A stretch of 64,000 nucleotides of DNA from a virus (lineage: Duplodnaviria; Heunggongvirae; Uroviricota; Caudoviricetes), in the IMG/VR virus record IMGVR_UViG_3300006143_000275, one strand, 5' to 3'. A program made the translations under genes and the position numbers. How positions within the stretch are numbered: position 1 is the first letter of the stretch; each line of letters opens with the position of its first letter. The notes under the pieces are model-generated. The model ran no database searches. It was not told the origin of the DNA and worked only from the letters and a program-made list of their open reading frames with translations. Below, piece by piece: positions 1 through 64,000 of this stretch.

Positions 1-106
1 AGCAAATTGCGGCGTCAAAGGCAAGACTTGAATTAGCGAGACAGAAGCGTTTGGAGGATTTAAGGAAAGCTGACGCAGCGGTGGAGACAACGGAAGGAGG
101 TAGCAA

Positions 107-307
107 ATGAACACCGCTAATCAAGAATGTATCTGGAAAGATCAGTGTGGCGGTGAGTGTCCTGGGTACTGCTCGGACTATACACCGGCTGACGAATCAG
201 AGGAGAACGAGAATTATTATTCCCGCATCTTGAAAGAGAATGCGGAGGAGTATCAAAAGATGATCAACGATTATTCTGACGGGGAGGTTGATGTCAGTGA
301 ATCGTGA
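107..307 (+). CDS. Small hypothetical protein, Cys-rich N-terminus
   Basis: GGAGG upstream of ATG; overlaps next gene in an operon-like way. Confidence 0.55.
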   Translation: MNTANQECIWKDQCGGECPGYCSDYTPADESEENENYYSRILKENAEEYQKMINDYSDGEVDVSES

Positions 308-635
308 ACAACGTAGAGCGTTTCAAAAGAAACACAAAAAGAGCGTGCGGGAGCACGCGGCGGATAAACTCAACAAGCTCTCTCAGGAGATTGAGAACCC
401 ATTGCATGAAGGTGATTTGGTTAAATTGGATGTTGACCGTATCACCAAGCGTGAGGACTATGCCCAAACGACAGAGGAGTATCAGGCTTTTGTTGAGTCC
501 AGTAGGGATAAGGTATTCACTGTTCGCTTATATCGGAAGCGGGAGGATGGATTTTCCGCAATCATTGAACTGGTGGAGGAACCCAAGTGGCTATTCTGGT
601 ACGGTGATTTGGTTCGGATAAAGAATGGAGGGTAG
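291..635 (+). CDS. Hypothetical phage protein
   Basis: ORF tightly coupled to both neighbours. Confidence 0.6.
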   Translation: MSVNREQRRAFQKKHKKSVREHAADKLNKLSQEIENPLHEGDLVKLDVDRITKREDYAQTTEEYQAFVESSRDKVFTVRLYRKREDGFSAIIELVEEPKWLFWYGDLVRIKNGG

Positions 636-3459
636 ACCTATCAATAATTCAGTGTACATCGTGTCTGCGGACGCAAAGGATTTGTTTTTGTCCAACTATT
701 CCAATGATTGTTGTACGGAATATACCGTGAGGTATAGTAGCGGAGACAATCGTGGTGAATTTAATACGAAACGGTTTGTGAATACGCTGGATTACAGTCT
801 GGATCTTATTAAAATGCGTGAGGTCTTTGAGAAAATCTACCGTAGAATGGACTTTACTTTCTTCAAACGAGGCAAAGAATATTGCCGTCGAGTCATCAAT
901 GTAACGTTTAAGTACAGTGTCAAGGAGTTTAACCGTTTTTTCGATAAAACCTATATCAAATACGGTTATCTCCCGTCTGATGTAGAGTTGGTAGACAATA
1001 TCTGCATAAAGGACGGAGAATTGATCGCTGTTCGAGTAGATAACCCAGTGGATCAGCCTGTGGAGTCTTCAGTCTTGGGGAATCTGTTTGTGTTTGAGGA
1101 CGGTGTTTACAAGCTGGGAAAAAGTATGAAAGTTGTCTTTACCGCTGCCCAGTTACGGAGTCGGTTGTACCATGATGGCTTTGTGTGTGACGGTATTCGT
1201 TTTCGGAGGTTTAAGCGTTCTGCTGGCAGCGGTCGGGTTGGCAAGTGCCTCTTTATTGATGAACGGCTTTATCCTCGTATGCACAAATGGGAGCAGTGCG
1301 GTTTACACATCCGAGATGGGCAAGACCTTGACCTGGCCGGATTTGAGGCTTACATTGCTCTGACGTTGAGCAGTATCATTGGTACAATTCCACTTCGTCC
1401 CGAAAACTTCCTGGTGATTGACGATTATACCAGTAAGTTCAAAGATCGAGTAATCGCCACCAGAGTTGGGGATGATGGGTGGCTATCATCTCAGCCAGAA
1501 GATGTTGAAGTTGAGAATAGCATCTGGGATGGACAGTCTTTGATAGACAAGAGTGCAATGGCAGAGTATGGTGAACACGGAATGATCCTGCTCCGCAACC
1601 GCTTCTTCAAGTCGGCTTGCTTCAACTGCAATATTCAGGAGTTTTTTGCTGCTCAAGGAATCACAGAGGTGTCCCAGCTAAACGGGTTTACTCTCGCAAA
1701 TTCGATTAGTGACATCAAAATCATCACGACGCCAAGCAGCATCAAGTATGTAAAGTTTGGCCCGTTGGAAACGTGGCTGAGGCTCTTAGAAGATGACGGT
1801 GATTTTGGTGTGGTGAAATATGAGAAGCCTACGGACTTCTTTGATGGACGTATGGTTCAGATTCATTACCAGCTGCTGAATACTTTGCAGATGACGCAAC
1901 AGGAAGTAGATTTGTTGGTGAAACCGTCGTTGGACTATCTGAGAATGATTCAGAATGACCCGGCAGTATTGCGGTATCATATCCGTTATTCTGGTGTTGA
2001 TAAGCCGATTAACGCAGCACCAACCACAAATGATATCGTCTATCAGATGTTAGGGGTTACAGATAAATTTGCAAATACCCGTCTGTATGAAGACTTCAAG
2101 CACGACATAAGCAAAGCGTTCAAAAAGGACATTCGCAGAGGTCATATTTTGGTTGACGGCAATTACTCTACTTTGCTGGGTAATCCGATGGAAATGCTGT
2201 ATGCGGCTATTGGGTCGTTTGATGGCACAAGCCAAATTGGAGCTGGCAATATTTATAGCAAGCGCTTTCGCTTCAATCAGACCATTCTTGGCTCCCGCAG
2301 TCCTCATGTAACAATGGGGAATATTCTGTTGACAAAAAACCGTGAAAATTCAGAAATTGAGCGTTTTTTCAATCTCACTAAAGAAGTCGTGTGTGTCAAC
2401 AGTATTGAGGAGAATATCTTATTCCGTTTATCCGGTGCTGATTTTGACTCGGATACTATGCTTTTAACTGACAATCCCATCCTAATTGGTGCCGCAGAGA
2501 GGAATTATAATCGCTTCTTGGTTCCTACAAGTCTGGTTGACGCCAAGAAGATTGTGCGGCATTACACTCGTGCGGATCAGTCCGATTTGGACATCAAAAC
2601 ATCGGTCAACAAGATTGGTGAGATTGTAAATCTCTCGCAAGAGCTGAATACTAAACTATGGGATGCACTGAACAGCGGCGCAGACTTCTCCGAGGTGGAG
2701 GAGCTTTACTGTGAAATTGCCCAGTTGGATGTGCTTTCTAACATCGAAATCGACAAAGCCAAACGGGAATACGCCGTAGATAGTGTAGCGGAGATTAAAA
2801 GGCTGAGAAAGAAGCACGAGGCACGAGATGATGATGGTAGGCAAATCAAACCCAACTTTTTCGGAAAGATTGCCCGTATGAAAGGGTATTATGACAGTGA
2901 TCGGAAGAATTACAAATTCCACGATACTACGATGGACTACCTACAGCACAGTCTGAATACTTTCCGTGTCAATCATGTTCATCGTGATTATGTGCCGTTT
3001 TCTGCATTGCTGATGCCCAAAGATGAATATTCCGCTCGTTCTGTCAAATATCCGCAGGTAGACCGTATCCTGGAGTTTGTGCGTGATATGAGATCCAAGA
3101 TTCAAATGATTTGGAACGGTACAGACGACGATCTGGATAACTACGGTAAGGCGATTCTGGTAAACGAGGTTAGACAGGAATACCTGAGCTACATTGAAAA
3201 GCTCAAACTAAATCGTCATACGGCATACCGCTTACTATTGGCAATCGAAGATCCAGCCAACAAGGAAATTTCAAGGACTCTTTTCTATGCGCTATTTTCT
3301 TTGCCCAATCAGGACTTCTTGAATTTGATCGAGCAAAGCCGGACACCAATCCCGTTGCTGGTAGAAGATGAAAATATCGCAGGAAGTATCGAAATCTATG
3401 ACTTCCGATTCCGCAGAGAGATGGTGATTCCGGCGAATTTGGCCGACTGTATTCGTTGA
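625..3459 (+). CDS. yonO: YonO-like single-subunit DNA-dependent RNA polymerase (RdRP-like double-psi beta-barrel family)
   Basis: 944 aa; catalytic motif RLSGADFDSD, plus GSRSPH and NIEIDKAK motifs; same position as SPbeta yonO, upstream of yonK/yonJ/HU/terminase. Confidence 0.85.
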   Translation: MEGRPINNSVYIVSADAKDLFLSNYSNDCCTEYTVRYSSGDNRGEFNTKRFVNTLDYSLDLIKMREVFEKIYRRMDFTFFKRGKEYCRRVINVTFKYSVKEFNRFFDKTYIKYGYLPSDVELVDNICIKDGELIAVRVDNPVDQPVESSVLGNLFVFEDGVYKLGKSMKVVFTAAQLRSRLYHDGFVCDGIRFRRFKRSAGSGRVGKCLFIDERLYPRMHKWEQCGLHIRDGQDLDLAGFEAYIALTLSSIIGTIPLRPENFLVIDDYTSKFKDRVIATRVGDDGWLSSQPEDVEVENSIWDGQSLIDKSAMAEYGEHGMILLRNRFFKSACFNCNIQEFFAAQGITEVSQLNGFTLANSISDIKIITTPSSIKYVKFGPLETWLRLLEDDGDFGVVKYEKPTDFFDGRMVQIHYQLLNTLQMTQQEVDLLVKPSLDYLRMIQNDPAVLRYHIRYSGVDKPINAAPTTNDIVYQMLGVTDKFANTRLYEDFKHDISKAFKKDIRRGHILVDGNYSTLLGNPMEMLYAAIGSFDGTSQIGAGNIYSKRFRFNQTILGSRSPHVTMGNILLTKNRENSEIERFFNLTKEVVCVNSIEENILFRLSGADFDSDTMLLTDNPILIGAAERNYNRFLVPTSLVDAKKIVRHYTRADQSDLDIKTSVNKIGEIVNLSQELNTKLWDALNSGADFSEVEELYCEIAQLDVLSNIEIDKAKREYAVDSVAEIKRLRKKHEARDDDGRQIKPNFFGKIARMKGYYDSDRKNYKFHDTTMDYLQHSLNTFRVNHVHRDYVPFSALLMPKDEYSARSVKYPQVDRILEFVRDMRSKIQMIWNGTDDDLDNYGKAILVNEVRQEYLSYIEKLKLNRHTAYRLLLAIEDPANKEISRTLFYALFSLPNQDFLNLIEQSRTPIPLLVEDENIAGSIEIYDFRFRREMVIPANLADCIR

Positions 3460-3506
3460 AAAAGCACAAATCCGGGTGTGAATTATTGCTTTTTGGTAGA
3501 AAAATT

Positions 3507-3574
3507 CTAATTTGACCACACCTAACCGCCGAGGTTGCTCGGCGGTTAGGAATAGCATTTTTGTGGTCAAATTA
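3507..3574. repeat. Compound inverted repeat downstream of the RNAP gene
   Basis: TAATTTGACCACA...TGTGGTCAAATTA outer arms enclosing CCTAACCGCCGAG-loop-CTCGGCGGTTAGG inner arms. Confidence 0.85.
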
Positions 3575-3636
3575 TGAAGGGGAAGTAACGAACAAAATCA
3601 AGCCCCTCGAATCTATATGAAAAGGATGAGTTTTTC

Positions 3637-3873
3637 GTGATTTCGATTACCAAGCAAGAGAAAGACCTACTGGTCAAACTGTTCCCGCATTATAAATTTC
3701 CCCGTACCATGAAGCAAGATTCCAAACGGCATCACTATTTCTGTACGGAGAGCGAGGAGCTGATGCGTCCGATTGCCGACAGTAATTCTGCGGCTGCAGA
3801 AAGGGTGAAGGAGTTTGACCGCCAACGTGCGCTACGGGATGCGCGAAGAAAAAGCCAGAGTGGTGAGTGTTGA
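3637..3873 (+). CDS. Hypothetical protein
   Basis: 78 aa ORF with GGATGAG upstream; TGATG overlap with next gene. Confidence 0.6.
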   Translation: MISITKQEKDLLVKLFPHYKFPRTMKQDSKRHHYFCTESEELMRPIADSNSAAAERVKEFDRQRALRDARRKSQSGEC

Positions 3874-4067
3874 TGGCCTTTCAGGAGCAAAGAGAACAAT
3901 ATACAAATGTCACAATCGACTGTTCTGACGGAACCTTGACGGAATTTCACAGGGATAAAGTAAACACCTACAGCATAGAGGAAATTCTAAAACGGTGGAG
4001 TGGAGTACCCAATATTACACTAATAATTGAGCGACAGATAGAATTGCCGCCGACAGAAGAGAGGTGA
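3873..4067 (+). CDS. YonK-like small protein
   Basis: Size, TYSIEEILKRW pattern and SPbeta-like position before a YonJ-like gene. Confidence 0.5.
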   Translation: MAFQEQREQYTNVTIDCSDGTLTEFHRDKVNTYSIEEILKRWSGVPNITLIIERQIELPPTEER

Positions 4068-5302
4068 AACAATTCGTGAACCCTAAGTACGAGCGAAAAG
4101 ATGGCGAAGACCTTTACGAGTATGGGCTTCGTCTGATTGAAATTAAGATGGAGCAGAAACCGGACGACCTGGACTGGGAAGATATCGTAGAGGCGACTCA
4201 GCTGGACTGTCATCGGGATAGTCTGAGGAAAGCGGCGTCTGTTACGCCATACTCTGGCTATGCCGTCGCCCAACACTTTAAGCGAAAGTATGCAGCGGTA
4301 GACCGACCGGATAAAGAGCAATATCTGGGAGAGCTTGATATCAAAATTGCTGAAGCCAGAAAAGAATCTAAACGGCTCTTTGATCAGCGGCGTGAGTTTA
4401 ACAAGCTGGTTGACCGCATTGGACGGACTGAAAATCTGGAAGACCGTCTTGTGGAGGCGGCTGCGGCATTGAACGAGTCTACGCCTCTGAATATAGACAA
4501 ATCTTCCGTTTACGCCTATGGTGATAACGAAGCGGTTATTGTGTTTGCGGATTGGCACTATGGTATGGTGACAGATAACATCTGGGAGCGTTATAATACC
4601 GAAGTGTGCCGCTGTCGTGTGGAACGGTTGGTGGAAACGGCAATCGAACGGATCAGACTGCATCGCTGTCGGAGGCTTCATATCCTTCTGCTGGGGGATA
4701 TGGCCCACGGTGCGATTCACACCAGTGCCCGTGTTGCCTCTGAAGAGTTGGTGTGCGATCAGGTGATGCAGGTGTCGGAAATTATTGCCCAAGCAGTGGC
4801 TGCTCTGGCAGATGTAGTTGACGAAACGGTGGTACACGCAACCTACGGAAATCATTTGCGCACCGTCCAGAATAAACAAGACAGCATTCACGCGGATAAC
4901 ATGGAGCGTCTGATTCCTTGGTGGCTGGAACAACGACTGGGTGATAGGGGCGACATTCAATTTCCCCAAGCTGAGTATTACGAATTTCTATACTTTAATG
5001 TGTGTGGTTATCAGATTTGCGCCACTCACGGCGACCTTGACAGTGTGAAGAACGCCGGCAGGACGTTGAACACTCTGTTTGTGAAGAAATATGGCTCTGG
5101 AATTGATTATGTTATCCTTGCTGATAAGCACCACAAAGAGGAATTTGAGGAATTGGGCATTGAGAGCATGATCGTAAGGTGCCTTTGCGGAACTGACGAG
5201 TATGCGAACGGGAAGCGGTTATATTCCACTCCGGGTCAACTGATGATGGTGTTTACGCCTGGGATTGGCGCTGACGCATATTATCAGATCAAACTGAACT
5301 GA
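4064..5302 (+). CDS. Calcineurin-like metallophosphoesterase (YonJ-like)
   Basis: Metal-binding motifs ADWH, LGD, YGNH, THGD, ADKHH. Confidence 0.85.
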   Translation: MKQFVNPKYERKDGEDLYEYGLRLIEIKMEQKPDDLDWEDIVEATQLDCHRDSLRKAASVTPYSGYAVAQHFKRKYAAVDRPDKEQYLGELDIKIAEARKESKRLFDQRREFNKLVDRIGRTENLEDRLVEAAAALNESTPLNIDKSSVYAYGDNEAVIVFADWHYGMVTDNIWERYNTEVCRCRVERLVETAIERIRLHRCRRLHILLLGDMAHGAIHTSARVASEELVCDQVMQVSEIIAQAVAALADVVDETVVHATYGNHLRTVQNKQDSIHADNMERLIPWWLEQRLGDRGDIQFPQAEYYEFLYFNVCGYQICATHGDLDSVKNAGRTLNTLFVKKYGSGIDYVILADKHHKEEFEELGIESMIVRCLCGTDEYANGKRLYSTPGQLMMVFTPGIGADAYYQIKLN

Positions 5303-5313
5303 GGAGTGATCAT

Positions 5314-5631
5314 GTGCTCAAAAACGATCTTGTAGTTGCCTTGTCCGAGATGGACTATTACAAAAATCAGGCTGGTGCTGTAATCAACGATGTGTTCCAT
5401 GTCATTGCAGAGGCGTTGGCTCATGGCGAGAAAGTAACAATTCGGGGATTTGGGACATTTGAGGTGAAGACAAGGAAAGGATGTCTTGTGCGAGACATCC
5501 ATACCAAAAAGCAAAGACAAATGGACGATTATCGGGTGGTTGTGTTCCGTCCTGGTGATAATTTGAAAGAGGCTGTAAAGGCTAACGACCCTGGGAAACT
5601 CCGCTTGTTGAGCAGAGCAGAAAAAAATTGA
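5314..5631 (+). CDS. hup: HU/IHF-family histone-like DNA-binding protein
   Basis: GEKVTIRGFGTFEV and VVFRPGDNLKEAV signatures. Confidence 0.9.
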   Translation: MLKNDLVVALSEMDYYKNQAGAVINDVFHVIAEALAHGEKVTIRGFGTFEVKTRKGCLVRDIHTKKQRQMDDYRVVVFRPGDNLKEAVKANDPGKLRLLSRAEKN

Positions 5632-5635
5632 AAAA

Positions 5636-5703
5636 ATTTTGTTCGCCGCTATTGACATCTGGTTCAGAGCGTGCTATACTATAACCATAGCGGCGAACAA
5701 AAT
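5636..5703. repeat. 17-bp perfect inverted repeat enclosing a promoter
   Basis: ATTTTGTTCGCCGCTAT (5636-5652) / ATAGCGGCGAACAAAAT (5687-5703). Confidence 0.9.
5652..5680 (+). promoter_or_regulatory. Near-consensus sigma70/SigA promoter for the RNA island
   Basis: TTGACA-17 bp-TATACT with extended -10 TG. Confidence 0.85.
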
Positions 5704-5704
5704 C

Positions 5705-6360
5705 AATGTTCCTTGAAAATTTAATCTTTGCATCATGCTTATTACTAACTCGGTGAACAAAGTGTGTCAGCACTCCGAGGCGTATGGTATTTTCGGTTTG
5801 ACTTGGCGATTGTCTATGGACATCGTAGCATAGGGATACCTTTCAAGTGAGGCCGCTACTGTACAGTGATGTACGGTGGGGAGGCGGAAACCGCCAACAG
5901 AAACATATGTCGCCAAGAGTTATCGCTTCATAACGCACAGAACTTTCGGGCGCAACAATAGACGCTCCTGTGGAGAATAAGCCTTGCAGTAGCTCGGTGT
6001 GGTAGCCGAGAGATACGGAGGTAAAACCAACAATGCGCTCCTGTCTTGATGTCGGAGAAATCCGGCTATAACGAAAGTCACTGGTTAGAGTAGCCGTAGG
6101 ACAGATTGCAAAATCTTTTGAAGAAATTACTATAAAAGTAAGTATTTAATTCAAAACTTTTCTGAACGAACGGTGAAATTTGTGAGTAAACAGGCTCACG
6201 TAGGAGGTGGCGCTATGGCGCTGGGGCAAGAAGTTAGGGGTCGCTCCCCGAAGCTCAGACTTGTCTCCCTGGTGGCGGAACAATGAAGAAGATTATGGAG
6301 GTAGGGCGAAGGCCCAGTGGTGAGTATGATGGAAAGATTAAATTTTCCTTAGAAACAAAC
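5705..6360 (+). ncRNA. Large (~650 nt) structured ncRNA candidate, GOLLD/ROOL-like class; ends approximate
   Basis: No ORF of 60 aa or more; dense GC hairpins; lies between a strong promoter and the first tRNA. Confidence 0.55.
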
Positions 6361-6373
6361 AAAATCAATGTAT

Positions 6374-6449
6374 GGGGTTGTAGCTCAGTTGGGAGAGCGC
6401 CTGTTTTGCAAGCAGGAGGTCGGGAGTTCGATCCTCCCTAATTCCACCA
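6374..6449 (+). tRNA. tRNA-Ala(UGC)
   Basis: Cloverleaf, anticodon TGC, encoded CCA. Confidence 0.95.
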
Positions 6450-6563
6450 GCAAGATATGTTGGTTATGCTGACGCTTGTGTGGTTCAGTTCATTACTTAA
6501 CTACTATTCCTGTCAGAAACCTATCGGTCATGAACGAGGTTCTTCGGACGCATATCGCTAAAT

Positions 6564-6639
6564 CGGGATATAGCTCAGTTGGTAGAGCACACGACTGATA
6601 ATCGTGCGGTCAGAAGTTCAATTCTTCTCGTCCCGACCA
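6564..6639 (+). tRNA. tRNA-Ile(GAU)
   Basis: Cloverleaf, CT-GAT-AA loop, CCA. Confidence 0.95.
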
Positions 6640-6662
6640 TAGGTACTTTGACAATTCTATAT

Positions 6663-7087
6663 GGGGCCGTTTTTAGATTCGACGGGGTTTTGAGAGTGCA
6701 AGACTCACAGGTAGATGACCGCCTAAAGGCATACCTAAAAATGAAATGACAACACTGAATCTGTTGTAATGATCCACCCCGCTTTTGCTGCTTTTGTGGC
6801 TGAGAGGGCTGCTGCCTGATTGGTGGCTGGATTCCAAAACGACGCACCAGCTGGATATGGGTAAGCGTCTGCGGTTAAAGAATCATCCAGCACGTGCAGT
6901 TTCTCCTTGTGCTTCTGTAAAATAAAGACAAGGTGGTGGAGGTGTACAAACCAGTACGCCCTAGGAAAGATTTGACGGTATCGCAAGTGCCCGCCGCAAG
7001 GCATCGCTGGAAAATCGTCTATTGTGTCAGAAGGTCTTGCTCATGTAGGAATTTCGGACAGGGGTGCGAATCCCCTCGGCTCCACCA
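6663..7087 (+). ncRNA. ssrA: tmRNA
   Basis: 5' GGGGCCG...GATTCGAC, 3' CGGCTCCACCA with G3:U70 Ala identity pair; tag ORF 6748-6819 reads (A)DNTESVVMIHPAFAAFVAERAAA-stop. Confidence 0.93.
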
Positions 7088-7093
7088 TACATA

Positions 7094-7149
7094 GGGACAC
7101 TAACAGCAATTTATAATTTTTTAAGGTAAAAAAGAAAAAAAGTGTCCTG
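7094..7149 (+). repeat. ACAGCAA hairpin element, copy 1
   Basis: GGGACACT/AGTGTCCT stem, ACAGCAA just inside, inner TTTT-TTAAGGT-AAAA hairpin. Confidence 0.65.
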
Positions 7150-7150
7150 T

Positions 7151-7238
7151 GAGACGCGCACAGCAAATTTTCAAAATATTCTATCAAATGTTTTTTAAGT
7201 CCGACAAGGATAACCACCTCCATTTTTTTCGCGTCTCG
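7151..7238 (+). repeat. ACAGCAA hairpin element, copy 2
   Basis: GAGACGCG/CGCGTCTC stem with ACAGCAA just inside. Confidence 0.65.
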
Positions 7239-7250
7239 TAGCCTAAGTAT

Positions 7251-7327
7251 TGGCGGGTAGCTCAGATGGCAGTAGCATCTGACTGTTAATCAGAGGGTCG
7301 TGGGTTCGAGTCCCACCCTGCCAGCCA
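7251..7327 (+). tRNA. tRNA-Asn(GUU)
   Basis: Cloverleaf, CT-GTT-AA, CCA. Confidence 0.93.
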
Positions 7328-7403
7328 GTAGCTCAAAACATGGCAGAGAGTTTACAGGCAACTGATGTCTACATCGGTGCTGTTTTTAGAACTGCCAACA
7401 TAT

Positions 7404-7479
7404 AGCGGGATAGAGAAGCGGTCATCTCGTCATCCTCATAAGTTGGAGATCGTGGGTTCGAGTCCCACTCCCGCCACCA
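7404..7479 (+). tRNA. tRNA-Met(CAU), initiator-like body with atypical anticodon stem
   Basis: A1:C72 mismatch and A11-U24 as in fMet tRNA; anticodon stem TCATC/GTTGG. Confidence 0.85.
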
Positions 7480-7636
7480 TGCCCACCCCACAAACAGAGC
7501 GGAGACTGTAAACTGAATGGGGAATAGAAATGTTCACAATCTGGCAGTGAAAACTTTTAGCAGGTTTCAAGCGAAACCGCTGCGTCCCAACAGCAGAGAG
7601 TTGGCACCATGGCCTACGGTGTGAGTAGGTCAATAT

Positions 7637-7712
7637 GTGGGAATAGCTCAACTGGTAGAGCGCCGTCCTTCCAAGTCGGATGTTGCGGGTTCAAGTCCCG
7701 TTTCTCACTCCA
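7637..7712 (+). tRNA. tRNA-Gly(UCC)
   Basis: Cloverleaf, CT-TCC-AA, CCA. Confidence 0.95.
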
Positions 7713-7936
7713 ATCTATTATATCTGTGACTTCTCTACTTTGGCAGATATGATGATAGGTGCCGGCTCCCCTGGCATCTTTAGCAAATAGTGGAGGGATG
7801 GGAGCAGGGAAAAATACCTGTTGGTTGCCCACAAACCGTTAGTGAACGTAGAGCCAAGTGGGATATTACCAGCCATGTGGAGCTGGCCGCAGCTCCTTGC
7901 AACTGGTGACGATCAGATTGCCTTGGATGGTTTTAT

Positions 7937-8020
7937 GGGGATATGGCGGAATTGGCAGACGCACCGGATTTAGGTTCCGACGCAGTTCGCGTGTGGGTTC
8001 GACTCCCACTATCCCTACCA
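7937..8020 (+). tRNA. tRNA-Leu(UAG)
   Basis: Class II cloverleaf, TT-TAG-GT loop, CCA. Confidence 0.93.
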
Positions 8021-8022
8021 TT

Positions 8023-8085
8023 GGAGCACTAACAGCAACTTTTTTTTGGAATCAACTTTTAATTGACAACCCAAAATGTGCTCCG
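8023..8085 (+). repeat. ACAGCAA hairpin element, copy 3
   Basis: GGAGCAC/GTGCTCC stem, ACAGCAA, inner TCAA-CTTTTAA-TTGA hairpin. Confidence 0.7.
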
Positions 8086-8095
8086 TAGGAAACAC

Positions 8096-8181
8096 GCTGG
8101 TGTGTTGGAATGGCAGACGAGGCAGACTCAAAATCTGTTGCCAGAAATGGCGTGTGGGTTCAAGTCCCACCACCAGCACCA
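8096..8181 (+). tRNA. tRNA-Leu(CAA)
   Basis: Class II cloverleaf, CT-CAA-AA, CCA. Confidence 0.95.
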
Positions 8182-8295
8182 AGCCGAACAAGGGTTTATA
8201 GTAGGCGGAGGGAAAACCAGAAACCCTGACACGCTCTATTCAGAGTGGAAACAGTGATTGCATAAGGCAACGATACACGCTGTTAGGCCCGTTAT

Positions 8296-8371
8296 GATAC
8301 CGTAGCCAAGATTGGTAAGGCTCTGGGCCGCAACCCCAGGATCGTAGGTTCAAATCCTATCGGTATCTCCA
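8296..8371 (+). tRNA. tRNA-Cys(GCA)
   Basis: Cloverleaf, loop CC-GCA-AC (C33), U73, CCA. Confidence 0.9.
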
Positions 8372-8375
8372 TAAA

Positions 8376-8400
8376 GAAACCCCGCCTTTCGGCGGGGAGA
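8376..8400. terminator. Likely bidirectional terminator
   Basis: CCCCGCC-TTTC-GGCGGGG between convergent tRNA-Cys and a - strand ORF. Confidence 0.6.
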
Positions 8401-8404
8401 GAAA

Positions 8405-8602
8405 TCACAGCTCAATACCGAGCTTTTCAGCGATTTCTTCGGGAGACATATCGGATGCTTTTGCCAGGATCTGTTGGATTTTGATTGGCTTTTCAAGCTC
8501 TGCTTTTTCTGCTTGTAGCTTTGCGATCTGGGCGTCGATGTCCTTGATACGTTGTTCCGGTGTGCGTTTCCTACGAGTAACGGTTTTCTTTTCCTCAGCC
8601 AT
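8405..8602 (-). CDS. Small coiled-coil hypothetical protein, antisense within the tRNA array
   Basis: AGGAGG RBS; heptad pattern IKDIDAQIAKLQAEKAEL. Confidence 0.75.
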   Translation of the reverse strand: MAEEKKTVTRRKRTPEQRIKDIDAQIAKLQAEKAELEKPIKIQQILAKASDMSPEEIAEKLGIEL

Positions 8603-17047: not shown

Positions 17048-18154
17048 ATGAACCCGATTTATGAAATCAATATGAACAATGCTCAGGTTGTTGTTGACAC
17101 TGGGCGTGTTAAGCAGAACTCCCCTGTTGTCGAGGTGTTTTCTGCTCTCGCAGCGGGCATGAAGCCCAATGTGGATGCCAAGGTTTTGGACAAATCTGTG
17201 GCAACGCTGAAGGAGCTGTCTTCTAAGGCTTTGGCTGGCGATCTTGCCGCACAGAGCGAAATCAATACCATTGTCCGTTTCGCTATTGAGCCGAAACTGC
17301 TGGAGGCTGTGCGCCTATTCGACTTTATGGGTACTTATCGTCGGATCGGATACCACGAAGCTCCTATGATGAAGACCTATAAGTATGAGAGCGTGGATTC
17401 TCGTTTCCAGGCTTCCAGTGCTGATGTGCCGTTTGCGGCTTGGAATTGGCGTGAGTACCCCATCGGCACCCAGACTATTTCTGGTGGCTTTGCTGTTGAT
17501 TACCGTGAGCTTCAGAGCGGCAATTTCGACGGCAATATTGCCGAGGGTATGAACCAGGTGCAGACTGATATGCAGAATAAGGCTGTCTATTATGTGATGA
17601 CTGTTCTGTACAATGCGCTGAAGAACGCTAAGGGCGTGAAGCACTTTGCTGAGTCCACCGGTATTACCAAGACCGGCGTTGACAATATGCTGAAGTCCAT
17701 GCGTCGGTACGGCAAGGTCAACATCGCTGGTGACTACTCTGTGGTTAGCCAGTTTAACGATTTTGCTGGGTTCAAGTCTCTGGCAGCTGACGAGACGCGG
17801 TACGCAAACACTATTGTCGCTGAGGAGATTCGTAAGACTGGACTTGTCAATTTGTACAACGGCGCAATCGTGACCGAGCTGCCCAACGCAATTAACTGGA
17901 CGAAGCTGAATGCTGCGGGCACCGACTACGATCTGTATATGCCCCAAGGTCTGCTGTTCTTCCTGCCCCGTGGCGCTGTGTCCCCGCTGCAGGTCTTCCT
18001 GCGTGGTGGTCTGACCACTATGACTGGTGACGACATCGTGACTCGGCAGCATCTGACCCGCTTCGACATGGAACTGGGCGCTGGTGTTGCGGAGGGTATG
18101 GAGGATCAGATCGGTCTGATTTCCGACACCAACTTTGAGGCACCCACCGCCTAA
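17048..18154 (+). CDS. Major capsid protein
   Basis: ~368 aa; strong AAGGAGG RBS; followed by terminator; position in head module. Confidence 0.8.
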   Translation: MNPIYEINMNNAQVVVDTGRVKQNSPVVEVFSALAAGMKPNVDAKVLDKSVATLKELSSKALAGDLAAQSEINTIVRFAIEPKLLEAVRLFDFMGTYRRIGYHEAPMMKTYKYESVDSRFQASSADVPFAAWNWREYPIGTQTISGGFAVDYRELQSGNFDGNIAEGMNQVQTDMQNKAVYYVMTVLYNALKNAKGVKHFAESTGITKTGVDNMLKSMRRYGKVNIAGDYSVVSQFNDFAGFKSLAADETRYANTIVAEEIRKTGLVNLYNGAIVTELPNAINWTKLNAAGTDYDLYMPQGLLFFLPRGAVSPLQVFLRGGLTTMTGDDIVTRQHLTRFDMELGAGVAEGMEDQIGLISDTNFEAPTA

Positions 18155-18183
18155 GCGACGAACTAAATCAAAGAAAACTAAAA

Positions 18184-18210
18184 GGGAGGGGTAAAACCCT
18201 CCCTAATTTT
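18184..18210 (+). terminator. Intrinsic terminator after capsid gene
   Basis: GGGAGGG-GTAAAA-CCCTCCC then AATTTT. Confidence 0.7.
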
Positions 18211-18230
18211 CAATAACAAGGAGAATCGTT

Positions 18231-18701
18231 ATGGCAACAAATAACAATGTCCTGGTAAATAATCTGTGCGCTTGGCCTCTCTCTTTCTGGCGTAAAGCTG
18301 GGCAGGGTGATGTTGAGATCCCCGCGAACGCGAAGAACTGGCCTCTGCTGTCATTCGAGGAGGTTCAGGCACAGATTCAAACTGGGAATAGGATGTTCAC
18401 TGGCACAGACGGTATGGGCAACCATGCTCGTATTCAGATTGTCAATGATGAGCAACGTAAGCAGCTTTTCGGCCTGGAAAGTGTGGAGACAGACGCTCCT
18501 GCTCTGCTGAACCTGGATGCTGTCAAGGCATTGCTGAATATCCGTACTAAGGCCAAGTTCAACGAGCAGCTTAAAGCAATGGTAACAACCGATGCTGAGA
18601 AGAAGATGCTGGTAGAGTTGGCACAGCAGGCCGGGTCAGATGATGTTGAGGCGTGGAAGGTGGATGCCCTACGTGCTCTGGCTGAAACTGCCGCCGTTTA
18701 G
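18231..18701 (+). CDS. Hypothetical virion morphogenesis protein
   Basis: AGGAG RBS; position after capsid. Confidence 0.7.
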   Translation: MATNNNVLVNNLCAWPLSFWRKAGQGDVEIPANAKNWPLLSFEEVQAQIQTGNRMFTGTDGMGNHARIQIVNDEQRKQLFGLESVETDAPALLNLDAVKALLNIRTKAKFNEQLKAMVTTDAEKKMLVELAQQAGSDDVEAWKVDALRALAETAAV

Positions 18702-18727
18702 GTCTGAGAGAGGAGAGGGTATGGAAT

Positions 18728-19132
18728 ATGCCTAACGCTAAGAGAACAACCTTTGCGGATATTGAGAAAACCTTCCATTCCATGCCTTTGACGAAATTTG
18801 AAATCCCAGAAGGATTAGAGGCAGAATGGCTTGCCACAGCGGTTGCAGATTATGAGTTGAATTTAAGCTGCGACTTGCGGTATAACGAGAAAACACAAAA
18901 GTTTGCCGGCAAACTGGATAGAACCGTTTGCCGGACGCTGGCGCAGATGATGTATGTGTCTTATCTGCAAAGGGAATTGAGCCGTGTCATGGCCTTGAAT
19001 GGTATTTACGGTAAAGATGTACAGCTGACAGGGCAGGATGCTACAAAGCGTGTGACCAAGCAGGAGCTTGACGATCAGATTGCTTTGGTTGAAAGACTGC
19101 TCCATCGGCAGAAAGATCATACGTATGGATAA
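18728..19132 (+). CDS. Putative head-tail connector
   Basis: Size and position; helical character. Confidence 0.55.
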   Translation: MPNAKRTTFADIEKTFHSMPLTKFEIPEGLEAEWLATAVADYELNLSCDLRYNEKTQKFAGKLDRTVCRTLAQMMYVSYLQRELSRVMALNGIYGKDVQLTGQDATKRVTKQELDDQIALVERLLHRQKDHTYG

Positions 19133-19143
19133 GGGGTGGTAAT

Positions 19144-20196
19144 ATGTCAGAGGAATCCAAGAGCTGGTATCGGATGACACGCCCCCTTTTCAACAGCGGT
19201 TTTGAGGATGATGAGTTTTGGGCATATGGTCAGGATGGCTTTCAGGAGGTGCTTGACTCTTTTATCGGGGCCGATGTGTTGATCTATGATAAGGCTGTAT
19301 ATGCCCAGCCACAACAGGTAAGAGCAATCGTTCAAAATAAGACCAGCGATGTTTACAACAGCACGACAGTACGACAAATTCTCTGTAATATTGGAATTTT
19401 GAAGTGCGGGCAGTATGTGAAATACGATGGAGCATTCTGGCTGGTCAGTGCGTTGCCAGACAACAACCGTATTTACGAAAAAGCGGTATTGTGGAAATGC
19501 AAACATTCCATTCGATTTGTTTCCCCGCTGACTGGTGAGATTGTAGACTATCCAGTATTTAGCACCAATAGTACACAGTACGGTACAGGTGAGTTGGAAA
19601 AGACCCACATGAATGTTGGAGAAGATCAGCATTTAATTTATCTCCCATTTAACCAAGAGACGATTTTGCTGGATGACAATTTCCGCTTTATCATGGATAA
19701 AAGACGTGACAAGCCAAGTGTCTATCGTATTACAAGGGTAGATCCTGTTTCTTATGCGGTAGGCAGTGAGCGTGAGGAGGATGGGTTAATTCAATGGTCA
19801 GTGCTGCAAGACCAGCTGAATACCGCAACAGACAGTGTTGAACTGATGATTGCAGATTATCATGCTGCTACCTCTGGTGGTGTAGAGGAAGTACCAGGGT
19901 CAACGGCTTCTCTCATATTGACTGATTTGGACGGAGACTTCAGATTGGCAAGTGGCGAAACAAAGCAAGTACAGGTTCGTTGTTTGACGGCTGATGGAGA
20001 TCCTATTGATCCACCTCAATACCACTTGGAATGCGACTTTGGCGGTGCAGTCAGTATTATCGCAGAGGAAGATGGTGTAATTACATTACAGGCAAAGAGC
20101 GATCCATCTTATGTTGGAAAGCAAATTGAAATCAAAGCGATCAATGACGAACTCGCGTGTGAGGCTGTCATTACTATTCAAATCGTGAATTGGTAG
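19144..20196 (+). CDS. Putative head closure/neck protein with Ig-like C-terminus
   Basis: Position; beta-rich C-terminal domain. Confidence 0.5.
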   Translation: MSEESKSWYRMTRPLFNSGFEDDEFWAYGQDGFQEVLDSFIGADVLIYDKAVYAQPQQVRAIVQNKTSDVYNSTTVRQILCNIGILKCGQYVKYDGAFWLVSALPDNNRIYEKAVLWKCKHSIRFVSPLTGEIVDYPVFSTNSTQYGTGELEKTHMNVGEDQHLIYLPFNQETILLDDNFRFIMDKRRDKPSVYRITRVDPVSYAVGSEREEDGLIQWSVLQDQLNTATDSVELMIADYHAATSGGVEEVPGSTASLILTDLDGDFRLASGETKQVQVRCLTADGDPIDPPQYHLECDFGGAVSIIAEEDGVITLQAKSDPSYVGKQIEIKAINDELACEAVITIQIVNW

Positions 20197-20200
20197 GGAG

Positions 20201-20707
20201 GTGAAGAGAGTGCCGCATTTTGACGCGATGATTCAGCAAAAAATCCTTTTGAAGCGTAAGCTGCTACAAAATCAGGCAGTGGTAAACCTGCTTTGTAATG
20301 TGGGCAATAATGTAGTGGAGTTTGAGAATATCAGAACGGGAAGCAAAAGTCCTGCGGCGTCTCTTATCAAAACTCACTTTTATGTCCCAGATACACAAAC
20401 AGTAGATAAAAACTTCATTACGATGCGTAGCCGTGTGGTATATACCGACTCGAATGTGGTGAAGGAGACGGGGATCACCGTCTATATCATCTGTAACGAA
20501 CACCAAATTGACTTGCTGCAGGGTTCCAGAGCGGATCTGCTGGCAGATGAGGTTGATTGTATTCTGAATAACGGAGAGGAACCTTTGTTTGGGCTGGGAG
20601 GAATTGTTCTGAGCACAGCAGATGAGGTTCAGTTTAACGAAGGATATTCTGGGTGGCAAATCCCATATATCACTCACGAGAGGAATAGGAGCGCAGAACT
20701 GTTATGA
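20201..20707 (+). CDS. Putative tail terminator/neck protein
   Basis: GGGAGG RBS; position before tail tube. Confidence 0.45.
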   Translation: MKRVPHFDAMIQQKILLKRKLLQNQAVVNLLCNVGNNVVEFENIRTGSKSPAASLIKTHFYVPDTQTVDKNFITMRSRVVYTDSNVVKETGITVYIICNEHQIDLLQGSRADLLADEVDCILNNGEEPLFGLGGIVLSTADEVQFNEGYSGWQIPYITHERNRSAELL

Positions 20708-21423
20708 TTGATAGTCTAACTGCGCTGACAGGCGAAGCGTACAAAATTACACCAAAAATTGGAGTGAGGAACCCAACATTGAGGGAGATCTACCATTATG
20801 GGGAGCAGCAGTATTTTGGACTTGCACAGACAATTTGTGCAACACCCGCTGACCGTAAGGTAGAGATATGGGACGCTATGAATACTTATTGGGATAGGAT
20901 AGACGAGTATGAGTTGTTTGTGTCTACGTTTAGAGCTATCCAGTTGCGTGACACGAAGATACTGTTTGGGGATTTAGATGTGGCTTCGTTTCAACCTATG
21001 CCCTCAAAGAACCTCAAAGATTTTGTTCTTGTGAATCGGGATGGGGCGGTAATCGACCGTGCGGTTTACAAGTTGCTAACTGATTATCTACGGCATATCC
21101 ATCAGTTCAAAAAGAATGAAGTGAAGCCGTATGACGATTATACCAGAGATATTATGATCGAGGCGGATCGGGATGATCGCGAGGACGCAGCAAACAAGCC
21201 GTTCAAGTCCATGCTGAAACCACTTGTTTCTTCGGCAATAAACCTGCCTGGATCTCAATTTCGATGGGATACTGTTTGGGATGCACCTATCGGAGTGTTT
21301 ATGGACAGTATTATGCGTATGCAAAAGCGTGACCATTACTATTTCACAATGCTTGGAATTTATAGTGGTTGCGTTGATATGAAAAAAATCAACAAAAAAG
21401 AGCTTGAATGGATGTCTGACTGA
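20704..21423 (+). CDS. Hypothetical tail-module protein
   Basis: ATGA overlap with upstream gene. Confidence 0.65.
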   Translation: MIDSLTALTGEAYKITPKIGVRNPTLREIYHYGEQQYFGLAQTICATPADRKVEIWDAMNTYWDRIDEYELFVSTFRAIQLRDTKILFGDLDVASFQPMPSKNLKDFVLVNRDGAVIDRAVYKLLTDYLRHIHQFKKNEVKPYDDYTRDIMIEADRDDREDAANKPFKSMLKPLVSSAINLPGSQFRWDTVWDAPIGVFMDSIMRMQKRDHYYFTMLGIYSGCVDMKKINKKELEWMSD

Positions 21424-21455
21424 CACCTGCGGCTAACAAGAAAGGATGGTTAATT

Positions 21456-22250
21456 ATGCCTAATTTTGACATTAAGAGTGCTGTTATCAACAGATTTCTC
21501 CGTCTAACCGAGGTAGATCTGGAGTCTGGTATGGTGAATTGGGTGCTCAGAAACATCGAAAGCCCCCAGGCTGAGTTCACTGGCGAATCTGTGGATAAGA
21601 CCGACGAGCGTGGTATTCTAATCTCACGTTTTGATACCGCCAAGGGTTTCACTCTGTCCGGCGAAAGTTCTAAGCTGGAGCTTGGCCTGATGGCTTCTCA
21701 GCTGGGTACTGAGGTTCAGGTGGCGACCGCCGACAAGAAGATCAAGGGTGAGGATTTCGAGATCATCACGATTGTGGAGGACAGTGGTGAAAAGAAAGCT
21801 ACCATGGCTTATACCCCGACGACTACCCCCAGTGTGGTGTACGCGATCAACAAGGACAAGTCTCTGGGCGATCCCATTGAAGTCGGTACTGCTGATGAAA
21901 ACGCCAAGATTACCGGAAATGTTATCACGCTGCCTGATACCTATACCGGAAGTCGTATTGGCGTGCTGTATCAGTACGAGACGGACGAGGCCGTTCGTGT
22001 GACCGACAGCTCTGAAACCTTCAACAAGAATGCCAAGTATATTGCCAAGATCCTGGCTGAAGATGTGTGTGGTGTGACCGCTGCTATCACTATTGTGATT
22101 TCCAAGGGTAAGCTGGACAACAACTTCAGTCTGAATCTGACCACCGAGGGCACCCACCCCTTCAGCATTTCCGCCATGAAGGATTACTGCTCCGAGGAGG
22201 AAGAGCTGTGCTACATCCTCATCGGTAAGGCAGTTGGCGTGGGCGTGTAA
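21456..22250 (+). CDS. Major tail (tube) protein
   Basis: 264 aa, beta-rich; codon usage resembles capsid gene; position. Confidence 0.7.
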   Translation: MPNFDIKSAVINRFLRLTEVDLESGMVNWVLRNIESPQAEFTGESVDKTDERGILISRFDTAKGFTLSGESSKLELGLMASQLGTEVQVATADKKIKGEDFEIITIVEDSGEKKATMAYTPTTTPSVVYAINKDKSLGDPIEVGTADENAKITGNVITLPDTYTGSRIGVLYQYETDEAVRVTDSSETFNKNAKYIAKILAEDVCGVTAAITIVISKGKLDNNFSLNLTTEGTHPFSISAMKDYCSEEEELCYILIGKAVGVGV

Positions 22251-22253
22251 GCG

Positions 22254-22616
22254 ATGAAGCGTCATTGCCGGGTGTGCGGTGCAGAGTACGAGTATTGCTA
22301 TTCCTGTGAAAAGGTTCATAGCTGGCGTGCTCTGACCGACACCGCCGACCATTACTATATTCTCAATGTCTTGATGGAATATCAGGGCGATCACGATGCT
22401 GTGAAAGCCTATCATGCTCTTAGCAAACGTGGTGTGAATATTCGAGAGACAGACGGCCTTTTGCCGAGTGTGAAAATGCTCATGGTGGAAATCGCCTCAA
22501 AAGTGAAAGGTATGAATGGGACGAGAAAGAAAGCTGTTCCCGCTGGTCAGGCGGTCGTTGAGAAGAAGGATGAAAAGCAGTTGCATTCAACAGATGATGC
22601 TGAGGTAAGTGAATAA
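22254..22616 (+). CDS. Hypothetical Zn-finger protein
   Basis: CRVC...CYSC motif. Confidence 0.65.
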   Translation: MKRHCRVCGAEYEYCYSCEKVHSWRALTDTADHYYILNVLMEYQGDHDAVKAYHALSKRGVNIRETDGLLPSVKMLMVEIASKVKGMNGTRKKAVPAGQAVVEKKDEKQLHSTDDAEVSE

Positions 22617-22626
22617 GAATAAAGAA

Positions 22627-22664
22627 GAGGCGTTGCAGAAAATAGGCTGCAGCGCCTCCTTTTT
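22627..22664 (+). terminator. Intrinsic terminator
   Basis: GAGGCGTTGCAG/CTGCAGCGCCTC stem plus T run. Confidence 0.7.
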
Positions 22665-22684
22665 CGATTTGGAGGTGAGTAGAG

Positions 22685-23218
22685 GTGAATATCCTGGCCG
22701 TTGATCAGGCCAGACATGGTGCGTGGGCTGTTTTCGATTATGAAGAAAAGTCTCTGGTTGACTATGGGACGTGGGCTTTTGAGAGCAAAAATCATACATT
22801 TGAACAGGCAATTTTGCACATCGAGGCGTTGATAAATGAAGTGATACACACGCGCTGCATTGATGCGGTTTTCTTTGAGGACATTCAGTTGAGAAAGAAT
22901 GTGCAATCTTTCAAGAAACTGGCACAGTTGCAGGGTGTACTCGTAAATCTGTGTGAGAAAAACGAATACCTTTATGGTCTTGTAGCACCAACGCAATGGC
23001 AAAATTTTTGTAAAGCACGAGGCAGAACTACCAAGGAAATCAAATCCAAGGTAAAAGAGGTGGAGCTTGAACCAAAGAAAAGTTCCAAAATTCTTTCTCT
23101 GCAATTTGTGCGGGAAAAGTTCGGAATCGAGACTGATAATGACAACCTTTCGGATGCAATCTGTATTGGTCACTATGTCGTAAACAATTTGGAAATATCA
23201 AAAGGAGAGAAAACATGA
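22685..23218 (+). CDS. RuvC-like Holliday junction resolvase
   Basis: ILAVDQ, FFED and DNLSDAICIG acidic catalytic pattern. Confidence 0.8.
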   Translation: MNILAVDQARHGAWAVFDYEEKSLVDYGTWAFESKNHTFEQAILHIEALINEVIHTRCIDAVFFEDIQLRKNVQSFKKLAQLQGVLVNLCEKNEYLYGLVAPTQWQNFCKARGRTTKEIKSKVKEVELEPKKSSKILSLQFVREKFGIETDNDNLSDAICIGHYVVNNLEISKGEKT

Positions 23219-23862
23219 GTGCAAACATGAAGAATCGTATTTGTGGTGAATTTGCCGAGGACTTTGAGGATATTCAGGATTTGATGGAGGATGTGCTTCC
23301 TGAACCTTCCTTGCTTGAATACTATCGTCGGCTGAAAAAGAGGGAAATTCTCTGGAACGACGAAATTGATGATGCCACAGTCGACATTGCGCTTTACATC
23401 CGAAAGTGGAATGCAGAGGATAGAGGCATTGAACCGAAGGATCGTCGGCCTATCAAAATCCTTATCAATTCAGACGGCGGCAGTGTGGATACAGTGCTAC
23501 ACATCATTGATATGATCCACTTATCTAAAACCCCCGTTTATACCATTGGCATGGGACGAGTTTATAGTGCTGGTGGCCTTTTGCTGATGGCCGGTCACAA
23601 ACGGTATATCTTCCCTCATACCAGTTGTCTTATTCACGATGGATCTTCTGGTGCAATCGGCAGTATTGGCAAAATGTTGGATAACTTGGAATTTACCAAG
23701 GAGCTGGAGGTGCGGATGAAAGCGTATATCATTTCCAGCACTCACATTACGGAGGATGTTTATGACAAGAACTACCGGCGAGACTGGTTTATGTTCAGTG
23801 AAGAAATGATTAAGTTGGGAATCGCTGATGAGATTGTGACAGACATTGATACCATTCTTTAA
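23215..23862 (+). CDS. clpP: ClpP-family protease subunit
   Basis: INSDGGSV, YSAG (Ser), LIHD (His), RDWFM (Asp), LGIADEI. Confidence 0.88.
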   Translation: MSANMKNRICGEFAEDFEDIQDLMEDVLPEPSLLEYYRRLKKREILWNDEIDDATVDIALYIRKWNAEDRGIEPKDRRPIKILINSDGGSVDTVLHIIDMIHLSKTPVYTIGMGRVYSAGGLLLMAGHKRYIFPHTSCLIHDGSSGAIGSIGKMLDNLEFTKELEVRMKAYIISSTHITEDVYDKNYRRDWFMFSEEMIKLGIADEIVTDIDTIL

Positions 23863-23874
23863 GGAGTGAAAAAT

Positions 23875-24600
23875 ATGGCGCGGAAAAATATTGGCGTGAG
23901 CATTCATGATGTTCCTATTACCCTTTCTGAACACCCGTTTTATGGGCTGAGGCTGGATGAACAGCAAAAGATTTTTCGGGATGCGATTTGGAGCAAGGAG
24001 AAACTGGTTGTTTTCTGTAACGCCAAGGCAGGTACAGGAAAAACACTTATTGCTACTGCCACGGCCAATCTTCTATATGAGTATGGCAGAAGCCAAGGCA
24101 TTGTGTATATCGCTTCACCGACACAGGAACAAAAACAAGGTTTCCTAAAGGGAACTATCGAAGAAAAATCCGAACCGTATTTCGAGCCGTTTTATGAAGC
24201 GTTAGATAAGATAGGTGTGAATCGGAACACCGCATTTTATGACAGTTCTATCAACGAGAAGTACCAGAGCGCCTACATCGAATGTTTGACACACACTTTT
24301 CTGCGAGGCACGAACTTTGAGAACAAGGTAGTTATTGTAGATGAAGCCCAGAATTTCTACTTTGATGAGTTAAAAAAAGTGCTAACACGTGTCCATGATA
24401 GCTGCAAAGTAATTGTTATCGGACATGACGGACAGAACGACCTTATTTCCAATCCGGAGCGTTCTGGATTTGTGCCTTACATGGAGTGGTTTAACAATGA
24501 TGAGCGGACGGCAGTTTGCCGTCTGGAAAAGAACTATCGTGGCTGGATCAGTCAACACGCGGATGATTTGACTTACAATCTGGCTATGAAAATGAACTGA
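23875..24600 (+). CDS. phoH: PhoH-family ATPase
   Basis: AKAGTGKT P-loop, LRG, DEAQN, GHDGQND. Confidence 0.88.
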   Translation: MARKNIGVSIHDVPITLSEHPFYGLRLDEQQKIFRDAIWSKEKLVVFCNAKAGTGKTLIATATANLLYEYGRSQGIVYIASPTQEQKQGFLKGTIEEKSEPYFEPFYEALDKIGVNRNTAFYDSSINEKYQSAYIECLTHTFLRGTNFENKVVIVDEAQNFYFDELKKVLTRVHDSCKVIVIGHDGQNDLISNPERSGFVPYMEWFNNDERTAVCRLEKNYRGWISQHADDLTYNLAMKMN

Positions 24601-24612
24601 TTCTGGAGGATT

Positions 24613-25239
24613 ATGATAATGAAGAAAATCGCAGTGAATACTGTAAAAGCCTTTCTAAAAGAGCACAAGCGTGAAGACGCATATACCCAGACATTCACCA
24701 TGGGAGACAGTTCTTTTGAAGTGGCCTTTCACACAGCGTTGACAGTAAGTGAGAAAACCACCTTTATCAATCGGGTGATTTCCGGTTGTTTTGATTCTAC
24801 GGGCAAATTCCGGCCTGAGTATGTTTCCCCTATGCTGCGGGCCACAATTATGCAGATGTGTACGAACCTTCCGCCCCTGACTCTCAAAAACGAAACAGAC
24901 GATGAGGGCGCTGCGGCATTGGATTTGAACGGCATGAACGAGCTGTATTTGGCTCTCAATCTGGATGCCGTGCAGAATGAGGGGTATCAGGCTATGTTGG
25001 GTGAAATGGTTGCCCTCTGTACTCAAGCTATCGACTGGAAGAAGGGCTGTACTTTGAGTGGTAACACAACGGAGAACGCTCTGCGTGATTTGATTGTGGC
25101 TCTGACTACAAAGGTGGATAGTCTGAATGTGAGCGACCTGATGCAGTTTGCAGGTGATCTGTCTGTTGCGACAAAGGGGTTAGACGAGGGCGGCATTTTG
25201 CAAGGATTACTTAAACTCCACGAGGGGAAGAAAGAGTAA
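24613..25239 (+). CDS. Putative tail assembly chaperone
   Basis: GGAGG RBS; position before TMP. Confidence 0.45.
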   Translation: MIMKKIAVNTVKAFLKEHKREDAYTQTFTMGDSSFEVAFHTALTVSEKTTFINRVISGCFDSTGKFRPEYVSPMLRATIMQMCTNLPPLTLKNETDDEGAAALDLNGMNELYLALNLDAVQNEGYQAMLGEMVALCTQAIDWKKGCTLSGNTTENALRDLIVALTTKVDSLNVSDLMQFAGDLSVATKGLDEGGILQGLLKLHEGKKE

Positions 25240-25256
25240 AAGAAGGAGGTGGCGGC

Positions 25257-25754
25257 ATGGGTACGACTATTCGTGAAGCTCTTGCGGCAGCGAACAAAAA
25301 ATTGATGGGAAAGATTGACGATGCCATGAATAATGAAGTATTCAAAGAGATTCAAGACGAAGAAGCCGCCACCATTTACGAGGTTATCTATAAAGTCTAT
25401 ACGCCTCGAATGTATCGCAGACGCGGAGAATATGGCGGTATGGCTGACCCTTATAACATTGAAATTGAGGGAGGAACATCCCGTGGTGGAGTTATGGCGG
25501 TAGTCAACTTAACCGATCCGAATCCGGGCGGCTGTATGAGCGAGGGACAGGTGACGACCGGGAAAAATCTTCCCGAACTAATCGAGTACGGGCATGGGTA
25601 CAAGTTTTATCAATACGACTTTCCGAAACAAGGCGCGGCCTATATGGGGCCGCGTCCTTTTACTGCAAAAACGATTGAACACCTAAAAGCAAGTAAAGCA
25701 CACATCACTGCTTTGAAAGCAGGATTACAAAGGCAGGGTGTCAAAGTGAAATGA
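25257..25754 (+). CDS. Putative tail completion protein (HK97 gp10-like position)
   Basis: GPRPF motif near C-terminus; directly before TMP. Confidence 0.45.
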   Translation: MGTTIREALAAANKKLMGKIDDAMNNEVFKEIQDEEAATIYEVIYKVYTPRMYRRRGEYGGMADPYNIEIEGGTSRGGVMAVVNLTDPNPGGCMSEGQVTTGKNLPELIEYGHGYKFYQYDFPKQGAAYMGPRPFTAKTIEHLKASKAHITALKAGLQRQGVKVK

Positions 25755-25782
25755 TTTTTGAAATAAAGGGTGGTGAGAAAAG

Positions 25783-28700
25783 ATGGACGAAGATCTGAAG
25801 ATTGTATTGACGAGCGAACTGGAGGCCGACGAACAGGCTTCCGCACAACGAATTTCAGCGCAGCTTCCTAATATTGCGAAGATGATCAACTCGAAAAGCA
25901 CTATCAAGGTTGGCGTTTCTCTGGATAGCTCTAACATTCAGTCTGAAGCCCAAAAAGTAAGTCGGCAGATCGCTCAGGCAACGAAAACACAAGGTATCGG
26001 CGTTACGTTGAATTTGGATCAAAGCTCTGTTGCAAAAATCCGGCAAGAGCTAAACAACTTGAAGGTCAGTCCTGATATTTCTCGCGCCATGACCGACCAG
26101 CTGGATAAGATGGGCATTCAGATTGATCGGATTACTGGGCGGTGGCAAGCAGTCAACGGTGAAGAGGAGCGAATGCTGAACCTGACTATTCAGGGCACAG
26201 ATCAGATGCAGCGCACGGTCACTTATTTGCAGACCTACAACACTGAGACGGGCGAAATCAACACCCACTTGACCAATGTGACAGCCAATCTTGAACGCCA
26301 GCGGAATGTCCAGGAGCAAATTGCAAAGCAGGCGCAAAAGGATAATGAATCACGAGTTTCATACTTAAATCGGCAGTTGTCTATTTTGGCCGATGTCCAG
26401 GCTGCTTATGCTGGTTCCACCTCTGTAAAGCCGATCAAGGATAGTTCACATTTGGAAACGCTGAATAATACCTATACTGCTCTTAATGCTCAAATTCAGA
26501 ATATGATTTCTGCTGAGGGGCGTTTGGACAATGTGCAGCGTTCCAGCCTGGAGGCGCAGATTGCTAATCTGCAACGACTTGTAAAAGAGTATCAGAATGC
26601 GGAGTATGTAGCGACCAAGCTGAGGACAAAAGACATCGGTTCAATCAAGGGCGACCAGCTTTCCGGTTTGGAGGCTTTGGAAAAACGGCTGGAGGCTGCG
26701 GGAACGCTCACCGAGACATTTAAGACGAAAATCGACGGACTGAAGACCTCTTTGCAAAATGTTGGCACTAAAGATGAGCTTGTGACATTTCTTAACAGCT
26801 TTGACCAGCTGAATAACGATGTGTCTGTGTTTCAAGAGCGGCTACGTGGTGTCAATGCTATATACACTCAGTTGATTGGTTTGGATAAACAGATTACCTC
26901 TGTGCAAGCTCAAATGGTGAAGTTAGACCCCAAAGCCGATCAGAATAAGTTGGTTGCTTTGCAGGGGCAGCTTGCAGTCCTACAGAACCAGAGAACTACC
27001 TTGGAGGGACAACTGGTTCCTTATGTGGATATCGTTCAATACGCACAACAGGCGGCGGCTCTTGAACAGAGCCGCCTTTTGAATGGTTCTCAGCTGGTAT
27101 ATACCCAGATGGAAATTGCGGATAAGGCGAGAGAATACGATGCCGCTATGCAGCGCATTCCGAGCACTATCGCTGATTTGCAAACTAAATATAATCAGCT
27201 GGTGCAACCCACGGAGTCTGTTACTCGGAATATGAGACAGCTTCGGGAACTGGCGTCGCAATATAGCTCGAATATGGGCGATCGGGAAAAGGTTCAGACA
27301 TATGAACGGCTGCAACAACTAATTGGAGCGTGCAGCAAAGAGATGTCTGAGCTGATGCGTGTCCAACGTGGCGAGGTCAACGATTTTAGATTCACTCAAA
27401 GTCTGGAAAAGGCAAAAGCGGATTTGGCAACCGTTGGAAGAACGTGGAGTGCCTTAAAAAAAGATCCTGGATTGAACGCACAGTTCCAGCAGTTGGAAGC
27501 AAATCTCAGACGAGTAAACAGCCAGGCAGATTTGACTAAGTGGACAGCACAATTCAGTGCGTTTAAGTCTGAGGTTAAGGCGGCAGGGAAGAATATGCAA
27601 TCCCTTGGCGATGTTCTGAAGAACAATGTCGGTAAGGTATTGCAGTGGGTTTCAGCTACAACGCTACTGTTCAGAGCCTTTCGTTTGCTGAGGTCTGCGA
27701 TTTCAACGATTATCGACCTGGATACGGCTATGGTGGATTTGCGTAAGGTTACAGTGGCAACAGAGGCGGAGTATCGCAATTTCTACGCTACTGCAAACGA
27801 TACAGCAAAGGCACTTGGAGTAACGACAGAGGCGGTCATCTCTCAAACCGCTGAGTGGGCACGTTTGGGTTATACTATGGCCGAGGCCGCAGAGTTGTCT
27901 AAAAACTCTGCAATTTTTGCGGCAATTTCTCCTGGTATGGACATTACTCAGGCAACAGATGGTCTGGTCAGCGCCTTGAAAGCGTTTGATGAAATCGACG
28001 TAAACGATTCCTTGGACGGTATCATCTCTAAGGTTAATGATATTGGCAATAAATTTGCTGTTTCCAATAAGGATATCGTAGAGGTTATGACCAGAAGCTC
28101 TTCAGCAATGAAAGCGGCGAATAATACTTTTGAGGAAACTGTGGCTCTGGCTACTGCCGCTGTGGAGATTACAAGAGATGCCTCCAGTGTCGGTAATGCT
28201 CTGAAAACTGTGTCTATGCGTATTCGTGGGTATGACGAAGAACTTGAAGAGTATTCAAACGATGTCGCTGAATTGACAGGGGATATTGCGGATCTTACCA
28301 AAGTTGCCAGCAATAATAACCAAGGTGTTAGACTGTTTGAAGTTGGCGATCCCGATACTTACCGTTCCACATATGACATTCTTCAAGATATCGCAACAAT
28401 TTGGGATGAGCTGACAGATAAGAACAGGGCACAACTGCTGGAAGTTTTGTTCGGCAAACGGCAAGGCCAGATTGGTTCGGCTATTCTTTCCAATTTTGAG
28501 CAGGCTCAAAAAGCTATCGAAACAATGGAGAATAGTGCTGGTAGTGCAGAACGCGAAATGGATAAGATTACCCAGTCTTTGGAATACAAGCTCAATACTC
28601 TACAACAGACCTGGGTTGGCGTTGCCCAAAATCTATTTCAGACCGATGATTTGAAATTGGTTGTTGACGGCCTGATTGCTGTTTCTAACGTGATTGACCG

Positions 28701-31700
28701 TTTAACACAGTCTCTTGGTTTGTTTGGATCTGGTGCTCTTATCACAACCATTGCACTGATTGCAAAGTTCAGATCGACGATGGGGTCTTTACAAACTACA
28801 GTATTGCCTGCTGTAAATGCAATTAAGGCATCTGGGGTAGCTATGGATGGTAGTGCGGCAAGCGTACAATTCTATGCTACGAAACTGATAGGGCTGGACA
28901 AGTCTCAACAGGCAGCTGCTATGAGCGCACTTGGACTAACTGCGGAGCAGAAGAAACAGATCACAACGATGTCTGCTCTAATTGTTTCTGCCCAAAGATA
29001 TACAATCCAGGAGCTTGCCGAAAAAGCGTCTACGGATAAAGCGACCGCTTCAGCCCTTGCTAAAAATATGGCAAAGGCCACTGAAAAGAGAACAACGGAA
29101 CAGCTTTCTGCCGCAATGATGGTGGAAATTCTAAATTCCAACAAATTGACCGCTACCCAAAAGCAGGCGATTATTGCATCTTTGGAACAAGCTGCGGCAA
29201 ACGAAACCCAAGCATTTTCATGGAAAGTTGTCGGCGCAAATGCCAAGGCAGCGCTTGCAGCTATGGCGACTAATCCCATGACGTGGATTATGCTGGCGGT
29301 AACTGCGGTTATGGCATTGGTGCAGGCGTGGCAGAGCTATAAGCAGGCGCAAGAGGAAGCTCGTCAAGCGGCGATTGATGCTGCGAACTCGGCGGCTACA
29401 CTCAGCGATTAAATTGTGGATTTGACAGGTCGCTACTTGGAGTTGAGCGAAGCTGTTAAAACAGATGATTCTGTCAAGGAAGATTTGCTTTCTACCCAAG
29501 ACGAGCTTATTGACAAGCTCGGAATAGAAAAAGATCGAATCCAGGAGTTGACCGAAGAGTACGGGAACCTTACGGACGCAATTAAAGCAGCCGCGATAGA
29601 ATCTCTCCAAGCGTCTGAGCGCGATTTGCGTGGTGGTCTTAACGCTCAAAAAGATGAGCTTTTATCAACTGGGAAAGGCTCTGGCCCCGCCAACAAATCA
29701 ATGAACCACATAATTACAACATGGGGAGCAGATGAAGCGGATATTAACCGGAAAGGGTTGCAAGCTCTGGTTGACGCTGGATACATTTCGGATGGCTCAT
29801 TTGCTCCACGTGGTATGGAATTGTGGTTGCCCAGTGAGGATGATTTTGATCTTTCAACTGTTGAGGGAGTCATTAACGCCTATGAGCGGTTGGGTAAAAT
29901 GCTGGATATTGTGTCTGAAACTGCTGGTTCGGATAACGAAGTCTACAATGCCCTATTTGATGCCTACAACAAATGCTCATCCGCAGTAAAGAGTTATCAG
30001 GACAGTATTTCGTCGTTGAACAACAATTTGGCTGAACAGTATATGTTGCAAGGCTTGATTGAAAATGAGATCCCGTCTACGGAAGATGAGTTCAACGACT
30101 ATCGGCAGAGCGTGATAGCTGCGGCTGAGGAGAGCGGAGAATTTATTGGCTCAAGTCAAGATATTGCGAACGCTGTTGACTCTGTTCTGAAAAGCCAGTC
30201 GCATTTCGCGGCTTTCTATGCTGAGGATTTGGCTGGAGCCTCTGAGGAGACGGGTCGCTATATTGCACAGCTTCAAAAGTTGCCAGAGGTGCTTTCAAAA
30301 CTGAAATCAGCTTATGATGTTTTGGAGGCGGCTCAAAAAGAGATGGCAGACGGCGGAGGGTTGTCTGCTGATACTATTGAAAAGCTGGCTTCTGCTGAGG
30401 ACAATTATCTTGATTATCTCTATGAAGAAAATGGGGTTGTCAAGCTCAATACTGAGGCATGGAAAGAAAACGCCAATGTTAAAATGCAGAATGAGATGGC
30501 CGAAATCCAAAAGGAAATCGACTCGTTGGAAGAGCAAAATGAGGCTTTACGTGAGAATATTGCTTATTATGAGGAGCAACGTCAGCTTGGTAGTGATGGC
30601 GGTCTATGGAGTAATTTGATTGCTAAGGCAACAAATGAAATCAATGAGAATACCGACGCTATTGCTGCTAACCAAAATAAGCTGGCAATTTATGAGTCGT
30701 TGTATGGAAATATCACGGGAAGTCTGGATGCTTATAGTGCGGCACTAAACAACTTTTCCAACGTAGCAAGCACCATTGATTCTGTCTCCGATTCGTTCCA
30801 AACCCTTGCAGAACTGCAGGCTGAGGTTGCAAATGGGTTCTCGCTGTCATTGGACAAGGCTTTGGAGTTCGCTAAGGTTTATCCTGAAATTCTCAACAAT
30901 GCTCAAGTATCTGCTGATGGACAGGTTATTCTGAACGAGGGTGTTGTCAACTCGTTTATTCAAGGAAAAAAGGCCGAGTTGGACGCACAGATTGATGCAG
31001 AGGTTGCCAAGCTGGAAGCGGATAAGGCCGTGTTGGAAGCGAAGGTTCAAGCAGCGCAGGCACAACTTGATCTCGCCCAAAATGTAGGTGAGGGAGAGGG
31101 TCAGATTGCTAAAGAGCTGGCGGAGTATCGTATCAACGCTGGCAATATTGTAGCACAAGCTCTGATTGACGCAGGGATTGATGAAGCTACTGCATTTAAG
31201 CTGGCGGCGGCAGCTATGGCCCAGAACGCAGAAGAGTTTGATCGTGTTGCTATGGAGGTCTGCACTGATGTAAACGGTAACTTTAATCAGGCCGCATATG
31301 CGGCAGCACAGGCTGTTTACAACAACATGACACAGGCGAAGCTGGATGTTGCTTCTTTTGCGAGACAATGCCAAGAAGCTGCTAAGGCTATGGCTGGAGT
31401 CGCTGGTGGTCAGGTTGCTGGATCAAGCGGTGTTCAGGGTGGCTCTGGTGGTGGTGTTGGCGGTAGTGGGATTTCTCTAAATCTAACAAGTGGGAGTTTC
31501 CAAGGTACTGATTATAACTATACTGCCAAGCAAACAAATCTGGACGATTTTATTTCGCAGATTCAGCTTGATATCTCCAGCTACCAGAATGCGATTGCTC
31601 AGATTGATGGACAAATTGCCGCGCTTCGTGCGTTGAAAAATATCCCCTTGAAAGATTTTAAGGGTGGATTAGGCTCTGGTGGCGGTGGAGGCTCAGGTGG

Positions 31701-34002
31701 TGGATCTTCTAAGGAAGTTGAAGAGTATATTGCTGACATTGACGCATACCGTGAAGCAATCGAGCGTCTGCGCAAGGCTCAAGAAGTCAGATCTAATATT
31801 GAGACGAGAATCGACGAGTCTGATAATCTGAAAGAGAAGATCCTATTGGAACGACAGTTGATTGGCGCTTACGAGCGTGAACAAGATGCTCTACACAATC
31901 TAAACAACCAGAGGGATAGCACAATCACAGCTGGCGTTGCAGCGCTCCGTGAGTTGGGCTTTGTTGTGAAGTACAATGCAGATACCAATGAACTCTGGAT
32001 TGAGAATATGGAGCGTCTCAATGATCTGACAGCCGACAGCAAGGGAGAATACGATACCTTGCAAGAGGCGACAAACGCTCTTCGCAAGGAAACGGAAGAT
32101 TTAATCGGTTCGCTGACCGATCTAAACGAAGAAAATCGGGATGCTTCTGCTAACTGGTGGGAGTTGCAGCACAGTATGAAAGATTCCCGTGAAGAGATTC
32201 TTTCTTTGCTTGACGCTATTGTGGAAGAGGCATCTAAGGCGGTTGATTCTATCCAAGACGTTTACGACACCCTACATGATGCCGCCGATGAGTATGCGGA
32301 AAGTGGATACATTACAGTTGATACTTTGCAGAACATTATCGGATTAGGTGTGAAGTATGTGGCGTATCTTATGGATGAAAACGGCCAGCTGGTCATCAAT
32401 GAGGAGCGCATTCGTGATGTGATTGCGGCAAAGACACAGCAACTTGCAATCGAGAGTTCTTTGTCTTACATTGAGGCTTTGCGTATCGCGAAAATGGAGG
32501 GGAATATCGAAACCCTTAACAATTTGCTGTATGCTACCGAGGAAGCGACTGACGCTACATGGGGCTTCGTGTATGCAAGTTTGGCTATGGCAGGGCTGGA
32601 TCAAGATCAGTATAAAGCAGCGCTGGACAACATCAATGCTATTCGTGCATTGGCTGACAGCGCTGTACAAAGCATTGGGCAAACTGCTGGCGGCGTGACT
32701 GACGAGCTGAAAAAGATGCAGTCTGGGCTTGACGATATCTTAAAGTACGTTATGGATATGTTGAAACAACGAATCAACGATCAGATTGACGCACTGGAAG
32801 ATATGAAAGACGCTTACTCTGAAATCATCGACCAGAAAAAAGAGTCGCTGGATGCTACGAAGGATGAGGCCGACTACGAAAAAAAGCGTGCTAACAAGCT
32901 GAAAGAAATTGCTAAATTACAAGCTCGTATTGATGCGCTTAGTTTGGATGACAGTCGAGAGGCGCAGGCGGAACGGGCCAAGCTATTGGAGGAGATGGCT
33001 GAGTTACAGGAAGACTTGGCAGACGAACAGGCAGATAAGGCTTTAGATGCTACCAAAAACGCTTTGGATGATATGGAAGACGCCTATCATCAAGAAAAGG
33101 ATAAAGAAATTGCAATTCTGGAAGATAGCATTTCCTCTTATCAAAAACTTTATGACATGGCGATCGACTATATTCAGAACCACTGGGATACACTGTATTC
33201 CGAACTGATTGATTGGAACACGCAATATGGAAGTGTGCTGAACAGTGAGATAACTACTGCGTGGGATAACGCTCTGGCAGCGGCACAACGGTATGGGAGC
33301 TATGTGTCTGCCCTCAAAAATATTGGTGCTGATATGGATGCTGCGGGTGCTACAGGTAAAGAGCCGAACACCGTTGTTGGAAATACGAATTATGGCAACC
33401 AGTCTTCAAATGATGAAATGATTCATGCCATTATTAAGCAAATGTACGCAAATAGCCAGGAGCATCATACGGCCAGTGACGCTCGCAAGAAAGAACTAAG
33501 CGATTATAGCTTGCGGCTTGGTGAACAACTGGCGCAGTACGGTGTCTACACTCATCGGGACAATGGAACCTGGTATATGGATGGGTCGAAAGAGCTTCTG
33601 TTCGATAAATATAAGAAGTACATTTACCATACGGGTGGTTTTGCTGGCGTGGATGGATCAGTCAAAGACAATGAGATTATGGCAAAATTGGAAAAAGGCG
33701 AACCGGTATTGACAGAAGCGATGTGGAATACAGTAACTGAGATGGTGAATCGAATGAGTAAGCTGTCCGCCGCATTTAGCGATATGCCTGGGTATGTTAA
33801 TGCTCCTATTTTGCCCGAGTTGTCAAAGGTCAGCGCTGGTGCTGTGAGCAATGTGTATAACAATAGTTCTCAGCCTGTGGAAATTCATATTGGCGATACC
33901 ATTATTCAAGGCAACGCAAGTCCTGAAACGGTGAACGGTCATGTCAAAGTTACTCGTGATATGGTCAACCAAATTGCACGGATTCTGAAAATCAGGATCT
34001 AA
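25783..34002 (+). pseudogene. Tape measure protein (~2,739 codons) interrupted by one in-frame TAA at 29410-29412
   Basis: ORFs 25783-29412 and 29416-34002 share a frame; TP901-type core DLDTAMVDLRKVT and C-terminal HTGG...KLEKGE motif; no RBS before 29416. Confidence 0.85.
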
Positions 34003-34010
34003 ATTAGTCA

Positions 34011-34040
34011 GGGTGGGGAGATTTTCTTCCCACCCATTTT
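34011..34040 (+). terminator. Terminator-like hairpin after TMP
   Basis: GGGTGGG...CCCACCC then ATTTT. Confidence 0.55.
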
Positions 34041-34120
34041 AGGCTGACGAAGCCGCCCAGACGGTGACATGTCTGGTATGCCCGCCTGTCAAGTGGGTTT
34101 GATGAGAGGAGGTGTGGCGG

Positions 34121-34906
34121 GTGTATAGAACCTATGAGTTTACTTTTGCAGATACTCCGGCTTCATTGTATGGAATGTTTGTTGCTGATATCGGTAGCAA
34201 CAAACATAATAACAACGATTTTGGGAATCAGGCTAACATCGTAGAGACAAGAATTGCGAATCGGATTACTCCGCTGCATTTTGGTGTACGGTATCACGAC
34301 CAGCCTTTGAGCTTTACACTTATTTTTGGAAGTGAGCAGTACATGGATCGCTACCAGTTGCAAGAGGTTTCAAATTGGCTGACTGGATATCAGGAGTATC
34401 AATGGCTTTCTATTGATCAGCCAGATATGGAGCATATTCAGTTTCGGTGTCTGATTCAAAAGCTAACACCAATCAGCGTGGGGTGGCTACCAATCGCTTT
34501 TGAGGCACAGGTACTGTGTGATTGCCCGTATGGATACAGTTATCCGTTTGAGGAACGTATTCAAATTAACGGTACAACAGAATATCGTTTCTATAATGAC
34601 AGCACAATCAAAGAGAATTTGAAGCCAGATTTGAAAATTGAATTGGCGGCTGGTTGTACAAATTTTGCAATCACAAACAAGACTACAAAGCAGACACTCC
34701 GTTTGTCAGGTCTTCCAGCTGGCGGGTTGCAAATTCTTATCGACAATGAAAATGAAGTCATGGTGGAAAAAACTGATGGCTATGACTTGTACAGCTTTTT
34801 CAATTTTCAATTCTTTGAGGTAGCATCGGGAGATAATGAATTGATTTTCGATGGAAGCGGGACTGTTACAATCAGCGGACGCTATTTGTATAATGTTGGA
34901 GCATAA
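34121..34906 (+). CDS. Distal tail protein (Dit)
   Basis: Follows TMP; PYGYS and GDNELIF motifs. Confidence 0.75.
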   Translation: MYRTYEFTFADTPASLYGMFVADIGSNKHNNNDFGNQANIVETRIANRITPLHFGVRYHDQPLSFTLIFGSEQYMDRYQLQEVSNWLTGYQEYQWLSIDQPDMEHIQFRCLIQKLTPISVGWLPIAFEAQVLCDCPYGYSYPFEERIQINGTTEYRFYNDSTIKENLKPDLKIELAAGCTNFAITNKTTKQTLRLSGLPAGGLQILIDNENEVMVEKTDGYDLYSFFNFQFFEVASGDNELIFDGSGTVTISGRYLYNVGA

Positions 34907-34924
34907 CAAGAGAGGAGGTCAGAG

Positions 34925-37900
34925 ATGTATCTAAACTATGCCAAAATTAAAAGTGGACAGAGAAAACAGCCTATGCTTCGGCTTCGCACTCTGGCCGGAA
35001 AAGAGCTTGGCCCAATTCCATATGTACATGATTTGAATTTTGCAATCAACTATGCAGAGTTGAGCACGATTTCATTTACAATCCCGTATCAAGTAAATGG
35101 AATGCTCAACCCCCTTTATGCCGCTGTTTCAAGTTTCAAGGTGGTTTATACAGAGGAGTTTGGCATCTATGTGTTGACTTCTCCCAGTAAAGAGGGCAAT
35201 GGCGTGTCAGAAATAAAGACCGTTACAGGATATTCTTTGGAATATCTTTTCCAGAAGAAAAACCTATTTTTAGAAGAAGGTACTTATAATTTCTGGAATC
35301 CAGTCAATTCAGCAGATACGATTTTGGGTCGTATTTTAGAATTGGATCGGACATGGCACGTGGGCTATGTGGCCCCAAGGCTGATTGGGTGCTACCGCAC
35401 ATTTGACCAGTATGATAGTGATGCTCTGGGTTTTTGTTACGAAGACGCCATGGAAAAGTATCGCTGTGTCATTGTGTTTGATGTGTACGATAAGAGTATC
35501 AATGTATATGATGCCAACGAAAATCCGGAAACCCTACCCATCTATTTGAATTATAACAATCTGGTCGATGCAGTTAGTGTTGAGGAAATCCCAGAGGAGA
35601 TGGTAACAAAGCTACATCTCTATGGTTCGGATGGTCTGTCGGTGCGGGATGTAAACCCCACAGGGACAGACTACCTTGTGGACTTGAGCTATTTTCTCTA
35701 TAATGGGGATCTGGACATCAAAGTAGGGAACAGCAATACCACATTGGCAGACCGCGTGCGGGGATGGCAGCTGGAAATTGCGGAGAACCAGCAGTATTAT
35801 ACTGGGCTGGCTGCGTCACGGGCTTCTTTGACAGCACAGAAATTGATGGCCGAGTCCGATCTTGTAGAATTGAACGGTGAGATGGAGAGTCTGGTAGCAC
35901 AGCAAAGTGTAACTATTCAGGCGTTTTCCCTAGAAACCACTGCAAGAGGACAGCAAACACAACAGGCAAACTTGGATCGTATCAATTCTCAGATTGCCGC
36001 AAAACAGAATGAGATCGACACACAACAGGCCAAAATCAACTCTCTACAAGTTGAAATTGACAGCTACATGAATGATATCAAACGGCTTACTGGACGATTG
36101 GAATTTTCATCATACTTCACACAGGAGGAACAGAAAATCCTCAACCAGTATTTTATTGAAAGCACCGTAGAGGAGGAAACATTTGTTGCTACGGATGTGG
36201 ACACTTCTGCGGCAGGTGCAATTTCTAAGGTAAGCGGCACTGTGTCCATAAATGCTTCAAATATCGCACGAGTGGAACTGAGCCAGTTTGCAAAAACAAT
36301 GTACACTTTGGCCGGCGGTACTGTTACGGTTGGAAACGCTGGTGTCTCCGCTGAAATCGTGCGGGGCACTTTGGATGTAAAGGGTGACAGCAGCTATGTA
36401 TTGACGGCCTATCTGGGAAATACGAACTACAACAATCGGAAATTTAGCAGTGGACTTTTGACCATCGCTGGCAGGTTATCACGGTTTTCCAGTGATATTT
36501 CTGTGAGGACGGAGCAAGGAATTACAGAATATAAAGGAACAAGACTGAGCTTCAGTACAAGCAATGCTGATTCATATTTTACAGTAAATGTGAGTGAGTT
36601 TCAACAATATTCTGTTGCAATGGAGCTATACGACTTTGGTACGGATGTTCTTTCCGATTACGCATGGCCTGTGTATGAGTTTAGCGTAGATAGCGCCAAT
36701 TTCCTTTACCACGAGAAATTTGAACCGTTCAAAAATAGGCTGGAACTTGGCAAGGCGGTCTATTTAGAATTGGGCAGTGAGGGATTGGTTAAGCCAAAGA
36801 TTATCGGTTTTGAGCTGAACTTTGAGAAAATCAATGAGTTCAAGCTGGTGTTTTCTAACCGCTACCGTTTGCGGAATGGGGCGGAGAGTTGGACAGAGGA
36901 TATCAGAAACTCCACTCGTTCAAGCCGAAGTTTTGACGCCAGCAAGTATATCTATAACCGTACTGCTGACAAAGCAACCGAGATCGACATTTTTATGAAC
37001 GATTTGCAAAAAGGTGCTGTTGACGCAGTGCTTTCAGCGAAAAACCAAACGGTTGTCTTTAACGGTTCAGGCATTCATGTTGGTGGTGATTCCAAATATC
37101 AGATGCGGATCATCGACAATATGATTGCCATGACAGATGACGGCTGGAAAACAGCAAAATTGGCGATTGGACGCTTTGCGTCTCCCGAAACCGGAGTGCA
37201 GTGGGGTGTTAACGCGGAACTAATTGCTGGTAAGCTGATTATCGGCAATAACCTTGTACTTCAAAATCCGTTGATTGACGAAAATGGAAACGTGACTGGC
37301 ACCATGATGTTTCAAGTGGATAGCACCGGAGCATGGCTGTATAATTCACGGATTGTTTTGCAGAGCAACAACGGACTTATCATCGTAGATCCCGATTATG
37401 GTATTGTGGCTGGTACAAAGCTCCTGTTCAATACAAATGGTACTACTGTGACACCTGAATTTCTGGACAAGGCCGGCAGTATTACCTATGACTCTGAGGG
37501 AATGCCGGCAAATGCGAACTTCTATTTGGATGTAAATACTGGCAATGCCTACTTCCGTGGAAAACTGATCGCCAAGAGCGGTACGATTGGCGGATTTACG
37601 ATTGCTGACAGCTACCTTTATTCTGGGTCAGGCAATACACGTGTAGCTATCAACGGAGGAACAAGCTATTACTCAGAATACGCTTTGTGGGCGGGCGCAA
37701 GTAATCCTTCTATCGCTCCGTTTTGGGTTAAGAAAAACGGTGATTTTCACGCTAAGAACGGTGATTTCAGCGGAACATTGAGCGCTGCAAAGCTCAGTGG
37801 GTCGTTGACAGCTCTTGCTGGTGCAGAAATTATCGGCCCAGCTATTTATGTTCCGAATAAATCTAACCCGAAATTTAAGGTGGATTCTGCTGGCAATGTT

Positions 37901-38404
37901 AGTATGACTGGAAATCTGACATTGAGTAATGGTGCAATTAAGTGGAGCAATCTAAATTATAGCTTGCAAAACACAATTAACGGCGCATATGATGCCGCTG
38001 CTGATGCCGCTGAGGATGCTGCAGCCGCCGCAAGAGATGCTTCTGACGCTGAAAAACTGGCAAGAAAAATTGCTAATGGTGAGTTCAACAACGGAACATT
38101 TATCAATGGAACTGAGATCTACAGCCCAACGATTTACGCAGATGAGTTTATTGTTAAACCTAAAAATGCCGCTGGGTATAGTAAATGGACTGGCGGATAC
38201 AGTATGTATGGTTATTTTGGGAACTATCTCTACAAGATGCTTTCAATTTCTTACATTGACACTGGCTTCGGGCCGGAAGTTGAGTTCTGGAGTCCAGATG
38301 GTGCATATGCTTACTGGGCTTTTCCACGAACTACTTTTTCTGGGTATTTGAATTTCCAAAACGCCCATATTGAAGGACTCTCATTAGAGGCAACATTCGG
38401 ATAA
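34925..38404 (+). CDS. Tail-associated hub/spike protein (Tal/endopeptidase-tail type)
   Basis: Follows Dit; VTKLHLYGSDGL motif, coiled coil and beta-rich C-terminus. Confidence 0.75.
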   Translation: MYLNYAKIKSGQRKQPMLRLRTLAGKELGPIPYVHDLNFAINYAELSTISFTIPYQVNGMLNPLYAAVSSFKVVYTEEFGIYVLTSPSKEGNGVSEIKTVTGYSLEYLFQKKNLFLEEGTYNFWNPVNSADTILGRILELDRTWHVGYVAPRLIGCYRTFDQYDSDALGFCYEDAMEKYRCVIVFDVYDKSINVYDANENPETLPIYLNYNNLVDAVSVEEIPEEMVTKLHLYGSDGLSVRDVNPTGTDYLVDLSYFLYNGDLDIKVGNSNTTLADRVRGWQLEIAENQQYYTGLAASRASLTAQKLMAESDLVELNGEMESLVAQQSVTIQAFSLETTARGQQTQQANLDRINSQIAAKQNEIDTQQAKINSLQVEIDSYMNDIKRLTGRLEFSSYFTQEEQKILNQYFIESTVEEETFVATDVDTSAAGAISKVSGTVSINASNIARVELSQFAKTMYTLAGGTVTVGNAGVSAEIVRGTLDVKGDSSYVLTAYLGNTNYNNRKFSSGLLTIAGRLSRFSSDISVRTEQGITEYKGTRLSFSTSNADSYFTVNVSEFQQYSVAMELYDFGTDVLSDYAWPVYEFSVDSANFLYHEKFEPFKNRLELGKAVYLELGSEGLVKPKIIGFELNFEKINEFKLVFSNRYRLRNGAESWTEDIRNSTRSSRSFDASKYIYNRTADKATEIDIFMNDLQKGAVDAVLSAKNQTVVFNGSGIHVGGDSKYQMRIIDNMIAMTDDGWKTAKLAIGRFASPETGVQWGVNAELIAGKLIIGNNLVLQNPLIDENGNVTGTMMFQVDSTGAWLYNSRIVLQSNNGLIIVDPDYGIVAGTKLLFNTNGTTVTPEFLDKAGSITYDSEGMPANANFYLDVNTGNAYFRGKLIAKSGTIGGFTIADSYLYSGSGNTRVAINGGTSYYSEYALWAGASNPSIAPFWVKKNGDFHAKNGDFSGTLSAAKLSGSLTALAGAEIIGPAIYVPNKSNPKFKVDSAGNVSMTGNLTLSNGAIKWSNLNYSLQNTINGAYDAAADAAEDAAAAARDASDAEKLARKIANGEFNNGTFINGTEIYSPTIYADEFIVKPKNAAGYSKWTGGYSMYGYFGNYLYKMLSISYIDTGFGPEVEFWSPDGAYAYWAFPRTTFSGYLNFQNAHIEGLSLEATFG

Positions 38405-38418
38405 GGCAGGTGAGTTAA

Positions 38419-39057
38419 TTGGCTTCATTTACTGTATCTTGCACCGACACCACTGTTACGATGCGAGTGTCTGGGTTGAAAAGTGGGCAAAAAGTTCGGT
38501 TTTATGTAAGAATAGATCCTGGAAGTACAGTCTATGTAGACCGAACATATACTGCTACTTCGTCTTCGCTTTCCAGGTCGTTTAGTGGTTTGAAGCCAAG
38601 CACCGACTATGCTTGCAATGTCAAATTGGACGATACAACATGGATTGGCACAAGATACTTTACCACGGATAGTCCAGAGATAAAGGTTGAGCCATGGTCT
38701 TGGTCAAGATCGAATGGAGACGCCTCAGCTTCGCAAACAAGCGCCGCTTACTCTGCCGTTAGAAATAAGGGCAAAGTAAGCGGTTTTTCATATCTTGTAT
38801 GGAACGATATGGTGAATAAGGTTAAAGAAATCCTTGATGCCAAAGGTCTTTCTTGGAACAACAGATTCGCTTCATATGCAGGTACATTGATGAGTTCTGG
38901 AAGTAGGACTTTAACCGCAACAAAATTCAATTCGCTTCGATACAATATAGGACTACATTATTCAACAGGAATTGACACTGTTTTTCGTGGTGATACCGTG
39001 TACGGCTGGTATTTTACTACTTTGACAAGCTGCATGAATTACTGGCTTAACGACTAA
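38419..39057 (+). CDS. Virion protein with FN3-like N-terminus
   Basis: FSGLKPSTDY motif typical of FN3 domains. Confidence 0.55.
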   Translation: MASFTVSCTDTTVTMRVSGLKSGQKVRFYVRIDPGSTVYVDRTYTATSSSLSRSFSGLKPSTDYACNVKLDDTTWIGTRYFTTDSPEIKVEPWSWSRSNGDASASQTSAAYSAVRNKGKVSGFSYLVWNDMVNKVKEILDAKGLSWNNRFASYAGTLMSSGSRTLTATKFNSLRYNIGLHYSTGIDTVFRGDTVYGWYFTTLTSCMNYWLND

Positions 39058-39065
39058 GGAGGGTA

Positions 39066-39263
39066 ATGAAAATGACAAAAATTGAAATCGTACAGCATAT
39101 CGCAAATATTCATAACTGTTTGGCACAGATTCAAGTCTGTGGTGATGGTGCTATTATGATGGGCGATACTTTGAAGGAACTGCGTTTTTTAGTGCAAGAG
39201 CTTCAAAAGGATATTGAGGCAGAGAACGCATCGGAGGAGGAGCAAAGCAAAACGGAAGAATAA
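39066..39263 (+). CDS. Small hypothetical protein
   Basis: AGGAGG RBS. Confidence 0.65.
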   Translation: MKMTKIEIVQHIANIHNCLAQIQVCGDGAIMMGDTLKELRFLVQELQKDIEAENASEEEQSKTEE

Positions 39264-39275
39264 GGAGGGGATGAT

Positions 39276-39662
39276 ATGCACATTCCAAACCCATATACAC
39301 TACCAGCATTTGATTTTGTTGGTGGATCGACTCAGGATCTGATCTTTCATTGCTATTTTTTCAAAACGAAGAAACCACAGGATTTGTCCGCTTGTGTAGC
39401 GGACTTTTCTATTATCAATTTTGTAAATAAAAATGGTAAGCCGCTCCTATCAAAGCAAATGGAGATTAGACCAGATCCAAATAGAGACGGTGATGTAAAC
39501 AATGTGGTTTGTGTTACGTTAGAGGCGGATGAGACGGTGAATCTGCCTGCGGGTAAGTATATCTACCAAATTACCATCCGTGATATTTCTGGTGAAGTTG
39601 AAATTCCCAATCATGGGCTGATTCATATTATCAAAAATATTAACCAAGCATTTATTCGATAG
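39276..39662 (+). CDS. BppU-N-like baseplate protein
   Basis: LPAGKYIYQITI motif; position. Confidence 0.55.
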   Translation: MHIPNPYTLPAFDFVGGSTQDLIFHCYFFKTKKPQDLSACVADFSIINFVNKNGKPLLSKQMEIRPDPNRDGDVNNVVCVTLEADETVNLPAGKYIYQITIRDISGEVEIPNHGLIHIIKNINQAFIR

Positions 39663-39711
39663 TAGATGATCTGATAGCGTTACACAAATTAAAGAACAAG
39701 GAGGATGCAAA

Positions 39712-40113
39712 ATGACTACGACATATTTTCTGAATCTTGCTGCCGGTAATATTTATCGGACGAAGGAAACTCCGGCCATTCCTACAGAATACTGGATTGG
39801 CCTAAGCACTACTGCACCCAATCTCAACGGTACGAATGTTTCCGAGCCGGTTGGTAGTGCTGGCTATGCGAGGGTTAAGCTCGATATGCTGAGTGAACCT
39901 GCTTCTGGTGTTGTTACAAACGAAGCAAACATTGATTTTAACGAAAGTACCGCAAGCTGGGGTACGGTGACACATTTTGTTGTGTTTGACGCCCAGAATG
40001 GAGGAAATCTGCTTCAGTATGGAGCACTGTCAACTCCTCGCTCTGTGGAGGCGGCTACTATTATGACCATTAAGGCTGGATATCTGAACCTGTCTGTGCA
40101 AAACCCGACGTGA
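39712..40113 (+). CDS. Tail fibre/baseplate structural protein
   Basis: IGLSTTAP...GYARV and WGTVTHFVVFDA motifs. Confidence 0.6.
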   Translation: MTTTYFLNLAAGNIYRTKETPAIPTEYWIGLSTTAPNLNGTNVSEPVGSAGYARVKLDMLSEPASGVVTNEANIDFNESTASWGTVTHFVVFDAQNGGNLLQYGALSTPRSVEAATIMTIKAGYLNLSVQNPT

Positions 40114-40137
40114 TAGAAAGAAAGGTGGGGTAGATCT

Positions 40138-41070
40138 ATGTCAAAGGAGTTTGATATTTTTTTGAAAAAGCACATTATCGAATGTGATTTGCTTATCTAC
40201 TCCATTCCATATCGTGACGGTATCTCTGTGACAGATCGCCTTATTTTGAATGCTGCGCTTGAAAGCTATTCGCTTTATAAATTTGTGGCGGTTCAAACTG
40301 GATCACTGCTTACTGCACATATTGATGAGATGATAAAATTGTGCAAAGAGCGGTTGAGCATCGAGATGACATTTGGTGCTTCGGCAGAAATTGAGGTGCA
40401 TAACAACCTGTACATTCAAAACGATCCAATCGTTTTTGATACACCAGCTGTAGAGACTATCGAACTGGTTATGAATGAGTTCAACAATGGACTTATCCTA
40501 ACTGCTGGAGACATTGATACGCAGGTGGCGTTGTCTGCCGGTAAAGTGAATTTGGCATTACTGCTTAATGCAGATGTGATAGGAACTAAAAAGACAAGTT
40601 TGATTAGAGCCGACAGCGGTTTCTTTCTTGATTCCGATATTCGTGAAGTCAATCAGCGGAATTACATTGAAACAGATACGGCACTGGAAATGGGCGCGAC
40701 TCTTCAAAGTCTTTGTTACCAACTAACGATTGAGGCGAGTGCGGCATTTGAACTTATGGCAATGGTCGTCGGCACAGAAATACGGCATTCACTTGGTAGA
40801 TGGTATAACGGTCTTGCTATTGGTGCTAATGTGAAAGGGACAAATTCTCAGAAGTTTGAAAGAGCAGAGGCAATTATCCAGCTCATGGAGAGTGCAACAG
40901 GAACGCTGGTGAAAGTGCTATACCTTTCTGATTGCGGTATGGCACTTGATGTTGCTGATGCAAACTTTGGGCTAAAGCGATATCGACTTCTTAGAGAAAT
41001 TGATGATTTGGAGTTAAGAGATATTGACGATATGACACTTAACGAGCTTGATTGGGTCGAGCTTACATGA
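40138..41070 (+). CDS. Hypothetical tail-module protein
   Basis: Operon-coupled 310 aa ORF. Confidence 0.65.
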   Translation: MSKEFDIFLKKHIIECDLLIYSIPYRDGISVTDRLILNAALESYSLYKFVAVQTGSLLTAHIDEMIKLCKERLSIEMTFGASAEIEVHNNLYIQNDPIVFDTPAVETIELVMNEFNNGLILTAGDIDTQVALSAGKVNLALLLNADVIGTKKTSLIRADSGFFLDSDIREVNQRNYIETDTALEMGATLQSLCYQLTIEASAAFELMAMVVGTEIRHSLGRWYNGLAIGANVKGTNSQKFERAEAIIQLMESATGTLVKVLYLSDCGMALDVADANFGLKRYRLLREIDDLELRDIDDMTLNELDWVELT

Positions 41071-41095
41071 GTTGATGGATGGAAGGAGGTCAAAT

Positions 41096-41386
41096 ATGTC
41101 TCAGGCGCATTTGGGTAGCTTCAATGGAACTGTTACACCTGGCGTCAATATGCTGGAGACGTTCAAAAAGAACGAAATCAGGGATAACCCGAACAGCATT
41201 TTGAAATATGGGGACATGGTGCTCAAAAAGTTCGGTATCTCCTGTCCTGCCGGTACAGTAGTAAAAATTAACGGGAAGGAAATCCCGTTGTTTACTGGCG
41301 TTTTTGAGTTGGGTATGAACCAGATTGATATTACATCGCTGGAATTTTTAGAAACGGTAAATGTTAATATTTACTATATGTTTTAG
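41096..41386 (+). CDS. Hypothetical protein
   Basis: AGGAGG RBS before ATG at 41096. Confidence 0.65.
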   Translation: MSQAHLGSFNGTVTPGVNMLETFKKNEIRDNPNSILKYGDMVLKKFGISCPAGTVVKINGKEIPLFTGVFELGMNQIDITSLEFLETVNVNIYYMF

Positions 41387-41401
41387 GGAGGAGGTGCGAC
41401 G

Positions 41402-41824
41402 ATGGCAGATTTGAGTTTAAGAGACGCTTTGCTTATTGCAGGCAGTGGCTCTGGCGGTAAAGATGGCGTTGGCATTGCTTCCTTAGAAATTAACGACAGT
41501 GGAGAGTTAGTCGTTACTCTGGATAATGGGCGAGTAAAAAATCTTGGCAGAATCGTCGGTGCGGATGGTGCAGTATATGTGCCCCATATCGACGATAAAA
41601 AAGTTCTTTCATTCACGATTGAGAAAGCGCCCGACAAGGTTCCAGATCCTGTTGATCTAAATGGGGACGGTGTTAAACCCTCTGATGTAACAACGGACGA
41701 GGAAGTCAATGAAATGCTTGGAGAAGTCTTTGGTGAACAAAGTGGAGATGGCACCATAGACGAAAACCAGGTTGTCACCGATGCGGAGGTGGCAGAAATG
41801 TTGAAAGAAGTTTTCGGTCGTTGA
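41402..41824 (+). CDS. Tail-fibre-associated protein
   Basis: GKDGVGIASLEINDSGELVVTLDNG collar-like motif; two TDxEVxEML repeats. Confidence 0.6.
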   Translation: MADLSLRDALLIAGSGSGGKDGVGIASLEINDSGELVVTLDNGRVKNLGRIVGADGAVYVPHIDDKKVLSFTIEKAPDKVPDPVDLNGDGVKPSDVTTDEEVNEMLGEVFGEQSGDGTIDENQVVTDAEVAEMLKEVFGR

Positions 41825-41876
41825 CCGTCAACTGATAGAAAATACAAACCTATGACAAAACAAGGAGGAAAAGACA

Positions 41877-42659
41877 ATGAGTTACGATGTGAAGAAACTG
41901 ACCAGACTACAGGATTTGAAGACCTTGGCGACCACTATCAATGAAAACTTTGCTACTAAGGAAGAGATTGCCAGCCTTGCAACGTCGTTTAAGTCTGGTG
42001 AGGTGGCGGGTAATACCGTCAAGCTGTACACCACCGAGGATAAGAGCGGCACCCCTGCGTTCAGCTTTGATTTCCCTACAGAGCTGTTCCTGGATCAGAC
42101 TAAGACCCAGTTTGTGAGCGAGTTTGCTTTTGATGCAGATACTTATGCTGGGGCGACCGACCCTAATCTGGAGGGCAAGCCTGTTATGGTTTTGGCCGTC
42201 AAGGGCGGGAGCGATGCGATTACCTACTCTTTCCTAAATATGGCCGCTCTGGTGGACACCTATAAGGCCAAGGCTGGTGATGGCACTGCTACCGTGACTG
42301 TGAGCGGCTATGAGATCAGCGTGGATGTGAATATCTCCGCTGAGGCAAACAACGCCCTGGTGAAGAAAGACGATGGCCTGTATGTGCCTAAGTCCGATGT
42401 GGTTGATATCACTGGCAAGGCTGATAAGGTCGGCAGCGCTATCGCTGGCAACTTTGCCGGCCTGGATGCTAATGGCAATTTGACCGACAGCGGCAAGTCT
42501 GCTACTGATTTTTCTAAGGTTGAAGCAAGCACTACCGCTGGTGCAATCAGCGTTGACGGTGCCGATGTGACCGTGGTGGAGATCGCCACTGATGCTGAGG
42601 TCAAGGAAATGCTGGATGAAATCTTCGGTGTTCCTGATACTCCGGAGGTTAGCGCCTAA
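41877..42659 (+). CDS. Tail-fibre-associated structural protein
   Basis: NALVKKDDGL and GNFAGLDANGNLTDSG fibre-type motifs. Confidence 0.6.
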   Translation: MSYDVKKLTRLQDLKTLATTINENFATKEEIASLATSFKSGEVAGNTVKLYTTEDKSGTPAFSFDFPTELFLDQTKTQFVSEFAFDADTYAGATDPNLEGKPVMVLAVKGGSDAITYSFLNMAALVDTYKAKAGDGTATVTVSGYEISVDVNISAEANNALVKKDDGLYVPKSDVVDITGKADKVGSAIAGNFAGLDANGNLTDSGKSATDFSKVEASTTAGAISVDGADVTVVEIATDAEVKEMLDEIFGVPDTPEVSA

Positions 42660-42678
42660 TTTCAGATAATGGCTGTAT

Positions 42679-42709
42679 AAAGAGGAACGGCATATGCCGT
42701 TCCTCTTTT
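42679..42709 (+). terminator. Intrinsic terminator
   Basis: AAGAGGAACGG-CATATG-CCGTTCCTCTT plus T run. Confidence 0.75.
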
Positions 42710-42722
42710 GTATTTAGGATAG

Positions 42723-43163
42723 GTGGAGGTGAATCTTGTGGCAGTGAATAAGGTTCCATATTTGGAGCACTTGAAACAGTTTGGATTGCGGGAAAGCGCC
42801 TTGATCGGTCAGGTCGCTAAGACCGCCGCTGATGCAATCGAAGAGCAGGCGCAACAAATTGGCGCTTTGTCCGATAAAGTGGAAAATTTGCCCGGAATCT
42901 CTGGGGAAATTAGTCGCTCAGTCAATGCGACACTGACCGTTGCCGGATGGGAAAACAATCGTCAAATTGTTGAGATTGAGGGGCTAACTGCAAATCAAAA
43001 TGGTGTAGTCGGTTTATCTCAAGACATTTCAACGGCGGAACGTGAGACTGTGGCAAGTGCGGAGCTGTATATCTGCGGCCAGGCCGATGGGTCTTTTACG
43101 GTTGCGTATGGTGGTGATAAACCGACATACGACATCCCGATTACCCTTATCCTGCTCGATTAA
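42723..43163 (+). CDS. Tail-associated protein, paralog A
   Basis: C-terminal half aligns by eye with 43181-43585. Confidence 0.65.
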   Translation: MEVNLVAVNKVPYLEHLKQFGLRESALIGQVAKTAADAIEEQAQQIGALSDKVENLPGISGEISRSVNATLTVAGWENNRQIVEIEGLTANQNGVVGLSQDISTAERETVASAELYICGQADGSFTVAYGGDKPTYDIPITLILLD

Positions 43164-43180
43164 CGAGAGGAGGAAGGAAT

Positions 43181-43585
43181 ATGAGCGCGACAAAAAACTA
43201 TGGATTCTATCTCGAAGGAGATGATACCGCCAAGTTCAAAGAGTGGCGGGAAAAACTAAACGGCCTGGTCAATTCCAATATGGAGATGATTGATGAGGTC
43301 TTGGCTGAAAAAGCAATCAAAAGTCAGTCATTCCAGGCTTCATTAACATCTTCCGATTGGGTTTGGACAGGTTCAAAGTATTCACAGACTTTGGAAATCG
43401 AGGGGCTTACACCTGATACAAACGGCATTATTGGTGTTGGACAAAATCTTACACTTGAACAGACTGATGCTGTTTATATGGCAGAGCTGATGGTTGGCGA
43501 CCAGACTGATGGTGCGCTAACCATTTTTGCTAATGGTGATAAGCCCTATTGTGATATCCCAGTCATCATCATTCTTTTGGGATAA
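43181..43585 (+). CDS. Tail-associated protein, paralog B
   Basis: AGGAGG RBS; shares the GDKP..DIP..IILL terminus with paralog A. Confidence 0.7.
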   Translation: MSATKNYGFYLEGDDTAKFKEWREKLNGLVNSNMEMIDEVLAEKAIKSQSFQASLTSSDWVWTGSKYSQTLEIEGLTPDTNGIIGVGQNLTLEQTDAVYMAELMVGDQTDGALTIFANGDKPYCDIPVIIILLG

Positions 43586-43603
43586 AGAAAGAAGGAGGTT
43601 ACT

Positions 43604-45628
43604 ATGCCTATTATTGGAAATTTCCCGTCTGGCAGCGGCGGCAGCGGCGGCGGTCTTGCTCTGGCCGCAGTTTCGGGCATTCAGACATTGACAGCGGCGG
43701 GAAAGGTCTATGTTAAATGGACAGATCCTGACGATCTGGTTGTTGCCGGTTCGCCTTTGGCAAGCTGGGGAGGAACCCTTTTGGTTCGCAAGGCGGGTAG
43801 TGCGCCGGTGAGCCGCAGAGACGGTACTGTCGTTTTAGACAGCAAGACCAGAAACGCTTATCAGAACAGCTATTTCTGTGATAGCGGTTTGACAGATGGT
43901 GTGGAGTATTTCTACAAGTTTTTCCCGTACACCACTTCAAGTGCATATACAGATAGCGCCGACGATGAGTTTAGTGCGACGCCCAACCCTGTGGCGGTCG
44001 GTGATGTATCTGGAATTACTTTGGCAGCGGCGGGCAATGGGAAGTTGTCTATCAAGTGGACTGATCCTGCCGCTACTGTTGTTACTGACGGTGTTACCCG
44101 TGCGACCTGGGCGTCCACGATTGTGGTCGTGAAAGAGGGAAGCTATGCTGCCTCTCCCACCGATCCTGACGCCGCATATACCCATACCAGCACAACCCGC
44201 AACGGCCACTCAAGTACCCCGCTGGTGGCGACAGGGCTGAAGAATGGAACGACTTACTATGTCTCTCTATTCCCCATGTCTACAGACGGCAAAGCCAACA
44301 CTAACGCCGCTAATCGCAAAACTGGTGTAGCGAACAGGATGACGATTGCGAATGTCCCCAGTCAAAGTGGTAGTTTGACATTCCAAGAGAACACACCGCA
44401 GTCCCCGTCTTGGAGTAACTATAACACCGCACAGCTTACACTGGGCGGTGTGACCACAGGCACCAATGCCACGAGTTACAACGCCACCTTTACTCCGAAA
44501 GATGACTATATGTGGCCTGACGGTACTACAACGGCTAAGACTGTATCGTGGAGCATTGGTAAGGCGGCTGGCAGCTTAACTTTGAGTAAGAGTTCTGTAA
44601 CCCTGAACACATCAAAGCTGAGTGACACTGTGACTGTGACTCGTCCTGGTGATGGCGCAATCTCTGCTACATCCAGCAATACCAGTGTTGCAACAGTAAG
44701 CGTATCCAGCAATATCGTGACCATTAACCATGTGAATCAGACCACCGGATCAGCAACTATTACCATCAAGGTTGCAGCGGGAAGCAATTATACTGCTCCT
44801 GCTAATAAAACGGTTGAAGTGACAGCTCAGTTTATGCCCGCAAAAGGGAATAAGCTGAACACCTATACATGGGAGCAAATCAAGCAAGTGTCTGATGCTG
44901 GTCTTGCAGCAAGCTATTGGAATGTTGGTGATACCAAAACCATTAAGCTCAATGGTAAGGCGGGGAATTATACTTTCTCTAACCTCTCCGTTGATGTTTT
45001 TATTTTGGGCTTTAATCACAATAGTGCCAAGGAGGGAACAAATCGTATCCACTTCCAAATCGGAAAAATTAGTGGGAAAGATGTGGCACTTTGCGACAGC
45101 AAATACAACAACGAGCAAACTTCCGCTGGATATTTCCACATGAATACCTCCCGCACCAACAGCGGGGGATGGAACAACAGCGCGATGCGCAAGACGCTGT
45201 TGGGCAACAGCAATAGTCCGACCAGCCCCTTGGCGAACAGCCTGATGGCGGCGCTTCCTGCCGATTTGAGAGCAGTTATGAAGTCAGTGACGAAGTATAC
45301 CGATAATACTGGCGGCGGCTCTAACACAGCAAGCTATGTGACTGCGACAACGGATTACCTGTTCCTTTTGTCTGAGTTCGAGGTTTTTGGAACCAGAAAT
45401 TACGCAAACTCAGCAGAGCAAAACTACCAGCTTCAGTATGACTACTATAAGAGTGGAAACGCTAAGGTAGCTTATAATCACAGTGCGAACAGCACTGCTG
45501 TGTGGTGGTGGTTGCGTTCCCCCTCTTACAACAACTCCAACGCTTTCTGTCGTGTGAGCGGCACCGGCGGCATCAGCGACGACTATGCTTCCTGGTCGGC
45601 GGGGGTGCGCCCCGGCTTTTCTGTCTAA
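43604..45628 (+). CDS. DGR target: receptor-binding tail protein with FN3/Ig-like repeats and a C-terminal C-type-lectin-fold (DUF6273-like) domain
   Basis: FLLSEFEVFG and WWWLRSP motifs; VR at 3' end. Confidence 0.85.
   Translation: MPIIGNFPSGSGGSGGGLALAAVSGIQTLTAAGKVYVKWTDPDDLVVAGSPLASWGGTLLVRKAGSAPVSRRDGTVVLDSKTRNAYQNSYFCDSGLTDGVEYFYKFFPYTTSSAYTDSADDEFSATPNPVAVGDVSGITLAAAGNGKLSIKWTDPAATVVTDGVTRATWASTIVVVKEGSYAASPTDPDAAYTHTSTTRNGHSSTPLVATGLKNGTTYYVSLFPMSTDGKANTNAANRKTGVANRMTIANVPSQSGSLTFQENTPQSPSWSNYNTAQLTLGGVTTGTNATSYNATFTPKDDYMWPDGTTTAKTVSWSIGKAAGSLTLSKSSVTLNTSKLSDTVTVTRPGDGAISATSSNTSVATVSVSSNIVTINHVNQTTGSATITIKVAAGSNYTAPANKTVEVTAQFMPAKGNKLNTYTWEQIKQVSDAGLAASYWNVGDTKTIKLNGKAGNYTFSNLSVDVFILGFNHNSAKEGTNRIHFQIGKISGKDVALCDSKYNNEQTSAGYFHMNTSRTNSGGWNNSAMRKTLLGNSNSPTSPLANSLMAALPADLRAVMKSVTKYTDNTGGGSNTASYVTATTDYLFLLSEFEVFGTRNYANSAEQNYQLQYDYYKSGNAKVAYNHSANSTAVWWWLRSPSYNNSNAFCRVSGTGGISDDYASWSAGVRPGFSV
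45493..45620 (+). repeat. DGR variable repeat (VR)
   Basis: 128-bp ungapped match to TR; 18 of 19 mismatches fall at TR adenines. Confidence 0.95.
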
Positions 45629-45654
45629 TCTGCCGCAGTGTATCGGGTCTATAT

Positions 45655-45676
45655 CCCGCCCACGTCAGTGGGCGGG
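45655..45676 (+). promoter_or_regulatory. DGR target-recognition hairpin/cruciform
   Basis: CCCGCCCAC-GTCA-GTGGGCGGG, GC stem with 4-nt loop, just downstream of VR. Confidence 0.7.
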
Positions 45677-45869
45677 TGCTCCGATAGAGGCAGAAAGTTT
45701 CGGTACGGAAAACAATGTCGGCGCGAAGCGCCGACGCGATTTTTTGAAAAATGGGCTTTTTTGCAGTTTTCCAAAAAAGTGCTATCACTTGACAGGTTAA
45801 AGACTGCATACAAAGCATGAACGTCGCCCTATAATATACCTTATACCAGTTAGATGGAGGTACGATAAT

Positions 45870-46076
45870 ATGGCGACAACCAAACGAGTGTTTACCCTGC
45901 GTCTGACTGATGACGTGTTTGATAAGATTGGTACGCTTGCGGCGAATGAGCACCGATCCATGACAAATTACATCGAGTATGTCTTAATCAAGCACCTGGA
46001 ACAAGTTGAGCAGGAGCGCGGGGTGATAGATACTAAAAAAGCAGTAGAAGAGGAGAAAAACAGTGTCGGTACTTAA
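45870..46076 (+). CDS. Ribbon-helix-helix (Arc/CopG-like) DNA-binding protein
   Basis: KRVFTLRL beta strand, then RSMTNYIEYVL; GGAGG RBS. Confidence 0.8.
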   Translation: MATTKRVFTLRLTDDVFDKIGTLAANEHRSMTNYIEYVLIKHLEQVEQERGVIDTKKAVEEEKNSVGT

Positions 46077-46527
46077 AGCAAAGCGTACCACAAGCAAGGC
46101 GGAGTTTGTCAATACGGCAAACCAACTTTATGTGGAAACGCTAAATTTTCTTACAAGGCTGTCTGCAAGATATTCCAGATTGATTGCTGAGGATATCGCA
46201 CATCTGGCCGGTGGAGTGGTGGATCAAGCTGAAATGGCAAACAGTATCTACCCCTCAGACGACCAGAGAAAGACATTGCGCAAGGCACACCTGCTGGAAG
46301 CAAGGGCTTCTTTGAAAGCCTTGGATGTGCGGCTTACGCATTGCTATCTTCTTATGATGCAGAACCCAGAAGGATGCTTTACGAACAGTAAAGGCGTTCA
46401 GTTGAAATCTGCGGATGCGGTTGAGAAACTTGATCGTATGGCGGAAAGTTTAGGGCTGCTGATCGACAAGGAAGATGAACTTCTCAGAGGTGTTACTAAG
46501 GCACTGGCACAAACTAAAAAGCAGTAA
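46063..46527 (+). CDS. avd: DGR accessory variability determinant (Avd-like four-helix bundle)
   Basis: MSVLK start, helical and basic; directly upstream of TR and RT. Confidence 0.75.
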   Translation: MSVLKAKRTTSKAEFVNTANQLYVETLNFLTRLSARYSRLIAEDIAHLAGGVVDQAEMANSIYPSDDQRKTLRKAHLLEARASLKALDVRLTHCYLLMMQNPEGCFTNSKGVQLKSADAVEKLDRMAESLGLLIDKEDELLRGVTKALAQTKKQ

Positions 46528-46560
46528 TCGGTCTATGGGTGTATTTCTGTAAATGAGTCA

Positions 46561-46688
46561 CACTGCTGTGTGGTGGTGGTTGCGTTCCCCCTATTACAAC
46601 AACAACAACAATTTCTGTAATGTGAACAACAACGGCAACATCAACAACAACAATGCTTCCTGGTCGGCGGGTGTGCGCCCCGGATTTT
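46561..46688 (+). repeat. DGR template repeat (TR)
   Basis: 14 AAC/AAT codons and 33 adenines; lies between avd and RT. Confidence 0.95.
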
Positions 46689-46905
46689 GCAATGTGCGAG
46701 GTCGAATGGTAGTAGCTTCGGCGAAGGACGACCTTTGCAAAAGGAGAAATACTTCCCTGGTGAAAGCCTAAAACGGCCCTTTGACGACCATGCACGGACG
46801 CTACTTGCATGGCGGGGGATTGCGTTAACCCCGTTTCATGTGTATGGTCAACGTAGTATTAGACACGCACCTACAAGACATCTATGCGGAGGGCGAATAA
46901 AAAAT

Positions 46906-48081
46906 ATGACAGGCGAAGAGCGCCGAGAGGCGCGTTATCAGCGCCGTCAGGCACGACGGCAGGCCAACAGGCAAGAGCGGAGTGATGCGGTAGGATCACT
47001 TAACGAAATCTACAACTACCACGATATGTTCTTCTATGGGAAGGAGTGCTGTAAGGGCGTTCGTTGGAAGCAGAGCACCCAAAACTTTGAAATGCACTTG
47101 CTTTCTGGAACGGCAAAGAGGCGTCAGATGGTGGTCAGCGGAAAGTGGAAACCACAGCCTTGTTCTCACTTTATGCTCTGTGAGCGAGGGAAGGTTCGCC
47201 CCATCGACGCCCCTCATATCGTAGACCGGCAAATTCATAAGGTGGAAAGCAACAAGATCCTGATTCCACTGTATGAGCCAAGCATGATAGTTGATAATGC
47301 AGCCAGTCAGAAAAACAAGGGTTTGCATTGGCAATTCCGTCGGCTTAAAGAACAGCTTGCGTGGCACTACCGGCGATATGGGCGTGAGGGTGCAGTGTTT
47401 CTTATGGATTTGAAGAAATTCTTTCCTAACGCCAATCGTCGGTTGATTTACCAACGGCACAGTAAATTGATGCTTAACCCAGAGGTTAGAGCGTTTGCGG
47501 ACTACATCGTTACTACCGCCCCAGCTACTGCTCCGGGGCGGGGTATGCCATTAGGCGTGGAACCGAGCCAACAAGAGATGGTGGCGTTGCCCAGTGCCAT
47601 TGATAATTATATCAAGTGTCAGTTGGGAATCCACTGTGCCGGCCATTATATGGATGATTATTATATCATCCTTCCTGATACCGAGGAATTGAAAAAGATT
47701 GCTCGTGGAATCGTAAAAATGATGGAGTCATATGGTATTCAAGTCAATCGGCGTAAATGCAAAATCGTTCCACTTGCCAGTCCGAAAGGATTCCGTTTCT
47801 GTAAAGCAAGGTTCACTCTGCTGGAAACGGGTAAAATCAAGGTCAACGGTAATCGGTGCGGGATGAAGAGCGCCCGCCGTAAGTTGAAGTTGTTCCATCG
47901 TGAATATTTGCAAGGCAAACGGACACTTGCTGAGATAGATCAGTTCATGGAGTGCCAAACGGCGTACTATAAGAACTATAACGATCACGGTAGGCTGTTA
48001 CGACTGCGGAGACTGCATTATGCAATCTTTGAAAAATATAGAAAGTTGGAACAACAAAAACAGCTTATGCAAACAGCTTAA
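46906..48081 (+). CDS. DGR reverse transcriptase
   Basis: MDLKKFF, GMPLG and HYMDD motifs; GGAGG RBS before ATG at 46906. Confidence 0.93.
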   Translation: MTGEERREARYQRRQARRQANRQERSDAVGSLNEIYNYHDMFFYGKECCKGVRWKQSTQNFEMHLLSGTAKRRQMVVSGKWKPQPCSHFMLCERGKVRPIDAPHIVDRQIHKVESNKILIPLYEPSMIVDNAASQKNKGLHWQFRRLKEQLAWHYRRYGREGAVFLMDLKKFFPNANRRLIYQRHSKLMLNPEVRAFADYIVTTAPATAPGRGMPLGVEPSQQEMVALPSAIDNYIKCQLGIHCAGHYMDDYYIILPDTEELKKIARGIVKMMESYGIQVNRRKCKIVPLASPKGFRFCKARFTLLETGKIKVNGNRCGMKSARRKLKLFHREYLQGKRTLAEIDQFMECQTAYYKNYNDHGRLLRLRRLHYAIFEKYRKLEQQKQLMQTA

Positions 48082-48094
48082 ATAAATAACAACG

Positions 48095-48124
48095 AACGTC
48101 TGAGGCGTATGTCTCAGGCGTTTT
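48095..48124 (+). terminator. Intrinsic terminator after RT
   Basis: AACGTCTGAGGC-GTAT-GTCTCAGGCGTT plus T run. Confidence 0.7.
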
Positions 48125-48545
48125 GCTATGTTTGGAGGAATTTATTGTGGAGCACAGGAACTATGTTGCAAAAAGACGAGCCAGGTTCAAAGGGATTTCT
48201 GGTGAAGTCAATATTCCCTATGGCACGCATCTGGAGGCGTATGATGGTATCTTGACACTTGATGGAAAACCCGTGTGTGTTGCAACCAGTCAGAACGGCC
48301 TGGATTACTTTGCCCAAAACGATGACGGCCAGTGGGAGGAGCGGGGGAAGTTGACCATTGATATTATCTCTACATTGACAAAGAGAGACAATAAGTATCA
48401 GACCAGATGGGATAAGGTGGGTAACGACTCTGTTTGCAAGAAGTATCGCAGGAAAGAGCACGAAGACTTCTGGCTGTGGAGTCCTGATTTCTATACTGCC
48501 TCTATTGCGGATTTGCGGCATATCAAAGAGCTTATCAATATTTGA
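48123..48545 (+). CDS. Hypothetical protein (true start may be a downstream GTG)
   Basis: GGAGG inside the 5' end of the ORF; coupled to next gene. Confidence 0.6.
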   Translation: MLCLEEFIVEHRNYVAKRRARFKGISGEVNIPYGTHLEAYDGILTLDGKPVCVATSQNGLDYFAQNDDGQWEERGKLTIDIISTLTKRDNKYQTRWDKVGNDSVCKKYRRKEHEDFWLWSPDFYTASIADLRHIKELINI

Positions 48546-48829
48546 AAGGAAGTGGTTATATGTATCAGGTCATTAAAGGCAATACGGTAATGGCTTATGT
48601 AGATCAGCCCGTTTTCATTCGCCTACACGAGAATGGCTGCTATGTGCCCGCAACGGAAGAAGATGCTCAGGGGCTTTCTATTCAAAGCGTACCTTATCAT
48701 ATCCTTGGCAGAGATGAACTCCCTGGAGCGGTTGCTACTGTAGTAATCTCCAAGATTGACGGAGGCATCCTGGTTGCGGAGCAGAAGCAAGTTATTGACG
48801 GGCTGATTGTAAACATTTTGGAGGGTTGA
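48542..48829 (+). CDS. Hypothetical protein
   Basis: Operon-coupled ORF. Confidence 0.6.
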   Translation: MKGSGYMYQVIKGNTVMAYVDQPVFIRLHENGCYVPATEEDAQGLSIQSVPYHILGRDELPGAVATVVISKIDGGILVAEQKQVIDGLIVNILEG

Positions 48830-48832
48830 GCT

Positions 48833-49411
48833 ATGGACAAAAACTATATTGCGCAGCTGTACAATGATAAGGTTCTAACCAGTGTCGGTGTGCTGAACGC
48901 TATTCAAAAGGGCTGGATCACTACGGAGGACGCTGTTGAAATTTTGGGCAGTGACACAGCGCTTGATACGATTCGGACAGCGAAGCTGCTGGAAATCTCC
49001 AAAGCGTGCAATGCTGTCATTGTGGCGGGGATTGATGTGCAGATTGGTGAGCGAACCGATCACTTCAATCTGGCTCTGGAGGATCAGAGCAACATCAACA
49101 ACCTATTCCGAGTGGTTGAGCTGGGAGGCACCGAGTTCCCCTATCAGGCGGATGACGGCACCTGTACGGTCTATTCTGCACAGGAGATCGCGCAAATCTA
49201 CATTGCGGCCCAAGGCCACATCACATCCCAGACCGCATATCACAATGCACTCAAGGCGTATGTAAATTCACTGGAAACCAGTGAAGAAATCACCACAATT
49301 CAGTACGGAATGACTCTCCCCGATCCTTATGCCACTGAACTGGCGGACAAGCTGGCAGTCGCTCAGACGCAAATGCAGGCCATTGTTGCACGGCTGGGTG
49401 AGACTACATGA
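48833..49411 (+). CDS. DUF4376-like tail fibre assembly protein
   Basis: YQADDG...YSAQEI...YHNALKAY pattern. Confidence 0.6.
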   Translation: MDKNYIAQLYNDKVLTSVGVLNAIQKGWITTEDAVEILGSDTALDTIRTAKLLEISKACNAVIVAGIDVQIGERTDHFNLALEDQSNINNLFRVVELGGTEFPYQADDGTCTVYSAQEIAQIYIAAQGHITSQTAYHNALKAYVNSLETSEEITTIQYGMTLPDPYATELADKLAVAQTQMQAIVARLGETT

Positions 49412-49587
49412 GCGGAGTTGAACTGATTTCAGAACTGACGGATATTTGCATCCGTCAGGCTGAGATCATCAAAGCACAAGCCTATGTGTTGGAGCAGTTT
49501 GGCGCTGAGGTTATGGAAGAGGAGAGATTGAAAGAACTGAACCGTCTTCGCAGTATTGCCGGAACGTGGGAGGAGGATGCACTATGA
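49408..49587 (+). CDS. 59-aa hypothetical protein (below the ORF track cutoff)
   Basis: ATGA overlaps at both ends; MSGVELISELTDICIRQ... Confidence 0.6.
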   Translation: MSGVELISELTDICIRQAEIIKAQAYVLEQFGAEVMEEERLKELNRLRSIAGTWEEDAL

Positions 49588-50030
49588 AAAGAGAACAGGT
49601 AGGAAAATGGGTGCTGTCCCTGCTTCTGTGGATGTGGACTGGCGGGCTGTATTTCTTTATGGAAGTCGCGTGGAAGACATTCCAGGGCAGGCCAGAGACG
49701 ATTTCTTGGACGATGTTTGCGCTTGCTATTTTCCTGGCTATTCCGCTGGAGCGGTTTGGAGCAGAATTGCCTTGGAGTATGCCTCTGTGGATGCAGGCTG
49801 TAATTTGTGCTACAGCGATTACTGCTGCGGAGTTCGTAGCTGGTCTTATCCTCAATATCTGGCTGGGGCTGGGGATTTGGGATTATTCTCACTTGTTTGG
49901 AAATATTCTGGGTCAAATTTGTTTGCCGTTCTATTTTATCTGGATTGCGGCCTCAGCTGTGGGGATTGTCATGCTGGACTGGATGCGATATGCGGTAGAG
50001 GGCGGAGAAAGACCGCGATACACATTCTAA
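49584..50030 (+). CDS. Membrane protein, CmpB-like putative ABC-transporter permease family
   Basis: About 4 TM segments; EFVAGLILN...WDYS...GQICL motif. Confidence 0.75.
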   Translation: MKREQVGKWVLSLLLWMWTGGLYFFMEVAWKTFQGRPETISWTMFALAIFLAIPLERFGAELPWSMPLWMQAVICATAITAAEFVAGLILNIWLGLGIWDYSHLFGNILGQICLPFYFIWIAASAVGIVMLDWMRYAVEGGERPRYTF

Positions 50031-50068
50031 TTACAGAATGAAACTACTATTTGCTAACCATTTCTTTT

Positions 50069-50102
50069 GAGAGCTGCACCTTTTTCGGGTGCAGCTCTTT
50101 TC
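50069..50102 (+). terminator. Intrinsic terminator
   Basis: GAGAGCTGCACC-loop-GGTGCAGCTCTT plus T run. Confidence 0.75.
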
Positions 50103-50120
50103 ATATAGGAGGTGAGGGAT

Positions 50121-51146
50121 ATGGGACGAAAGACAAAGCAAAACAAAATCACTTCGCCTGAGTTGATTGCCCAGATCAATCCAAAGAACATTCGGCTGAT
50201 GAATGACTTCCTGGACTATCTGAGGTCGGTTGGCAAGGCGGAGTCTACTGTAAAAGCGTATACCAGTGACCTATACATCTTCTTTGTGTGGGTGCTCCAA
50301 AATGCTGACAACAAATATTTCCCTGAGATTTCTAAACGAGATATTGTTGCCTATCAAAACTGGCTGCTGCGGAACAACGAAAACTCACCTGCGCGTGTGC
50401 GCCGGCTGAAAGCAACGCTGTCTTCTCTCAGCAACTATATTGAAGCCATTTTGGATGACGAGCTACCCAACTTCCGTTCAATCGTTCGGAAGATTGAGAA
50501 CCCGATCAATGAGCCTACCAGGGAGAAGACGGTGCTGACCGATGAGCAGGCCGACACACTCCAGGACTACCTTACAGAACACGGGCAGTATGAGAAAGCC
50601 TGCTGCTTTGCGTTGGCGCGATATTCGGGACGGCGCAAATCTGAGCTGGTGCGGTTCAAGGTATCGTACTTTGATGACGAAAACATTATCTACGGTTCAC
50701 TTTACAAAACGCCTGAGAAAATCAGGACAAAAGGGCGTGGTGTCAACGGTAAAATGCTGACTTGTTACGTGCTCTCAAAGCCATTTAAGCCGTATCTGGA
50801 TCGGTGGCTGGAAAAGCGGCAGGAGTTGGGAATTGAAAGTGAGTGGTTGTTCCCCAATAAGGAAGATTTTACACAACCGCTTCCGATTTCCACACTGAAC
50901 AGTTGGGCGGAGACATTCTCCGCTATCCTGGAAATCCCTGTGTATTGGCACAGTCTACGGCATTTCTTTACAACCTCGCTTGCCAAAGCCAATCTGCCGG
51001 ACTCTGTAATCAAGACCATTATCGGCTGGGACAGTCTTGAAATGGTTGCGACATACAAGGACATCGACGATGAGGAAGAAATCGGAAAGTATTTTGCTGA
51101 TGGTGAGATCATTGCCCAGAAGCAGACGGGGCTTTCTGATCTGTAA
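50121..51146 (+). CDS. XerC/D-like tyrosine recombinase
   Basis: SGRRKSE (Arg), HSLRH, GW and C-terminal Tyr; N-terminal SAM-like domain. Confidence 0.88.
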   Translation: MGRKTKQNKITSPELIAQINPKNIRLMNDFLDYLRSVGKAESTVKAYTSDLYIFFVWVLQNADNKYFPEISKRDIVAYQNWLLRNNENSPARVRRLKATLSSLSNYIEAILDDELPNFRSIVRKIENPINEPTREKTVLTDEQADTLQDYLTEHGQYEKACCFALARYSGRRKSELVRFKVSYFDDENIIYGSLYKTPEKIRTKGRGVNGKMLTCYVLSKPFKPYLDRWLEKRQELGIESEWLFPNKEDFTQPLPISTLNSWAETFSAILEIPVYWHSLRHFFTTSLAKANLPDSVIKTIIGWDSLEMVATYKDIDDEEEIGKYFADGEIIAQKQTGLSDL

Positions 51147-51157
51147 GGGAGGAATAT

Positions 51158-52783
51158 ATGAATGAGCAAGTAATTCACGACTACTTTCGTGCGAAAGGGT
51201 TGAACGAGTACGGGATCGCCGGTTTGATGGGCAATTTGTTTGCTGAGAGCGGCCTTAACCCCAAGAATTTGCAGAACAGTTATGAAAATGCTCTCGGTAT
51301 GAACGACAACGCCTATGTTGCCGCTGTGGATAATGGCACCTACACAAACTTCGTGCAGGACAAGGCGGGTTTTGGACTCGCACAATGGACTTATTGGAGT
51401 CGGAAGCAAGCCCTTCTGAACTTTGCAAAGGCTTCTGGCAAATCTATCGGCGATCTGAATATGCAGTTGGACTTTCTTTGGAAAGAGCTGTCTGAAAGTT
51501 ACCCCAGTGTTTTGGCGGTGCTGAAGACGGCTCTTTCCGTGTTTGAGGCGTCCAACGCTGTATTGCTGAATTATGAGAGGCCGGCAAATCAAAGTGTGGG
51601 CGTTCAGAAAAAGCGGGCTGAGTATGGACAGAGGTACTATGACCAGTTCGCTATGACCATTCAGAAAGGAGGGAGCGCTATGAAATATTCAGAGCGCAAC
51701 AAGCCCCTGGTATGTATGCAGACCCATAGCACCTGCTATCAGGGCACTCGGAAAATGGATGTCAAAGGCGTTTTGTGGCACAGCACTGGCGCGAACAATC
51801 CTACATTGCGGCGCTATGTGCAGCCTGGTGCCGATGATCCGAACTATGCCAATCTGATGGCACTGCTTGGCAAGAACAACAACGGGAACGACTGGAACCA
51901 CACTTCTGTGCAGGCAGGCTTGAACTGCTGGATTGGCAAGCTGGCAGATGGCAGTGTTACTACCGTCCAGACTATGCCGTGGAACTATCGGCCTTGGGGC
52001 TGTGGTTCGGGAAGCAAAGGCTCTTGCAACAACGGCTGGATTCAGTTTGAGATCTGTGAAGATGGTCTGGCAGACGCCGACTACTTCAACAAGGTCTACA
52101 AGGAGGCGTGCGAGATTACCGCCTACCTTTGTAAGCTCTACAACATTGATCCGCATGGGACGGTTCTGGTCAACGGCGTGAAAGTGCCCACCATTTTGTG
52201 CCATGCTGACAGTTGCAGGCTGGAGCTTGGCTCTAACCACGGCGATGTGCTTCACTGGTTCCCGAAGTTTGGGAAGTCAATGGAGACAGCGAGGAATGAT
52301 GTGGCGGCACTGCTGGGTTCTGCACCGGCGTCAAAGCCAACAAGTGTGAGTTACCAGGCAAAGGTTATTGCTCAAGACGGATTGAACTGCCGAGATAATC
52401 CTAACGGTTCAATTATCATGACATATCCGGCGGGCACTCTGCTCAGTATTTCTCAGGAGAACAACGGCTGGGGCTTTACTGGTACAGGCTGGGTGTCTTT
52501 GGATTGGGTAGAAAAAATCAAAACGGATAATGGAATGGAGGATGAGGATATGGATATGACACGTTTCAAAGAGCTTTTCAGTGAAATGCGTAAGGATCTG
52601 CAAGACAACGATAGTGGCGCATACAGCAAGGAAGCGCGTGAGTGGGCATTGGCTACTGGCCTAATCGCTGGCAATGGCACCCAGATTAACGGAGAACCCA
52701 ACTGTATGTGGCAGGACTTCCTGACTCGTGAACAGCTGGTGACGGTTCTCTACCGTTTTGCCCAGATGATGGGTAAGGCGTAA
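51158..52783 (+). CDS. Modular lysin: phage tail lysozyme + amidase_2 + SH3 + SLH-like domains
   Basis: GLMGNLFAESG/GLAQWT; WHSTG, EICE, CHAD, NHGD; GWGFTGTGWVSL; LTREQLVTVLYR. Confidence 0.88.
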   Translation: MNEQVIHDYFRAKGLNEYGIAGLMGNLFAESGLNPKNLQNSYENALGMNDNAYVAAVDNGTYTNFVQDKAGFGLAQWTYWSRKQALLNFAKASGKSIGDLNMQLDFLWKELSESYPSVLAVLKTALSVFEASNAVLLNYERPANQSVGVQKKRAEYGQRYYDQFAMTIQKGGSAMKYSERNKPLVCMQTHSTCYQGTRKMDVKGVLWHSTGANNPTLRRYVQPGADDPNYANLMALLGKNNNGNDWNHTSVQAGLNCWIGKLADGSVTTVQTMPWNYRPWGCGSGSKGSCNNGWIQFEICEDGLADADYFNKVYKEACEITAYLCKLYNIDPHGTVLVNGVKVPTILCHADSCRLELGSNHGDVLHWFPKFGKSMETARNDVAALLGSAPASKPTSVSYQAKVIAQDGLNCRDNPNGSIIMTYPAGTLLSISQENNGWGFTGTGWVSLDWVEKIKTDNGMEDEDMDMTRFKELFSEMRKDLQDNDSGAYSKEAREWALATGLIAGNGTQINGEPNCMWQDFLTREQLVTVLYRFAQMMGKA

Positions 52784-52794
52784 GGGGTGGCAGT

Positions 52795-53151
52795 ATGGTT
52801 GTTTTCGGACAAAACGGAAAGCGTGTTGCAAGCCATTATCAGCCCGTGAAAACAGCCAAGAAAAAGGATTATTCCAAGCGGTTGATTTCTGATATTCGAC
52901 TGTTGCTCTGGGTGGTAACACTCGGAGGAATTTTCCTTGCATTCTATTGTATCCGTAAAGGGTATGTCGGCTCTCTGCCGTGGCTATCGGCTATGGTGGG
53001 GTTGCCGTGGACTGCACATGGGACGGTGTGCGCTTTCTACTTGAATATGGCGAAGTCAGATCACAGCGAGGGTGGAATTACCTTTGAGTCTGCAAAAGCA
53101 AACAATTTTGAAACATACGATGTCGGCAGTGATGATAGTCCAGCGATTTGA
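52795..53151 (+). CDS. Two-TM membrane protein, holin-like
   Basis: Two hydrophobic segments; follows lysin. Confidence 0.55.
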   Translation: MVVFGQNGKRVASHYQPVKTAKKKDYSKRLISDIRLLLWVVTLGGIFLAFYCIRKGYVGSLPWLSAMVGLPWTAHGTVCAFYLNMAKSDHSEGGITFESAKANNFETYDVGSDDSPAI

Positions 53152-53165
53152 TAAGGAGAAGAAAA

Positions 53166-53459
53166 ATGGTTCAACTTTTTATTTCCCAACCTATGCGGGG
53201 TAGATCTGATGAAGAGATTGCCGTAGAGCGGGAGTATGCGAAACTCGCCGCTGAAAGGATTTTGAAAGATGATGTTGAGGTAATTGACAGCTTCTTTCAA
53301 GATGGCGATAAAAAGCCCTTGGAGTATTTGGGTGAAAGCCTAAAGCTCTTAGCGGTTGCTGATTGGGTATGGTTTTGTGATGGATGGGAGCAGGCCAGAG
53401 GATGTAAGATTGAAAACCTATGTGCCCGTGAATATGGCATTCCCATCATTCATGCGTAA
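53166..53459 (+). CDS. DUF4406-like (nucleoside deoxyribosyltransferase-fold) protein
   Basis: LFISQPM...WEQARGCKIE motif. Confidence 0.7.
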   Translation: MVQLFISQPMRGRSDEEIAVEREYAKLAAERILKDDVEVIDSFFQDGDKKPLEYLGESLKLLAVADWVWFCDGWEQARGCKIENLCAREYGIPIIHA

Positions 53460-53477
53460 AAAGGAGGATGAATTATC

Positions 53478-53810
53478 ATGGATACTGAGTGGGTAAGACT
53501 GATCGTTTCTGTTCTTTCCGGGCTTGCCGCAACCATTCCGCTGGTTGTTCAGCTGGTGAAATATGTGCAGCGTGCAATTAAGGAGAAGAACTGGCCGCAG
53601 GTTGTGAACCTGGTTATGGGCTACATGGAGCGTGCGGAGGCAATGTTCGAGAAAGGTGCCGACCGAAAGGAGTGGGTGCTTGCTATGGTTAAGGCTTCTG
53701 CCGATACCATCAAGTACGAAATCGACATGGACGAAATCTCTGCGCTGATTGATAGCCTGTGCGATATGAGCAAGGTGGTCAACAACAGTGCGGAGGTGAA
53801 AACAAAATGA
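53478..53810 (+). CDS. Holin (LL-H-like)
   Basis: N-terminal TM; GADRKEWV...ISALID pattern. Confidence 0.7.
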   Translation: MDTEWVRLIVSVLSGLAATIPLVVQLVKYVQRAIKEKNWPQVVNLVMGYMERAEAMFEKGADRKEWVLAMVKASADTIKYEIDMDEISALIDSLCDMSKVVNNSAEVKTK

Positions 53811-54250
53811 CTCTAAAAGACATTTTCCTAAGTGGTAGCGGCGCTCTGGTTGTCATTCTGATGCTGATTCAGATTACGCCAATTAAGGTTGATCCGTTTG
53901 GCGCTCTTGCTCGGTGGATTGGTCGTGCGCTGAATGGTGATGTGCTGAAGAAGCTGGACAAGATGGAGAGTGCTCAGGCAGAAACACGAGAGCGGCTGGA
54001 TGAGCATATCCGCATTGACAATGAACGCAATGCGGATACCCATAGAGTGCAGATTCTTCGGTTTAATCGGGAGTTGTTGCAGGAGGCTCCGCATACCCAG
54101 GAGGATTTTATCGAAGCTCTGTCAGAGATTGACTTTTATGAGCACTATTGTAAGAGCCACCCTGAGTATGAAAATAACCGAGCGGTGCTGGCGATTGAGA
54201 ATATCAAGCGTGCCTATATGGAGTGGCTGGAGAAGCACGAGGGAACGTAA
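53807..54250 (+). CDS. Lysis-module membrane-anchored protein
   Basis: N-terminal TM; IKVDPFGALARWIGR motif; ATGA overlap. Confidence 0.65.
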   Translation: MTLKDIFLSGSGALVVILMLIQITPIKVDPFGALARWIGRALNGDVLKKLDKMESAQAETRERLDEHIRIDNERNADTHRVQILRFNRELLQEAPHTQEDFIEALSEIDFYEHYCKSHPEYENNRAVLAIENIKRAYMEWLEKHEGT

Positions 54251-54518
54251 GCAGAGGGTAGCCCGGATTTGAGCTTCAGGCTACCCAAGAAACATGAGAT
54301 GTAAAGAATAGTATAGTAATACTACAGATTTGGAGCTGATCGAATATCGGTTCTTTTGCCGGGGAGTTGGCTTTTTATGCCAGCTTCCTATTTTTTTGCA
54401 TTTGTGGTATTTTGAGAAATTCTGGGAATAAGCCGGGGCGTAGGTATCAATCACGATACTCACGCCCTTTTTTTTGTCCCGCAAGAAATTTGAAACCCAC
54501 ATCGAGCTTTTCTTCAAA

Positions 54519-54796
54519 TGGTGTAAACTTGGTGTAAATCTGAAATGGTACTCCCGGCATACCAGAACATTTTACACAAGATATGGTATGTTTTGACGAT
54601 TGGCGCACTGTATTTTGCGCTTTTCTGGTGTTGCTGAGAAAATCCTTGTTATATCCGGAGGATAAAAATTTTATGGTGCATATCTTCTCATAAGTTCTTA
54701 GAACGGCTCTGTTCAAGCAATTCTTCCGAATTATCTCACGCAATTTCTCATAACTTCTTAGAAAAACTGCGTGAGATGGTGTAGGTTTTGGTGTAC
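54519..54796. other. attP-like region with paired integrase arm-type repeats
   Basis: TGGTGTAAA x2 (54519, 54530) and TGGTGTA x2 (54777, 54789) flank an AT-rich core, immediately 3' of the integrase. Confidence 0.55.
54685..54763. repeat. 19-bp direct repeat TTCTCATAA(G/C)TTCTTAGAA
   Basis: Copies at 54685-54703 and 54745-54763; the second sits inside the IR ATCTCACGCA/TGCGTGAGAT. Confidence 0.8.
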
Positions 54797-54799
54797 GAC

Positions 54800-56071
54800 T
54801 CAGCCAATCTTAATCTTCCCCTCCAGGTTCCCAAAGCTGGCCTTTTTCTTCTCCATCGTGGCTTCATTATAGATATCCATGGTGGTAGAAATATTGGCGT
54901 GCCCCATGATTTCCTGGATGATTTTCAAGTTGGTTTCGTTCTCACAGAAGCGGGTGCAGAAGGTGTGCCTCAAATTATGGACGGAGAAGTGCGGGAGCAA
55001 GATCGGCTCCCGCCGCTGCTTTTTAGCGGCAGCAGTTTCCTCAGCATTGCAGTCACGGATGATGTGCTTGATGATCTGGTTGATAGATGTACTCGTGTAG
55101 AGATTACCTTTCTTCGTTTGGAAGATAAAGCCAGTGTAGCCGTCTACTTCATTTCGAGTAAAGCCCTCTGCCATCTGGCGAAGCCGCTCATTTAGCAGAG
55201 CAGATTTGACTTCACGGAGCATGGGAATTACCCTTGTACCAGCTTCGGTCTTGGGTGTAGACACGAGGAACCTCATCCTCTCTTCATTCTCAGGCCTACA
55301 AAAAGCCATGTTGTGGTTGATCGAGATAAGGTTTTCTTCAAAGTCACAGTCGTCCCAGCGCAGGCCAATAACCTCACCCACACGACAGCCAGTACCCAGG
55401 AATACAGTAAACAGGTTGAGGAAACCAGCATACTTCGGAGAGCTACGAATGAAATCAACGAACATCTGTTGCTGAACTTCGGTCAGAGCGTGACGCTTAT
55501 CCTGTCCCCAGCCGTTCTGCTTTTTCAACTCGGCATATACCTGATAGGCGGGATTTGCTCGGATGTAACCGTCACGTACAGCCAATGTGAAGATAGGATG
55601 GAGGACGGTATTGACAGCATGAACGGTATTGGGCTTAAATCCTTTCTCATAGAACAGGGAGAGATAGAACTGCTTGACATCACTGTACTTGATAGAGCTG
55701 ATACTTCGACTTCCCAGCTCGTCCTTGATGTAGTTATTGTACACTTGGATATAGCCAGAGCGGGTAGTAGGCTTCAGCTCTTTCTTCATTGCCATGTACT
55801 TCCGAAAGAAGTCGTCCAGAGTTTTCTTACTGGCTACAAAACTTTCAATACCGTCATCGGTATCACGAGTCAACTGCTTTTCCAGATCGCGTAAAGGCGC
55901 ACCAGCCTTTTTGCCTACTGGCAACTTATCAGTATCTACCAGCCGCCAGCTGTAAATAGTCCGTCTCACCCCTCCTGCATCGTTATATCGGTACATATAC
56001 ATCCCATCGGATCGCTGGGATTCACCGACTTTGAGAAGCCGGCCTTTTGAGTCTCTTCTTTTCGAGGCCAT
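54800..56071 (-). CDS. int: Tyrosine integrase, Tn916/lambda-like
   Basis: N-terminal arm-binding domain RRDSKGRLLKVGESQRSDG; TGCRVGE, HNLRHT, MGH...TMDIY. Confidence 0.93.
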   Translation of the reverse strand: MASKRRDSKGRLLKVGESQRSDGMYMYRYNDAGGVRRTIYSWRLVDTDKLPVGKKAGAPLRDLEKQLTRDTDDGIESFVASKKTLDDFFRKYMAMKKELKPTTRSGYIQVYNNYIKDELGSRSISSIKYSDVKQFYLSLFYEKGFKPNTVHAVNTVLHPIFTLAVRDGYIRANPAYQVYAELKKQNGWGQDKRHALTEVQQQMFVDFIRSSPKYAGFLNLFTVFLGTGCRVGEVIGLRWDDCDFEENLISINHNMAFCRPENEERMRFLVSTPKTEAGTRVIPMLREVKSALLNERLRQMAEGFTRNEVDGYTGFIFQTKKGNLYTSTSINQIIKHIIRDCNAEETAAAKKQRREPILLPHFSVHNLRHTFCTRFCENETNLKIIQEIMGHANISTTMDIYNEATMEKKKASFGNLEGKIKIG

Positions 56072-56152
56072 TGCAAACTCCTTTCTGCCTGAAGAAGAAA
56101 CTCGATGTGGTACTTGCATTATACCACACCGAGTATCCAATCTCAAGCGCAA

Positions 56153-56359
56153 TCAAATCAGACTGATTCGGTCAATGTAGCTTTCAAATTTCTTGCGTTT
56201 TATCTGTGCTCTGGTATTATTCCAGAGGATGAAGTCAGCGTCGGGATTTTCGCTGATTAACTTCCGCAGCTTGTTTTCTCCCACTCTGAAATATGCTGCG
56301 GCCTCTTCTATGGAGAGCGTGTATCGCTCCCAGAATGGGATTTCAAGAGTCATGGGCAC
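56153..56359 (-). CDS. xis: Excisionase, Tn916 Xis family
   Basis: IPFWERYTLSIEEAAAYFRVGENKLR; directly upstream of integrase. Confidence 0.88.
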   Translation of the reverse strand: MPMTLEIPFWERYTLSIEEAAAYFRVGENKLRKLISENPDADFILWNNTRAQIKRKKFESYIDRISLI

Positions 56360-56400
56360 TCACCTCTTGTTTCGTTGATTTTGTTCGTTGTTATAGAAAA

Positions 56401-56703
56401 TTAGCAGAACCGCCTTTTGTTGCGGTAGTCGGAATACTTTTTTGCGAAGCCTAATTCAAACTGTCGGATTGCGCCCTTGAACCAGAAGCACCTATACCAC
56501 GGAAGCCCATCGGCCTCGTTATCTGAAAAGTCATAGTCAGCTGTGCCGTCTGACCACATAAAGTGCATCATTTGAAAGTGCTTGTTCTCTGTGATCCGTG
56601 GCTTGCAGAAGTAGATCTTTACCAGTGGATTATGGAACTTGGCTTTCAGCGCTTCTATGAAGCAGTTGGAGTGATACCACTCAGTTATGAATCTGTCTTT
56701 CAT
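56401..56703 (-). CDS. Hypothetical protein
   Basis: Start placed at the ATG overlapping the upstream stop codon. Confidence 0.6.
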   Translation of the reverse strand: MKDRFITEWYHSNCFIEALKAKFHNPLVKIYFCKPRITENKHFQMMHFMWSDGTADYDFSDNEADGLPWYRCFWFKGAIRQFELGFAKKYSDYRNKRRFC

Positions 56704-56951
56704 GGGCTGGATTCCTTTATTGTCACTCTGAGTTCCACGGTGCGTCCATCTTTCAGCGTCCATTCATAGCCACTCGAAGTAGCCTTGTGGCAATCAATGC
56801 CACCAAGAAGCTCTTGCACCATATAATCCCTAACAGCGCACAACGCTTCATCTGTACACTCTGTTTTGTTCTGCCACAAATTTTTGTTTCTGCTGTTCAG
56901 CGTACCTGCATAGATTGCAAATGCACCGCAGCCAACATGATATTCTGCCAT
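56700..56951 (-). CDS. Hypothetical protein (DUF7446-like small phage protein)
   Basis: AGGTGG RBS; MAEYHVGCG...IYAGTL pattern. Confidence 0.55.
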   Translation of the reverse strand: MAEYHVGCGAFAIYAGTLNSRNKNLWQNKTECTDEALCAVRDYMVQELLGGIDCHKATSSGYEWTLKDGRTVELRVTIKESSP

Positions 56952-56968
56952 AACATCACCACCTATTT

Positions 56969-57184
56969 TTATCTGCGATACCATTCAAGCTGCTTGTGAT
57001 CAACCCTGGCTACATTTTCGGCATGGCAAAATAATACTACCGCCCTATCTTCGTCATCTCGGACATAAACGCATCTTGTTTTATGCCCATCAAGCGGAGA
57101 ACGATAAAGTAGCAGTGCTCCAAAATACAGCCCTTGCAATATATTCGTCACCACCAAAATTCTATTTGCTATACACTGCTTCAT
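56969..57184 (-). CDS. Hypothetical protein
   Basis: Operon-coupled ORF. Confidence 0.55.
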   Translation of the reverse strand: MKQCIANRILVVTNILQGLYFGALLLYRSPLDGHKTRCVYVRDDEDRAVVLFCHAENVARVDHKQLEWYRR

Positions 57185-57570
57185 AATGGAACCCGTATTG
57201 GATTGGTTAGTATTGATTCTGCCTCTTCGCCTGGCGGAATTAACCTGGCAACTATAATCTTCATCCAGTCACCCATTACAGCTTTGAAATCCCGCTTGGC
57301 CTCATTCATTGTTTTACCCAGCCTGTAGTAAGTACATGGTGGAATTGTTTTGGCATAAGTAGCGCAGATTTCAAAGAGGTAAAAACCATGAGCTGGGATA
57401 CAACGAGCAATACTCATAATTCCTCTGTCATCTGTCTTATAAATTACCTCACAATTTCCACAAAACACTTTTGCAGATTGACCTACTGGTAGCACAGTGG
57501 TTTCTGTTGTGTTGTCAAGATAGTTTCTAAAATTCTTATAAGATTCAAAACTGAGCATACCTGCCATCAA
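57181..57570 (-). CDS. Hypothetical protein
   Basis: ATGA coupling. Confidence 0.55.
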   Translation of the reverse strand: MMAGMLSFESYKNFRNYLDNTTETTVLPVGQSAKVFCGNCEVIYKTDDRGIMSIARCIPAHGFYLFEICATYAKTIPPCTYYRLGKTMNEAKRDFKAVMGDWMKIIVARLIPPGEEAESILTNPIRVPL

Positions 57571-57592
57571 CTCCGTAAAAACTTTATTTTAT

Positions 57593-57621
57593 ATGACATT
57601 TTTATTTTTTCATGATATAAT
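57593..57621 (+). promoter_or_regulatory. SigA promoter of the moron gene
   Basis: ATGACA-17-TATAAT with extended -10 TG. Confidence 0.7.
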
Positions 57622-57671
57622 GTGTTTTGTAAATTTCCAATACCAATTCACGATAGCCGGGTGAGATAACA

Positions 57672-58334
57672 ATGCTTGAAGAATACAAAGACTTTTTTAT
57701 GGCTATGCTTGCTATCTTAGGAATTTTTATACCGCCACTTGTGTCTATTATCACTGAGAAGATTAAGAATCCACAAATTTCTTATAGAGTGCCAATTATT
57801 CTTTTAATAAGTGTTTGTTCACTATTGTGTTTTGTTGCTTTTTACATATTTTTTACAGATATCATTGAAATGCTTTTTGAAAAAATATCAAAATTCATAC
57901 TTACAGCTAATAATCTTTTTGGATTGCCGCCAAATCTTACAAATTTTTTCATGCAGCTTTTTATTGCATCTTCTATTTTTATGTTTGGGGCTCAGATTTT
58001 TTCAGAAAGGCTTCACAATCGAAGATTTCTTTTCACTTTTGTAACCGGATTTATATGCAATCTTGCATTCATTATTGTATGGACCTTATGGTATACCTGC
58101 ATCCAAAATCCTGGAACGCCATTTTTTGTTGGCACGTTTCCAAATACAATATCGTGCATCCTAAATTGTGCAGCAGCACTTTCGTATTTGCCAGCCTGGT
58201 TCTCTTTTGTTGTTAGCGGATTTGTCTTTCTATTAGGGGAACAGCTCCCAATCAAAAAAATCATTATTTCAAACTGTATTTCTAATTTTCTATTCTCTTT
58301 CTTTTTCTTTGCATTGACTAACTCATCAAACTAA
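57672..58334 (+). CDS. Low-GC multi-pass membrane protein (moron)
   Basis: About 6 TM segments; very AT-rich; opposite strand to neighbours; own promoter. Confidence 0.75.
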   Translation: MLEEYKDFFMAMLAILGIFIPPLVSIITEKIKNPQISYRVPIILLISVCSLLCFVAFYIFFTDIIEMLFEKISKFILTANNLFGLPPNLTNFFMQLFIASSIFMFGAQIFSERLHNRRFLFTFVTGFICNLAFIIVWTLWYTCIQNPGTPFFVGTFPNTISCILNCAAALSYLPAWFSFVVSGFVFLLGEQLPIKKIIISNCISNFLFSFFFFALTNSSN

Positions 58335-58636
58335 TCTTTTATACAGCCACAATCCTGTGATATGGATTGGTGAAGTTCAACCTTATACTTCTTGGATGAC
58401 TTGATTTTTTCGATTTCATAGTCACCGAGTTGTTTAAGTACACCGCTGTCTATCAGCATCTCCATTACTGCAATAAGCTGATAATACTCAGTTAAAACTT
58501 CCAGTTCATTGGTCACTTGTGGCGTTGCTGGATTGTAGTTGCTCCGTCCAAAACGTAGCACCTTGGAAACTGCCTGTTGTACTTCGGCACACTCTTCTGT
58601 CAGTGTTACAAGCAAATTTTCGCTTTTTGTCATCAA
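58331..58636 (-). CDS. MazG-like nucleotide pyrophosphohydrolase
   Basis: LTEECAEVQQAVSKVLRFG...E motif. Confidence 0.75.
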   Translation of the reverse strand: MMTKSENLLVTLTEECAEVQQAVSKVLRFGRSNYNPATPQVTNELEVLTEYYQLIAVMEMLIDSGVLKQLGDYEIEKIKSSKKYKVELHQSISQDCGCIKD

Positions 58637-58668
58637 TTTTCACCACCAAATTATTCTTTTACCGTAAT

Positions 58669-59823
58669 TTATGCCGCCATATCAAAGTAAGCAGCAGCAA
58701 TTTCGTTATTCCCCTGCTCAAACTCTTCCATGTAACGCCATGAAGAACCCTTGGGCCATCCGCCATTCAAGTATGATGCGACATCTCGCTTATAAATGGA
58801 ATATCGCTTATCACCCATACCTTTGCACATACAGTATTCTCGAAACGTAAACTTTTTGAAGATACTTGGCTGATTACACCATCCGGCAAGGCAAGAATAC
58901 ATACCATGATAAGCTGAAGAATAGCACTTCTCATATCGCATGATATACGGGATTGCTCCGTAGCGTATAAGTATCCTGATTCTCTCAAACGTGTCTCGAA
59001 TGTCGTTTAACCAAAACCTCTCATCCCATTTCCCGTCTCTATCAAACCCGCAAAGAACATAGAATTTGAAGTGCTTTTTTGTATCTGGATACTTTTCCTT
59101 TATCCGCCTTAGTTTGCTCTCGATGATTTCTCTATCAGCGATATTATCAAACGCAAATATATAATCACCATCATAATTCCAGGCCATAAGGTCATCAATC
59201 TTTTCGTCAGTCAACAACCTCTCATCAAGCCCCTGCTTGAATTGAAACCGTTTGCCAGTCTTTTTTACTTCCGTTATAATTTCTCTCCATTGAGGACAGG
59301 CAAAAAAGTTATCGTCCAGCAGGCATAGCTTTGGCCTGCTCTCATCCATAAACTCGTAAACAGGGGAATGCTGGACACACTGCGTATGGTTCTTGTTCAC
59401 ACAAAAATCGCACTGTCTGAAGCAGCCCCTTGTCAGAAAACCAATCGAGTAGTCAAGGTAATAGACGAAATTAGTCCTGTTTGCGCCGCTCTGGATTTGG
59501 CTGTTTACCCACTCATCGTACAGATGATAGTCCGGCATGATGTGCTCTATCTCTGCCGGAAGGGGAGGGGCATTTTCGTAAAAGAACCCCGTCCCTCCAC
59601 ACGTCACGTTCTCTGCGCTAACAACAGCTTCTGGTACTATGGTGTCAGTAAACGCCTTTGAGATATAAACCTTGTCGTATTCTCCTACCGTATCATAGTT
59701 CAGAAGAAGGAAAACAGCGTCTCCGGCGTTTTTGTGATATGCGCTTATTTTCATTGACGCAAGGTTTGGAAATCTGTGTTTCTTCCTCCCGATTAAGTCT
59801 GCATCAATTATTCCGATTCTCAT
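58669..59823 (-). CDS. Radical SAM protein
   Basis: CFRQCDFC (CxxxCxxC); N-terminal FPNLASMKISAYHK. Confidence 0.85.
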   Translation of the reverse strand: MRIGIIDADLIGRKKHRFPNLASMKISAYHKNAGDAVFLLLNYDTVGEYDKVYISKAFTDTIVPEAVVSAENVTCGGTGFFYENAPPLPAEIEHIMPDYHLYDEWVNSQIQSGANRTNFVYYLDYSIGFLTRGCFRQCDFCVNKNHTQCVQHSPVYEFMDESRPKLCLLDDNFFACPQWREIITEVKKTGKRFQFKQGLDERLLTDEKIDDLMAWNYDGDYIFAFDNIADREIIESKLRRIKEKYPDTKKHFKFYVLCGFDRDGKWDERFWLNDIRDTFERIRILIRYGAIPYIMRYEKCYSSAYHGMYSCLAGWCNQPSIFKKFTFREYCMCKGMGDKRYSIYKRDVASYLNGGWPKGSSWRYMEEFEQGNNEIAAAYFDMAA

Positions 59824-59860
59824 TATTTACATCCTCTCATATGTAAATAAAATTAACCTT

Positions 59861-60541
59861 TCATGCTCGTTTATAAGCGAGATACACAGCTTCCCTGATT
59901 GCATCAACGAGTTCTTGTGAATCCTCTGGAAACTGCTTCATATCGAGCCATTTGAGCATTTCGCTGTCTACCGGAATTAGCACATCAGCCACAGTTGGAT
60001 TTGTTACAAAAGCCCATTCATAAGCGTCTTTTGCTCCAACTAACAATCCACAGCACATTTTACCGTTATACTCAGTGCCCTTTTTGTGCTGACACTCATC
60101 TATGGGCCTCCCGCAAATAGAACACAGCACCTGTTCCACGGCGCAGCCAACGCTAACCTCCCGTTTAATGCCTCTTTTAATCTTATCTATGATTGCGGCA
60201 TTTTCTGGCGTTCTCATCATGTAAGCCCAACCCTTGAGAAAGCGACGAGGGCGTCCATCACTGGTGATGGCACCACCATCATCAACCACCTCGGTTCGAT
60301 AGATGTGTGCCACCCGCCCCTTCGCCGACCACCGGTGGTCAAAGATACCGGCCTTACCCACGAACATGGGGGACAGCTCCTCTAAAGTGCTATCGCCGAA
60401 CCGCTCAAAGTCTCGGTCAATGTCGTTGTCACACAGCCGCAGGGCAAAGGTGTATACCTCATTCTCTTTTATTGTCTCACGAGATATAGCATTGATTAAA
60501 ACGATGTCGTCTAATTCTTTCACTATAAAATCAGCCCTCAC
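59861..60541 (-). CDS. Prohead-protease-like protein outside the head module
   Basis: CDNDIDRDFERF, FDHRW, REVSVGC, CSICG...DAYEW motifs. Confidence 0.6.
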   Translation of the reverse strand: MRADFIVKELDDIVLINAISRETIKENEVYTFALRLCDNDIDRDFERFGDSTLEELSPMFVGKAGIFDHRWSAKGRVAHIYRTEVVDDGGAITSDGRPRRFLKGWAYMMRTPENAAIIDKIKRGIKREVSVGCAVEQVLCSICGRPIDECQHKKGTEYNGKMCCGLLVGAKDAYEWAFVTNPTVADVLIPVDSEMLKWLDMKQFPEDSQELVDAIREAVYLAYKRA

Positions 60542-60755
60542 TCACTATCCGACGGTTCCATACAAATATTGCCTGCTCATCTACCTCTTTCCAAGGCTGG
60601 TAGGGCAACTGCCGGTACGTTACTGTTCGGCATCCACAACTTTTACACTGAACAACTGCTTGGCGCATTCCTGCACGCTGTTGGCCCGGATATCCATGTT
60701 TCATTTTTGCCTCTCCGCCGCAGAATGGGCAAGGCTTTAATTTTATATCTGCCAT
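60531..60755 (-). CDS. Lar-family restriction alleviation-like protein
   Basis: LKPCPFCGG...CKSC...WNRR. Confidence 0.7.
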   Translation of the reverse strand: MADIKLKPCPFCGGEAKMKHGYPGQQRAGMRQAVVQCKSCGCRTVTYRQLPYQPWKEVDEQAIFVWNRRIVSEG

Positions 60756-60796
60756 AAAACCATCCATCATTCCCATCATTCCCATGGCAGCCGCTT

Positions 60797-61156
60797 TTAC
60801 CAGTTGTCAAAATCGGTTATATCCTCTTGCTCCCCGCACTTCGTACAGCGAATGTATATTGCCGTACCAATTCCAGTTCCGGTCAGCCCATACTCAAAAG
60901 TAATTCCAGCTTTGCCGCAGGAACACGTTTCATAATGCCTTTGAACAAACCTGTCTCTCGCATCCATCTCCTTGTCAGACATTACATGGAGACTATGCCG
61001 ATATGCGCTGTTTACACGCTCCTTTGCTTTTTGAATCTCTTCTTCTGCGTTAAACTCCATAAGACGTTTCTGGAGATGATCTCGCTGCATACACACTTGA
61101 TCGTACTTTTCTTGAACCTGTGACAATAGGTCATTCATTTCCTCTATAATTGCCAT
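60797..61156 (-). CDS. Hypothetical protein with C-terminal Zn ribbon
   Basis: CSC and CTKC; GGGG RBS. Confidence 0.6.
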   Translation of the reverse strand: MAIIEEMNDLLSQVQEKYDQVCMQRDHLQKRLMEFNAEEEIQKAKERVNSAYRHSLHVMSDKEMDARDRFVQRHYETCSCGKAGITFEYGLTGTGIGTAIYIRCTKCGEQEDITDFDNW

Positions 61157-61178
61157 AAAATAACCCCCATTTTTATGA

Positions 61179-61445
61179 TTAAAATACTTCTCCGTTTTTG
61201 CATTCATAAACAACGTTCTCGCCGCTTATTGACCGAACAAACAACTTATACGCATTAAGAGCATCATTCGCTACAATATGATACGTCCATCCATTATGTA
61301 TAGCAGTAATACCAAATCCGATGTCTTTCTTTCTGATATTACAAAGGGCCCGATCAGATCTGTTTAGAATTGCACCCTCTTCTTTAATGACTGCTCCCTG
61401 CCGCAACGCCTGTCTCCTCCAGCGCATAGCAATTTTCTTACGCAT
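61179..61445 (-). CDS. Hypothetical protein
   Basis: ORF in - strand cluster. Confidence 0.55.
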   Translation of the reverse strand: MRKKIAMRWRRQALRQGAVIKEEGAILNRSDRALCNIRKKDIGFGITAIHNGWTYHIVANDALNAYKLFVRSISGENVVYECKNGEVF

Positions 61446-61457
61446 AACAGTTACCTT

Positions 61458-61784
61458 TCATCGTCTTTCCCCGTAGCTGCAAAAATCATCATCTTTCATA
61501 TTTCCACACATGATGTTTGGCTGCCCTGGGGCACCTTCTCTGAATCTACAATCCTTGCATTGTATAATCTGAATCGCATCTTTTGACTCCATGCGTTTAT
61601 TCCACGCTTGCGCTGCTTCATCTATACTCAATCTATCCGGTCCGCTACACTCACATTCACTGCAGGATACTCCGTACCATTTTCCATCACCACCGAGATG
61701 AATCTTTTCGAATGGAACCATATCCCATGCCTCCATTATCGCTTTCCCTCCACAGAACGGACAAGTCTTCAGCTTTATTTCCAT
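61458..61784 (-). CDS. Lar-family restriction alleviation-like protein
   Basis: LKTCPFCGG...CSEC...AQAWNKR. Confidence 0.7.
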   Translation of the reverse strand: MEIKLKTCPFCGGKAIMEAWDMVPFEKIHLGGDGKWYGVSCSECECSGPDRLSIDEAAQAWNKRMESKDAIQIIQCKDCRFREGAPGQPNIMCGNMKDDDFCSYGERR

Positions 61785-61914
61785 GATAAAACCACACTTT
61801 CATCCAGAGTATGCCATCAGTTACTGGCATTGTTCCGATGGGTTCAAATTTCAGAGCATATGTTGCACTGAAATTTCAGCCCACCGAATTGATTGGGCTG
61901 AAGGTGGATTTGAT

Positions 61915-62415
61915 TTAATCAATCGTCCACCAGTAATCAAAGATTCTGCGGTACATATTCCCTTTGGGAGGAATTTCCATGGTGCGTCTTACTTTCTTAT
62001 TTGATACACGCTTAAAGAACACCTTGTTTGCGGAACTTTTAGGATACCTGATGTAAGTGCCGGGCACATATTCTCCATCTGACCAGCGACCGCAAATACA
62101 CGGTGCATTTCGCCATCCGCCCCAATTATCTCTGTCGCGGTACTTCTTGATGGTTTTCTGGTGCATTTTGCGTCTGTAGGCACGACCAGTCATCCTTTGC
62201 CCGGCATTGTGATGTGCCGGCATAGGTGTCCATGCGTCTTCACAGTAACCGCCGTTCCAAAATTCGTTATCGACTTTATCGCAGCCACAGTGATCAAATT
62301 GGAACCCACCGTATTCCGGATACTTAGCCGCTATTGAAAGCCGCTGCTCAAGCTGCTCTACGATAGGACATTCATCACACGCAAAGCATTGCGCTCCACC
62401 AACATCAATCATCAC
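61915..62415 (-). CDS. Hypothetical Cys-rich protein
   Basis: GGAGG upstream; basic C-terminus. Confidence 0.6.
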   Translation of the reverse strand: MMIDVGGAQCFACDECPIVEQLEQRLSIAAKYPEYGGFQFDHCGCDKVDNEFWNGGYCEDAWTPMPAHHNAGQRMTGRAYRRKMHQKTIKKYRDRDNWGGWRNAPCICGRWSDGEYVPGTYIRYPKSSANKVFFKRVSNKKVRRTMEIPPKGNMYRRIFDYWWTID

Positions 62416-62441
62416 GTACCTCCGCTTCTCAAATCGTTCTG

Positions 62442-62869
62442 TTATCGGAAAATCACTACCATACTCGGGAATGGAGCCGAATTCTTTCCGTCCCCAAATT
62501 TCAGGCGGCCACGAAGAAATCTGGTCTCCACGTTTTCTTTCTGGTATATGTAGTCGTGAAAATATGCCGTATCCGTTCTGGCAGGAATAAGAAGCACAAC
62601 AGTCGTATTCGGCTGCTGTGCTTCTTCATAGCATTTCTTCACCCAGTCTTTTATTGCCCGGCCATATGGTGGATTACAGAAGACTGTCTCCCCCCCCACG
62701 GCTGGCGCAGGCCATCGTCTTCTCTGGTGAAATATCTTTCACATTTATGATTTGATGAATCTGCGCATGGGTCGAGCGTAAAAGAGAACTCTTCATTCAA
62801 CGAATCAAAGAAATTTTGCGGCGTTGACCACTGATCCGTCTTGCTGCTGAACATAAGCTCTGTATTCAT
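62442..62869 (-). pseudogene. dam: Phage Dam-type DNA N6-adenine methyltransferase, frameshifted at a G8 tract (62690-62697)
   Basis: N-half WSTPQ...LDPCA and C-half VFCNPPYG...LLIPARTDT...PFPS lie in different frames. Confidence 0.85.
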
Positions 62870-62892
62870 TTTTCACCCATCAAACTGACATT

Positions 62893-63243
62893 TTATTCAG
62901 TTGTTTCGCCTGTGCCGCCAGTATCGCCACTGCCGCCAGTGTTACCACCATCACCGGTATCTCCGTCGGTCACATCTCCTGTGTTGTCGCCGGGAGTATC
63001 TCCGCCGGTAGTTCCTCCGCCAGTTCCAGAGTTATCTTCCATATCCATGAAGCTCTCAAACGCCAGAGCGCATTCCGGACACAGTTCCTTCGTCCAGATA
63101 TGGTCGTTCATTTGCCGGTCATTCGCAGGGGCTGGGCACCTGACGCCAGGTTTTGACTCCAGAGGTCTCGCATAGGTTACGACCTTAATCTTGCGCTCGT
63201 TCTCCACGATCTTCTTACACCTATCGCACAGAGTACATCTCAT
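62893..63243 (-). CDS. Zn-finger protein with Gly/Thr/Asp-rich tail
   Basis: CDRC and LCPEC; low-complexity C-terminus. Confidence 0.65.
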   Translation of the reverse strand: MRCTLCDRCKKIVENERKIKVVTYARPLESKPGVRCPAPANDRQMNDHIWTKELCPECALAFESFMDMEDNSGTGGGTTGGDTPGDNTGDVTDGDTGDGGNTGGSGDTGGTGETTE

Positions 63244-63263
63244 TAAAAAATCACATCCTTTGC

Positions 63264-63557
63264 TTAATCCTCCACGAACATCTCGCGGAGCACACCTAAA
63301 AGCCCGATAAAATCATCGAACAGAGGGATATATTTTGCGTTGATATATTGGTCGTTCTGAGCGCTATCAAGCGTGACAAACGGCGCAAACGACAGCTCCC
63401 CCTTATCAACGCACAGAACGCCGAGGGAGAGACCACGCTTATCCAGTTGGTAATGAGTATGATTCTTCCCTATCAGCCGGATAGTGACCACACATCCGGT
63501 ATTATCCTCAAGACTGTCAGCGAAACGCTTATAGTCTTTCACTTTGAAAATCTCCAT
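63264..63557 (-). CDS. Hypothetical protein
   Basis: AGAGG RBS. Confidence 0.6.
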   Translation of the reverse strand: MEIFKVKDYKRFADSLEDNTGCVVTIRLIGKNHTHYQLDKRGLSLGVLCVDKGELSFAPFVTLDSAQNDQYINAKYIPLFDDFIGLLGVLREMFVED

Positions 63558-63888
63558 TTTGTACCTCTTTCTTTTGACGCTGCAGTTTATCAGCGCAAGT
63601 CCAAAGATTCTTAGGAAGCGGCAAAACTGTAATCAGCTTTGTGTCCCTGAACAAATACACAGCGTGGTTGTAAACCCGCATATTCGTCGGTCTGTAGTTT
63701 AAGAGAAAAATTCCATCCATGTGTCTGGAGAGTTTCCCTTTTGCCTCAGAATGGGCGATTCCGAACTGGAGAGCCTTCTCCGCCGCCTTTTCAGTAGATT
63801 TCTTATTGATACCCAGCCGCTGCCTGATACGCCGCTCCGCATGTTTCGTCACAATGATTTCATTGTCGCTATCCACAGCGGCCACCAC
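63529..63888 (-). CDS. Hypothetical protein (TKHA..R..QR motif, DUF4258-like)
   Basis: IIVTKHAERRIRQRLG pattern. Confidence 0.55.
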   Translation of the reverse strand: MVAAVDSDNEIIVTKHAERRIRQRLGINKKSTEKAAEKALQFGIAHSEAKGKLSRHMDGIFLLNYRPTNMRVYNHAVYLFRDTKLITVLPLPKNLWTCADKLQRQKKEVQNGDFQSERL

Positions 63889-64000
63889 CTATGTACGGGT
63901 TGAAGCGCCTGTCTCTAAATATGTCGAGCGGGTTGCCATCCTCGAAAAATTCGAAATGAACTGAGTTGAAAACTCCTTTGAATCCACTCAAGTAGATGTT

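What the first reader, a model, noticed from the sequence alone, without database searches (positions are those of the whole stretch)
7094..8085. Three ACAGCAA hairpin elements carrying anticodon-loop mimics: possible tRNA decoys
Seen: copies at 7094-7149, 7151-7238 and 8023-8085 each have a 7-8 bp closing stem of different sequence (natural covariation), ACAGCAA 1-2 nt inside the 5' arm and an A/T-rich interior. Copy 3 holds TCAA-CTTTTAA-TTGA, whose 7-nt loop is identical to the tRNA-Lys(UUU) anticodon loop at 10731-10737. Copy 1 holds TTTT-TTAAGGT-AAAA, one base from the tRNA-Leu loop TTTAGGT; copy 2 is less clear (TTTAAGT). Known: PrrC and PARIS AriB cleave tRNA-Lys(UUU) at or near the anticodon. 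Inference: minimal anticodon stem-loop decoys that absorb host anticodon nucleases or modification enzymes.
Basis: partly seen in the sequence, partly recalled or inferred. Interest (0 to 1): 0.78.

Follow-up and report, generated by a model that had tools for sequence, protein, structure and literature searches.

The report
Phage handle RNAs with anticodon mimics
The three hairpins are genes for small RNAs of a widespread family I found in no paper or RNA catalogue: a fixed "handle" (short helix plus ACAGCAA) carries variable pieces of tRNA, and the handle travels with a phage protein shaped like the RNA-binding autoantigen Ro60, so the RNAs are probably that protein's partners rather than free-standing decoys.

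Summary
Three same-strand hairpins lie in a prophage tRNA array: 7094-7149, 7150-7238 and 8022-8085. Each has a 7-8 bp closing helix of different sequence, then ACAGCAA, then an A/U-rich interior.

They belong to a large family. A model built from 44 members finds 130 copies in 52 fetched loci. The helix is 99.9% paired, with compensatory changes at all 7 pairs. Copies share the strand of neighbouring tRNAs (399 to 0).

Anticodon-loop-like hairpins occur in 40 of 121 minimal members, against 8.5 in shuffles. Copy 3 is a conserved tRNA-Lys(UUU) anticodon-arm mimic. Copy 1 is a weak mimic and copy 2 is not one.

The handle also encloses permuted tRNA bodies and interrupts whole tRNA genes. It co-occurs with DUF2828 genes: 54 of 93 loci with the element, against 4 of 142 without. 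The DUF2828 protein of a close relative folds like Ro60.

The window itself has no such gene. Three relatives carry it about 36-38 kb beyond the window start.

Most likely these are Y-RNA-like partner RNAs of a Ro60-like protein. A decoy role is possible but untested. Earlier agents of this scan reached the same reading on other genomes. I found no publication.

The parts
7094..7149 (+). Handle RNA copy 1. Helix 7094-7100 with 7142-7148, UA, ACAGCAA 7103-7109, A/U-rich cargo with a weak Leu-like hairpin (loop UUAAGGU), conserved 3' G at 7149. It starts 6 nt after the tmRNA 3' end (7087).
   Evidence: model R1 52.2 bits, but it is a seed member; Rfam RF01414 30.9 bits, below the 41.5 cut-off
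7150..7238 (+). Handle RNA copy 2. Helix 7151-7158 with 7230-7237, ACAGCAA 7160-7166, long 71-nt cargo with two small hairpins and no clear tRNA-like part, 3' G at 7238. tRNA-Asn starts 13 nt downstream (7251).
   Evidence: (z = -4.4). The model matches only the ACAGCAA region locally, 15 bits. Positional counterparts exist in L052, L153 and L108.
8022..8085 (+). Handle RNA copy 3. Helix 8023-8029 with 8078-8084, plus a possible U8022-G8085 wobble pair. UA, ACAGCAA 8032-8038. Cargo is an outer helix UUUUGG 8044-8049 with CCAAAA 8071-8076, enclosing the anticodon-arm mimic UCAA-CUUUUAA-UUGA at 8052-8066. It lies between tRNA-Leu(UAG), which ends at 8020, and tRNA-Leu(CAA), which starts at 8096.
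   Evidence: (z = -3.6); R1 40.9 bits, E 1.2e-6, not in the seed; cargo conserved in 6 elements with different handles
6374..10775 (+). Context: array of 19 tRNA genes, all on the + strand. It is preceded by ROOL RNA (5725-6334) and contains a phage tmRNA (6663-7087). The three handle RNAs would be co-transcribed with it.

Best explanation
The three hairpins are genes for small non-coding RNAs of one modular family. The invariant part is a handle: a 7-8 bp helix joining the RNA's two ends, two nucleotides (usually UA), single-stranded ACAGCAA on the 5' side, an A-rich run (often ...AAAU) before the 3' strand, and a G after it. The variable part is a cargo built from tRNA pieces.

Steps that are inferred:
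1. They are transcribed with the tRNA array.
2. They are released when RNase P and the 3'-end nucleases trim the flanking tRNAs and tmRNA.
3. The handle is the docking site of a phage-encoded Ro60-like ring protein (Pfam DUF2828 + DUF7788, a TROVE-like plus vWA-like architecture), much as Y RNAs dock on Ro60.
4. The cargo (in copy 3 a mimic of the tRNA-Lys(UUU) anticodon arm) then gives the particle its specificity. It could recruit or occupy proteins that recognise tRNA parts. These might be repair or quality-control enzymes as in bacterial Ro60/Y RNA systems, or host tRNA-cutting defence enzymes.

What is shown: the RNA family, its structure, its strand, the tRNA-like nature of its cargo, its linkage to the protein gene, and the protein's Ro60-like fold.

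What is inferred: binding, processing and the downstream function. In this window the protein gene itself is not present. It is expected outside the window from the layout of three relatives.
For: Family and structure:
- An exact pattern scan found 76 viral loci.
- Model R1 finds 130 copies in 52 loci.
- Across 120 distinct sequences the helix is 99.9% paired. All 7 pairs show compensatory changes: 157 double-change cells against 32 in shuffles.

Orientation: same strand as nearby tRNAs 399 to 0, and as DUF2828 genes 109 to 3. The nearest upstream element ends within about 100 nt of the DUF2828 open frame in 33 of the 43 loci where this could be measured.

Linkage:
- An iterated profile search from L233's DUF2828 protein (Pfam 144 and 152 bits) finds a homolog in 58 fetched loci.
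- Under a stricter definition of the element, 54 of 93 loci with an element hold one, against 4 of 142 without; Fisher p = 6e-23.

Relatives of this phage:
- The syntenic pieces of G003 and G006 are 69-95% identical to the window in DNA, and the long blocks are 69-82% identical.
- G003, G005 and G006 each have a DUF2828 gene. In G003 and G006 it lies about 36-38 kb beyond the window start.
- Each gene is preceded by several ACAGCAA-bearing RNAs, seven sites in G003, the last just before its start codon.

Fold: the AlphaFold2 model of the G003 protein has pLDDT 84. Its top 13 PDB matches are all Ro60/TROVE, including Thermus phage phiLo Ro60, Xenopus, Deinococcus and human. They align over the full length with E from 7e-10 to 3e-5.

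Cargo is tRNA-derived:
- Anticodon-loop enrichment.
- A permuted tRNA-Asp inside a handle at L150:1745-1872.
- 23 whole tRNA-like genes with the handle inserted as a capped hairpin.

Precedent, from papers: Ro60 binds Y RNAs, and bacterial and phage YrlA RNAs carry a tRNA-like domain (PMC4201824). Thermus phage phiLo Ro60 binds two phage-encoded Y-like RNAs (PMC12135203).
Against: - No DUF2828 homolog lies in the 64-kb window, so the partner is inferred from relatives.
- 39 of 93 element-bearing loci show no DUF2828 within the fetched stretch of at most 15 kb. L030, a giant-virus-like contig, is one where none was found.
- The handle does not resemble the known Ro60-binding helix. The Rfam YrlA model does not match any element.
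- A profile of the protein family finds no solved Ro60 by sequence. The Ro60 likeness rests on a predicted structure with TM 0.4-0.6.
- Binding has not been shown by any experiment or calculation here.
- About a third of the tRNA-embedded forms would give perfect tRNAs if the handle were cut out. A pure docking-site model does not need this.
Confidence: 0.6

Rival explanations
1. Free-standing anticodon stem-loop decoys. The hairpins act on their own as minimal tRNA mimics that soak up host anticodon nucleases or tRNA-modifying enzymes. The closing helix only stabilises them.
For: - Anticodon-loop-like inner hairpins are enriched 4- to 8-fold over shuffles.
- Lys(UUU) is the commonest mimicked anticodon: 6 of 27 strict cases, with Asn, Met/Ile, Thr, Ser and Cys also present.
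- The Lys-type cargo keeps an invariant CUUUUAA loop while its stems and handles change.
- From general knowledge, tRNA-Lys(UUU) is the target of PrrC and of PARIS AriB.
Against: - Only copy 3 of the three is a clear mimic, and about two thirds of minimal members have no canonical loop.
- The most conserved part is not the mimic. It is the unpaired ACAGCAA with the helix, which a simple stabilising clamp would not require.
- The same handle carries T arms, acceptor hairpins and whole tRNA bodies.
- Linkage to a Ro60-fold protein gene is tight.
- The mimic stems are 3-5 bp, A/U-rich and unlike the real tRNA stems.

This rival overlaps the best explanation if the decoy acts as part of the particle.
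Confidence: 0.15
2. A new protein-dependent splicing or circularisation signal for tRNAs. The helix plus ACAGCAA marks sequence to be cut out. It would act as an intron when capped by a loop inside a tRNA gene, and as the joined ends of permuted tRNA precursors when open. The window's minimal copies would be relics, or would give tiny circular RNAs.
For: - In 23 tRNA-like genes the handle sits between the D arm and the T arm.
- In about 8 of them, excision restores a perfect 5-bp anticodon stem and a canonical loop: Lys UUU, Thr UGU, Asn GUU, amber CUA, opal UCA. The junction falls in the 5' strand of the anticodon stem.
- L150:1745-1872 becomes a good tRNA-Asp(GUC) if its ends are joined in the same way.
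- The embedded and the enclosing forms are exact circular permutations of each other.
Against: - For 12 of the 23 embedded forms no single excision gives a canonical anticodon arm. A few others give only odd anticodons or arrangements (AGG, AAA, and one tRNA read only with a long extra arm).
- Distances from the helix to the putative junctions vary: 5-14 nt on the 5' side and 2-15 nt on the 3' side.
- Some enclosed tRNA bodies have no room for an anticodon arm (L233).
- The minimal forms, which are the majority, have nothing to splice.
- The linked gene has an RNA-binding ring fold, not that of an endonuclease or ligase.
Confidence: 0.12
3. Passive features of the tRNA operon or of the DNA: transcription terminators or promoters, RNase processing spacers, or a miniature inverted-repeat mobile element.
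For: - They lie in tRNA spacers, 2-13 nt from tRNA or tmRNA ends.
- They have terminal inverted repeats and A/T-rich interiors.
- They occur in very different viruses, which fits mobility.
Against: - No U-run follows the helix.
- The strand is absolutely fixed relative to tRNAs, 399 to 0.
- The arms differ between copies but always pair, which is covariation rather than conserved transposon ends.
- The conserved motif is unpaired and on one strand only.
- Many copies lie outside tRNA arrays, directly before a DUF2828 gene.
Confidence: 0.05

Closest known systems
Y RNAs bound by Ro60/Rsr, especially the tRNA-mimicking YrlA of bacteria and phages (Rfam RF02553; Chen et al. 2014, PMC4201824) and Yrl1/Yrl2 of Thermus phage phiLo (PMC12135203)
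   Same: - Small RNAs whose 5' and 3' ends pair into a helix, with a second, variable module that imitates tRNA parts.
- Encoded next to, and on the strand of, a gene for a ring protein with the Ro60 fold.
- One family member, L150:1745-1872, has the YrlA order of parts: T arm, closed acceptor hairpin, D arm.
   Different: - The docking helix and its conserved motif are different: ACAGCAA with an A-rich strand, instead of the bulged helix with CGAA described for Y RNAs.
- The YrlA model matches none of the elements.
- The protein is DUF2828/DUF7788. Its likeness to Ro60 was detected here only by fold, not by sequence profile.
- The cargo is often just an anticodon arm.
- Many copies per genome are scattered through tRNA arrays far from the protein gene, as in this window.
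Class I RNAs of dictyostelid social amoebae (Rfam RF01414; Kjellin et al. 2021, PMC7919456)
   Same: - Length about 42-65 nt, with a 6-7 bp terminal helix that covaries.
- A conserved unpaired motif directly after the 5' strand. Class I has CCUUACAGCAA; its near-invariant U3, C6, C9, A10 and A11 all match (C)ACUAACAGCAA here.
- A variable A/U-rich remainder, and a conserved G just after the 3' strand (Class I ends in CUGU; here copy 1 ends ...CCUGU).
- Copy 1 is the only Rfam hit for these elements: 30.9 bits, E 0.0016-0.008.
   Different: - The score is below the family cut-off of 41.5. Copies 2 and 3, and the elements in the 11 other loci searched, give no RF01414 match.
- The host is a bacteriophage, not an amoeba, and there is no DUSE promoter.
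- The published direct binder of Class I RNA is an RRM protein (Rnp1A/CIBP).
- Whether the pulled-down protein of unknown function, DDB_G0281243, is Ro60-like was not testable here.
- No Dictyostelium protein appeared among the 120 best DUF2828 homologs listed in each of two searches.
Circularly permuted and intron-containing tRNA genes of Cyanidioschyzon merolae and archaea (bulge-helix-bulge processing)
   Same: The same clamp helix appears both as an insert within tRNA genes and as the joined ends of back-to-front tRNA genes.
   Different: - No bulge-helix-bulge geometry was seen by eye, and the distances to the junctions vary.
- Most embedded forms do not give a canonical tRNA after excision.
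- The window's three copies hold no tRNA body at all.

Membership tests
Y RNA / YrlA (RF02553) | Matches the family covariance model: Ro60-binding helix with its conserved bulged motif | tested here: not met
   Rfam scans at E up to 10 over 7000-8200 and at E up to 0.5 over 11 related loci give no YrlA hit on any element. The only weak YrlA hits overlap ordinary tRNAs.
Y RNA / YrlA (RF02553) | Encoded with, and bound by, a Ro60 (TROVE + vWA) protein | tested here: inconclusive
   Linkage to a Ro60-fold DUF2828 protein is strong across the family and present in three relatives. No such gene lies in this window, and binding was not testable.
Y RNA / YrlA (RF02553) | tRNA-like effector domain (T arm, D arm, acceptor-like hairpin) | tested here: not met
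   The window copies contain at most an anticodon-arm mimic (copy 3). ARAGORN and the Rfam tRNA model do not call them. Other family members do have such domains.
Dictyostelium Class I RNA (RF01414) | Score at or above the Rfam gathering cut-off (41.5 bits) | tested here: not met
   Copy 1 scores 30.9 bits. Copies 2 and 3, and elements in the other loci searched, are not reported.
Dictyostelium Class I RNA (RF01414) | Short covarying terminal helix, with the conserved ...UNACAGCAA motif directly 3' of its 5' strand, and total length about 42-65 nt | tested here: met
   The helix is 7 bp with compensatory changes. The motif aligns with all five near-invariant Class I positions. Copies 1 and 3 are 56 and 64 nt; copy 2 is longer at 89 nt.
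Dictyostelium Class I RNA (RF01414) | Upstream DUSE promoter; restricted to Dictyostelia | tested here: not met
   The elements lie inside a bacterial prophage tRNA operon, 2-13 nt from neighbouring RNA genes.
tRNA / tRNA-derived anticodon stem-loop mimic | 7-nt loop with Y32-U33-NNN-R37 on a stem | tested here: met
   Copy 3 has CUUUUAA on a 4-bp stem, identical to the tRNA-Lys loop at 10731-10737. Copy 1 has UUAAGGU on an A-U stem, which is weak. Copy 2 has none. Family-wide enrichment is 40 of 121 against 8.5.
Spliced or permuted tRNA genes (bulge-helix-bulge type) | Excision or end-joining at the motif yields a canonical tRNA | tested here: not met
   The window copies contain no tRNA body. 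In the wider family about 8 of 23 embedded forms give a tRNA with an ordinary anticodon, and one permuted form does.

The most novel reading that the evidence does not exclude
The helix-plus-ACAGCAA handle is the recognition element of a second, unrecognised branch of Ro60-type particles (DUF2828 proteins). This branch would span bacteriophages, giant viruses and eukaryotes. The orphan Class I RNAs of Dictyostelium would be its eukaryotic members. In phages the particle would display anticodon arms and other tRNA parts as baits, intercepting host tRNA-cutting defence enzymes or steering tRNA repair.
Probability: 0.2. Interest if true: 0.9.

Novelty: new variant of a known kind. Interest (0 to 1): 0.72.

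Why it matters
Ro60 and its Y RNAs are known from animals, some bacteria and a few phages. What their variable RNA modules do is still largely open.

Here a much larger family turns up, which I found in no paper of the library searched and in no Rfam family. It has a fixed handle and a changeable cargo that copies defined parts of tRNA. It is spread through phage tRNA arrays, prophages of gut Bacillota and other bacteria, and giant-virus-like contigs.

If the handle docks on the Ro60-like DUF2828 protein, three things follow:
- A large family of proteins of unknown function gets an RNA partner.
- Much of the "spacer" in phage tRNA islands is explained.
- A testable link opens between phage tRNA biology, tRNA-targeting host defences and RNA quality control.

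The match to the Class I RNAs of Dictyostelium, whose mechanism is unknown, would make that old question testable as well.

Tried and rejected
- **Rfam.** No family reaches its cut-off on the elements. The only weak hit is RF01414 on copy 1.
- **Published phage records.** The phage collection gave only tRNA-level matches.
- **Whole genome of the window.** It is not held. The nearest genome, G001, has neither the array nor DUF2828. The nearest virus record, G002, lies inside the window.
- **Sigma-54 promoter reading of GGCAC-N5-GC.** Rejected by eye: the spacing is two bases short, and most copies have GACAC.
- **Integron attC, known small ribozymes and intrinsic terminators.** Considered and rejected on sequence. 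No Rfam hits and no U-run.
- **Intron or permuted-tRNA reading.** I held it as the leading idea until the excision test. For 12 of 23 embedded forms no excision gives a canonical anticodon arm, and the protein linkage then pointed elsewhere.
- **Anticodon in the cap loop of embedded hairpins.** No consistent pattern by eye.
- **Pairing partner for ACAGCAA.** Its complement does not occur in the window's ROOL RNA.
- **Sequence-profile search of the DUF2828 family against solved structures.** Nothing significant.
- **Literature.** Searches for ACAGCAA with tRNA and phage, permuted tRNA with bacteriophage, DUF2828, and DDB_G0281243 found no description of this family.
- **A Dictyostelium DUF2828 protein.** Two homolog searches listed none among their best 120. 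This does not show absence.
- **The bacterial-genome pattern scan.** 43 hits, of which about 24 look genuine (closing helix of 7 bp or more). The rest have 5-6 bp helices, and most of those have G+C-richer interiors, as expected by chance.
Full report
**What is there.** The window is a temperate phage or prophage. It encodes a terminase, a portal protein and an exonuclease, and a tail-type protein, a lysin, two integrases and a reverse transcriptase. Between the exonuclease gene and the terminase gene lies an RNA island on the + strand. It holds ROOL RNA (5725-6334, 348 bits), a tmRNA (6663-7087) and 19 tRNA genes (6374-10775).

The three hairpins sit in this island:
- Copy 1 (7094-7149) starts 6 nt after the tmRNA.
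- Copy 2 (7150-7238) follows copy 1 directly and ends 13 nt before tRNA-Asn.
- Copy 3 (8022-8085) fills the gap between tRNA-Leu(UAG) and tRNA-Leu(CAA).

Each has a closing helix of 7-8 bp with a different sequence. ACAGCAA follows one or two bases after the 5' strand. The interior is 70-85% A+T, and a G follows the 3' strand. All three fold better than shuffles on the + strand (z = -2.1, -4.4, -3.6). No other ACAGCAA site in the 64 kb has these properties.

**It is a large family.** An exact scan of viral contigs for GACAC-UAACAGCAA, a gap of 25-55 nt, then GUGUC gave 76 loci. The same scan of bacterial genomes gave 43 hits. About 24 of them have the extended helix, mostly from Bacillota, with single cases from several other phyla.

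Around these hits I found 233 distinct helix-plus-ACAGCAA candidates. An alignment of 44 of them shows invariant ACAGCA, a near-invariant last A, and a near-invariant G after the helix. A covariance model built on it recovers 130 copies in 52 loci at E < 0.01.

In those hits (120 distinct sequences) the helix is 99.9% paired. All seven pairs show changes on both sides, with 157 such cells against 32 +/- 4 in shuffles (seed alone). My seed was chosen for perfect pairing. The percentage paired therefore leans that way, but the number and variety of compensatory pairs does not follow from that choice.

In the window the model scores copy 1 at 52 bits (a seed member) and copy 3 at 40.9 bits (E about 1e-6, not in the seed). 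Copy 2 matches only locally because of its 71-nt interior. Nothing else matches.

The elements always share the strand of nearby tRNAs, 399 to 0. This argues for an RNA and against a DNA repeat.

**The cargo is made of tRNA parts.** Among 121 non-redundant minimal elements, a 7-nt loop reading Y-U-NNN-R-N on a stem of at least 4 bp occurs in 40. Dinucleotide shuffles give 8.5 +/- 2.7, with a maximum of 17 in 300. The stricter Y-U-NNN-A-A occurs in 27, against 3.5 +/- 1.7.

Among the 27 strict cases the mimicked anticodons are UUU (6), GUU (3), CAU (3), then UUA, UGU, UGA and GCA (2 each) and others.

Copy 3 belongs to a Lys-type subfamily. Six elements from different phages with different handle helices keep an invariant CUUUUAA loop, inner stems that differ between members, and an outer UGG/CCA helix. 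Its 7-nt loop equals that of the window's tRNA-Lys, but the stems differ. Copy 1 is a weak Leu-like mimic. By eye, its counterpart in L052 has a Pro-like UUUGGGU loop. Copy 2 has no such feature.

The same handle appears in two further layouts:
- It encloses larger tRNA parts. L150:1745-1872 holds a T arm, an acceptor stem closed by a loop, and a D arm. This is a circularly permuted tRNA-Asp(GUC) if the ends are joined. In L233, handles enclosing short anticodon-like hairpins alternate with handles enclosing tRNA bodies that have no anticodon arm.
- It sits as a capped hairpin followed by ACAGCAA inside 23 otherwise complete tRNA-like genes, between the D arm and the T arm.

**Is it an intron?** I first favoured a new splicing or circularisation signal. 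Excising the insert restores a perfect anticodon arm with an ordinary anticodon in about 8 of the 23 embedded genes: Lys, Thr, Asn, and amber and opal suppressors. The junction falls inside the 5' strand of the anticodon stem.

For 12 of the 23, however, no single excision gives a canonical arm. A few more give only odd anticodons or arrangements. The distances from helix to junction vary widely. The majority, minimal form has nothing to splice. I keep this as a rival at about 0.12.

**The linked protein.** Directly downstream of four handle RNAs in L233 is a 493-aa protein with Pfam DUF2828 and DUF7788. An iterated profile search from it over all open frames of all fetched loci finds a homolog in 58 loci.

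With a stricter definition of the element, 54 of 93 loci with an element hold one, against 4 of 142 without (Fisher p = 6e-23). The loci without an element are mostly chance hits of my first, loose pattern scan, and they serve as a control. The element and the gene share a strand, 109 to 3. In 33 of the 43 loci where it could be measured, the nearest upstream element ends within about 100 nt of the open frame.

The window has no such gene. In G003 and G006 the gene lies about 36-38 kb beyond the point that corresponds to window position 1. G005, a third relative, also carries the gene. Their identity to the window is:
- G003: the syntenic pieces are 70-95% identical to the window in DNA, and the long blocks 76-82%.
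- G006, a prophage in an Oscillospiraceae genome: 69-95%.
- G005: not measured.

In all three the gene is preceded by its own run of ACAGCAA RNAs, seven sites in G003.

I modelled the G003 protein from a 31-sequence alignment (pLDDT 84, pTM 0.78). The 13 best matches among solved structures are all Ro60/TROVE proteins: Thermus phage phiLo, Xenopus, Deinococcus and human. They align over the full length, with E from 7e-10 to 3e-5 and TM 0.4-0.6. Isolated vWA domains follow. By sequence profile alone no solved Ro60 is found.

Homologs are numerous: 899 and 1890 proteins at E up to 1e-5 among the candidates scored in two searches. They include mimiviruses, tupanviruses and tardigrades. Some UniRef entries already call them TROVE-domain proteins.

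**Most likely mechanism.** Known Ro60 proteins bind Y RNAs through a terminal helix. Bacterial and phage YrlA RNAs carry a tRNA-like second module (PMC4201824). Thermus phage phiLo Ro60 binds two phage-encoded Y-like RNAs and assembles with host PNPase (PMC12135203). Ro/TROVE proteins in jumbo phages have been discussed as part of RNA-repair systems with a tRNA-like partner (PMC7824862).

The present family has the same logic with different parts. It has a new handle, a divergent Ro60-fold protein, and cargo ranging from a bare anticodon arm to a whole permuted tRNA.

I therefore read the three window elements as partner RNAs of the phage's Ro60-like protein. They would be made from the tRNA operon transcript and freed by the processing of their neighbours.

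The structure, strand, cargo statistics, gene linkage and protein fold are shown. Binding, processing and the downstream role are inferred. The decoy idea remains possible as the function of the particle. It is untested.

**Comparison with known families.** The elements are not members of YrlA (no model match). They are not members of Rfam's Dictyostelium Class I family either: 30.9 bits against a cut-off of 41.5 for copy 1, and no hit for the others.

The likeness to Class I RNAs is nevertheless close in design. Both have a short covarying terminal helix, the motif ...U.ACAGCAA directly after its 5' strand with all five near-invariant Class I positions matching, a variable A/U-rich body, a conserved G just beyond the 3' strand, and a length of about 60 nt.

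Class I RNAs were reported as unique to dictyostelids (PMC7919456). One of four proteins pulled down with a Class I RNA, DDB_G0281243, has no known function. I could not test whether it is Ro60-like.

**Earlier notes of this scan.** After I had found the family, its three layouts, the permuted tRNA and the Class I hit, I consulted the scan's earlier notes. Many agents had met the same handle on other genomes and linked it to a Ro60-like DUF2828 protein and to Class I RNAs. That lead redirected me from the intron reading. I then tested the linkage, the relatives' gene layout and the fold myself. The literature searches found no published description.

**Verdict.** These are real small-RNA genes of a widespread family I could not find described. 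They are best seen as a new variant of the Ro60/Y-RNA theme, and copy 3 is a genuine tRNA-Lys anticodon-arm mimic. Confidence in the partner-RNA reading is about 0.6.

Noticed in passing
window 5725-6334 (+): Full-length ROOL RNA (Rfam RF03087, 348.5 bits), directly upstream of the tRNA/tmRNA island. The relative L052 has one in the same place, and L184 has a GOLLD RNA about 560 nt downstream of a handle RNA.
   Followed up: no
window 6663-7087 (+): Phage-encoded tmRNA (RF00023, 66.5 bits). ARAGORN did not report it. Copy 1 begins 6 nt after its CCA end.
   Followed up: no
window 43604-48081 (+): Reverse transcriptase (RVT_1) at 46687-48081, downstream of a 674-aa protein with a C-terminal DUF6273 domain. 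This could be a diversity-generating retroelement.
   Followed up: no
window 50112-56152: Two tyrosine integrases (50112-51146 +, 54800-56152 -) and a switch of GC skew near 54-56 kb. This is probably the prophage end, with host DNA beyond.
   Followed up: no
window 7480-7636, 7713-7936, 8182-8295, 10401-10699: Spacers of 110-300 nt between tRNA genes that hold no called RNA and look G+C-richer than the handle RNAs. They may hold further structured RNAs.
   Followed up: no
L030:1-900 (-) and L030:9227-9540: A contig labelled as a giant-virus MAG carries the same handle RNA about 8 nt upstream of each of three tRNA-Leu genes. It also has a 116-nt tRNA-Ile(UAU) with a eukaryote-type intron, and a group I intron. 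No DUF2828 was found in the 11 kb held.
   Followed up: partly
L233:1756-2110 (+): Upstream of a DUF2828 gene, handles enclosing short anticodon-like hairpins (UCA, GUU) alternate with handles enclosing tRNA 'bodies' (T arm plus acceptor hairpin, with or without a D arm) that have no room for an anticodon arm. It looks as if the two halves of a tRNA were displayed separately.
   Followed up: partly
L138:1455-1578, L178:1882-2004, L166:4170-4279: tRNA-like genes with the handle inserted would carry suppressor anticodons after excision: CUA (amber) and UCA (opal).
   Followed up: partly
L249:1380-1440 (G003), L250 and L248: In the window's relatives, the last ACAGCAA site lies inside the 5' leader of the DUF2828 gene, about 50 nt before its start codon. 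The protein might regulate its own message through the same handle.
   Followed up: no
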